Assembly: GCA_001643675.2 (NCBI GenBank)
Contig: LSRY02000032.1
Coordinates: forward strand, 806,001 to 870,000
Length of the DNA stretch: 64,000 nt
From: Monocercomonoides exilis PA203
Lineage: Eukaryota > Protista > Preaxostyla
Direction: 5' to 3'
Of the stretch, positions 1-64,000 are shown one piece after another (the stretch's first letter is position 1; the number at the start of each line of letters is the position of its first letter). The notes beneath the pieces are model-generated. The model saw only the letters and a program-made list of their open reading frames with translations. It made no database searches and had not been told where the DNA came from. Position numbers and translations under genes: made by a program.

Positions 1-3000
1 GAATGAGCCAGAGCGGAGCATCACTTGAAGTTCGGGTTCTAACCGCCAGGTTGGCTTCTTCACGTTCTCTTTGTTGCGGAGGGTGGCATAGTTAGATGGG
101 GAAGCAGTATGAGAAGAGGAGGAAGAGGAAGAAGAAGATGATGATGACGACGACGACGATGCTGATGCAGAAGATGACCCAGTAGGTGTAGAAGCATTGT
201 TGTTATTTGGTGATGAGTTGTTCATAGGCGATGTTGACTGAGCCACTTGGCGTGAGGGAGAGGCTGTTGATGAGGTTGGGATGGGCGAGAGAGCAGGAGA
301 GCCACTGGCAGACGAGGCGCGATGAGGATTTGTGCTGTCACTCCGCTGGGAAGGAGTGTTTGTGGGGGTGTTGGCAGTTCTCAGGTCGCTTGGGGTTGTT
401 CTGGCTGTTGAGGAAGAGGAAGAGGAAGAGGGGGAAGAGGAAGAAGATGATGATGATGTAGACAAGGGAGATGATGATGAAACAGATAAAGAAGAAGAGG
501 AGGTGGACAGCATAGAAGAGCCCTGCGGAGAGTCAGAGATTGACAAGACAGGCTTGACGCTTTTTGGCCTTGTGAACACGATTGTCTTCAAGCGAGTGGT
601 GGAGGCGCCGCCAGGTCGCAGAGTGGAAGCGGGTGGAAGAGAGAAGGAAGAGCGAGAGGCAGAAGAGGGGGAGTCTAAAATGGCAGATGATTGACTGCGG
701 GTGAGGGGAGAGGACAGAGAAGAAGAGGGGGAAGATAATAAAGATGATGATGATGCAGTTGTTGTTGTTGGCAATACTGCTGTAGAAGAAGAGGAAGATA
801 ACGAGGAAGGAGTAGATGAAGTTGATGATGATGACGAAGAAGATGGAGAAGATACTTCATTCTGTGATGCAACAGTATGAGATGCACTAGGCGTCGATTG
901 CAGCTGCCCTGTCTGTCCAATCTTGTTCTGTGGAGGCTGATTGGCTGGCGTGGGTGGTTTGGATGTTGGCGGTGGATGCAGCGGAGGTGCTGGGTGTTTT
1001 GGAGGGGCAGGAGGAGGAGGGACAGAAGGACGATTGAGGGCAGCTTGGGGTTTGAGAGGGGAAGAAGAAGGCTGGTTGGATGAGGATGAGGAAGAAGAAG
1101 AAGAAGAAGGTGAAGATGAAGAGGAGGTTGTATTTGGAGCAGAAGAATGTGGATGAGAAGGAGAGGCAGTTGAAGAAGAAAGGGAAGGATTCTGTGCAGT
1201 TTTTGTGCTTGAAGAAGGTGAATTGGGTGTTGATGAAGAGACTGGTGTCTTTCTGTCAGACGATGCAGAAGATGATTCAGATGGAGAATTCGAAGAAGAA
1301 GCAGATGATGAGGAAGAAGAAGAAGAAGAAGAAGAAGCAGTCAATGAAGAAGGCGAAGTGGAAGATGCGTCTGATGGCATCTGCAGGGCCAGTGGAGTAG
1401 ACAGCTGAGAAGACAAAGCCGATCGGCTGTATTGTTCGATGGCCTCAACGACATTGTGGAGGAGGGGGAATTTCTCGTCGAGATAAGGCACGCTGTAGCA
1501 GATGAAGAAAGGGCGGTCAAAGGAAGCGACGCGGATGATGTTGGAGACGACGATGGAGAGGCAGCGGAAGAAGACGCGGAGCATCTGTGTGTGCATGAGG
1601 GTCCATTCGGCAGGGAAGAAGTAGACTTTGCTGGCAGATTCGACCAGAATGAGGAAAGCATCCACCGCCAGCTGCGGAAGGGCAGGCAGCACAGCCTGTT
1701 CGCAGGTGACTTGGTATGTTTGTTGCACTCGCTGAAGAGAAGTGGTCATCTGCTCAGTCATCGAGGCAGACGCAGATGATGACATTGTGGCTGAAGAGGA
1801 GGCTGATGAGGAAGAGGAAGAAGAGGAAGAACCACTTGTGTTCTCCTTTCCAGGATACACCAGTGCCAACTTCTCTCTGTCCATCAGGATTTCCAACAGG
1901 ACATGCTGAGGGAGTAAATCAAGAATTGACAGAAGTGCTGTCATCAGCTCTGTCTTCAGCAGAGCATGGTGCTGGAAGTGGTCAGCAGCTGGTGTAGGCG
2001 CAATGGGCGCGACCTCTGCTGCCTCTTTCTTTTTCCCTTTTTTGCTCTCCTTCTCACCAGACTCTGTGTTGTGTGCCTCTTCCCCTGTGATCACCCCATC
2101 CACCGGCACACGATAAGGAGCCTTCAGAAACTGCTCTACAAATGTGAGCTCGTCTAATGCCAAGATGGACAGCCAGCTGAGCAGCGGGCGGACGAGGCGG
2201 ATGAGCGGAACAATGCTCTTTGCAGGGTCCTTGTCGTGTGTGGAGACGAGGGTGATCAGCTTCGTGAGCGGGTCTGTCACTTGGAAGGTGAACACACGCA
2301 GATGGTCAGCAATGATCTCACATACATCCTGCATTAATTCACCTCTCGTGCTCTCGTCGATGAAGAAAGGCATGTCCATCACACGAGACACGAATGTCAG
2401 CTTGTGTGAGAAGAAGGTCGAGTACTGCTTGTCGTCCACATCCCCCACCCGCAGCATCCGGCTGCAGAGGCGGTGGATCTGCTGGCTGCAGTTCTGCTTG
2501 TCAAAGGCACACGAGATCTCATTCAGTGAGTCCACAAGCCCCTGCACCAGCGTCATCTGCACGAGCTTCAGGTTCACCTCTGTCGAGTGGAGGAAGAAGG
2601 ACATTGTGCAGAACAGACGCGAATAGCGCTGTGCACAGTCATTCAAGTGGACAATGGAGAAGTCGTCGTCTGTGATGGCTGGCGGCGCTGGGGGCACTTT
2701 GTGGGCAGAAGGCTCTGTTAAAGAAGAGCTGTCGCCTTCGCTGGCAGAATGAGAGGCAGAGGAAGATGAAGATTCAGCAGCATTCAGGGGCTCTGGATGT
2801 TGTTGATGATGATGCTGTTGTTGTTGTGAGTGTTTATCATTCATGTTGCCTGCCTTTCCGTGTTCTGCCTCTGCCTTCTTTTCAGCCTCGGCCTCAGCCA
2901 CTTTCTCTGAGAACTGCTCCCAGCTCTTGTTGACAAACATGAACAGATACTTCAGCGCCCCAAACGTCTCCACAGGATTCTTCTGTTTGCTGTATGGGTT

Positions 3001-5972
3001 GTATTCCTGGCCAGGAGATGGACAGAAACCCTCGATAAGCTTCAGGATCTGCTGATACGCCAAAGGAGAGTAGAATCTGTCGCGGATGTAGCAGGTCAGC
3101 AAAGAATGGTATGTTTTGTGCAGCTTCTGTAGCTTCCGGAAGAAGTATGTGAGCGAATCAAACGCTGACTCTTGTTCAGCCAGAGTGCACACACGCAGTG
3201 GCGGGAACACGTTTTCGTGGGCTACCAGCTCAAGCCCTTTAATCCGTTTGAAGTGCTCTTCAGAACTCTCTTCACCAGATGCAGATGAAGACAAAGCCTG
3301 TTCAACTGCCCTGTATTTGTCTGAAAACCTTCCAGAAGACGCACCAGCCGCTGCGCCATCACTCCCATCTGCCCCATTCTCACCTCCTGCTGTATTGGTA
3401 GCACCGCCCTGTAAAGCCATCGATCCTCTGGCTGAACCTGATGTCTCCTGTGTGCGGGAGAGGTCTGTGTAGAGCGGGACCATGTGGAAGTGGGAGGTGG
3501 AGCAGCCGCTCGTGATGATGGAGAAGATGGAGTCGAGAAGCGTTCCGAAGATCTTCACAACAACACCCAGCGGCGCCAGCTTGAACTCGCTCCAGCACTT
3601 GTCAATGGGGTGTGGGTTGCGCTGGAAGGTGAGGATGCGATGGAGGTTCTTCTGGTTGCTGATGCGTGTCGATGCAAACTGGATGTTCACGCCCAGGTGC
3701 TGCGTCTTCTTCCACTCGCGCCATTGAGTGAAGTAGGTCATCTTCTCCACATCGTTCTTGTCCCACTTGGTGATCGCCAGCTTCTTCAGCCCGTTCTCCA
3801 CATACGAGGGCATGTCTGCCCCTTTTTCCTTGTTGAGCACTGTAATCTCTCCTTTCTTCTTCAGCCCCGACATCCCGTGCTGCCCTTCCTCGCCGCTCCA
3901 CCCTTCGTCCGTCAGCCGCAGGAAAGAGTAAGCAAACGGCTGGTCGTCCTCTTTCCGCGTGGAGATGTGCTTCAGCTTGAAGAACAGGTGCACTTTGTCC
4001 AGCATCTCGATGGGGATCTCCAGAATCAGCTGCTCTTCCCACTTCGGGTGGTTGTTGTGGTAGAAGACGATTGATTCATACGAATTAGTTGCAACAGACT
4101 TCCACCCGCGCCCTGCTCTTATCCAGTTGCCAATCGGCATCTCGCACTTGGGGAAGATGGAGCAGGGGGGATTGGTGTTGGAGGAAGAGGATGATAAAGG
4201 AGTCAAAGAGGAGGTGGAAGAGGAAGAGTTGTTGGAGAAGGAGGCTGAGGAAGAGGAGGTGGAGGAGGAGGAAGTAGAAGATAATGAGGATGAAGAATTT
4301 GATGCAGAAAGCGATGGCTCTGGTGGGTTTGCTCTGATTTCCACTTCGACCTGGATGTTTCTTTCGCTCTTCTTCTGCCCTTTCACCATTTCTGCATAGT
4401 CCAACGTGAGGTAGATTTGATGCCTTGACTCACAGGGATCTCCACTCTCAGGCAAGGAAAGTGTGTTCAGTGGGTGGAATGTGGGTGGGCGTGAGTACTC
4501 CTTGCGGATTTCATCAATCACCTCATCGTATTCCCCGTGGTACACACACAAAGAGAATGACAAGCCCGCAGACTCCTTCACCTCCTCCAGATGCTTGTCG
4601 ATCACCAGATAGCCCATGATCATGTCGAACTGCTCTTCCTTCACCAGATACACCTTTCTGTTCAGATACTCTGCTTTCTTGCCTGGATTTGCGTACAGGT
4701 CGTCGATTCTGGCCTGCCCTGACTTCAGATTTTCTTCGTTTGGGATGAACTGCATTCCTGAGTTGCCGAAGCGAGACATCGTCGACGAAGGCATCGCAAG
4801 CGTCATCAGCCCTTGTGACAGTGATACACGCTCAGTGGAGCTGGATTCATCTGTTGAGGCATTGCCTGTGTTTGACTGAGAAGATGAAGAGGAAGAAGAA
4901 GAGGAGCAGGAGGAGGAGGATGTGTATGTTGGTGGTTGATTGACTCCAGCAGGAGGAGGAAACAGAGTGGATGAAGAAGAGGACGAAGAGGATGAAGAAG
5001 ACGAAGGTTGATCAGAAGTGGAATAGCCAAAGCCGTCGCCGTCAGATGAAGTGGAACGCTGTGAAATGAACGGCTTTTTCTTCAGCTCCTTCAGATATGG
5101 CGAAAGCTTCCCCAGTTTCAGCATTCCTCCTCCAAACGGCCGCTTGTATGTAGCATCCGGCGAGTTGTCCTTGTCGTCTTCCAGAAGCTTTCCGCGTCGG
5201 ATGATACGATAAAACAATGAAACACTTGAATCAAAGTCGGACGGTCGTAAGTTCTTGAAGATAGCCACGTGGTTTGATGGAAATTTGAATGGCGCATTCA
5301 TCGTGCTTGGCGGAGGTACTTGGAAGCAAAACTCTTCAGTGATTGCAACATCCTTGGAGAGAGTTTTGTCGAATCTACATAGGGTGATGTGTACATCCAA
5401 TTTATCAAGAGTCTGCATTGTGAAAAAATAAATTCATTTTCATAATTCATTGTAATGAAATTTCGAAAATAAATTTTTAAAATAAAATTAACAAAAAATC
5501 ATCAAACATGTATTTGAATTGTATCTATTTCCAAAACGAGCTGAAACATTGTTTCAAGTGGCTCCTCTTCTTTTGGTAAAGGTGGAAGAGCATCGCGAGA
5601 TTGTTTGAAAAATAGCGAAGAAGGATAAGCAAAATGAGTTTTTGTGAATTTTTCTGATAAAGGAGGTAGATCGTCTTCTTTGTTGGGATTTTGTTTTGGA
5701 CTTTCAACTGTTTTCTCTGGTTTGCTTTGTGAAGGAGTGGTATTTTCTTGAGTTATTGAAATGGATTTCATTGGTTTTAATTGCGAATAATGCGGAGGAA
5801 ATTGCTCTTGCATATCAGTAAAATCTTCGTCTGTGATCAAGTCGTATTTATCTTCTTTTTCTGCTTCTTTTTCTTTCAATTTATCAACGGGTATGGCAAC
5901 AGTTCTATGGAACAAATACGATTCCGGCGTCACGCCTTGAAACACTTTATTGAGATTGCCTGTCTGAAACAT
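1..5972 (-). CDS. DOCK-family (DOCK180/DOCK-A/B-like) Rho/Rac guanine nucleotide exchange factor; 3' part lies beyond the window edge
   Basis: Exon 1 is 5972-5508, then a GTTTGA..CAG intron at 5507-5413, then exon 2 from 5412 reading open in the segments I translated down to base 1. It is absent from the ORF track, consistent with having no stop in the window. The translation shows DOCK hallmarks: YKRPFGGG; SRHQIYLTLDYAEMVKGQKKSERNIQVEVEI and YESIVFYHNNHPKWEEQLILEIPIEMLDKVHLFFKLKHIS (DHR-1/C2-DOCK); and YFFPAEWTLM (armadillo region). The DHR-2 catalytic domain is not seen in the window. Confidence 0.85.
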
Positions 5973-6280
5973 GGCATCTCGTTTCTTATTGGAAAAAAAG
6001 AAAGAATTTAAATGTCAAATCCGTTGATGTTCAAAGTTGGCATTACAAACAAAATCCGAAACGAATATTTTTAAAGCATTCAATAATTATCAATTAAATA
6101 AAATAGCAATTTCCATACGAGGCGAATAGTTTCCATTTAAGAAAATGAAATAAGAAAAGATCTAACGCAAAGATGAGAAGAAGAATCTAAGGTTCATTTG
6201 ATCGGCAGAAAAGAAAATATTAAATTTTAAAAAAGAAAGAGAGATTAATCACAAAAAATTGAAACAAAATCTTAATTAAA
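5973..6280. promoter_or_regulatory. Putative bidirectional promoter (DOCK / WBP4)
   Basis: 308 bp of AT-rich DNA between divergent start codons; no motif identified. Confidence 0.45.
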
Positions 6281-7783
6281 ATGTCATCGAATCAGTATAC
6301 ATCTCATATGCATTATTGCAAGATTTGCAACTCGTGGATATCAGGAGATTACAATTGGGCAAGACATGAACAAGAGCAAAAACACCAAAAAAATGTTCAA
6401 AGAATGAAGCAAGAGATGAAAGAAAAAAGTGATTATGAAGAGAAATTACAAAAAGAACTTGTGAGAATGAGAAGGGTATGCTCAAATTTTAGGAAATATT
6501 GATAATTTATGTTCTTTTATACAAAAAGAAAGCAGAAGCAAGTTCATCTGCAGATAGTTTTATGTTATATCAAGAATCTGCAGTTTCTTCGGGAAGGATT
6601 GGATTTTCAGGTCCCTCAGCACCTTTTGTTCCTGAAACTGAAGAAGAAAAGCAAAAAAGACGAGAGGAAGAAGCAATTCACAAAGCCGTTCAAGAACGGT
6701 TTGCATTGCCATCTGGGTGGAGCGCTCATACGGATAATACAAGTGGACAAACATATTATTTTAATGAGCTTACAAAAAAATCTCAGTGGGAACGCCCAAT
6801 GTTGAGTGCGGAGGAACTCAAAGAAAAGGAAGAACAAAAAGAAAAGGAGGAATTGGAAAAAGAATTAAAAGAAAAAAACGAACAAGAAAAGCTGAAAGAG
6901 CAAAAAATTGAGGCATTACTTGAAGCAGAAGGAATTACAGTTGAGAAAAAAGAAAGTATTGACGATTCATCAAAAAAAAAGAGTAAAAAATTATTGTTGG
7001 AAGAGGAAATGGCAAAATTTGAGGAAGAAATGAGAAACTACGATCCAAAAAATCGTTATGGAAAATGGGTTGTTACAGATGGGCCTTCTGAATTAATAAA
7101 ACGTTCTGAAGAACTTAAGAAACGAGACAAAGAACGGGAGCTCCAAGCTGCACAACGGTTTGTTAAAAAGATTGACACATTTTTTTAATTTAATTTTTTT
7201 TTCTTTTAATAAAATAATCTTTTCTAATATTTGTTTGCTCTTTAAATTGAATATCTTTTTTTTTTTTAACAAATTGAATTTTATACTGATTAGAGAAGAG
7301 AAAGAACGAAGAAGAGTTGAAGCTGCAATGCAGAGCGGGTTTAGCTACGGAGAGGGTATGTCTGGAGGAGATGAAGGAGAAGACATCGATGAGGAAGAAG
7401 CTGGAATTATCCGAAGGGGCCTTGATGATGTCTCGAAGTTTCATTCCACGCTCAAAGAGATCAAACAATCGAGAATGAACAATGAAGACATTGGTACTTC
7501 ACTTTCAGATGGCAGTCAGAGTCTTCTGCTTGCAGGTGTTAGCAATAAGAAAGATCTTCGTCTTCTTGAGCAACTTCCAACAGAATTGCTAAATCTTGAA
7601 ATGCCTCGCAAAAGGAAAAGAGAGGAAGAAAGTGAAAAAGAAGCATTTGAGGCAGACATAGCAAACAAAGAGAAGAATGTTAATGATTCAGGTGTTAAAG
7701 AGAATAAGAAAATACGCCTGCATAAATCCAATTCTACCCCTGTGGAAAAGAAGATCTCATTTTCATTAAAGAAAGTGAAATGA
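6281..7783 (+). CDS. WBP4: WW domain-binding protein 4 / FBP21-like spliceosomal protein (U1C/matrin-type zinc finger + WW domain)
   Basis: Exons 6281-6475, 6529-7157 and 7294-7783 join in frame. N-terminal HYCKICNSWIS...HEQEQKHQKNV zinc finger, WW domain LPSGWSAHTDNTSGQTYYFNELTKKSQWERP, and a C-terminal YGKW motif. Confidence 0.8.
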
Positions 7784-8008
7784 AAAACTCAAATTGTCAC
7801 ATTAGCCGTATTGAAAAAGTTTTGAGTTAGCATTTGTTTCTATTCAGTATTTGCTCTGAAAGATAACGAATGATAAATTTAAGCTGCTTTTTCGAAGCAG
7901 GTTATTATGCATTTAAATTCAAAATGCTGCCTCGTTTAATGTGAGTTGAATATTGTCTTATTTGATTCGGAAAAAAAATAATTGATCATATACTTAATAA
8001 AATAATTT

Positions 8009-11000
8009 ATGAGCGCTGCATGTTTATTCTTCTTTTTGCACTCGTTCATCTGTTTTTCTCAGGAATATGAGTGCAATTTAAATCAAACAGAATTTACAAC
8101 TGTTTCAACTTTGACAAATTGCTTAAAAACATTTGAAGTTTGAGACATTTCTCTCAAAAACGTAAATTATCATATTATATTCCTTTTAAACAATGTTTTT
8201 ATTCCATCTCACTCGCGTCTTAATTTTATTAGTTCAATGATTTTAGAACCCTGACACAGGACTTGAAAACATATCTGGAAAGCTATGCATACAGAGATAA
8301 AATGCTCAATCCTCCTGCTCCATATCAATCACTTGCTGTTGATTTGCTTTCAGAATTGGATAACATTAATAGTGACTCTAGTACTGATGGGTTTTCTTTA
8401 AATATGAATATTGTTCAACTTCTTACAAAAATGAAAGATCCTCACACAACATATACTATGCCTTGCTACAATTATTATGGATATTTTTTACCATATTCTT
8501 TTACCATTGCATATAGCGAAGTTGATGGAGCTCCAAATGCAGTAATAGCAATCCCAGGTGCTCTTGAATCTTTGTATACTGCATGTTTATACAGAGGACT
8601 TGTTGAAGATATAACAGAAAAGAAAATATTGAATATATCTTTGGATGGTTCAAGTTATCCCGCGGAGCAACCATGGGAAACAATTGTCAAGTGGGCCGAT
8701 GACTACATTGGAATGTCTAGAAGTAGAGCTGCTCGATTAAATGCAGCACTTCAGATGCAATTATCCTACAGACTTGCAGGTGTGTTTCCTCCACCTCCTT
8801 CAGATTCGATGAAAGTTAGATATGAAGACAGTGATGGAACTGTGAAAGAGGCAGTGATTCCATGGTTTGGGATGGCTGCTCAGGATGCTTATGGATCCAT
8901 AACTGCATTGTGCAAGACAAAACAAGCTGTGAAAGAAGAGGAAGCCTCTGAGCAAGATCAATATCCTGATTCAATTCAGGTTAAACGACCAGGAACATAT
9001 TTGGATCAGAATATTACAACCGCTCGTGCTTCTTCTGCGAGCGCATCCCATTTTCTATCCAAAACTTCAACTGTTGTGACCAAAGCTAATGAAGACGGAA
9101 GTGAATCTGCAAAAAATCGTATTAGAAAGCGTCAAGTGGAAAGAGAGCAACAGCTGTTCCAGGAAATGCTGAAGCCAACACTGAAAGGAAAGCCATTTGG
9201 AGATACTAATTTTACTTCAGACGAAGATAAAATGTCAAATGGGATACCTAACATACGCTTTTCTGCGAATGTGTTGGAAGCATTCGCAAATGAAACCAGG
9301 GCTTCATCATTTCTTTCTTCAAAAAAGCGAACTTCAAATGCTTTCAATGCCCGCAAATCATCCAAAATGAATAGTAAATCAACCAAATTAATAATGAAGC
9401 AAAGAAGAGGGGAACGAGTTTATGCTTCAAATGGAAAGAAATATCGAACGTTTTCGAAAGATATACGACACATTCAACTAATTCAAAGCAACTTTTCATC
9501 TTATACCAACGATTTAAGCGGATCTGCAGACTTTTCTCAGCAGAAAGAGAAGATTCAACAACAAAGTGAAAATAAGCTTTCTTCGTTGCTTCGCACACTC
9601 ACACATCGAAGAAAGAAAGATGAGCAAAATTTAGTCAAACGAAATTCTCGTGTTATATCTTCACTTAATTCTGCTGTTAATGCAGATGATACTGGTGGAT
9701 CTGAAGAAGATGACCCTATTCAAGTTATTCAATTATTTGGCTCGTCCTTCATGAATGCATTCCATGTGCCTTCAATGAAGCTCGGCATTGTGAATCTTGA
9801 CACATTCAGCCCGTCAAATTACGACCTATTTGTGGCAGCGGTGTTTCAGACATTTGAGTGGATGCACAATACGAGCAATGGAGTAGAGCGTGTGATTATC
9901 GATGTGAGAGGCAACTCTGGTGGGTATGTCGATCTTGGGACTGGTCTGCTTAATCTTTTGTGGCCGGACATGTTTCCGCTGTACGGTCGAAACTCATTTG
10001 TGAAGGGGCAGATCAACATGCTGATTGGCGATGAGATGGGAAACAGCGAAGACACAGTGATAACTGAGTATGAGACTCTTCAGCCGCTCAAGGACTGGCT
10101 TAGTCCGAATGAGACTCGCACAGAAGTCAGCATTGATGGGAGTACGCGACGAAGTCGGAAATGGACGCAGCAGTTTTCTCGCAACAACGAAAAGGGGGAT
10201 ATGTTTCTGAAGTGGGCAAGATCGGTCACTTGGAAAGGAGAGCGACTTTTTGATCCGCAGCACATTCTGATTATTTCAGATGGGCTCTGCGGCAGCACAT
10301 GTGCGCAGTTTACGAAGCATATTTCAGAGTTTCACCTCGCAAAAGTTGTTGTCATCGGGAGTGATCCACTTGATCCAGATGCAGATGTGGACATCTCGTC
10401 CTTTTGTGGGGGCAATGTCATTCAGGATGAGACAGTGCGTGAGTATGTGTCTGATCCCAGCACTCCGCACACTGTGGACGAAATGCCTGCTGACTTCACA
10501 TATGTCGGCCAGTCGTTTTCGTGGACGATGATGGATGCAACCAGCTGGCTGTATGATGAAGGTGATGTCTCGATGGAGTTCAAGATATGCCCAGCTGATC
10601 TTGTTATTCCATATTCTGCAACACCACATTCAATGGATCTGCTGCCTCGACTGGAAGTTGCAGTCAACTTGGCGGATGTGATGGCATTTCCTGCTGAATG
10701 GGAAGTGCTGGAAAATGGAGAGTGCATGCAGCAACATACTGCACCAACAATAACTTCTTCAATTTCTTCTGGTCTTTCTTCAAAGGGTGGAAAAGCTAAC
10801 ATTGAAGAGATTAACAGAACTGCTTCAAAAAGTGATTCTCACAAAAGGGGGAACAGACTCGTGAAAAGACTTGCAAATTCCATCTATGGCAGACCTGTGG
10901 ATTCATCAACCGGAGAATTCTCAACTGCACAATGTGCGTTTTCTCGTTGTGTGCCTGGCTATTTTCTGAATTCCAAGGGTGCCTGTCAACCAATACCGAA

Positions 11001-12333
11001 TGTGAATAGCCCTCTGCAAGAAGTGATTGAGCCTGCTTATGTCATGTGGGAGGACGGGACGCCTGGCGAGCCTGATCCAATCGATCCGCCTGGCCCAGAC
11101 GTGCCACCTGGTCCTTCTGAACCAGAAAATCCAACTGACCCCGGGCAGGACACAAACACCTCAAGTCCGATAACGAAGAGCCCAGGATTAACAACGCAAG
11201 AGCTTGTGATAATTATTGTGCCTATTGTTGTGGTGGTGCTGCTGATTGTAGTTATCGTAGTTGTAATTCTGTTTGTCGTTCGGAAAAAGCGCCAGACAAA
11301 GTCAATGAAATCGTCCAATGATGAAGACTCTCAAAGCTACGCGAGCGGTTCGTTGGCAAGTGTGAGCAAGGATAGCGTTTCCAACATGGAAGCATCCATT
11401 ACGGCACCAGAATATACTGAAAACACATGTAACATTAGCAAAGGTACATATTCCATGTCTGAAATGATTGCACTTGAGCCTGTTGATCCGCCAGAAAGTA
11501 CTGTTTCAACAGCTTCTCTATTGAAAAGCACTTCAATGAAGCCGTTGTTGATGTTGCCAGAAGGCGATTCGCAGGGGAAAAAAGGCAAAAAGAACAAAGA
11601 CAAAAAGAAAAAGGGAGAAAAGAAGAAGAAGAAGAAAGAAATTGAGATGGAAGAGGAAGATATTGACGATGAAATCAGTAAAGAAGAGAAAAAGAGTGCA
11701 AAGAAGAAAAAGAAGAAAGAGCAGAAAGCAAAAGAAAAGGAGATGGAGTCTAAGATAGAGAAAGAGAAAGAGAAAGAGAAAGAGAAGAAGGAAAAGGAAC
11801 TTGAAAATCAAAAAGTTTATCCAAAACCACAAAAATCGGAAGAGAAAAGTGAAGAAAAAGTCGATGTTTCAGAAAAGAGCAAAAAAACTGTTGCAAAGCC
11901 AAAATCAAAGCAGCCTGTTAAACCCAAAGGAAAAATTAAGAGAAAAGTTGAAAGCGACGACGATGATGATGATGACGATGACGATGATGACGAAGAGGAA
12001 GAGGAATCAGAATCGGATGAAGAAGAAGAGATTTCAGTCAAACCAAAACCAAAAAAGACAAAACAAATAACTAAAGCTGTTTCAGGAAACAAAAGTGTTG
12101 CATCAGCTGTTCAGCAGAAAGAAAGCAAAAAGGATACAAAAATTGAGGGTAAAAGCATTGAGAATGATTCGAATCAAAAACAAACCAGCAAAAAGATAAC
12201 GCCTGTGAAACCTGGGGCAAAAACGGCAAAGGCTGTTGAAGCACAAAAGAAGGTAATGAAAAGAAAGATAGAAGAAAGTAGTGATGATGAAAGCAGTTCA
12301 TACGAAGATGATGACAGCGATGAAGATGATTAA
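8009..12333 (+). CDS. Type-I membrane S41-family (tail-specific/CPAF-like) serine peptidase with signal peptide, single TM helix and Lys/Glu/Asp-rich cytoplasmic tail
   Basis: Exon 8009-8137 (MSAACLFFFLHSFICFS signal-like) plus a GTTTGA..TAG intron at 8138-8232 joins in frame to the 1356-aa ORF. Motifs MKDPHT, IIDVRGNSGGY and ILIISDGLCGSTCAQF are typical of S41 peptidases. TM segment LVIIIVPIVVVVLLIVVIVVVILFVV is followed by RKKR. Confidence 0.8.
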
Positions 12334-13442
12334 ATCGATAATTGTTTCTGATTAATTAGTGCAAGTGACGAAACAGCTGTTCTTTTTGTTTCTCACTTCA
12401 TGATATTATTATTTATTGTGATATTTTTTATGATATTATTTATTTTTTTGATTGTGTGTAATAGAAAAGTTCATCATATATTATTCAAATTATAATGTTT
12501 TATTTTTTTTTTTTTTTGATGTCATTCATTTCACCAACTATTATTTTCTAAATTAATCTAATATGCAATAATTACAGATTTGCAAATGTTTGATAAATGA
12601 AACAAACAAATAAACAATTTTTAGTAAAATGAAAAGAAAGAGACAAAAAATGGAATGTGGAACATTAACATTACAGAAATTATTGAATGAATAACTTTTA
12701 TAACAAGTCTTTTCAAATTTATTGGGTTTTGTGATTCAGATATTCAGAAAATTGTGCAAATAAATCATAAATTCATATCAAAGAGCTCAACTCAAAGCAG
12801 TAAAAACAGAAAATAAATGTATGCATATGAAAAATCTTATTGATAATTGAAATTAAATTTGTGAAATAAATGTAAATGCAATAAGTGGTTCAAGACTTTT
12901 TCAATTTTTTAACAATAATAAAGAAAATCTTAAAATTAAGAAAAGAATATTTGAATTAATTGAATGGAATGAATTTCAAAAAGTCAAAAATTTTACACCT
13001 TTATCATGAAAATATGACTTTTTTATTTTTAAATCAAAATGAATCATTTTCTGCTTGAACATTATTTCTCTTTTTCATTCAATTTTTCAAAGGGAACTAT
13101 CAAATATTCATTTAAAGCTTTCTGCCACTTTGAAATTTTTATGAATATTTTCAATTATTAATTTGTATCAAAAAAAGAGTGTTTCTTTTTTAAAATCCAG
13201 TTTTTTGAATAAAAATTTCGTTTTATCCAAATAACATAAAGACTTGAAAATCAATACAACAAATAAAAAAATGGTTTTTATTCAATGAGAAATCAAAGAA
13301 CTGTTTCTGTTATTTGCATAAAAATATTTTTTTTATTCACAAATAATCACAAGGACCTTTATCATTATTCAATTTTTTGAACAAAATTATTTTGAGCTCT
13401 CAAATAATTTTTGTGATTGCAATTATTTTCATATATATAAAT

Positions 13443-13805
13443 GGTGTGTGCATAAACCCGCACTTGAGAAAAAACCTGCACACTTGACATTCTCTTTCGA
13501 GATACTCATCTTCTTTCGTATATTTGATAGCGTTTTGCATTTAAATGCAACCAGTGACTTTTATTTGTCCAATATTTACTATTTCGATAGAAAAATTAAA
13601 AACAATAATTTTTGATCTTTTTGATTTGTTGATAAAAGTTTTTTATTGTTGAATTTTTCTATTGAAATAGTAAATATTGGACAAATAAAAGTCACTGGTT
13701 GCATTTAAATGCAAAACGCTATCAAATATACGAAAGAAGATGAGTATCTCGAAAGAAAATGTCAAGTGTGCAGGTTTTTGCACAAGTGCGGGTTTTGCAC
13801 ACAAC
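13443..13805. mobile_element. Fold-back / MITE-like element with ~160-bp near-perfect inverted arms and a 34-nt spacer
   Basis: 13445-13608 is the reverse complement of 13643-13803, with a 93-bp perfect core (13493-13585) and only a few mismatches/indels. There is no convincing coding capacity. The inverted repeat is certain; the mobile-element identity is inferred. Confidence 0.75.
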
Positions 13806-14121
13806 TATAAGAATGATAATTTGAAATTGAAAACATTAATAACTTTTGTTCAAAGACAAACAACATTTAAAAAAAAACTCATATTTTTAACTTTAAAAAA
13901 ACAAACGCGAAACAATTATTAAAAAAAAATATAACTTTTGTTAACTTTTAGGAAAAATTCCAATATTTTGTTTGAAAATAACCCATGTTTTTAATTAAAG
14001 ATAAAACCATATTTTTGAAGTTTATTTTTGGACATTAGTTAGTCATTTTGGTTTTTATTGTATTTTTTGCAATAATAATTAAATTTTAATTAAAAAAATT
14101 CACTATCACTATGAGAATTAT

Positions 14122-14651
14122 TATGACTAAATTAAGTTATTCTTTTTGAAAAGTCCCATATGTTTGATTTTCAAATGAAATAAAAATGTTATATTTTGAT
14201 AAAATTATTGTTCGCACTCATAAATCAACTCTTTTATATTTGTGTGATTATTTTTGAAATCATATCTTTTTTCGGGGTGTTGATATTAAAGCCGTCCAAT
14301 GTTTTTTGAAAATAAAATTTTCAAACAAATGAAAAAATTATAATCAATGTACCATCAGCCAATGCCTGAGATAAAAGCAAGAGAAAAAATATCTATAAAA
14401 TTGCATTATTCCTTTTCAGCGAACATTCCGAACGTTCGAAACTAATTTTCAAATCAAAAAATCAGACTTAAATAATATGGTTACAAAAATAATCACCCAT
14501 TTCAAACGGAAAAATCAAGAAATATATTCAAAATTTAGGGAAGTTTCGTGAATGTGAATATTAAAAATTGATAAAGAAATGAAATGTTTATTTCAATTGA
14601 AAATAAAACATTTGCGACTTTTCAAAAAGAATAACACAATTTAATAACATG
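14122..14651. mobile_element. Degenerate fold-back / MITE-like element (family B)
   Basis: Left arm GTTATTCTTTTTGAAAAGTCCCATATGTTTGATTTTCAAATGAAATAAA (~14136) matches the reverse complement of ~14590-14637 (GTTATTCTTTTTGAAAAGTCGCAAATGTTTTATTTTCAATTGAAATAAA). A second inner match is TGTGTGATTATTTTTGAAATCATAT (~14241) vs TGGGTGATTATTTTTGTAACCATAT (rc of ~14475-14499). Confidence 0.6.
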
Positions 14652-15237
14652 AAAAAGAATTTGAAGTATTTCAATGGTCAATATTTATTTAACCGTTTTC
14701 AACATCAAAAGATTCGCTCATAATCGCATTATAGTTTTCGAAAACCTTTATTTTTTTAAGTTTTGTCTAATATAAAGAAAAATCAAATACATCTTTTTCA
14801 AAAAGATGAAATTTTAATAATAATGAGTTGATTTGTTAATGCAAATCTTTTTCATTTAAAAGAAATTTATTTTATACAAAAGAATTATCATTTATCATAA
14901 TTTAATTGGTATGTTGAAGAAAAAGAAAACTGCAAAATTCAAGAACAGATCAAGAATGTACTTTTATTTAAAACTCAAACATTTCTCATTTTTTTCTTCG
15001 AGAAATTTTGACTTTTTTTTATTATTCCATAAAAACACTAAATAAAATGAAAGAAATGCCGAAAGGAAATATTGAAAAAAATTATCAATTTTTGTCATTC
15101 TTCAGAAATTTCCCCCAAATGCTTAAAAAACAAATTTACAAAATTGTTTTTTTATCAAAAATAGCCCTGGGTGACGTGCTGGCTTCTAACGTGCACTTTT
15201 TGATTTTTGACGGATGTATTAAAATTATCAACGTCAC

Positions 15238-15241
<4 letters not shown>

Positions 15242-15269
<28 letters not shown>
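15242..15269 (+). repeat. A28 homopolymer upstream of the TmcB-like gene
   Basis: 28 consecutive A residues read directly from the sequence. Confidence 0.9.
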
Positions 15270-15270
<1 letters not shown>

Positions 15271-15488
15271 AAAAAGTTTTTGTTATTTTGATGTGTTTGA
15301 AATCCTGAAAAAAAAATATTGATTCATAACATACATGCAGGATTAACATGTCTGATAAAGAACCTCTTCTCACTTGTTCCCATAGAATTATGAAAAAATA
15401 TCCTGATAAAAAATATATTATAAAATAAGATCAAATAGTTTCTTTTTAGAAAGAAAAAATTTGTGTATTCTGTTAAAATTACAAATCG

Positions 15489-18400
15489 ATGTCTGATGAT
15501 AGTAAGTCGTATAGTTCTACTTCAAGTGGCTCCATGATTGAGTTTACACAGGCTGAAGGACTAGGGAAATTTGATGAAATATTTTTTTCAGTGTTTTCAC
15601 CTTTGTATAACCAAACAAAACACCCAAACAATTTCCTGCATGTATCCATATGGGTATTCATGATTATCCAAATGGTAACTCTGGGCATGTTTAGAGTTGA
15701 CATGACTTCTCAAACCGTAAATCTGATTTCATCTGTGTGCTCTTTAGCTATTTTCTGAACTTTAATTTTTATAATTTTATAAAATGCTTCTATTTTATGA
15801 TAATATTTTTAAATTTTATTTGAATTAAAATTGCTTTTTCTTAAACAGTACATTTGCTATCCTGATGGAACATCCCTAAGCTATTTAGCAGGAACATATG
15901 TATCATACATTACGATGGGCATATATGCTTACATAGTTATTCTTACTGCGTATTTAGCAGTTGTCGCTATATTTTATCGTTCGATTGCTGGATCACAACC
16001 TTGGATTATTGATCTTTTGCGTTGGATCACAAATGCAACATTTTCAGTTTTATTTATTCCAATAGTTACATTTAGCATAACGACATTTGATTGCTTTGAA
16101 TTAGGGGGACAACAAATACATCGTTCATCCAATGAAGCTTGTTTTAGTGATGCAATATCATTAAGTGGAATTATTATTGGAATTATTGGATTGGCATATT
16201 TTTTGGCAGTAACTTTTTTTTTGAAAAGCATGATTTTCGAGCATCATCCCAAACATGGAGGGCTGTGGTCATCTCCAAGTGGAACATGGCAAGCAGTTGA
16301 ATCGTGCATGATTTATGGATGCGTATTTGCAATGCGTATGCTTTATGCTTGGCCGTTTTGGCGCGGGGTGGTTACAGTTGGAACATCACTAGGGATTATT
16401 CTTTATTTTATTTTGAAGCAGCCAATCTATAAGCTCCCCGGAAACATACTGAGAGCAAGCTCATGGTGTATTTTTGGGTGTGTGCGACTGTTTGGAGAGA
16501 TTGGATATGCCATTGAAGGAGCAATAGGGCATTGGGTTGTTTCACTATCACTTCAGATATTTGGTTTGATAGTGGGAATTGTGCTAAGTGCAGCTGTTCT
16601 ACCAAAAATAGCTCATAAAATCAGAGAGAGTAAATATCTATTAGCATCAACAGGAAACCCCTTGATTGACATACACTTTGAAAACATATCAACTGCGTTT
16701 CCAAATATGAACAATCCAGAAAGAATTGAACCTTCTCTGCGATTTGTCCAGATAGACTCGTTTCGCTCTCAGGACCATTTGTCATTTGCGGAATATATTT
16801 ATACCCAAGGAATCAAAGCCAACAAAAACAATGGAGAGCTGTATTATCTGTACGCGTCTTTCTTACAGGCCTATCGAAAGAACTACATGAAGTCACAACC
16901 TCTTCTTCGGAAGGCGCGCTCATTGTCGCCCGGGTTCTTTCTCCGGTTTGTATTACATTGCAAATCCAAGGAATGCAACACCAGCGAAGGTGGGGATGCT
17001 AACAGAGGCCGAATGAGCGAGCTTACATCACTTACGTTTGTATCGCTGATATCAAAGGCAGAAAACGGATATGACAGAGCAGTGACTGCCTTGAAAGAGT
17101 TCTTTGAGAACATTACATCGTCACAGCCTGACTACAAATCGATGCTCAGATTGCTGAACGAAATTGTGAAGAACGAGAGCATCTCGCGCAAAAGCTACGA
17201 GGAGCTTTTGGCGACACACGGACAAAGCACAAAAGTACTGAGGAACTACGCACGATTGCTTCTGGATATCTACCACGACGAAGACTCAGCTGAGATGATT
17301 CTGAACAGAGCTGATCTGATCGAAGAAGATGGCACAAGCATGGCAGAGCCTGCTGTAATGGCAGGCTTTTCGACGGATATGGAAATACTGTCTAATCCAA
17401 TTGAAGTGGATGTACCTGGCTTTGGAAAGAAAATCGGGACAGCGAGAAATAACGATGAACGCAGAGAATATAGAGAAAATGATGGAGCAAACGTCTCGCA
17501 ATCTTCAAAGGACGATACATGCGCCAATACACAAAACGAGAATGAAAAAAACAGCAAACAAGCGGAGGGAAATGAAAATACAGCACCTTTCACGAATTAC
17601 TTCTCGAACGAGCAGTACAAAGCATTCGATGCGCAAAACGCCACAACTGCCTCTGATCCACAATGGAACCAGCAGCAAGACGAAGGCACGAAGAAAGGAA
17701 GGATACAGAACTCTAAAGCGATTAGGCGCAAGAGGAGAAACAAGAAGAAGAAGAAGAAGAAGGAAGCACTTTTATCTGACATGTCGATAAATATTGGAAC
17801 CTCGACGAACGATGAATCCGACAAACAGACATCAATACTGATATGCACATTTGGTACCTTATATTTTATGGCTGTAGCCGCCCTGATTATAACGCTGGTG
17901 GTGTATCTAACAATGTCAGAGACATACAAGCACGATCTCGACACTCTTCGAGAAATCTGCGACTTGTCGTATTTTACTGCTCGCTCAGGCTCCTTGGGAT
18001 ACAACTACTTCATTTACGACATTCGCTTTAATTTCTCTGCTCAGGTTCTGGTGGACCAGTGGGAGCCGACGCTGACGCGGAAGGTTGTGGTGCAGCAGAT
18101 GCTGTCAGAGAATGCAGAACGGCTGACGACGATGCTCGGAAAAGTGCACGATACGACAACAAACATGGAGCCGTGGGAGGTCTCGAACATCAACACTTAT
18201 GTCTTCTCCTTTACGACAAAGTTCGAGACCCAGCCAAGCGGTGTTGTGGAAGAAGTTATCAAAGAAAAGATTCAGGTGCTGAAAGTGTCGTCGATGCTTG
18301 AGGTGATTGCAACGATGTCTCAAATGTGCCGCTATTTGTCTGAGACAGACATGCTTTCGCGTCCAACTGAACCAGACTACCTGAATGACATTCAGTACTT

Positions 18401-21326
18401 GTCGTTCAATGCACTTGTCCCTGTTTTGGACGGAGCAAAGCGAGTGATTGTGTCTTATTACGATCTGATGAACGAAAATTGCGATCAAATCATTTTAGTC
18501 TTTTTGCTTTTGGTTACTCTCACAATCGTTCCACTGACTGTGCTTAAAATGTATTTGCTCATTTATTTTACACTCAAATCTGTCAAAGAAAGACAGCGTG
18601 CATACCACGCAATGCTGGATGTCCCCAAGAGCAAGATGCAAGGAGCCATTCGATACTTGCTGAGTGATGAAGACAACGACGACTACGACATACTTAGTCA
18701 GATGTCGCAGATGAACAATGCTTCGAAACAGTCAGACAGCTTTGCCAACAACGAGGACGAGATGTGGACAGGCAAATCGGCTTCTGATTCTGCCGCAGAA
18801 GCTTCAGAAGAAGGTGAAATGAACGACAATAGCAAATTCTCTGCCAATAATCAAATAGCAAGTGATGCGAAGTTCTCAAACGACAATGCTGCTTTGAAGG
18901 CACCTGCCTCGTACACACCAAGCTCCAACAGCAACGGTCGTCCCCAAAGCTCCTCTATTCTCACGTTCTCTCAAATGCCTTCAATCAGCGATGAAAACCT
19001 CAATGTTCAGTCAACGATGCTACCAAACCCTGTTGCCATGTTCCCCAATGGTGGAAGTACATCGCCTCAGCCTTATGCTAATGGCATTGCACAACCTTCA
19101 ACCGTGCCTCATATTTTGTCAAGTGTTGATCGGTCATATAGTGGAATCAGCTATTATTCTCAGAGCTCTGTCGACAACAAAGGAATGTTGTATAGCAGGA
19201 CAAGCCAACCGTCGTCTGTGCGGACAATTCTCAACGTGAGCGATGGAAGCAATAACAATAACAGCAACACTGGAACAGACTCAAACATACAAAGTGCTCG
19301 AAGCGCGTTGTTTCCGATGGATCAATCACGATTGGACACTGATTGGGCAGACAGAATGAATGTGATGACGAAGTTGAGTGCAAGAGACAGTGGAGTGTTC
19401 AACGAGGCTGGCGGATACAAATACAACAATCAGGCATTTGGTAAGGTGATGGATCCCTCTCAAATGATTATATCTCCAAATCCCCAAAATTTGGGCGATG
19501 GCCAGCTTCCAAAACTAATGTTTGGATCATTGAATAATCAACAATTCACGAATCAAGGCACAGATTCAACAGGTTTTTCACAACAACTTATGACATCTCA
19601 GCTTCCATACAACATGATCAACATAACGCCCAATTCAGATTTATCCAATGGATTATATCCTTCTTCTTTTTCTCCAGACGGAGTTCTTATTGGATCTCCT
19701 CAAAACTCGATGGGGATGATGGGAATGGAGCCAATGATAAAGACTTTGCCAATGAACAGCGAATATTCAAAGTATGCGATGCCATCTGAGCAACAAGCGA
19801 ATATATCTCAACAGTCGGATTACATTCAAAAAACACAGAAAGACGATATCAATCAAGGCTCAAATAGATTTAGTTCTTTAGGAACAGCCTCGAGGCAGTA
19901 CATTTACGATGACGATGAAATGGAAAAGGAAAAGAAACTTGGAATTGTGCGAAATGCCATTGAGGATAACACTTGGGAGGAAGCAATGGAAAAAAGCATT
20001 GAGAAATTGGAGATTGCATATAAGCAGCTGCCGAGTCCTGTTACAATTCGAATGAAAATAAACATTGCACTTACGGCTGTGTTAGGCTTTGTGGTGACTG
20101 CGACACTGGTTGTGCTTGTGTTGGTGTATGAGACAAATTACAAGTCGACGTCAGCAAACATCATTTTGTCTGGAATGAGAGCATCCATTTTGTTCCAGAT
20201 CCAGTATCTGATGATGAACATCCTTCAGCCTATTCCATTGATAAGAACCAACCAGTCTGTCACATTTCCCCGCTCCGTGAATCCTGTTCTGTACAACTCT
20301 TCGCACTGTTCGGGCATGCAGAACGTGTCGCACGCGTTGCTTGTGCCCATTTCGCGATACTTCGAAGCCGTCCATCTGAAGTGCCATTTTGGCAATTCGC
20401 CTTACGGGAATTCAGGTGATCGCACGTACGACTCTATATCAGTGAATCGCCTGGGAACTGACATCAACCGCCACATGCTGCTTGAGGCTGCGTCCTGCTA
20501 TCACACAGGCATAAGCGACTGCTCCCAGCTGGATCCTTACAGAATGTATGGCGTGATAGGAACGATATACGGCCTAACAACTATTCTGGCCAGACTGCGA
20601 ATTAATGTGGAGAAGATCTCAAAAATGAATCTGAGTGATTTAACCCCAAATGTTACTGAAGCTCGTTTTGTAATGACGTCTCTGCGAAATGATGTTGTGG
20701 AAGGGATCAACCAGATGACAGATTCGATATTAGGAACAGGAAAAGCAGAAGTGGATGAATCAAGGGCAGTCATATCTGTTGTGATTGGTGTCTTTAGTGC
20801 TTTGTACATTATCTCATTCTTTGCAAATGGGTTGTCTTGGGCTGAAGAGAACAGATTTATTCGAAGCGTTTCCTTTAAGCTGCTTAAACTGCTACCAATC
20901 GATGCAGATGAAAAAGACATTATCATGATGCCTTCAATGAAGACAGAAAACGAAAAGTTTGATCGCTCAAGAGAACTCATTTTGGATGTTGCCCAGCAAC
21001 TTGTAACCGCAATAAAACAGTTTGAGAACTTCAGCGTGTTACGTTCGATGTATGAGCAGCTTTTGGCTACAGTGATGGCTGTGTTTGCAGAAGAAGAGAA
21101 AGAAATGGAGCGACTTTCTTATTCAGGCATCGAGAAGCACAAACGAGAGCATTTGCTGCTGAGACAGAGGCTGACTTTTATTGGAGATCATTTGCTGACA
21201 AAGAATGAAGTGGCTACTGCAATCAGTAAGAAATCTCTGATATCTCTTTTTGACATGCATTTTACTGATGAAGATATCCATTTTGCTGAAACTGTTTTCA
21301 AAGTTAAAGAGAAAACTATTGAATAA
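15489..21326 (+). CDS. TmcB/TmcC (tiny macrocysts)-like polytopic membrane protein with TPR region and C-terminal hemerythrin-like domain, ~1,907 aa
   Basis: Exon 15489-15734, intron GTGTGC..CAG at 15735-15848 (an in-frame alternative donor GTAAAT lies at 15717), exon 15849-21326. It has an N-terminal multi-TM block and TPR-like helices (LYYLYASFLQAYRKN; YEELLATHGQSTKVLRNYARLLLDIYHDEDSAEMILNRAD). Two TM-ectodomain-TM modules follow, then VFAEEEKEM...Y...HKREH...HFTDED at the C terminus. Confidence 0.75.
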
Positions 21327-22012
21327 AGTAATGAGCAATATTATCAGTGCCAAGCAGACGAGCCAAAAGCATCTGAAAGATTTTGATGAAGTTACTTTTG
21401 ATTTTGTTCTTATTTTTTCCGGTGAATACAAATTACCGCATGGCATGCAAAGGCATGACCAACCTTCGAATGCAAGAAGCAATTCAACGTTGTGCATTAT
21501 TTTTTTATAATTACAAAATGAATTGTTTTACTCTGCTATTTTAGAAATATAGTTATTTTTAATTTTATATTAGATTCAATTTTTTGCTTCTGTGTTTAAT
21601 TTTTAAAAGTTACGGTTTAAAATTTTCTTTTATTTTTTCTTTTATTGTTTTTTATGAAAGAGAAATAATAGGTTTATTAATCGAAACTTTTTTTCATTGA
21701 TTGTCTTTCTTTGATTTTAAATGTGATTCTTTTCTTGTTGAAGATTTTTTTTTATCGTTTTCCTAAATTTTATTGTTTTTAATTTTAATTTTTAAGTTAA
21801 TGCATTTTATTATGACTATTGACAACATTTCAATTTTTATTTTTTTTCTTTTATTTAATTGTTTTTACAATTATTTTACAACTGTTAGTCCTATTTTTAA
21901 AATAATAATTGATCTTATAGCATAATATTTTCTCTCTTTTTTTAAATAATTTATTTCTAGACGATACCAAATCCAAGCAACGAATAAACTTTGACCTACA
22001 TACACTCTAAAA

Positions 22013-25000
22013 ATGTCGCATCCTTTTTTATCATTTCTTAACCTGATGTGGGCTCGAACAGAAAAAGGAAATTCATTTTCTTTAGCGCGAATTCCACAAA
22101 CAGTTGTAATTTCGAATGGAATATTAACTGATTGGTATTTTTGCTCCTCTAAGGATGGTTCTTTAATGAAAAAGAATAAAGCGAACGTTACTGCAGAAGG
22201 AATTATAAACGCATTTACAAAAAATAAGCATGGAAGTGGAATTGTGGGTTATTTCGAGGGTGTAATCCAAGATTTTTCTTCAGGATCCAGTACATCCGTT
22301 ACTGATCGTATTTCATTTTTGAAGGAAGCGGATTTACGGAGATTACTGAAGAATCTTAATGGTGTTCATGGAATTTTACAAGAATTTATTGAACCACAGA
22401 GCAAGAAAAACACAACTATAACTGTTAGCTGGACACCGTCGTTATTTATATGTGAAGAAAAAGTTAATCTATATCTCCTTACAGATGAAATTGATGTTAA
22501 TGTGAAAGGAGTTACTTTTCAAGGGCCAGATTATTTTGTTCGGAGCTGCTTATTTGAAAGTGGGGGATATCGAAGAAGAATGACATTTATGTGTGAGGGA
22601 ATTGACAAGCATATTAGAGAAATTACAGATAATTCTCGAAGCGTTTTGCGAATGACGATTCAATTCAAAATAGATGGCAATCTAAAATTGTGGCTTATGT
22701 GGGTTTCATCGTTTGCACTACAGCAGCCAAGATTGGCAATCGGATCAACTTCAGCTTCATCGAGCTCTACTGCGGCTGAAAATAGTTCGACCCAAGCTGC
22801 TCAAATTACAACTCCTTCATCAAGTTCTCGGATGTCAGCAGATCAAACAAATGAAAAGGACGAGAAAGCTGTTCGCGAACGGAAAGTACCTGCGATGCCT
22901 ATGAATAAGGCAAAACCGCGAGCGAGAATTCCGGAAAAGCTGCCTCAAGCTTCAACGGCTCGAACCGGGTATGTGTTTGAGGGAAGAATGAGACAAGAAT
23001 TTATTGGAGAACAGTCTTTATTTGGAGGGGGAAGGGCCAAATCTACTGAACCTTCAAGGGGAATAAGCAGAGAGAATAGCGGAAAAAAGAAAGATATGCG
23101 CACGCGGGAGTATCCTGGAGGAAGCATCGAAAGAGAAACAATCAAAGTCAAGGCCAAGAAACGATCTGACATAAGCTCAGAGAAGAAGAGACCTGCCACA
23201 ACAGGAGCAGTAACAAAAGCGCAATTCGAAAGAGGAAGAAAAAGCGAAATAACTCCCGACGAAAACGAAGAGGATTATTCGATGTCTCATTCACAGAAGC
23301 GCCAGAGGCCGGCCACACATGCTGCAGACATGAGCCATCTGCACAAGTCGCCCAGCAGCGACTGGAGTTTGAAGCGAAGTCTGCTTGCGTCGCCTGTCAG
23401 GCTGTGCTCGTCGCTGCATCTGAAAGCGTCGCAGGAAAGGCAGCTGTTGTATTTGATGACGGAGCGGGCACGCAGCCAGCGAAGTTTGAAAACGCCTGAT
23501 AATCAGAGTTCTTTGAGCCAGATGAGAACTTTGGAGATGTCGAACGAAGGAATGACAGGAAGAAATACAGAGATATACGAAACGATAGAAATTAACGAAG
23601 AAAATGTTTTGAATGAAGAACACAGTAAAGATGGATACGAACAAAAAGTGAATGAAAGAGAATTTAAACTTGCTGAGACCGAAGCAAAGACGACTGAAAG
23701 ACTTGGAAGTGAAGAGCCTGTTGTGTTTGAGAGGAATTTCTATATGCGTCCAAAAGAAGAAGATGAAATGAGAATGGATGAGCCAGAGTCTGCAACGCGT
23801 AATGAAGGAGAAAGAGAAAGAGAAGGAATTGAGAGAACCACGTCTGCTGATGAAACAACTGAAAATGGGCAGGAAGCTAACAGATACACTTCTCATTCGA
23901 TGGAGCGCAGAAGATTGAATGTTGTGTTTGCATCAACTTCACCTGAAACAGAAAGCGGATCGTGTGATGATATTCCTCAACAATATGTCCAATACAAGCA
24001 GAGGAGAAGGAAAGCACTTGCACGGCGCAGCAAAAGCGGAGCGCGAGGAAGGCAAAGAAGCAGGCCTCGAAAGAGGGTTGTTAATGAAGAAGCACTTCTT
24101 GCACATTTAAGTGAACTGAGCAAGCCGAAGAGCGTTGTGATTGGAACGACCAAAGGAAGAATGATGGAAAAAGCAGAGCGAGAAAAAGAAAAAGAAAAGG
24201 AAAGAAATGCAAAATTTGAAAATGATGAACAAGATGAAGAGATTGAAGGAGAAAATGCAGAACAAAAGGATATCAAGCCACACGATCATCAAGATGCATG
24301 GGCATTAAGTGAGGATGAAGAATACGAGGCGCAACGTACATCGCAACAAGCAAAACAAGGCCATTCAGCCAATCCGAAGTCTTCTTCGAAAGGAGCTGAC
24401 AACGCAGCTCCAGCTGTTGTTCTGACAGAGGCCGAAAGGAAGCGAAGAGAGGCACGAAACAGAATGGCAGCGAACTTTTTGTGCTGCCGGAAAGATCCGT
24501 ATGAAACAGCATTTGCAGCGGAGTCTCAGGCGCAGAAGCGAATGAGAGAGGCAGAACGGAAAAGAAGAGCGGAGAAAGAGAAAGAGAAGAAGAAGGAAAT
24601 GGAAAGACAGAAAAAGGAAAGAGAGAAGTTCATTGAGCAAATCAACAAAGAGAAGGAGCAGCAGAAAGTGCTGGAGGAAAGACAGAAAACAAAAGAAAAG
24701 GAAAAAGGAGTTCCAAAGAAAAGCAATCAGAAGGGTTCCAATGAAGAAAAATCAGAAGAAATTGAAAGAGAAGAAGAAGAAAAGCCCAGAGAGAGACAAT
24801 TTCAGAGTGGATGCTCAAATGAAAGAGAGGTGCAATCAAAGAAGAAATCAGAATTGGACTCAAATGAAATATCACCCACGAAATTCAGATCTGTCTCGTG
24901 TTCTGGCAGTCGCTTGGATACTCCAACACGCACACGCAATTTCAGCGCACCAAAACGCGAAGCGCAGGTAGAAACAAAGAAAGCGAGTGCTTCAGCAGCG

Positions 25001-27463
25001 TCTGATGACACTCAGATGGAACCGAATAATCATTCATCTGAAAAGCCACTTCACAATTCAGAGCAATCAGCCACTTCACAGACCGCACATCACACCCAAT
25101 CCACTTCAAAGTCTTCTTCAGCTGTCAAATCACATTCATCTTCACAATCCATTTCACCAAAAAAAGCAGCCAAACCCGAATCCAAAACACTACTTACTTC
25201 TCGTACACCAAAAAGCAGCAAATCTACTTCTAACAAACCCCAATCAGCAGCAGCGTCTTCTTCTCTTTCTAACAACAACGCAAAATCCGAAGCGCATTCA
25301 TCTGATGTGCTCGCAACTCCGTCCACTTCAACAAGAACTCCTTCTTCAGAAGAGAAGCCAAAGACTCATCCAAAAAGGCAAGTTAAGCGATCACCTCAGA
25401 AAAGTGAGTCTTCACCTCAACGTGGATCAACTATTTCATCCCTTTCACTTCCACAGTCATCGCCGTATGGGAACAGACAAACACAGAAGCAGAAAGGAAA
25501 AGCAGGACAAGCGAATAAGCCCGAAACGAAAGAGGAAAAAGTTCAGTCAAAGGATAAAGATACAGATGGGAATATGCCGCAAATCATAGAAGAAGAAGAA
25601 GAAGATAAAATTATTAATAATGGCACTGGTGACAAAGAAGAGAATAATGATCAGATATCTGAAGCACAGGAAAACAATTCTCATACTGACGAACAGACGA
25701 ACGAAGAAATTGACCACGAAACAGAAAAAAGAGATGCAAATGGTGAGAAGTCGATGACAAGAGAGTTTGATTCACATTCAACAGAGGAAGATGATTATGA
25801 TAAGGATCGAATACAAAAAATTGAAGGAACGAACAAGCCAGACGAAGATATTCTGGTTAGAGATTTCAAGAGCAATTCTGATGAGGCGACAATATCAACA
25901 AAAGATGAGAAAGACTTGCAAGAAGATTTAGACACACATTCAGAAGGAAAAGAAGAGAAAAATGAAATTGAAGAGAGAGACTTCCGAAAAAATGAAGAGA
26001 AAACAGACGAAAACAACAATGAAAAGGACGAAATGAAGCAAATTGGAGAGATTGATTCAGCTATTGAAACAGCAAATGCAAAAAGGGAAGATGAAAAAAT
26101 TTATTCGGATGGTTTTGAAGGAGATGATGTTTCATTAGATAGAAACGAACTGCTTAATGAAAATTCAAAGTCAAAAGAAGATAAAGAAGCAAAAGAAATG
26201 GAAGAAGAGGAGATTGCAAATGAGATGAAGACCGAAGGTGAGAGCGAACAAGACAATTTGGTTGACCAATCAATGAACAATTCATCTTCGGTGGAGAGAG
26301 TTGGTAAAGATCACACAGAAGTAAGTGCTGAGAAAGATGATGATTATGAAGGAGATTTTGAAGAAGATGAGGTGAATGCAACAGATGCTTCAAATCAAAA
26401 CGAACATATTTTAACTCCTAGCGAAAGGGAACAAGACAAATCCGAGCAGCAACAAGAAGAACTGAGTGGGCATCCAATAAGCATGCAAGATTTGGAAGTC
26501 AGTGAATTCAGCAAAGCAGTCACTGAAACAATGGATGAAGGAGAAACACAATATTCAAAGGACTTTGAAGTCACAAGCAGAGAGTCACTTTCTGTTGATG
26601 GAGAAAACGTTGATGATGCAGCTGACATAGCAAATGGAGGAGAACAACAAACAAGTGATTCATTATCTGCGCAAAACAATTCTTCACTAGAGAAAAAGGA
26701 TGAAGAAGCAGCCGAAGATTACTACAGTGAAACGTTTGAGAGTCAGGTTGAAGAAGAACACGATGCAGACGAAAAATCGAAGAAAGAAGAGGTTTCAGAC
26801 TATCAGAACGATGAATATGGGTACGACGACGAAGAGTTTGAAGCAGAGGAAGAAGATGCGGAAATGGAAAAGAGTGAAAGAGATGCAAACGAAAATGCGA
26901 ATCAAACGAGCAATTCAATGGAACATCAGGCACAAACTGAAGAGAGTGCAGAAGCGATTGAGGAAGTTAATCAAGAAAACAATGACGTTCAAGTTGAAAG
27001 TGGTTATGGAGACGACTTTGAAGAGAATTACAGCGAAAACGAAGAGAAGGACACGGGAAAAGATAACACAGAAATGCAACAGAAGGATTATGAAGATGAC
27101 ACTTTTGAAGAGGCTGACAACTCTGCAGATAATCAAAATGATGAGTATGAATATGACGAATCATTTGAAGGAGAAAATGAAGAAGAGGTGAAAGAAGATG
27201 AAACAAACGAACAGATTGAAGATTCTGGAAATCAGGCTTATCAAACAAGTGCGAGTGAATCAGAACCAGCTGAAAATGCAGAGGATTACTACGAAGACGA
27301 TGCATTTGAAGAAGATGCCGGTGACGTTACCCAACAAGATGAGCATTCCAATGGAGAATATTCTGAAGGAAACTCATCTTCAGCTCGCCACAGAGCCGAA
27401 GACGAAGAAGCTTTGAAAGAACTTGAAGCATTTTACGATTATCAGAATTATCAGAGAAATTGA
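22013..27463 (+). CDS. Uncharacterised 1816-aa protein: ~240-aa conserved-looking globular N-terminal domain (possibly ATP-grasp-like), coiled-coil/disordered middle, acidic tail with repeated Y-x(3-4)-F-E motifs
   Basis: Single long ORF. The N-terminal domain has RIPQTVV..DWYFCS, GILQEFIEPQSKKNTTITVSWTP, KGVTFQG and FKIDGNLKLWLMW; the rest is low complexity. The CDS is secure; the function is not. Confidence 0.8.
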   Translation: MSHPFLSFLNLMWARTEKGNSFSLARIPQTVVISNGILTDWYFCSSKDGSLMKKNKANVTAEGIINAFTKNKHGSGIVGYFEGVIQDFSSGSSTSVTDRISFLKEADLRRLLKNLNGVHGILQEFIEPQSKKNTTITVSWTPSLFICEEKVNLYLLTDEIDVNVKGVTFQGPDYFVRSCLFESGGYRRRMTFMCEGIDKHIREITDNSRSVLRMTIQFKIDGNLKLWLMWVSSFALQQPRLAIGSTSASSSSTAAENSSTQAAQITTPSSSSRMSADQTNEKDEKAVRERKVPAMPMNKAKPRARIPEKLPQASTARTGYVFEGRMRQEFIGEQSLFGGGRAKSTEPSRGISRENSGKKKDMRTREYPGGSIERETIKVKAKKRSDISSEKKRPATTGAVTKAQFERGRKSEITPDENEEDYSMSHSQKRQRPATHAADMSHLHKSPSSDWSLKRSLLASPVRLCSSLHLKASQERQLLYLMTERARSQRSLKTPDNQSSLSQMRTLEMSNEGMTGRNTEIYETIEINEENVLNEEHSKDGYEQKVNEREFKLAETEAKTTERLGSEEPVVFERNFYMRPKEEDEMRMDEPESATRNEGEREREGIERTTSADETTENGQEANRYTSHSMERRRLNVVFASTSPETESGSCDDIPQQYVQYKQRRRKALARRSKSGARGRQRSRPRKRVVNEEALLAHLSELSKPKSVVIGTTKGRMMEKAEREKEKEKERNAKFENDEQDEEIEGENAEQKDIKPHDHQDAWALSEDEEYEAQRTSQQAKQGHSANPKSSSKGADNAAPAVVLTEAERKRREARNRMAANFLCCRKDPYETAFAAESQAQKRMREAERKRRAEKEKEKKKEMERQKKEREKFIEQINKEKEQQKVLEERQKTKEKEKGVPKKSNQKGSNEEKSEEIEREEEEKPRERQFQSGCSNEREVQSKKKSELDSNEISPTKFRSVSCSGSRLDTPTRTRNFSAPKREAQVETKKASASAASDDTQMEPNNHSSEKPLHNSEQSATSQTAHHTQSTSKSSSAVKSHSSSQSISPKKAAKPESKTLLTSRTPKSSKSTSNKPQSAAASSSLSNNNAKSEAHSSDVLATPSTSTRTPSSEEKPKTHPKRQVKRSPQKSESSPQRGSTISSLSLPQSSPYGNRQTQKQKGKAGQANKPETKEEKVQSKDKDTDGNMPQIIEEEEEDKIINNGTGDKEENNDQISEAQENNSHTDEQTNEEIDHETEKRDANGEKSMTREFDSHSTEEDDYDKDRIQKIEGTNKPDEDILVRDFKSNSDEATISTKDEKDLQEDLDTHSEGKEEKNEIEERDFRKNEEKTDENNNEKDEMKQIGEIDSAIETANAKREDEKIYSDGFEGDDVSLDRNELLNENSKSKEDKEAKEMEEEEIANEMKTEGESEQDNLVDQSMNNSSSVERVGKDHTEVSAEKDDDYEGDFEEDEVNATDASNQNEHILTPSEREQDKSEQQQEELSGHPISMQDLEVSEFSKAVTETMDEGETQYSKDFEVTSRESLSVDGENVDDAADIANGGEQQTSDSLSAQNNSSLEKKDEEAAEDYYSETFESQVEEEHDADEKSKKEEVSDYQNDEYGYDDEEFEAEEEDAEMEKSERDANENANQTSNSMEHQAQTEESAEAIEEVNQENNDVQVESGYGDDFEENYSENEEKDTGKDNTEMQQKDYEDDTFEEADNSADNQNDEYEYDESFEGENEEEVKEDETNEQIEDSGNQAYQTSASESEPAENAEDYYEDDAFEEDAGDVTQQDEHSNGEYSEGNSSSARHRAEDEEALKELEAFYDYQNYQRN

Positions 27464-28420
27464 AATCGTGTATATGACCAAAGATTAACAAAGGGATAAT
27501 TTAAAAAAGCTCCAAGAGGAGCGTACTTGATGCACAAACTATTTCGTGTTTATTATCTTTCTTTTGTTGAGCCAGTGAGAATATGTTTGTGCATTTGTGA
27601 ATGTTGCGTTTCTGTTTTTGGAGTTCAATTTGCTTTTTTTTGTCTTTGTTGCTATGTTGCAAAAAAGATGCTAACAGAAACTATTTTTCTGACGAAGTAT
27701 GAATGCTTTGATTAGTTCAATTTGAATACTTGTCAGTAAGTTTTTGGACGTGATACTTGAAACGAAGTTTCATTCGAAGCATTTGTTGCATTTTTTTGCT
27801 AAAAAATGTTTAATGCATTAAGTTATTTTGTAAATGCGCTTTCAACCACATTTTTTTTAAAAAAATTTTTCTTTTCTAATAAAAGATTCAATTATTTAAG
27901 CTCAAAAGAATTCTCCATTCTCTTCCATATCCTTTGCTGATTTATTCATAAATAGAAAATTAATAGAAAAAATGAAAGATTGAAATTTTGATATGGTTAA
28001 CGCAAGGTTGATCCAATTAAATTTCAGCTAATTGAAGTTGCTCCAATTCACAAAACTTTTGGACAACATAGTGAAGTTTGACGTACATATTTATTCAAAT
28101 CATAATGTATTGTTCAACACAGAAATATCGAAAAGATCAGAATTTCTGCAGATATTTTGCACGTAGAGCAAGATTGACGGTCAATTCTTGCATTTCAATC
28201 AATATAATACATAAACATTTGCAATTCATCGTTTCATGCATGATGCTGTGCACCTGACGTAAAAGCTATAATTTATAAATTTTTATTTATTCGTTCTTTT
28301 TTCCCCAATTAATAGATTCTTTAATTGCAAAAGAACTCAATCCATGTTCAAGAAAAGTCTAAATAAAAAATAATATGAAGTAAATTCATAAAACTGCAAA
28401 CCATTTCCGTGGAAGTGCCT

Positions 28421-29158
28421 TCATGATTCTTGATTGGAAAAATCTGGAACCTTTTTCTCGATTTCCTTCCAAGTTTTGTATTCTTGTCCTAAGCGAAGCA
28501 AAAGTCCAACAAGCGCTGAACATGTGCTTTTCGCTTCTTCATTTTCAATCTGACTAAGTTCTCCTGCAAGAGCGAAAATAAAGCGAATTCGATCTTGTTC
28601 GTTATCAATTTTAACAACCCCATCCATCCTTAAAATGTCGAATGTTGCTTCAAAAACATCCGCCTTAAACACGCTAATCAAACAATTAATGAAAATACGA
28701 AAATTATAGAAACAAACAAAGCTCTTTCTTCGGAAAGACCACCTGCAGACATAAATGCAGAATAAGAATTGTATATATGTCTGAAATAAAAAAGAAAAAG
28801 AATAAAATAAAAGAAAGCAAATTTGAATTCAAATGCTTCGTAACTCAGATAATCTTACAATTTTTCATTCACATTTCAGGAGATTTTATTGAAAAATTCA
28901 AAATTCAATTATCAAACCGAAATTTCAGAATTGCTTCTCCAAGAAAATATGGAACTTTAATTGAAAAAAAGCAATTCAATTTGTTTGCAAAAATATCAAA
29001 AAATGAACAAGAATACCTTTCGCTATATCCCTTGAAGGCTGTAAGCATCGCCATATTAATTTATCTTCTATAAGTTGTGTTATCATTGCTCTAACACGCT
29101 CACCATCCTTTGTTAAATTTATAAAGTCATATTGCGAATCTTTTTGTTCCATTTGCAT
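28421..29158 (-). CDS. Small hypothetical, probably helical protein (~164 aa, 4 exons)
   Basis: Exons 29158-29017, 28954-28918, 28780-28718 and 28673-28421 join in frame through three GT..AG introns (62, 137, 44 nt; donors GTATTC, GTTTGA, GTTTGT). A possible extra intron at 28450-28359 would extend the CDS to 28287. No family recognised. Confidence 0.6.
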
Positions 29159-29551
29159 TGCGGGCAACAGTTTTATAAAAAGAAATAATGCTTTTGAGGC
29201 ACGAATAATTATCTTATGGTTATTCTTTGGTATTCATTTTTTTTCTTCATTTTTTTTTTATAATTACATTAGTTCATCACCATTCGAATAAGTTTCCGTT
29301 TATCTTGGCTTCATTTGGTGAAAAAGCTGTTGTTGAAAGTTTCTATTCTCAGCTTTTCAAAAATGAAAAGTCAAATATTCAAGGAATTTCTTTTAAAAAT
29401 TATGTTTTTAATTTAAAAAAAATTCCTGACAATTTTGCAAATTTATTTGTGAAATTTAAATAAACGTTGTTTTAGAATTAATATATTGCTTTTTTAGGCA
29501 AAAAATATATCACTAAAATAAAACAAAATGTTTAAAAGCTTTTTCATAAAT

Positions 29552-30682
29552 TCAATATGTTGTTGAAATTGTTGTAGAATGAGTAGTTTGTTGCATTCTT
29601 TTCCTTTTCTCGTCTTCTTTCTTTTCTTTATATCTTCGATATTTTTCTTCTCTTTCACGCTCCTTCTTTACTGATGGAAGGATAGTGATATCGATCTTGG
29701 ATTGGATACAAAAGATGATTCCAACGAAAATTCGCATGCAACGAGGAGTAAACATTCCTGCAGATAAAGGAAAAAAAAATAGATCAGTCAGTCAATCAAA
29801 TATTTTTTAAAATAAAAATGGACTATCCAATACGTGAACAAAATAGTGATGCAAACCCATTGAAATATCAGGAGGGTCAAAAACAAGAGGAACTCCTTTG
29901 TCGCCCAAAGTTTTCAAGCCAACAGTTACTCGTTCGAGCTCGGTAAATTGCTTTAATTGGGATATGAGTTTTTCATCTGCCTCCTTCTCAGGATACATCG
30001 CAACGACGTTCAGAGCTATTCCATCATTCCAACTAAAAACCGGATAAAAAAATAAAATTTTACATAATAAAAGCAAAGATATGTAATACACTTAAGCAAC
30101 AAAATACAAACCATCCCGCAAAGCTTGTCATTCCACTTGGAAGAAGCCCAACAGAAACTTCGCGCACCCACTGAAGCAGAGCAGGCTCTCCAACAACACC
30201 TAAAATAATTATTATAATTATAATAATAAGATTACATCAAAATATAGAAAACTCATTTAAATACCTTGAAACTTCATTTCTCGAACATGAAGTGCAGTTG
30301 CAATTCCAGCAAGAAAATCAACAATCGTGGATTCCTTTCCAGATATAAAATTATCCTCGGCGTTCTTCGGTACAACAGCTTGCATTTTTTCGCAATAAGT
30401 GTAGAGTTTTTTCACATTTTTTCTTGCCCAGTTTTCTCTCCCTTTTGATGTTGATAATTGTGGAGGAATAGATGAAGAGCTCTTTTCGAGAGAAAACGCA
30501 GATGCATCAACATCATCCTGCTCAATTTCATCGTCATCAAGGTCTAATATCATTTCACATAATTTGCATAACAGAAATCCATCTCTTAAATCTTCTAGTG
30601 CAACAATTCTGTATTCTGGATAAAGCATGTAATTCAGCCATCGAAGAAAAAATTTTTGTTCAACCAAGGGAATTGATGACAT
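29552..30682 (-). CDS. Tandem calponin-homology (CH1-CH2, filamin/alpha-actinin-type actin-binding domain) protein, ~295 aa
   Basis: Exons 30682-30265, 30199-30112, 30032-29857 and 29757-29552 join in frame. CH1: QKFFLRWLNYML...LEDLRDGFLLCKLCEMI. CH2: ALLQWVREV...MTSFAGCWNDGIALNVV...KGVPLVFDPPDI. A short charged tail follows. Confidence 0.8.
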
Positions 30683-30843
30683 AAGAAATTTCAATGATAT
30701 CTACAGAATATCGAATACGACTTATCCTTTAAAAGATATCAAAATTTGAACTTTTTGATCAAATAGAATAAAAGTTATTTATTCAAATACATTAGTGGTG
30801 GTTTAGATCCTAATCAAATAGAAATCTGATTTGATCTCGAGCC
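30683..30843. promoter_or_regulatory. Putative bidirectional promoter (CH protein / VPS13)
   Basis: 161 bp between divergent start codons. Confidence 0.5.
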
Positions 30844-33800
30844 ATGGACTTTATCCGCAGGACAATTGCCAAAGTTGCTGCCTCAAAAATAAAGACAGCA
30901 TTGTCCGCGTATTTTACAGGGCTTGATGCTGAAGCTTTTGGAGAAAATGTGAAAGCAGGACATGTTCTTCTTAAGAATTTGCAATTGAAACAGGATGCTG
31001 TCAAAGGACTTATTCCTGGTCTCCAAATACAGAAAGGTGTTTATAATCATTTTTTAGAAAAAACTTCATTCTTTTTTAATATATTTTAGGTTCAATCGGA
31101 TTTCTTGGAATGTCGGCAAGCTGGACAAATCTATCAGAAAAACCAATATCACTAGATGTAACTGATATCCTTATACATGTTAGCACAATTAAAGTTTGAC
31201 GCATATTTTTAATTCTGTTATTTAAAGGTTGCAATTTATAAACTTTTTAGCATGATTTAATGACAAACATAATTTCTCAAAATAATGATAACGAGAAAAA
31301 AAAGAAAATACTAGAAGATTTTTTTTACGAACCAACAACAATTAAAACATTGATGAACTCATTCTTTGGAAAAATGAATGGCCAAAAAGACATAACTGGA
31401 AAAGAAGCAAATCACGATGAAGAAATATTTCTTTTGATGCAAATAGTGAATAGAATACAAGTGTCAATAAAAAATTTAACCGTAGTCATTGAGGATCAAC
31501 TTCCCGGCCATCAGCCTTCTGCTTTTATGATACATATACCAAATTTGTCGCTTATGTCTTATCATCCTGATACTGGGCTATTGCTACCAAGCACTAACCA
31601 AATACTTGAATCAATTTTAAAACGTATTTCTATTGAAGGTCTTTCAGTGTCATGGATACCATCAGGATATTACATAACTTCTTTTCTTCCTCAACCAACA
31701 ATACCAACTGACTCACAACAATCATCAAAATCAACAACAACCAATTCTTCTTTGTCTACTTTACCTTCATCTGCTCCATCATCGCATGCACGTTCTTTGG
31801 CGCCAACTACAGCCTCAATAACACCAGCGTCTGGATCATCAGTTCAACAGCCTGCTGCGTCTGCCCCAATTGTGTCTGGTGAGGCAAAGAGCATCCGACG
31901 TCCGCAGCAGCTTCTGTCTCCCACTCAGATTGTGGTATCAGTTCAACTGGCACACCCAGTGCTGTCTGCCTCCACAGCGCGGCTGTCTCTGGCAGTGTCT
32001 GTCGAAGGCTGCCAGCTGTGCCTCGAACCAGGCTGTGTGCAGTCTGCTGTGAGCATCGTCTCTTCGCTGACCAATTCATCTGCAGTGTCGAGCGACGTGT
32101 TCATCTGCTACTCCTCTTTTGCGTCTGCAGGTGCATCTGCATCTGCTTCCCCTTCACCATTCCCATCACCATCACATTCACCTTCACCATTTCCTCCTTC
32201 TTCTGCTTCTGTCTCTTCATTTTCAGGTGTCTCGACGCACTCCACACAGTCGCTCAAGAACCGCCGCACTGCCAAAGAGAACTGGGCGCTGCTGTCTGAC
32301 CGCCTTCTGCGCGAAGTTCGACACAGGCGCTTGCTGTTCACGTGGCCTGAAATCGAGAGAAGGAGAATTGATCGTATGAAATATGTGATGCTGCGGCGGA
32401 TGGAGATACTCAACGGCCACGTTGCCTCCCGCGCAGAACGTGAGCTCCAGATGAAGCCGAAGAAAGGAAGCTCTTCTTCTTCTGGACAGGCTGCAGGTAA
32501 TGCATCAAGTTCAGGATCTTCTTCAAGTTCTTTCTTGAGCAGATTCCGCAGCAGCTCATCTTCAAAAGCATCTCCATCAGCATCCCCCTCAATCGCACCA
32601 TCGGCTGCACCAGTCTTCAAAAGACCTCTCTTGAACACACCACAGGGCCAGTCGCATCTGGCTATTCTGCAGGAGATAGAGTCTCGTTATTCACTAGACG
32701 ACATCCTCTTCTTCCGCTTCCTCTGCGACCAGAGCATGCTCCGAAGCGGGGCAGAAAGGACAGCCTTTCTGAATGCGAAGAAGCTGAGCAAGGAGGCGAG
32801 GAGCAGCGGAAGCGGGATGAGGCTTCTGGGGCTGACAGACGAGGATGTGATGTCGGAGAAGGACAAGAAGGAGATGGCTGAGCTGTTTGGCTGGAAGAAC
32901 TACCAAAAGAGAATCAAAGAGAAGCTGTCAAAAGCCTCTTCTTCTTCTTCTTCTTCATCTTCAGGAGCTGTTTCGAAGGGAAGTGCATCTGCTTCCTCGC
33001 AGAGAGCAAAGGAATTCACTGATTTGATTAGCATATCAGCTACCATCAGCACTGTATCTTTGACACTCCTTTCGGACAGAATTCTTCCAAGGCAGATGCT
33101 TCCCCTTCCATCCTCATACACTCGAATTCCCACACACAACTTGCCCAGCCATCTGTCTATGCAGGCTTCCACTTCAAACAACTTATCTTCTTCTGTTTCT
33201 GCATCTGCACCTGCTTCATCATCATCATCATCATCATCATCTTCTTCTTCTTCTGCATCAATTTTAAATTCATTCGCATCTGGTCTCAAGAACAACCCGT
33301 TTTCCAATGCCATTTCCTTCTCCGCAGGATCACTCAAAACATCCCAGTCACACTCTCAGTTCCCTCCTCTGCATGTTCCCGTGGCAACTTTTGAGGGAAA
33401 AGGCATTTCTGCCAAAGTGATGCTGCGACAGTCACACACAAACACATACGCTTCTCCTCTGCTCATCTCCTCTTCCACCACACACATCGCCTCTGCCTCT
33501 GCTCGCCCGCCGCCTCCTCCTCCACCACCTCCTCTGAGACCTCCTCCATCACAGCAGGCAAAAATAGATGCACAAAACAAACAGAACAGTCAGAGTTCTG
33601 TTTTTGCAGATGCGAACAGCGGGATGACTCAAAATGCTGCAAATTTGAATGGAGAAGGCAGTGATGACACGAGGCCACTTGTGTCTGTGCACTTTGCAGT
33701 TGTGGTTGATTCGCTCTCTCTTGTTGATGAGGCTGCGAAGAAAGGCGCGCAGAACAACGCAACACGACTGGGTGCCAATGGGAACATTACTGGGGCATAT

Positions 33801-36800
33801 TCATCGATGGATGCATCATCAGCATTCTCTTCTTACGCTCATCCTTCAATGGCATTAGCCTCTTCTTCTGGGAAAAGCGTGATTGGCTCGTCAGCTTCAT
33901 CTTCTTCAGCTTCTGCTTCCTCGTCTGCTGCTCTGATGAGTTCAGGCATTGCATCCTCAGGCTCTGCATCAGCAGTCGATTACAGCTCGTTTTCTGGAAG
34001 AGGGCAGATGGGCGATGACAAAGACAGCAGCAGCAGCAATGTGAATGGAGGGAATAACATGAATGGCGCATTGGTGTCTCATTACCCAAACGTGACACTC
34101 ACACCGCAGTCAGTGCAGCATGTCTTTGAGGCAGTGGGGAACTTCTACCCGGACTCATTTCTGGACAGTGAAGGAAAAGGAAATGTGAATGGAAGTGCAA
34201 ATGAGGGTGATGAAGCAGGGATGCTGGGAGATCAAAGGAATGAAGGAGAAATGAACGAGCAAACTGAAAGTGCAGAAGGAGAACAGCAAAAGGCAAATGC
34301 AACAGCAAAATCAAGCAAATCAAAAGAGAAGAAGATGCCTCCATCTGCCATCTCTGCAGTACTGACATCTCCTTCATTGATTGTCACACTGCCGTTCTGC
34401 GTGTCTCTTGTGAAGCTGATAGACAAAATGCTTCGCCCAGTGAAGATGCTGCAGACCCGCTCGTTTGTGACATCCTCTCCTTACAAACACATCTCCTCTT
34501 TGCACAACAGCCAGACGATGTTTGCTGCGCTTCTCAGCATGTCGCAGAAGGTTCCCTTCTCTTTGTTCATCAAAGCACCTTCAGTTGCCATTCCGATTGA
34601 TGAACGAATGGCTGGCTGCTCAGCAGTGAACATCAACGTGGGTGTGATTAACATCTCATCGGCACACCACGCCAGCTCATTCAGCAATAAATCATCTTCA
34701 TCAAATTCATTAGTTTTGTCATCATCATCTTCAAATAAGCAATTGGATGAAATAGCTAACAATGAAGCACATGGTGATCTTGCATTTATAATATCACTGG
34801 ATGACTTTTCTGTTACTTCTGTGCCGTCTATCTCCAGATGGATCGAAAGCGCACTCGCAACACCATTTGTCTGCTCATCTGCTGTTTCTTCATCCTCCTC
34901 TTCATCTGCCTCATCATTATCATCATCTTCTTCTTCTTCTGTTCCAATGATGAACTTAAACGCCCGCTTACCCGGGACGGCCTTCATTGTGCATCCGATG
35001 AGCGTCATGCTGCACATCTTCGAAAAAGGAAAGATAAAAACACTCAAATCTGCAGTTGACATTGAAATGGCACAGGAAAAGGATCAGCTGTCCACCTTCT
35101 TTGGGGTTGTGGAGATGATTTCACCACTCACATCGCTCCGTCTCTCATCAAGAATGCTCCAATCATCTGAAACACCCTCACTATCAGCTGATGCTGCAGG
35201 TTCTTCTTCTTCTTCAGCAACAGGATCTACCAATGCACTTCCCTCTTTGTCTTCGATCTCACCAGCATTAGGCTCCTCATCCAATGCCTCCACCACAGGC
35301 AGCACAGGCACACTCAACACATCTCAATCACTGTTGGCCTCTCTTCCAGTTGCAGCAGCTGCACAGACAGCAACACTCCACAGCAACATCCAGTCACAAC
35401 TTGCCGGCCATAACAAACGGGCAGGGCGTGTGGACTTTGCAGTGGAGGCAGCAGAAGACGAGGAAGAGGAAGAGGAAGAGGATGAAGAGGAGGAAGCGGA
35501 AGCTGAGGAGGAGAAAGCGGTGGAAGGAGAAGAGGAAGGAAAGGGAGCTGAGAAAGCAGAAGAAGACGAAGAAAGAAAAGAAGAAGCAGGCGAAGCAGCA
35601 GAAAGTGGCATTATACGAAAAGCAGGAAAAGGTGGGAAAGGTTTGCACGAAAAGGAGAAGTTGAAAGACGAAGAAGAAACAAGGCAGATGATGGCAGAGT
35701 ATGAGTCACAGCATTTCCTGACGAAGGAGTCCTATTTGTACAACATTCCCACTCTCACTGGCAGCATCGACGAAGACTCATCAGTCTACACATCCTCCCC
35801 ATTTGTGCTTAGCTCAGGGCAGCTGCCGTATTACTGGCCACGGAGCATGCCATATCCATCGCCTCCTCCACAGACACTGGAAGAGCTGTGTGCGGCACTG
35901 CGTAAGGCGCAGAGGACGCAATGGACAGCAGTGGCAACACTTCCCTTGTTGGATGTGACAGTCGATGGGATACACGCTGCACTGATGCTGTGCATTGCTT
36001 CAAGGGCAAATGCTCTGGTTGAGGAATTGAAGAGTAGCAAGAAGGAAGGAGAGGAGGAGAAGAGCGAGTTTGACATGCTGATGGAAGAGCAGAAGAGGAA
36101 GATTATGAAGAAGCGCGAAAGAGAAGCGAGAGAAGCAAAGGAAAGAGAAGAAAAGCGATTGCAACAACAGAATCGGATTATGTCTCCGATCAAGTCAAGC
36201 AATTCATTGGGCTCTTCATCTGCTTCCTCTTCTTCTGCAACTTCTGTTGAAGATATTCGGATTCCTCCACACAACTCCTTCTTCAAGCCACAACTTGAGC
36301 TTCTCTTCAATTTAGGGCATATTTCATTGCGGTTTTGCAAAGTGTTCCCCGATTTGAAGAAGCAGGTGAATGCATTGAGCTCAGCACATTTGAGAGAAGG
36401 CGAATCAATCTCTTCATCTTCATCTTCTTCATCTCCACTCCATTTGTCAGCTGGAAGCACAAGTGGGTTAGGATATGAAGGTGTCATTCCTGGCTATTCG
36501 GATCCTTCAAATCCATTCATTCCGCCACATCCACTCAACTCGACATCCAACGTGATGAATTCCCAGGCATCTCACTCGCTTTCTGGTTCTTCTTCTTCCT
36601 CTGCATCATCTTCATCTGCAGGTGGCAACAAATCCCATCTTATCCGCCCATTCAAAGAGTTATGTGTGCTCCACGTGTTTGACGTCTCCTTTGACTCAGT
36701 CGTCCGCAAAAGCGATGTCGGCTGCCTGTTCCGTGTGCAGCGTGTGTTTATTGCAGATTCTCTGCGCACAGAAGCAGCAAACAAGGCGAGTGCACTCAAC

Positions 36801-39800
36801 GCTGCTAACTATCTGATGGATCAGTCAACAAGCATTCTGCTCCAACAGCAGCAGCAGCAACAACAACAAATGAACCAATTGTGTCAGAACAATCGCTCTT
36901 TCGGATTCGGATTGAATCAGCAGTCTTCATTCAACACACAGACATTTGCAACACCACAGACTTCACCTGCATCTGACAATTCATCAGAGTCATCTCCCAT
37001 CACATCTGCCTCTGTTGCTCTTCTCGGCTCTTCTGATCGTTCTGACTGTGCATGGATCACAGACTCCTCAGGAAGCGACAAGCAGGCCAGCCAAGACAGA
37101 TTGTTTGCACGGACGCTCCAATCAGCAGACGAGCAGAGCACAGCACTTTCGTCGTATGCAGTGATTCCACCCTCAGTGAGACTGGCACAGCTGGTGAGAG
37201 GAGAAGATCTGTATGCCCATTGGGAGCAGCAGCTCAACTCAGACGAGAAGAGTTCGTTGTATGCAGCGAATGGCAATCCGTTTGAGTCGTTTGTGGCGAG
37301 TCTGTCGCTGTTTCTGCCGAATTCTCCAATCCACCCACCATCTTCCTCATCGCTGGCAGATGTCAGCATGATCTACAACGATCCTTCTTCTCTTGTGACT
37401 CGGTGTGAGCAGTCACTCAAAACGAAGCAAAGCTCGCAGGCACAAGCACAAGCTCAGACAAAGAATATGACAAAGTACACGAAGCAAACAACTGTGATGG
37501 CTGATGTCTCTCTGCTACGCTTTGCTATGAACTTGGACCACGACACTTACACAGAAGCTGCACTGTCGATACTGAATCTGTTTGTGTTTGCCAATCAAAT
37601 GTTAGCCTTCTACTCTCAGCAGAACGAGCAGGCACGGAGAGGAAATGCAAATGGCTCTGATAATGTTACTCCCTCTTCTTCTACACCAGCAGCATCGCCT
37701 CTCTCTGTAAACACTCCAGTCGCAAAAGCTGAATTAAACGTGGAAAAATCATCGAATTCCTCTTCGTCATTTTTGAGTGTTGTGGAAAGGAACTTTTCTA
37801 CTCCTTTAAAACAAGAACAAAAGCAACAGAAGCAGCAAGTTATCGAGCCCTCGAAGAAAGAGAAGAAAGAGAAAAAAGACAAATCAAAAACAGGCTCAAC
37901 AAAACTCAAACTGCTTCTTCGTGTTCGAATGGGTGTGCTGTGTGGTGTTATCTCGCGAAAACAGAAGCTGCTTAGCTCAATTCTGGCTCAAAACTGCACA
38001 CTCCTGTTTACACAGACACAATATGCCTACATCTTCTCTTCATCTCTGGAATCTCTGAAGGCCTTTGATCTATCACCTTCTTCGATTGCACACAAACCAA
38101 CTCAAAAAGTCTTCCAGCAGATTGTTCATTTCTCTGGATGTAACGATACTTCATCTCCTGCCAACAGCCAACGCGCTTCAAATGCATCCCTTTCAACAGC
38201 AGGCACATTCTCAAATGCAATTCCAGGTCGATCCACAGATTCAGCAGTTTCCAAATCAACTTCATTGAACTCAAAGCCCAACCAGGCGTATTCAGTGAAA
38301 GTGACCATTCCATACGAGTCAGCCTCTTCTACCTTTGGTGGCTATGGTATGTTCATCGAAGGACTTTTCTCTTCTGTGCGTGTTGTTGGCCTCCGCCGCC
38401 CGATCGAAGAGCTGGTGAACTTCTTTTCATTCAAACACTTTCCGACCTATCTGCTCAACCGTGGCCAGCTGAATGCGATGGGCGATTCAGCAAAAGCGAC
38501 AGCCAAAAAAGCGATGTCGTCAGCATTAGGCTCATCATTCACGAAATATTTCATCAGCAAATCGACTTCTTTGCATTCAGCTCGGAACTTTGACTCGCAA
38601 ACACCGAATGCTGAAATGACTGATGACTCATTCAACAACAGAAACACAGCAAGCTTGTCAAAAGGTTCTTCTGCTGTTCATCACATTCCACCTTTCATTC
38701 CATACATCAGCATCCATTTCGACTCACCTGTGTTGGTATTGCCTCAATCATCAGCCTCTCCACACAACGTGATTGTCCTCTCCTGCGGCACACTCGACAT
38801 CACCACTGCCGTCCTCACCTCGCTCGTTCCATTCCATCTTCCTCCTGTCCCACGCGATGCACACAGCAGACTGTCGCTGACAAGCAGAGAAGAAGACGAT
38901 GATAGCAGCCCTGGAAGATTGCATCAGAACAACAGCAGCAGCAGCAGTGGCAATACATTAAGGGGAATCAACAATAACTCTGTTCACGATTTCATTGCAT
39001 CACAGAAAGAGAAAGACCAAGAAATGCTGCTTGACAACCAGACACCAAAGCATCTGAGGAACATATCGCTGCAATTTGGATTGCATCTCTCTCGCTTCGA
39101 TTTGTTTATGGGCTCGCTGATATCTCTCCATAGGCACAGAAGAGGCATGTCCAGTTTCGGTTCGAGCCAGAATATGTTTGGCTCTTCATCAAATTTGCCA
39201 TCTGCTGATGGAAACAATCTTTCATCTGGTTCAACAACTGCGCCTGGCCATCGCACAATCAATTCTCTGAGCAGCTTTCCTCCTCTTTCTGCATATCCAC
39301 TTCTTGGGGATTATGAACTTCCCCAGTTTGCTGCGATATCTTCAGAGGATGCTGAGAAAAGAAGGACTTCTTCGCTTTCTGCAGTGAAAGGTGTGACAAC
39401 AGCAACATTCAGAGATTGCTTCCCGACACTCGACGATGTGAGTGCTCATGTTGGCATTGAATTGTCGCTGAGGAGATCGATTGTGCTGGATTCCCATCTG
39501 AAGGACAAAACACTACAGACAACAACAAATACTCAGAATGAACAGCAATCTAATCAACAAAGCAACCAAAATGGAGGGAATGGCAACCACTTGTTCATTC
39601 CTTCTGTTTCATACTCAAAATCACCTGAGCAACAGCCTGTTAGTGTGCTGCCTCCTCTGCTCACAGTAGCCCTGACTGTCTCTCCCATATCTGTTGCATT
39701 AGAAAGTGTGCTGGTTGAGACATTAGCACAGACAATGGAGATGAACTGGACAGAATCCCCTCTGTTTGCTCCGCTGTATATCGAGTCATATCGTCCAGTG

Positions 39801-42800
39801 ATTGTGAATGAGGACGGTTCAGTTGTGAGTGAAGCAAAAGAGCAGAGAGAAAGCCATCTGCCAAAAAGCAGTAAGCGCAAAGACGTATATTACACAGCTT
39901 CGCAAACTGGGCGTTCAGATAAACAGACACACGAGAAGAAAAAGAAGAAGTCTGTTTTGGATCGGATTATGAAAGTTCGTGATTTCCAGCAGAGCAGGCA
40001 ACAACCATCCAGCCGACGCAATCAAGATGAGGCTCATTCAACTTTTTCGTCTGAAGTTGCTGAAGAAGAGAAAAATGATTCCTCTTCAGAGAAGTTTCTT
40101 GGTTGGTGGCTCCACACAACGACAGCTGGCGAGAAGCTGTTTTTGGAGTCTGCTGATCAAGTGATTGGATTCGAGAACAATTTGAGGAGAATGGGAAATA
40201 GCTTGACACCTTCTTTGTGTGAGACACTTTTCACATCGAACACTGCATTCATCATTCACAACAGCATAACACGCCCTTCGCCTTCTATCGTTTTATCTGC
40301 ACACATCGCGGAGATCACTGCCTTCTTGTTCAAAGTACCAGAATCTCGTTCAGCTACAAGTTCTACAGGCACACCAAGCAGTTTATCAGGAAACAACCAG
40401 ATGCCATCTGCTCTGTCGCCAAATGTATCGACTGCATTGTGGAGCAAGCTCACTGCACGAATGCCTCTTTTGCTGGCGAGAATACGCTCCTTACGTGCTT
40501 GTGGAATGTCACTCACAAATCACAGCTACACCGTCCTGTTCAGCATTGACAGTGTGACAGTTGAAGACTCACGTGTTGCACTGACACGGGAGATGCTGGA
40601 GATGGAAGAGAGAACAGAACAGCCCACGCCTCTGAAGAAAAAAGAGAATGAACTAATTCCTCTGTCATACTTCAGTCAGGTGCTTGCCGTTCACGGCTCT
40701 TCTGAAATCGTGAAGGATGAAGTGCATTTCTGGGAAAGACGAATATCTTCATCAAGCGCAATGCATTTGCCTCCTCCCATCGATGCAAGCAATCTCCACC
40801 ACTGGGCAGCAATGAAGCATCCATTTGTGGTTATGTTGATCACAGAGCCAAATGGTGCGATTGATGTGTCTGCCCATCTGACGCGGCCGCAGATTCTGTG
40901 GAACACCGACTTTGCATTGGAAGTGTTGAAGATGCTGTGCTTGTCGCGTACAGTTGCATCCAGAACATTCGACGCATTGAAGCAGCACTCGATGATCAGG
41001 AAGAAGCACTATGCATCGTTTGCAACAGCCATCCCATCACAGGAGCAGGTGAGGGTGCAGAATGAGCTGGAGAATGCACTCGTCGAATATGAGCAGTGGA
41101 TGAACAACAAAAACGCTCCACCTTCTGCCTCTGCGTTTGACAGCAGGCTGAATGCTGATAAAATCGTCCTCACAGAAGCGCAGCCACAGATGCCAGTGAT
41201 TCCTACACAGCCAGTAAAGAACAGATTGTCAATCACTCCAACAAAAGAGGAGATGCATCTGCTGGGCTTGTCAGATGTCACCACAAGCGATTCATTCCTG
41301 TCGTATCTGAATATCAATCAGAACAAACAGAAGGCTGCATCAAAAGCGATGGAGGAGCGAAAAATGAGACAGAGGTTGTTTACTGGAACAGATGAAAATG
41401 GAGAAGAAAACTTTGAAGCCAAGCTTTTGTTGATCGACTCTGGTCGCTCGCCGTCTTTGAGATGGTTGAACCGATCATTTGCAGACCAAGCGAAAGCACA
41501 ACAAATTCTGAGCAGCCAGAAACTAAAACAAGGAGTCACCACTTTGTATCTGATGAACAAGCACTTCTTGTCAAGAGACACATTTTCTGATCTTTGCCCG
41601 TTTGGCTCACTGCCATATCCAACTGCCTCGTGGAGCAGAACTCTTCTGTCTTCTTCTGCATTGGCTGCTTCTGCCAACTCTTCTGCTGCTGTGAATGGTA
41701 ATGCAGCTGATCCAAACTCGGGTACAATGCCGTTTCTTGTTCCACACTATGCCAATGGCTCTACCTCAGCAAAGCGCCAGCTGTCTTCGCTGGAGAAGTT
41801 CTTTGCCATGTTTGTTGCTCCTCTGCGTCTACGTATCACGCTCATCGATGCCTTTGCACATGCAATCGAAGATCCGCGTGTGTATGCATCGTTTGCTCTT
41901 TCGTGCCTTGTTGATGGAGACATATGCACAGAGTTGGATCCAGCTACAACAGACGCAGCCACTACAGACATGTTTCACGAAGAACACGTTGTTCTTATTG
42001 CCAGACTTTCTCACTCCTTCCCATTAATCGGGTTCCGCTCGCATCCACTCATCAAAGGCCTCCACAGCCCAGATGCAACAGCAGCTATTGATTCACTCAC
42101 TTCCAACGCACGCCGCTCATCATCATCAGCTTCAGACACATTGTCTTTGGCGCCTGTTGCTCCAACTCCAGTTTCCCCACCATCTTCTCCAACAGACTTG
42201 ATTCTGCTTTTCCCACACACAGTTATTCCATTCCAGCTGTCTGTGACTTCACTCCAACTCTTCCGCAGCCAGCCAAACACATTCAAGATTGACGAAAGCA
42301 AACGCTCAACATTCGTCTCGTCTTCCACCACAGCCAACATTGCCTCTTCATATTGCGAGCCTTTATTCCCGAAACCTCGTTCTTCACTTATTCCCTACAA
42401 CATCCTTTCTCATCCTCTTTCTTCATTCGCTGGGCCACTTCCATTCTCTCTTCAGATAACTCTCTTAACATCATCTGCCATTCAGCGTGCAATGCCACAG
42501 ATTAGCTCGCTTCTGCTGGATAGCGCATCGGTCGTGCAGTTTATCAGCATCATTCCACCTGATGCCCTGCCTTTCGATTATAACTTCCCTGAAAACGTGT
42601 ATTCACACAACAGCAAGCTGCCTTCAATCACGCAACACATCGCGCCTTCTTCTTCGACTCCTCAGCAGCAGATTACGAGCCTGTCTGCTTTGGATACAAT
42701 CTCACTTTCACACATCATTATTGCCTTTACATCTCCTCAATCTTATAAGGCTTCATTCTCATATCACGATTTCCGTGTGTTATTGTCATTGTTCACACAA

Positions 42801-45800
42801 ATTAGCAGAGCACCCGCTATATTCAAGCTAAATCTTGAGCATATTCAGCAGATTGTTGAAGAAAATCATGCAACTGTTTCTTCTCCAATGACACCTGAAG
42901 AGAGCACTCTGAGCTATGAAGAAGGAATGAGACAGGATAATATGCCAAGCAGACATCAAACCCCACCGTTTTCGCAAAAGTCACAAGGAGGCACAGATGG
43001 AAAGCATTCAGCAACCGGAGCTAAAGGATTCTCACACTTTGAGATGGATGATCCATATGCATCTTCCACTGCTTCAGACACCGCTCAGAAAAAGCTCCCA
43101 CCTCTTCCTCCTCCACGAAGCGATGCCAGCGCACCAACACTGGAAGGCTTGCAGTCAGAACCAGACAAACTAGGAGCAGATGACTTGAAGCGTGATGACA
43201 TTGTGCTGATTGATCCTGGAAATGTCGAGGCTTCTACAGCACTCAACAACAATCCATTTGCTGTTGTTAGCTCAAATGTGACACAAAAGCAGGCAACAGT
43301 TGACAAGATTGTGTACACATATCGAACAGAGGCCGATGAGCAGAGGCAGAAGAAAGCTGAAAAGAAGAGGAAGACGGCAGCTGTTGCTGAAAGCAAAGTG
43401 TATGAAGACCGTCTGACCACATCGACATTCAAAGACTCACCCACAAGCGATGCATGGGCTGTTGTGGTGTCTGCAGACACAGAAGCCAACGTGTACATGG
43501 AAGATGGCAGATCACCTCAAATATCAGGCAATGAATCTTCAGGCCAGGCTTCTTCTGGTGCATTGAAGGCACCGAGAAGCAACGAGGTTGCTATTTCATC
43601 AGCCGAAGAGTCAGATGACGATGATGATGACAGTGAATTCGACTCAGAATTTGGCTTTGATGAAAGCGACGATGATGAAGACGGAGCACGGATGCCATTT
43701 ATGTATTCCGGAAGAGCAAACAAGATATCACAGAGATTTTCTGCAACCAACCCAGACTTCGATAACAGAGGAAGGCTGCGTGTGCTGTCAGCTGCGTATC
43801 TGATGCATCTCTTATTTGTCTCGCTTTCTCTGAATAACAAAGGTGTTGACATTCTGTGTGTGAATGATATCCACGATGGCTATGCACCTCCTGTATTGAA
43901 ATTGCATCTGTCAGAATCGCGTGTTTCTGCACTGGCTTCGATGATCATACACAACAGACCAGCCCCGCATTCATTCAAACCTCTCAAATCGTCACCAAAG
44001 CTGACTGATTCTCGCAAGCAAACTCCTTCTTTGATGGACATCACAGACGACACTCAACCCAGAATGTATCGCCATCTTTCAAAAAGTGAAGATCTCGAAG
44101 GCATCTTTGGACAATCGACAACTTCGCAGGTGAAGTTTGCTAATCATCCTAATTCAAACAAAAGGAAATCATCATGCTCATCCGACTCATTCAATGACTC
44201 TGGCTATTTGTCTGACAACACAATTTCAAGTGCAGCTAAGATTGATTCACTTATCTGCTCATATCCTCCATCAATAATGAAAAAAGTGTCAAAGGCAAGC
44301 AGATCTCAATGCTCATCAAGAAGTGGATCAGTGGACTTTTCCTCTGGCGCATCATCTTCTGGTGCTGCAATGCTTTCACTTGCCGGAAGTCGGCAGAAGC
44401 ATTCTCTCTCTGTTCTGACTGATCTTTACTCAATCATCACAAAACTATTTGAGACACTTGGACTTCCGTTGACGGTCGGACGGATAATAAAAGTTGCAGC
44501 TGCAGCACAAGGTGGCTTATCAATTGATGCTTTCAACACAAAACTCAATGCAATGGAGCCTCTGTTAGAGCCTGTCCATATTGGAGCTTGCATCCACCCA
44601 TCTATTCTACCAGCAATATCAGTTTCTTTGGCAACCGACAGCATATTTAATGTTAACGTCACAAGAGATCTGTTTGACTCGCTATCATCATTTGCCCTTT
44701 CTGTGATGATTGACTTGGGTCTTCTTGGTGCACAGAGAGACAAAACGCGTAATGTTCTTGAGCAACAGTCCAAAGTGAAAGAGGTGAAGGACTCAGCACA
44801 ATTGAATACAGAGTCAATGTCTGTATTGTCATCTGGTGCTTCTTCAATGTCTCTTCTTCCAACCAATTTGCGCAGAAATGAGCTGAGTGTGTCCGACTTC
44901 GCATTGCAAACACTGAGTTCACTACCTTCCATCAGCTGCGAGTGCTTTGGCTACACAACCGCAGAGCAGTTTGCACAGTTTGTGAGGCAGTCTGCCGAGA
45001 GGAGTCCAACAATAACTCAACAGAGCACACCTCCACCACCTGTTGCACTCAAATCTTCTCCATTTGCTGCAATGAAGCTCAAAGCCAGCGAATCACCGAT
45101 GTCTCAGCCAGCTGCAACTTTGCTGGCATCGCCTGAAGTCATTGCTGAGCAAAGTATTTCCAAGTCAGCATTTCTTGTGCGCAATCACACAGGTGTTGCT
45201 GTGACTGTGCTGAACCAGCCAGGCGGAAAGCTGTATATCCAGCCAGGAACAGAGGCACCGGTTATTGCTTCGTTCCAGTTGGTTCAACATTCACCCGAAC
45301 CAAAAGCGATTATGTCAGCAAACACACTGATGCAGAGGAAGATGTTCCACAAATTCTCACGTGCGATGGTTACTGTTTGCATCGAACATACAGAACGGAC
45401 TCTGTCATTTGATCTCAGCAACCCGCTGGTGCTGACGATGCCACTTGCGATGAACGACAACTCCTCAACACATGTTGTGCGGGCTGAATGCTTCTCGGAA
45501 CTTGGAAGACGTGTTCTTCTTTTGGCTTCTCCTGTTTGCATCCGCAACACCACAAACATTCCACTCATTTTCCATTTCTCGCAGCAGACATCCTCTTTCT
45601 CGTCAACCGGAGCATCTTCGTTCCAGCCGAGTCTGCTGTTCACCAAAAAGCCAGCTGCTTCTGCTTCTTCTTCAGCCTCAGAAATTCCACGAGAATTTGT
45701 TTGCGAGCCACACAGCTGGATAAATGTACCTCCAAACATGACTGACTGGAAGTTTACTGTCGAGCCAGCCAACGGAAATCCTGGAGAAGGCTACAAAAAG

Positions 45801-48800
45801 TGGGAAGAATGGGAACAGACTGCATCGCACAGCTTGGCTGATATGGAAGAGAAACGCAGCTTCTATCTTGTCTCAAATCCTAAGAAAATCAACAACATGA
45901 GAACGTCTGTTGCATCCTTTGGAGAGAAGCCCCAGACAGCACAAAAGCTTCCGCCACCTCTTACTTTGGCTGCATCTGTTAGTGTAATTGAGTCTGACAG
46001 AGCAAAGAACTCTGCAATGTTTTCTGGTTCACTCAGCATCGAAAGAAGAATACGTTCTCTGACTGTGTCACCTTCAATCAGCCCTGATCCTTCTCAAACA
46101 GGATCAATGGCCTCATCAAATAATGAGTTCTCAGCAGGTGCATATGATGAGAACGATGAACAAGATCTGCTGGATGAAGTGGACGATGAAGAGGATGCGA
46201 TTGACGAATCTGACACAAATAATTCTCAGTCGTCTTCAAGTTCTTCAAAGAGCAGCCCATCTTCTTCCCCATTTGCTTCAAGAAAGAAGGTGATTACTAA
46301 GCGAAAATGCCCAAATGCTGCAACTAAGGAAACGCATGTTCTGCTGATCACCTTCCGCCCTCCACTCACATTCGTCAATGCACTTCCAATGCCTGTCACA
46401 ACGCACATCACATTGAACACCATCCAACCAACCAACCGAGCTCCACTGCCACCGACTCCTCCGTCATTGGCATCTGGAAAGGGAGCATTTCGTCCACAGG
46501 CTCCTCCTTCGATCTCTCCAACAGCACAAGAGAACATTACAGACATTCCAACTCATCTGAAGCCAAAACAAGTTGCTAAATTGTATCATGTGCCCTTCGA
46601 TAAAAATCTCATGCTTTCTGTTGCACTCACCATCACTAAAAACAATAAAGCTCCTCGTCCTTCGACTTCTTTGAGTGCTTCGCCATTCCGCAGCAGCCAA
46701 CGAATGTCTGTATCTGTGCCTGTCGCTCCACCACCACAGCAAGGCGCAGCTATTGATCTTGACCTCCAAAACGGGAAATCTATTGCAACATACTTCTATG
46801 CACCAATGCTGGAGCCGTATTACAACGCTGCTCAGCGTATTGGAGGAGCTGCAGGAAAGCCTCCGCATGAAGCAGCGATGAAAGTACTGAATTCAACAAT
46901 CTATTTCAGCTCCACATTCAACGCTGCCACGATGAATGTTACACTCTTTTCAAAATACTGGATTCTGAACAGAACACCTTTGAAGCTGTGCTACATCGAC
47001 AAGGAGGATAATGAGATAATTGATCCTGACAGACAGCCTATCTCCTTTGATGAGAACAACAACAATACTCTCCCGTCTTCTGTTCCTCGCCCGTTCCTCT
47101 TCTCTTTCCAGAAAGAAAAGTCAAATCCAGCCAATAATGTAATTCAATTGTTAGCAAAAACACCATTTAATGCAACAACTGTGAAAATGTTTTCATACAA
47201 CTCAGGCAATGAATCTTCCACTGGTTCTCTGCCATTGTTATATCCTCCCCCTGTTCCTTCTCCATCTTCTCCTCCTTCTTCATATGTATTTGCAAGCCCT
47301 GGTGCAAAAGGAGTGACGACAGCTACACAAAATAATGTGCAGCCACTTAGTCTGATCCCTCGTTCAGAAAAGGTTAGCATCGACATTCTTGATACACCAT
47401 ATGAAGTTTCTGTAACAAATGGTGGCTGCTCATGCCATCTTGTTGTTTCTACAAAACCGGGTACTGGAATCTTCTCTAAAACGAAGATTGTGACAGTATC
47501 AACTCAATTCAACTTCCTCAACCACATCACTGGGAGATCTCTGTTTGTGAGAGAATACATGGGTACACACAACTGGTCGAATCCCATATTTTCACAATCG
47601 TCTTCTGCTTCCTCTTCCAACGTGACACAACGTGTTGAGTCTGCTCCAGTCATTGAAATTCCTCCAGACTCTACTCTTCCAACACCACTGATTCATTCAT
47701 CCATACCAAACATGGACAAGTATTCCTTAGTTGATGACAACTCCTCCCGTGATTCCAAACGGAAATCAAAGACTCGTCTTGTTCAATTCGCACTGTCCAA
47801 TGATCCATCTTCTGTGTGGAGCGGGCCAATCCGCCTGAAAGAAATGGGTGAGTTTCCAGTGCTTTTACACGACCCTCGTTGTCCATCAATACCACTTCTT
47901 GTTTTGGTGAATATTGCTCCATGCGATTCAAAGGGAGCAGGTGCAAATGGAGTTGTATTTATTATGGTTCGTGCAGCAACAAAGAAGGCAGTAACACACT
48001 GGATCATGAATGACACAAACACTCGCGTGAATGTGTGGCAAGAAGGAGAAGCTTCTCTATCTTTATCAATTCCTCCAATGACTAAAATACCTTTCGGATG
48101 GTTTGATGCAAATATTACTGGAAAGAAAAGAATGATTATTGTTTCATTTGGGGATGATGTTAAACTGAAAATGGGTTCGTCTGTTGTGAAGAGAGAATTA
48201 CTTAAGCAGAATTCGGGAGCTCATCCTGTTTTGTTCTCTTCCAAGTCAACGCAAGCCAAAACGTTCAAGTTTGATCCAAACACAATTGAAGAGTACACTT
48301 TCACTTATAAAGCAGTTCCTTCAAACAAACAAAAGAAGAAGCAGTATAAGAACTATGATCCGAAAGGTATTGGACTGACATTCCAGCTTGGTTCCTTTGA
48401 TCGAACAGCGTATATTTCATGCTATCCATTCAGCACTTCTCGCTATGTTCACATCTCATTCACAGCAGTCCGTCCTGACCAACGAGGGCTTTTCACTCGC
48501 GCACGTAAATTCGCACTTTCAGCAGATACCGCACAGGCGAACAGAAGATTTGGGATGCATCCATTGGGAATGCAGCCACTTCGCATCCCAACAAATCCTG
48601 CTTCGGCTTCCTCGTCATCACAGTTGAATTCAAATGAAATAATGAATGGCAATGCAATGACCTCTTCTGAACTGAGCAATGCAAAATTCATGCATCACGA
48701 AAACAAGAAGAGAATGCAGCTTCTGCGCAACATATTTAGAGAGAACGATGATGTGCCAGATGATGCATTCTCAGCTGCTCTCACTCAAGCACGAAAGGAG

Positions 48801-51127
48801 CTTGCACCATTGCCTCGACCAGTGGAAATGCAGGTTTCTTTGAATATGAAGTTCTATGGCTTTGGTGTTTCGTTTGTTAATCCTCCAAGAAATGGAAGGA
48901 GGCCAAGAGAACTCTGCTATCTTAGCACACTTGGTCTGTCAGCCACATTTGAAGAAACAGCTGCTACACAACAGGTGGATATCCGAATGGACACGATGCA
49001 GTTGGATAACAGCGCCAGAAGAGCTTTCTTCCCAGTCGTTTTAAGTCGAGTTCCGGATGATTCGATAGTGAATGGTGCAGAAGACAAAGACGCCAACTTT
49101 GACGGAGTTCTGATTGATGATCCTAAGCAATCTGCAGATAATGCAAATGACTCAAAACATAATGGAGATTATGGAAATCAAAAACCTGCAGTTGTTCTTA
49201 CTCTTCTGAGAGATATGACACAATCCATGTCTGTGATATACCTCAACTATGTGATCACTCTTGTGCAGAAATTTGAGCTGAAGATTGATGAACTGTTTTT
49301 GTTAGACTTTGCACGTTTTGCTAATGAATTTCCAATTAAGACTATCAAAGAAATAATTGCAAGGAAGAGAAGAGAAGAAAGACTTCAAGTTTCAGTTCAT
49401 AGAAAGTATCGTTCAAAAGATTTACAAGCATCTTCTTCGACTTCATCTCTTTCAAATTCTCTTTCCACAATTGATGAATCAACGTTTTCTGATGCACAAT
49501 CACCGTCACTTGAAGGCTCATATAAGTCAGCTGATAATAACTCTGAAAGTCAATCTCAACTGTCACTCTCAACTATGGCATCAGATACCACATCTGGTGC
49601 TTCTCTTACAGAAATCCTGCCACCTGTTTATATTCCACTTTCATTGACACATGCGTATGAATCACACATTCGTATCTTCTCTCCTCTGCTAGCATTACAG
49701 CCAATGCATTTCTACATCACATTTATTGTTGCTGGGAAATCTGACACCAGTAACGATGAAAAGGAAAAGAACTTTTTGGGATTCAATACTTCGCCGAGCA
49801 GTACAAGTCGTTTTGGTGATGCTGACACAAACGAGAAGAACTTACCTGTTTCTCATTCATTCTTCGAAATGTTCAACAATCCTGTTCTTAGTGCTCTTTC
49901 ATCTGCTTTAGTTAATCTGGAAAAGGCAGATCTTTGCATCAGCTCTTTGATTATTAAGAATTTATACACTTCTTGGGACAAGCTTTCAGTTGGTGTTATA
50001 CAACATTATAAGATACACTTCCAAAGAGCATTTACAGGCCTTATTGGCTCACTTGCAGTGTTTGGAAATCCAGTTGGATTGTTGAACTCAATTGGCGGAG
50101 GTGTTCAGGAACTGTTCTATGAGCCTTCAAAGGGTATTTCTGAAGGACCAAAAGGTGTTGCCCTGGGAGTTGGGAAAGGTGTTTCTCAGCTTCTAAAGAA
50201 ATCTACATACGGACTTTTCGATTCTTTAAGTAAAATCACTGGAACAGCATCAGCAGGAATATCGCTGATGTCGTTTGACAGAGATTATCAGAACGAAAGA
50301 GCAAGAGACATGGCAGATAAGCCAAAGGTTTGAATATGATTTTTTCCCCCTCACAAAAAGTAACTTTTTTTAAATTCATTTCATTTTTGTAATATTTTAT
50401 TTTATAATTGTTTATTGAAATGCTCATCTTTCATTTTTTATAGCACGCTGCCGATGGAGTTGCAAAAGGTGTTATGCGATTTGGTAAAAGTCTGCTCGAC
50501 GGAGTGACTGGTGTTGTTGCAAATCCATTGAAAGGAGCGCAGAGAGAAGGTGTTGGAGGGTTTTTCAAGGGAATTGGCCAAGGCTTAGCAGGGCTTGTAG
50601 TGAAGCCAGTATCAGGTGTGGTGGATATGACGACAAAGATTGTTGAAGGAGTTCGAAATACAGTCACTTTGTTTGATACAAAACTGAACGGGAGAGTGAG
50701 GCTCCCGCGATATTTCTTCAATTCTCATATTCTTCTTCCATACGATCAACTCGCAGCGCAAGCTGGAATGTGGCTTGCTGAAACCGGGCGGCAGATCGAA
50801 AGTGAGGACTACGAAGCGTTTGCTGTTGTACGCAACACAAGCGTGAGGAACCACTTTTCTATTATTCTTCTAACCACATCACGTCTAATGAATCTACATG
50901 TGAATCCGGTGGATGACTTTGACCTTACTGTTGAATGGAAAATACCGCTGGATTTGCTTATTGGGTGCTCCTTCTCTGAATCAAAGAAGTCACTCGTTTT
51001 CATAAAGAAGACTTCTTTCACTTCTTCATCAACTGAAAAGAAGGAGGAAGATGTTGTCTATAAAGAGAACATGCCTGCACTCCTTGAAGAGATAAACAAG
51101 GCTATCAGCAGATATCAAAAGAAATAA
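30844..51127 (+). CDS. VPS13: VPS13-family bridge-like lipid transfer protein, ~6,685 aa
   Basis: Exons 30844-31036, 31090-31193, 31251-50327 and 50444-51127 join in frame. Chorein-N (LSAYFTGLD...GHVLLKNLQLKQDAV...KGSIGFLGMSASWTNLSEKPISLDV); VAB/SHR-BD (SPVCIRNTTNIPL, SKYWILNRTPLKL, WSGPI); RELCYLS...MQLDN...FFPVVL; ATG2_C-like GSLAVFGNPVGLLNSIGGGVQELFYEP and GFFKGIGQGLAGLVVKPVSG; terminal PH-like region. Confidence 0.93.
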
Positions 51128-51453
51128 GATTTATTACTTTTTTTTGGAAATGTTTTTATTTTTATTTTTATTTTTTTTGAACTTACCAAATGTTTTCTTT
51201 GTTTTTCAAGTGTTTTGAGTAGAAATGTTTTTGGATTGTGAATAATACTAAAAAGAGATATCATTGACTTCATGTGTGTACCAATCATTATTATTTTTTG
51301 AAGATGCTGTCAAAGAAAAAATCGGAAGTGATGGAAAGCTAGTTGAATCCACATCGTCTCTAACATAAATATTCAATTGAATAAAATGATGAAAAATCAA
51401 ACAAGATTATTTACAACTTAAAGTTCAAAAGGAAAAAAGTAATGCTGTTATTT

Positions 51454-54400
51454 CTATGCGCGGATGGCTGATCCTTTATATTGCATCAGTAACTCCTTCT
51501 CCAGCTGATTCATCTGTACAAGCAGTTCTCTGTGAAGCGTGTCGTGAATGTCTCTCTCTGCCTCATTCCACTCCTCTTCCACCTGATCTACTGACACCCT
51601 CTTCCTCTGACTGTCCTCTTCAACATACCGCAACCGTGACTCAATCTGAGCAAGCAGCGCATTGTGCCTGCTCCACTGCTTCTGCATGCTCTGAGACACT
51701 TCCAATGCCTTCTTGTTGAGAATCACCTCCAATGTCTGTACTCTCTTCTCCGCTGCATCGCTCCATCCAGCAAGCCCTTCTTTCCCTTCCTCGCGCTGTC
51801 TGCTGGCCAAATCCTCTGAATCCTCAAACTTCTGCTGGATTGATGCACGTGCCTTTTTCAGCGCATCTGCTTCGTCCTTCAGCATCGCCGAAACAGTCCT
51901 CTCTGTTGCTTCTTCAATGATGCGAGAGGCAAGTTCTGGTTGTGTGGTGATTTCTGCCTCCGCCTCATCCATCTGTTTCTGCAATGCATCAATTTCGTGT
52001 TGCACCGTGAGTACTGTTGTACTTGGTATCTGTTGGAAGGCTGATGAGCTGGCAGACGTTTGAGATGAATGTTTGTCCGCTGTTTCGTCATCCTTCTTTG
52101 GCTCTTCTTTCTCCATATCAAATAGGTCTTTGCAAACATCGTTTGCATAAAGTTGCTTGACTCTGTCTCTGATCGATTGCAATGCAACAGCCTCATCCTC
52201 CAACGCTCTGCTGAGCTCTTCCTCTTCCTCGCCCGCTTTCGTTAGTGTGTTCTTTGATTCATCCACAACCGACTGGATCTTATCAATTTTTGCCTGTTCT
52301 TCGTCTGTTCTTCCTGTTGCCTGTTCCACCGTCCGTTCTTCAGCGTCTTTCCCGCTCTGTATCATCCTCGCCTTTGAAGCCTCCACTTGCTCGTTCACCT
52401 CATCCTTCATTGTTTTGATTGCTTCCTCAGCCTTCAAGTTTTCTGTGCGCTGCAGCTCTTCCATAACTTTCTCTGCCTCTTCAAACAGAAGCGACATGAG
52501 CTCTTCGTGCTGCAGACGTGCTGGTATCTTTGTGAAGAATCGTGTTGCATTCATTGGATTCAGCACCGCATCGTGAAGAGCATTTGATTCAATATTGCTG
52601 GATTTTGGCTGCTGCTCTTCTGATCCATACATCATATCCTCGCTGGGAGAGCTGGATGAAGATGGGAACATCAGATCGGTTGAGGATGAAGGTGCGAGTG
52701 TTATGTTTTCTCGTTCCATTTCTTTTGTTTCGTCTTCAGTTGAAGCAAATGGATCCATTTCGCGTGGAGCAGCATCCTCTGAATAGCCAGAACTGTGCTG
52801 CACTGAAGGTTCCGAAGAAGACAAAGAAGAAAGAAGATTCTCTTGTGACTGAGCTATCTTGGAGGAAGAAGACGATTTTTCTTGTCTCTTTTTTTGATAT
52901 GTGTATCGTTGAGCCAATGAAAGGAATGGTGCAGGTGGCACAACATGTGGCTCAGCTGCAGGAAGAGAAGAAGGACGGATTGAAATGACAGACACACCAT
53001 CTCTTTCTTCTTCAGCTGCAGAATCTTCTGACAAAGCATCAAAGTCATCGAGCTCTGAATCTACTTCATCTTCGTCCTCCACATCTTCGTCACTATCTTC
53101 TGCCATTTCAGTATGCTCCTCAACATCTTCCTCATGTTCTGCATCTCCACTTGTCGGAAACAGATCTTCGTTGTCTTCCACGCCTGTGTCTCTCATCTGA
53201 CGCAGCGTCTTCTTCTTTCTCGCTGCTCGTCTTCTCTTCGCTCGCTCCTTCGGCGTCTCAAACAGCATCATCATTTCCTTGTTGGCTTCTTTGATCTCTT
53301 CCTGTGTGAGCGCTGCTGTCAGATATTTCTGGGTCATCTCGATTTCTTTCAGAAGGCGTTTCTCTTCTTTCTCGCCAAGCTCTGCTTTTTTAGTTGTTTC
53401 ATTTCCTAATTTCTGTGACTCTTCCAGCATTTCTTTTCTCTTTTGTTCCTTTTGCAGCAATTCATCCAATCTTTTGTTTACTGTTTTCATCCTTTGAAGC
53501 ATCAGCTTCAGCTCATCTTCCTTCTGATCCAATTTTCGGGTCAATGCGGAGTTAATCAGAGCTGATGCTGATGTTGCTGTTGCAGGTGCAGTTTTTTCTT
53601 TTCCTTCGGCTTGTCCTTCTTTGCTTCTTCCCAACCCTTTTTCAATAGTTTGTCTGTTCAACTCTTCCAGTTGCTTCTTTTGTTCCTTTGCCTTTTGCGA
53701 TGATTCCTCGCCAAGCTCATTCTCCTTCTTCATCAGCTCTTCCACTCCATTTCGCACAGTCTCCATCTTCTCTCTAAGCACCGCAGCTCTTTCATCTTCT
53801 GCGGCATCCACTTTCTGTTGCGTTTCTGCCGCCTTTTCTAATTGATTTTCTCCTTTTCTCTTCATCCGCTCAACACCCCTTGACACATTCTCCTCCACTG
53901 CCTCTTCAACTGCGCTTTCTGCAATCGCTTTGACCTCCTCTGCCAGAGCATTGATCGTTGTAACTGCTTCTTCCTCCTCTGCCTTTTCTTTCTTTTCGTC
54001 TTCATGCATTTTCTCTTTTTCAATCGCCTCAATCTGCTCCAGCTGCTCCAAACGTCGTTTCTGAGTATTATCCGCTTTCTCCTTTGCGGCTGTGTACACT
54101 TCCTTCTCTCTGTTCTTCAGCTTCTCTTCGTTCTCCTTCATGAGTGTTCTGATCTGTGCAGCTAGCTCATTCACCAGCCTCATCTCCTCGTTGATCTTCT
54201 GATCCTGTTGCAGCGTCCCTTTCTTCAGCTCCTCGTTCACTGCATTCTGCATTCCCCACCGCTTCATCTCGAAGTCCCGCAGCAGATTCAGAGAGAGTCT
54301 TAATTGTTCCAATGACGACTCTGCTTCCTTGACTGTCTCCTTTGTCTGCAGTGAATCTTCTGTGCCATCTGCCTTCAGCTCCTTCATCTCCGCGCCTATC

Positions 54401-56123
54401 TCTTTCATGTCCTCCTCTGCCTGATCAAGCTCTTCTCTCAGTCGTTTCAGTTCAGATTTGATAAACGCTGTCTCTTCGTCGTCTTCTTCTCCCAGTGTCA
54501 GTCCTGTCACCGACACCAAATCATTCATGTCCTTCTCTGCCTGTGCTCCATCTGCAGACTGCAGCGTAAGCACCCACATGTCTGTGCGGGGAATTGTCGA
54601 TTCATAGCCAACTCCGCCAAATAGCAGAATGTGATGCTCTGTCAGCGCAAACGCAATCTGCTCACATCGAGCGACGGGCATTGGATATTTCAGGATTTCT
54701 GTGCCGTCTGGCGCAAATGTGACTGTTTGTGCACCTGGTGCAAGACTCTTACCTGACCCTCCTTTCGCTCCTCGGCTTCCAGCCAGGCTTCTTGACGTGG
54801 TGCCACCCATGTTTCTACTTGTGCGTGAACGATAAAGCCGTGTCCAGATGCGTGTCGTGGTGTTGAACTCCCACAAATCGTCCTTTGCTGCTCCAACTGT
54901 GTAGCCACCGAAAATCAGCAGTCTGTCTCCGACGGCAAATGCTGAATGGCCTGAGCGCGGAGAAGGGCACGTGGCATCGCTTCCGCTGCGACGTGTGCGC
55001 GACGCAGCTGCGACTGAATGCAGACTTCGTGGAGAAAGATATTGAAAACCGCCTGACGAAGGATCGGATTGATCTTCCTCTGCTGCTTTTTCTTTCTTTG
55101 CTGGCTCTATCTTTGTCCAACAAAGTGTCAGTGGGTTCAGCTCCCACAAGTCGTTCAAATGCTGATCATCACCAAATCCTCCAAAAACGTAGATGGAAGA
55201 GCCAACAAGCGTCATTGAGTGGCCGGCACGGGGGCAAGGAACCTCTTCTGATCTGCTTGGAAGTGCAAGCCATTTCAACGATACGGTATCAAACATGTAC
55301 AAATCATTGAAGAAGTGAGGCTTTCCTTCATCTCCTTTTTTAGTTGCAGTAGATTTGTGCATATCTGTTTGATTTTGACTGAAAGTTGTTCTATCTTCTG
55401 CATCATCAGCACCTGAGTACAAATCTTCTCCACCAAAAATTAACATTTTATTTCCAAACGATATTGCTGCATGACGTGTTCTTGGTGCGGGAAGCATCGC
55501 TGGAGATGAAGTGATTGGCACAATCGTCCACTTTTCATGTTCCAAATCAAATGCGTGAAGATCATTCATGCATGTCTCTCCATTATCTCCACCAAAAATA
55601 AGCATATCAGCACCTTGAATAACTGCAGAATGACCACATCTTTGTAGTGGGCTTATGGAATCCGGAACAACTCGATGCCACTTTGTCGTAGCTTTTTAAA
55701 ATTTTAAAATTCAAAATAAACAAATGGTTATTTTAAAAATAAATAATAAATAAAACCTGTATGGAACAGCCATATATCATTCATTCTTGTTTTTTGATTT
55801 ATGCCTCCGAACATTATCATTACAGGTCCGCATAGAGTGAAAGACTGACCAATTCTTGGAGTCGGTTTTTCTCCAACATATTTCACACGAATCCAATCAG
55901 GGTTTCCTAAAAATGTTAATTACAACAAAATAAAGTGTACAAAAAAGTTTGATGAAATAAAAAAATTAATTCATTTCATGAAAAACAAAACATTCACAAA
56001 ATTAAATATTTGTCATAATTTTGAATAATATCAAATACCTTTTGATGTTACAATTTTTGCTATATCTACAATGTCAGAGCGCTTGTTTTGTTTTTTGATC
56101 GTGCCTGAAAGAGACGGTGACAT
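51454..56123 (-). CDS. N-terminal kelch beta-propeller + long C-terminal coiled-coil protein (Kel1/Tea1-like architecture), ~1,490 aa
   Basis: Exons 56123-56039, 55906-55757 and 55691-51454 join in frame. Six kelch repeats (PTPRIGQSFT..MFGG, QRCGHSAV..IFGG, PAPRTRHAA..IFGG, PCPRAGHSM..VFGG, PSPRSGHSA..IFGG, PVARCEQ..LFGG), then an E/K-rich coiled-coil-like region. Confidence 0.85.
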
Positions 56124-56221
56124 TCAAACAATGAAATTGATGATAATATGAGATGAACAATGGGCTATAACCATAAATCATTTCATATAAAGAAAAGTTA
56201 GCTTTTTTGACTGATACAGCA
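56124..56221. promoter_or_regulatory. Putative bidirectional promoter (kelch protein / Rlp7-like)
   Basis: Only 98 bp between the modelled divergent ATGs. Confidence 0.5.
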
Positions 56222-57063
56222 ATGCCACAGAAAAAAAAAGGATTGCCAACCGTGTCCGAAGTTCGTTTGAAGAGAAGGAAAATCATGGATCAACGGAATT
56301 TGACAAGTCAGAACATAAAACTTCGCCCGAGAAAACAACTTGAAATTTTTCACCATGCCGAAGATTTTGTAAAGCAGCATCGAGCAGTCGAGCGTTCAGT
56401 TGTTCATCGTCGAAAAGTGAAAAAGAATTTTGTTTCTTTGAAAAGAAAAAACGACAAATCTGTGAATGTTTACTTTGTAATGCTTTATCAAAGGTACTTT
56501 TTCTATTCACAAAATAATTTTATGGATGTTAAATAATTATTTGTTTTTAAATTGCTTTGTCACATTTTCTGTTCTGTCACTTTTTCAGGAGGGCAATAGC
56601 CATTGCAAAACATCAGAAAGCAATTCTGAAGGCTTTGAAATTGTCACGTCAAGGAGATTCTACCTTCGTTAAAAATACACCACAAAATAGAGTGATGCTT
56701 AAGAAAATTGAGCCATATGTCACATATGGAATACCAAAAATGAAGATGGTTCGCTCTTTAATCGAAAAGCATGGAATGACGTTGGAAGAAGATGTTCGTG
56801 TTCCGCTGAATGACAACTCAAAAATCGAAAAACATTTCATTGAAGTTGGAATTGATGATGGTTCAATTGTGTGCTTGGATGATTTGGTTCATGAAGTTGC
56901 TTCTGGAGGCCCTAACTTCGATAAGGTGATGGAATATCTGGAGCCATTTAAACTTACAAATCCAAGTGGATTCACAAAGAGTCTAACATTGTTCAAGGAC
57001 GGAGGATTTAGAGGAGACAGAGGAAAAAATATTAATGAGTTTTTACAGCAATGCATTGGGTAA
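56222..57063 (+). CDS. uL30/RPL7-family protein, probably the ribosome-biogenesis paralogue Rlp7/RPL7L1, 248 aa
   Basis: Exons 56222-56493 and 56589-57063. Motifs FHHAEDFVKQHR, MLKKIEPYVTYGIP, VRSLIEKHG, LNDNSKIEKH, IVCLDDLVHEV, PFKLTNP and GDRGKNINEFL. The divergence from canonical RPL7 favours Rlp7, but this is not proven. Confidence 0.85.
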
Positions 57064-57800
57064 ATATCTTTCTATTCAGAATTATCCTCATTTCAACGAA
57101 TTTTTTTGAATTATTTTTCGTAACCACTTCATGAGATGCATTTCACAGGCCTCAAACAAAAAACATTTTTGGGGGATCATTTTGATTGAGAAATTTTTGT
57201 TCTTTTTTTTAATCTTTTAAAAAAGGTAATATTTTGAATCAGAATAAGCTGATGAAGTCGCATTCGATGCATTATTTCAGTTGATTTAGAATTTCAATGT
57301 TGAAAATAATTTAATTATTTTGAATTCCATATTTTTCGTCATCGATTTAAGTTTAAGTGAGTAAAACCAAACAGAAATTTGTTTTGTCAAATGAACAAAA
57401 ATTTCACTTATTTAAAAAAGGAATTTTGAAAGATGTTTTTCTATTCTTTTCTTTTTTTTCATTATTGTTTTTGAACGAAAATCACTGATTCAAATCATCA
57501 TTATCATTCCATCTAACTCGTTCAGTTTTTGTTGTATTTTAAAATTGATTTCTTTAAAAAAAAGGTTTTTTTCAATTTGTTTTCTAAAAAATTTTTATCT
57601 CATTTTATTTTACTTATTTGAAAGGAAAATAAGAATGCAATTGCATTTTGATAATAGCATAAATTCTTTGACAAAGCATTCAAAATTGTTGAAGCATTAA
57701 AATTGAAAAAAAAAAGTACCAGTAAGTCATGCTCAAAATCTAAAATCTAAGAAAAGCAAAAATGAGATGCAATCCTTCTTTCTAACACATAAAAACTCGC

Positions 57801-60092
57801 TCATTCTGCTGCTTTTTTCACACGTTTCCCAATCACATAATAACGTGTTGTTGCAACAATGTCCAGGTCAATCCACACGCCAAGTTTCTTCTGTTCAATA
57901 AGCTGTTTCCATAATGTAGCATCTGTGTCTTTCAATCCCTTTGCGCCTTCTTCGTCGTCGTTACCCACAATAATTCTTCCCTTCTTTGACTTCTTCACCT
58001 CCACTTCCTCTCCTTTTTCATCCTCTTTCTTTTCCTCTTCAGGTGACTGCCCAGGCTCTGATTCTAACTTTCTCTGCTTTTCTTCTTCGCGCTCTTCGTG
58101 TGTCAGCATACGAGCTCTTTGTGAAGACTTCTCAAGAGAAGAGAATGAAGAAAGCACCTTCTTTGTTTCTTTCTCGGAACCATCTTCTTCTTTTGCTTCA
58201 CCTTTCTCTTTATCTTTTGTGGTATCCTTTGAATCTTCAACTGCTAAAGCCTCAGCAAGCATCTTCTCTTCCTCCTCTTCATTTGCAGCAATGATCACTT
58301 TGATGTAATTCCTCAGATGGCCAATCAGCCACATTCCGTCTTCAGACACATCGATAAACAAAGCAGACTCATTCTTCTTCCCTTTGAGCGGGGCAAGTGG
58401 GTCTCTCCCTTTCATCAGCAGCGTCAGCTTCCGAGACCTCTGCTTCACCACGTCTGTCGGCACACGCTGCATGTCAAATGCTGGCGTCCCTTTGCGTGGG
58501 TACATTTGTGTGATGTTCATGAACGGAAACTCGCATTCTCTTACCAAATCCAGCGTCTTCTCAAAGTCCTCGTCGCTTTCTTCGGGATGTCCGCAAATGA
58601 TGTCTGTGAGGATGGTGATGGTTGGATCTTCTCTGCGCAAAGTCTTCACCACAGTTCGAAACTGCTCGACGGTGTACGGACGCCGCATTGAGCGCAGAGT
58701 GGCATCAGACCCGCACTGGACAGGGATGTGGGCAAACTTGTATACGTTTGGCTGCTTCATGAGCGATACAAAGCCGTCGAGATCGCGATAAAAGTGATTA
58801 GGATTGGTCTGGCCAATTCGAATCATTACATCTGACGGCACACGCTTGCACATCTCAGAAACAAGACGGGGGAGGGTCCATTTTTCTTTGAATTGCGAAG
58901 AAGAGGAAGATGAGGGAGAAGATGAGCATGAAGATGAAGATGAAGCAGAACTATCAGATGGAGCAGAAGAAGACGATAGGAAAGCGTCTTTGTCTGAGTC
59001 CGCTTCTTTATCATTCTCATCGGAAGCGTTCCCAAGAAGCCTGTTTAAGTCTGTCCCATATGCACCAACATCTTCTCCTGTGAGCCATATCTCTTTGACG
59101 CCTTCTTTGGTTACTTTTTCCACATAATTGATGAGATCTTGAGGAGGATAGCTCAATGAGGAGGGAAAAAAAAGAAAGAAAGAAAGAAAGATATTGGGAA
59201 AGAAGAGAATATTAATGCTACATATGCAATAATAACATTGTGGCAATACCTTTGGTGCTTTCCTCTTGCAAATCTTGTTTTACAGAAAGCGCATGCACCA
59301 TCACATCCAACAGAAACACATACTATTTCCAGAAGCGGATTTCTTCTTTTTTTAGGAAGAGAAAGAGGTGGTAATGTTTTTGGATCAGGATTAATTGGCG
59401 GAACAGTAAAAGATGGTATGATCGTGTTTGGATCATCTTTTACATGATCAAATTTATCTTTAAATTTTTAATTTTAACATTTGAATAAGTTTAGGAAAAG
59501 CATAAAATAAAGCCTAATCTTGAAAGGAAAAATAAAATGTTAAGCACAAACCTGGATGATATCCTTTATGGCCAATTTTCCTCCTTTCTGCTTTTGAGAG
59601 AGGCTTTGCTACAGTTGGCACAAGCCTCATCACTTTTCCTTCTTGAAGTGCTTGAACAACTTCAACAATTCGAGCAAGTTCCCTCACGCCAATAAGTGAA
59701 ACTTCGTTTGGAATTTTTGGATTGTTGGGATCTGCTTGAGACACACAGCCTGCACCAACCGTCATTTTTTTGAGTCGAGAAGCTCGAATAAGGGAATTCA
59801 AATAAGAATCTTCACTTGGATTTTTTACTGTGCATCCATAAATAACTACAATTGAAGCTTCCTCCATAGTTGGAACGAAATGATACCCTGCTTCTTGCAG
59901 TAATCCAGCGATATATTCGCCATCACTGTTTGCATGAGAACATCCAAAAACTTTGACAAAAACAGAAGGAAACTCAGTTTTTTCATTTAGAGATTGCTTG
60001 GGGAGAATTGCTGTGCTTGAAATTTGAGAAGCTTTCGTTTCAATTGAAGAAGAAACTTGTAAATCTTCAATATCTTCATTATTGTGACTCAT
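57801..60092 (-). CDS. CDKAL1: tRNA t6A37 methylthiotransferase CDKAL1 / e-MtaB (radical SAM), ~699 aa
   Basis: Exons 60092-59552, 59457-59250 and 59151-57801 join in frame. UPF0004 cysteines (FGCSHANSDGEY, GCTVKNPSE, GAGCVSQ), LSLPKKRRNPLLEI, radical-SAM GCDGACAFCKTRFARG, EIWLTGEDVGAYGTD, HIPVQCGSD, TDIICGHPEE, and a split TRAM domain. Confidence 0.93.
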
Positions 60093-61383
60093 TCTGAAAT
60101 ATAATCCAAAGAAAATGCATTTATCGAGAAAAAAATGTAATTTTCAAGTGTGTATGTATTAAACGAAAGCATTAACTTCAAACTTTAGAAGAAAAAATTC
60201 CAATACCTTTTTTATCACTAATTTTTTATATTATGGTTGTATTTCCTTTTTTTCTGGACAATTTCTTTTGATATCATTTTGACAAAGAAAAACGATGGAG
60301 AAAATTATTATTATTATTTCGACAATGTATGTTGTGCAAATTTTGCTAACTTCATGAGATTTGTGAAACAATTCTTTCAAATTTTTTATATTTTTCTATT
60401 AATATGGCTGATCCTTTTTGAAAGCATGCTTTCGTTCGAGTTTTTATCAAAATTTCAATCTCAGTGGGATTTTGAAAAATTGAACTCAACTGATAATACA
60501 CGTAGTTTAAGATGTTGTTATTACAGAAACAAAAATTTTACAATAATTCCATTGAGATTGAAATTATTATCGAAACTCGAACATAAGGATGATTTCAAAA
60601 AGGATCAGCCATATCTTTAAAATTTCAATTTGGACAAAACAATAATTGGTTCTTTTTCAATTGTTGATGATGAATAAAATAATAGTGAGATACGAGAGAT
60701 CATTTTTGAAATTATAATTCTTTATTCAATAATTTTGCACTGAAAATTTTCCTTTGAATATAAATAAACAAATGCTTTAAAGATCTCATGTTTTTCAAAC
60801 GCATCTTTGTCTTTGTTTCAACAAAAACAAAGGTTGCTGAGACAATTGTTATGTATTTAGTGTTTGAATACAAAATTTCTTGCAAAAGATAAACAACATC
60901 TTTTTTAAAAATTACTTTCCAATAAAATTTATAATATCATAAATAATAACCCATTGAAAATAATTTTTAAACTGTTTGATTTATTTATTCCTTAAAAATG
61001 TGAAATAATATTTCTAAAATATTTTTATCTTTAAAAAAACAGTTCATTTCAACGTATTGTTAACAAATTGGAGGTATTGAGAGGACATCGGATCTGATAA
61101 TCAATCTGATAAACATACATGTGTCATAGCAAAAATTTTTAACCAAATTGAAACCAGAATGCCTGATCTTTTGTTTTAAAAACTAGATTCATAAAAAATC
61201 TAATTATGATTGCACAAAGTTTTGTGATATCTGTATTTCACATTAATTCATCCCTCTTATCTTTGAACATACTTTTCATTTTCAAAATTCATCATTCATT
61301 TTATCCTTTCTCTTTTCCTTTTGACCTCTTAACATCCACTGCAATTTTTCCTCACCAAAGTTATAGACAAACAAAACGACATT

Positions 61384-62116
61384 GAAATACAGTCGAAACC
61401 GGATATTATCACATCGGTTTTTGCACAACTTTTTGTGACTATTTCCAGTTGTGATTATACACGATGATGCTTTACACTGAAAAAATTTAAATTAATTTTA
61501 TGAATAATTATTTTGGGTCGATTTTTAAATTTTTGGAAATTCTACACAAATACACTTTTTTCACTTGCTTGAACAATTTTGATCACAAATACACATTATT
61601 TTGACTTATTTGAACACATTTATGAAAAAGCGAAAAATTGTAATTTTTGATCAAAAAATTGATTTTTCATTGAAAAAATCACCCATAATATTAAAAAATG
61701 TGATTATATGGGGGGAAATATGGACTTTCAAGCTTTTAATGCACAAAGCATGAAAAAATTGTTTCACTTATAACGTTATTCAACTTTATCAGATTTCAAA
61801 ATAAATTTGATTCTCTTTATTGAAAACAAACATCATTGATGTTATCGCAAAATGTTTTGTGACCTCACATGTATTTCTAAAAATAAACTCACTTATTTCA
61901 CATTTTTTAATTACAAAAAGTCATCAAAAAGTGCATAATTTTTCAATAAAAATGCCTGAAGCCAAATATTTTGTCCCATATATTTTTCAACCCTGTGATT
62001 TTATGCGATGAAAAATGAATGAAAAAATTGACAAAAATGTCGGTGCATGGAAAAATGTAACTATAAACGAATGTGATTATATTCGACGTGATTATATCCG
62101 GTTTAGACTGTACATC
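61384..62116. repeat. Degenerate inverted-repeat pair (33 bp, 28/33 identity) enclosing further short direct and inverted repeats
   Basis: The reverse complement of 61384-61416 (CGATGTGATAATATCCGGTTTCGACTGTATTTC) matches 62084-62116 (CGACGTGATTATATCCGGTTTAGACTGTACATC). An inner 14-bp inverted pair lies at 61690-61703 / 61898-61911. Confidence 0.55.
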
Positions 62117-62548
62117 TTTCATTCTGAAAATATCTTCATCTATGACTTCATCACAATCCGATCGCTTTGATATAACACGGAGTGAATGCAAAAACAATCT
62201 CATTATTTCACTTTGATATTTCAGAATTCGGGAATTTGCAAATCATAAGATAAGATAATCTAAAATCAAATCCAGTTTGGTGAAGAACAAGAAAAGAATG
62301 ATGGATTTGATGATGAAAGTTTCAATCAGTGCTTCACGCATATGAATGAGATGGAAGCTGTTTCAAAATCATACTGAAAGCCAATTTCGGGAATTTGTTT
62401 GAGACAACAAGTCAAAATGTTGTAATTTTTTGAAAGGTTTCGATGAGTTTTTCGTATTTGATGAAGTGTCTAATCAAGGAGAATGGTTGATAATGACAAA
62501 GAATTGAAAACAAAAGAAATGGAAGTCATCAATGAAAAAGACAATTTT

Positions 62549-62852
62549 ATGTCGTAATATTTTTTGAAAAGTTCCTTTTGTTTAATTTTCAAACAGAATA
62601 AAAATTACATGTCTAAATTTTTTTGAAAAGTTCTTTTTGTTTAATTTTCAAATAGAATAAATATTTCTTATTTCGATCAAATTTCTGTTTCCACTAACCA
62701 TATTTTGCTGTAATAAAAACAAAATCTTGACAATGTTTTTATTTCCATTTGAGTGAAGTTTCGTTCGTTGGAACATAAATTTGATCGAAATTTGAAATTT
62801 TTTCTTTATTTGAAAATTAAACAAATGGAACTTTTCAAAAAAATATTGACTT
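62549..62852. mobile_element. Fold-back / MITE-like element (family B) with a tandemly duplicated left end
   Basis: ~62609-62700 is the imperfect reverse complement of 62761-62852 (TTTTGAAAAGTTC..TTTGTTTAATTTTCAAATA...ATTTCGATCAAATTT.TGTT). ~62549-62608 is a ~59-bp tandem copy of the left terminus. Confidence 0.65.
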
Positions 62853-64000
62853 ATGGAGAAGAAATAGGAGAAAATGAGATCAGCAAAACATCAAAGAATA
62901 GAAAGGATAGAATAGAAATGAGAAAAGAAGACAATAGAGAATGAGTTTTCACGCAAAATAAAAAAGGTTGTTGAAATTGGTATTTGAAAAAAAAATGAAA
63001 AATTGTAAAAAGTATTTTAGACAAAGCAGGAAAAATTTTAAAAATTCGAAGCAACGTCGATTTTTTGGTTTGACAATTTGCTTCAAGAAACTCTTTCATT
63101 TTTTTCTTCAGAAGTGTTTTCCAATATTTATTTAGAATAATGAAACAAAAATAATAAAACATTTCACATATAAGGAAAATATTTCACTTCAGGCACTTTC
63201 ATAGAAAAATTTTGCACTTTTCATCGAATTTTTACGATCAAAAAACACACTAAAAATGAGTCCATTTTTTTTACATTCGTAAAATGTCACAAAACATTTT
63301 GTTATTTCATCAATGAAACCTTCTAATGGATTTAAAAATCAAATTAATTTTTAAATCTGAGAAAGAAAAAATTAAGTTAAGAGTGAAGCAATTTTACATT
63401 GCCTTGTAAAAAAAAATGCTTAAAAGTTCGTATTTTCGTCCAAATAATAAATAAATGTGACAAGCAATCTTTTTGTTCTTTTTTTAAATTTATTATATTT
63501 TTTTCTTAATTTATTTATTTTTTTTATCTATGGATTCTGCAGTGACAGAACTGATGGCAGTTGACTCAATTGACAATTTTTGATTTAAAAATGCAAACAA
63601 GTCAGAACGATCAATTTCCCATTGTTGTATTCCAAATAATTATTTATTTTTTATTTTTTATTCTAAAAATTTTGGTTTTTTTTTACAATAATTTATTTTT
63701 GTTATAGTATTAATTTATTCATTTTTGTTTATATTTTGTTTCTGCAATTCCGTCAATTCTTCAACGTTTTTTTCTATAAATCCTTCAGTTACACATGCTT
63801 TATTCAATGAAAGAAATGACGTAACAGATCTAACTTGAACAACATTAATCTTTTGGGATATAACATTTAAACATTTATCAAAAATTATTTCTTTCTTTGA
63901 TCAAATGTTTCTGATCCAATAAATGTAATTAATAAATCTAATTTTTCATCTACAAACCATTTGTAACATCAAGCTAACAAAGTTGATTTTGTTTTTTTAT

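Follow-up and report, generated by a model that had tools for sequence, protein, structure and literature searches.

The question raised by the 3' end of the gene MONOS_7891 of Monocercomonoides exilis, a gut protist that lacks mitochondria, is what has become of a hemerythrin-like domain in which exactly the two histidines of the O2-binding iron are gone. In hemerythrin, the six-coordinate iron is held by His73, His77 and His101 and the five-coordinate, O2-binding iron by His25 and His54; Glu58 and Asp106 bridge both irons, and the binding of O2 draws one electron from each of them. An initial annotation, made from the letters of the window (the whole stretch of DNA analysed, 64,000 nucleotides), had aligned the tail by eye with bacteriohemerythrin, had read arginine and valine in place of the first two histidines, and had suggested a mononuclear site or a pseudo-hemerythrin rather than decay.

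MONOS_7891 lies on the forward strand at 15489-21326, consists of two exons and encodes a TmcB-like multi-pass membrane protein (P0001, 1907 residues), whose annotation reads 'uncharacterised protein'. Over the searched region the window translation agrees with P0001 at 100% identity, and tblastn places residues 1-1907 of this protein at 15489-21323 with a 38-codon gap. The hemerythrin-like tail is the 3' end of a long open reading frame on the same strand (15831-21326), with which the stop codon at 21324-21326 is in frame. An intron of 114 nt with GT and AG ends (15735-15848, forward strand) is absent from the RNA contigs, whose joint 15734>15849 is found in each of the four runs with 0 differences. 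In three of the four runs, the gene is covered by one spliced contig of 6.0-6.3 kb with 0 differences, and in the fourth run by three overlapping contigs. Since the contigs of the four runs skip exactly 15735-15848, MONOS_7891 is transcribed and spliced; the runs come from one study, and their contigs speak for presence and splicing, not for expression level.

The protein has the layout of the TmcB/TmcC type, in which TPR repeats stand between blocks of membrane helices. The TPR_TmcB repeats (PF25474) occupy 17007-17330 on the forward strand, i.e., residues 393-500 of the long reading frame (Pfam E 1.3e-15, 57.8 bits against a cut-off of 27), and are flanked by at least nine strong hydrophobic segments in a crude hydropathy scan. 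This was the sole Pfam match over the whole protein, with none in the tail. Between the membrane segments, two loops of approximately 200 residues alternate with two long low-complexity or TPR regions. The last predicted transmembrane helix (20766-20822, forward strand; P0001 residues 1722-1740) adjoins the tail and reaches 2.45 in a Kyte-Doolittle window of 19 residues, which is a crude estimate of hydropathy and not a topology prediction. Because the tail and the lysine-rich TPR side fall on the same side in this crude topology, the tail is predicted to be cytosolic, provided that the lysine-rich TPR side is cytosolic.

When the domain alone was compared with Pfam, no match was obtained, and a single-sequence phmmer search against the PDB gave a weak match to 4xpx (E about 1), in which Val lies on His54 and HKREH on HKAEH. 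Since single-sequence methods are too weak on this tail, profiles were needed. We therefore rely on a profile of 28 half-site paralogues, that is, members of the oxymonad clade which, like the query, carry Arg25, have no His54, keep the five other ligands and show an R-Q-R-L motif past His77. With this profile, full-length alignments were obtained to bacteriohemerythrin 4xpw (E 2.2e-11) and to DcrH-Hr (E 2e-7); they place Arg on the first histidine and Val on the second, so that the alignment made by eye was reproduced by HMMER. The Pfam hemerythrin family PF01814 matched 18 of the 28 clade members at E<=1 (best 9.5e-7), and the paralogue C26:930104 (L023/L038), which is 43% identical to the query, clears the Pfam cut-off (29.3 bits against 25.3).

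The predicted structure leads to the same family. An AF2 model of the domain from the family alignment is a helical bundle with a pLDDT of 92.3 and a pTM of 0.86, and the fold check bore out that the homologue is real: in VIA-align the top match was DcrH-Hr (Z 18.4, rmsd 1.8 A over 132 residues), ranks 1-14 were all hemerythrins, and beyond them came generic bundles at Z 13.6 or lower. Foldseek returned a poor best E of 1.2e-2, yet its TM-scores were 0.82-0.88; VIA-align gave the clearer ranking. Measured against PF01814, the tail has the up-down four-helix bundle of about 115-135 residues (AF2, VIA-align), and significant profile similarity through the clade profile and the 43%-identical paralogue, but five of the seven ligands (H25, H54, E58, H73, H77, H101, D106). 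It follows that the tail, a four-helix domain with the hemerythrin fold, derives from a bacterial-type hemerythrin and is a hemerythrin by descent and fold, but not by the defining ligand set.

By profile, AF2 model and structure comparison, the half-site domain extends over 20898-21305 (forward strand; P0001 residues 1766-1901), so the last roughly 136 residues of the protein have the hemerythrin fold; the place proposed initially (20925-21326) was right, but the envelope is slightly wider. All ligand codons named in the annotation are as claimed and in frame with the long reading frame, here on the forward strand throughout. An arginine codon (aga, 20970-20972) stands at the His25 position and a valine codon (gtg, 21081-21083) at the His54 position, both being lost ligands of the O2-binding iron (Fe2), and for both the codon reading agrees with the profile alignment. 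The five other ligands are intact: the bridging carboxylate equivalent to Glu58 (gaa, 21093-21095), His73 (cac, 21138-21140) and His77 (cat, 21150-21152) in the HKREH motif (21138-21152), and His101 (cat, 21258-21260) and Asp106 (gat, 21273-21275) in the HFTDED motif (21258-21275). One turn past His77, the clade alignment shows an Arg-Gln-Arg motif (21162-21170), of which Arg89 (96%) and Gln90 (100%) were flagged as specific to the half-site clade, and Gln90 and Arg91 are invariant in it. As its sequence reads, the tail still has every ligand of the six-coordinate iron and has lost both histidines of the O2-binding iron.

This tail is one of many in the genome. Searches with it gave 49 matches in M. 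exilis, almost all of which end open reading frames of 1700-3600 codons; the Pfam hemerythrin model adds 19 further such frames, and an iterated profile search unites all loci in one family. The census with the family profile comprises 68 matches at about 62 distinct loci, where ligand states were read off the profile alignments. Arg25 without His54 is found at 30 of the 62 loci, His25 without His54 at 13, the canonical pair of His25 and His54 at 12, and Asn25 without His54 at two, while at five loci the state of positions 25 and 54 is not readable. No locus has lost His25 and kept His54. Position 54 is Val at 23 loci (with four different codons) and otherwise Ala, Ile, Thr, Gln or Tyr. The remaining ligands are nearly untouched: Glu58 is present at 62 of 62 loci, His73 at 60 and His77 at 61, and among the loci readable there, His101 is present at 55 of 59 and Asp106 at 59 of 59. 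A random loss across all ligand positions is thus not what is seen. Some family members are pseudogenes with internal stops (e.g., C60:352059, C47:219035 and C25:860552). At one pair of loci (L005/L006), the tails translate identically and indels separate the two DNA copies.

His25 is lost only where His54 is absent (32 of 32 M. exilis loci), and Arg replaces it in 30 of these 32. The losses in M. exilis are thus ordered, with His54 going first and His25 afterwards, nearly always to Arg. The idea that exactly the two ligands of Fe2 were lost holds, with the refinement that the two losses do not simply co-occur: 13 paralogues lack His54 alone.

A tree was computed for 57 genes from 720 columns, most of them located upstream of the domain. 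Three clades stand out in it: one of 11 genes with an intact site, one of 13 that have lost His54, and the Arg25 clade, with 31 genes. MONOS_7891 falls within the Arg25 clade as sister to C27:361444 with a support of 100. Nested inside the same clade are three genes that bear His25 (C2:90957, C58:1199952 and C58:1644268; L025-L027). A domain swap from a His25 clade into these genes was considered and rejected: their domains carry the clade-specific motifs, and they are 30-40% identical to the query, against at most 21% for the other clades. A single group of all Arg bearers was rejected by the AU test (lnL difference 31, p-AU 0.0017; 22 rows, LG+G4), the tested group having been named after the tree was seen. 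Since a swap is unlikely and a single Arg group is rejected, there has been more than one change between Arg and His at position 25, through reversion from Arg to His or through several parallel gains of Arg. A reversion from AGA to CAC needs about three base changes. Within the Arg clade, position 25 seems to be limited to His or Arg. The Arg25 codons in the genome are AGA at 25 loci, AGG at two, CGC at two and CGA at one, and because four codons are in use, the codon has evidently drifted synonymously while the residue stayed.

To see how far the pattern reaches, we can turn to a profile search of 1.84 billion representatives, which gave 11,534 matches at E<=0.001. In the top-scoring matches, Arg and a non-histidine likewise stand at the two positions and the five other ligands are present; those that were looked up belong to Blattamonas nauphoetae, Streblomastix strix, and metagenome or Logan fragments; several of the B. 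nauphoetae matches are named TmcB/TmcC TPR proteins. The half-site pattern is thus conserved in at least three oxymonad genera. The order of loss read in M. exilis is broken by one Blattamonas protein (P0070), which has Arg25 with His54 kept. Bacterial hemerythrins rank lower, and 146 of 175 full bacterial-type domains have all seven ligands. His25 and His54 are lost together in four of the 175 (Fisher p 8e-5, a value that ignores relatedness and query bias). These bacterial double losses are single repeats in tandem hemerythrins of Zixibacteria and Gammaproteobacteria MAGs and of metagenome contigs, and in one metagenome repeat (P0062) the first lost position is Arg too. Joint loss of both ligands is therefore recurrent, with a large conserved family only in oxymonads.

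Among known systems, bacteriohemerythrin and DcrH-Hr (PF01814; 4xpx/4xpw, 2avk/3waq) share with the tail the fold (Z 16-18, rmsd 1.7-2.4 A over about 130 residues), full-length profile homology, and Glu58, His73, His77, His101 and Asp106. The closest solved relative is DcrH-Hr, the sensor domain of a chemoreceptor, and in DcrH the hemerythrin domain is likewise the C-terminal tail of a membrane receptor or receptor-like protein. Unlike these, the M. exilis domain has Arg25 and Val54 and thus five of the seven ligands, hemerythrin-type O2 binding is not expected of it, and it is carried by a eukaryotic protein of the TmcB type, approximately 1900 residues long, instead of a bacterial chemoreceptor. 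The canonical-site paralogues (e.g., C35:289575 and C25:57530) have the same gene architecture, domain position and superfamily (by iterated profiles and the tree), but they possess all seven ligands, clear the Pfam cut-off and are 15-21% identical to the MONOS_7891 domain. The bacterial tandem repeats (Zixibacteria P0080, Gammaproteobacteria P0115/P0159, metagenome P0062 and P0049) have lost both histidines together as well, but they are sporadic, stand beside intact repeats and form no expanded family, and two of four also lack Asp106. The genome paper of M. exilis (Karnkowska et al. 2019, PMC6759080) lists hemerythrin only as one of the oxygen-stress genes, which it describes as coming mainly from bacteria. 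TmcB was absent from its main text in a term search, and its two passages on hemerythrin describe no membrane-protein fusion, gene family or missing ligands. Literature searches on half-site or mononuclear hemerythrins, Blattamonas hemerythrin and TmcB gave nothing relevant beyond this paper.

It could be supposed that the domain is a decaying, functionless hemerythrin relic, as the single sequence has no Pfam match and internal stops mark a few family members as pseudogenes. This is, however, very improbable and we reject it on the selection and conservation of the half-site clade. In the alignment of its 28 sequences, 12 of 138 columns are invariant, and these include all five retained ligands (hypergeometric p 2e-6). 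For the nine half-site pairs in which dS is below saturation, the domain's dN/dS (Nei-Gojobori) ranges from 0.04 to 0.17, and it is lower than that of the approximately 500 residues upstream in all seven of these pairs that could be scored for both; intact-site paralogues give similar values (0.09-0.12). The half-site domain is thus under purifying selection. A relic is also hard to reconcile with a pattern kept in three genera and with a gene that is expressed and spliced. The claim that the loss is non-random and does not reflect decay is therefore upheld by both the invariant ligands and the dN/dS values.

The reading that we favour, with modest confidence and from sequence comparison, is that the domain binds one metal, that Arg25 lies in the vacated site, that O2 is not bound in the manner of hemerythrin, and that the domain serves as a regulatory or interaction module. 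Because the set of three histidines and two carboxylates is kept and there is no evident replacement ligand, a single metal ion, most likely Fe, would occupy the 3-His/2-carboxylate site, and the side chain of Arg25 would enter the vacated position and balance both carboxylates, which would have no second metal left to bridge. Since hemerythrin-type O2 binding requires an open second-iron site and electrons from both irons, it would be impossible for this domain. In this receptor-like protein of the TmcB type, the domain directly follows the final membrane helix, on the cytosolic side according to the crude topology, and it may there regulate the protein or mediate interactions in dependence on a metal or on redox state. 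Two observations weigh against this reading: the nested genes with His25 mean that Arg is not obligatory for this type of domain, and the invariant Glu59 and Asp22 could in principle, together with water, help to hold a second metal.

The clade-specific conserved columns (Met14, Arg25, Arg89, Gln90, Asp97, Phe118 and Phe122) bear on both remaining explanations. Their two arginines fit a metal-free pseudo-hemerythrin, in which Arg25, perhaps with Arg89, would form salt bridges with Glu58 and Asp106 and the bundle would be structural or serve dimerisation or partner binding. The fold search ranks protein-binding bundles of the FAT type next after the hemerythrins (Z 12-13), and a precedent is the metal-free class Ie ribonucleotide reductase R2 subunit, which has a lysine in the former metal site. 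We nevertheless consider this unlikely, as His73, His77 and His101 are invariant among 28 paralogues with identities as low as 28% and are kept in three genera, which is hard to understand without a metal. It is also rather improbable, and in our estimate slightly more so, that two metals are still bound, with the second ion on the bridging carboxylates plus water, Glu59 or Asp22, in an open, labile or hetero-metal site of altered reactivity. Neither Glu59 nor Asp22 varies in any clade, which would suit such a site, and the 13 losses of His54 alone and the three nested genes that keep His25 suggest a graded series over a clean switch. However, Arg coordinates metals poorly and a positive charge beside a second metal would be unfavourable, position 54 is mostly Val, Ile or Ala, and no obvious substitute ligand was found near the site among the clade-specific conserved columns, nor any other new conserved residue of ligand type there.

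Beyond the one-metal reading of the single domain, we put forward only tentatively a wider proposal. In oxymonads, a bacterial di-iron hemerythrin may have given rise to a new class of one-metal, arginine-capped sensors that form the cytosolic signalling tail of many TmcB-type receptors, and together with the intact-site and His54-only paralogues these could make up a graded series of sensors, for iron, redox or O2/NO, in mitochondrion-free eukaryotes. As the chemistry of hemerythrin is defined by its two irons, the family would amount to a natural experiment in the passage from a dinuclear to a mononuclear or metal-free site, and one genome holds three states of that site (intact, His54 lost, both histidines lost) that can be compared directly. 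For an anaerobic eukaryote without mitochondria, such tails would be a possible route to sensing metal, redox state or oxygen at the membrane.

Ligand states beyond the half-site (Arg25 with His54 missing, the other five ligands kept) occur in the hemerythrin-domain family. In three otherwise intact-site M. exilis paralogues, L044 (contig position C91:576539), L049 (C25:1074488) and L051 (C2:778093), His101 is replaced by Asp or Glu, which, in contrast to the loss of His25 and His54, is a single-ligand swap of a different kind and falls on the other iron. The Blattamonas nauphoetae protein P0012 (KAK2960695.1, 3353 aa) carries two hemerythrin-type domains, both of which have lost His54; the internal one keeps His25, and Arg25 is present in the C-terminal one.

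In MONOS_7891, the membrane protein of the window with a C-terminal half-site domain, a run of lysine codons (an R-R-K-R-R-N-K... stretch, window 17729-17771) lies immediately ahead of a membrane helix, and fits a cytosolic, positive-inside flank of that helix; the same interval was passed over as a repeat when RNA contigs were placed on the gene. The gene is followed on the + strand by a long open reading frame of 1816 codons (window 22013-27463) for a very acidic, low-complexity protein, in which Glu, Asp, Ser and Lys are abundant.

Two pairs of family loci each share a contig, namely L005 with L006 (C37:64045 and C37:582030), whose hemerythrin tails are identical in translation, and L017 with L018 (C39:705636 and C39:533428), separated in the tree by branch lengths of 0.008 and 0.04; both pairs look like recent duplications. 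Three other members, L016 (C60:352059-352460), L033 (C47:219035-219370) and L055 (C25:860552-860788), have an in-frame stop or merely a short open reading frame around the hemerythrin domain and are probably pseudogenes or fragments. Since many M. exilis paralogues (L030, L047, L052, L054, L056 and L058-L065) contain insertions of 20-140 residues between the helices of the domain, long loops break up the hemerythrin fold in some family members.
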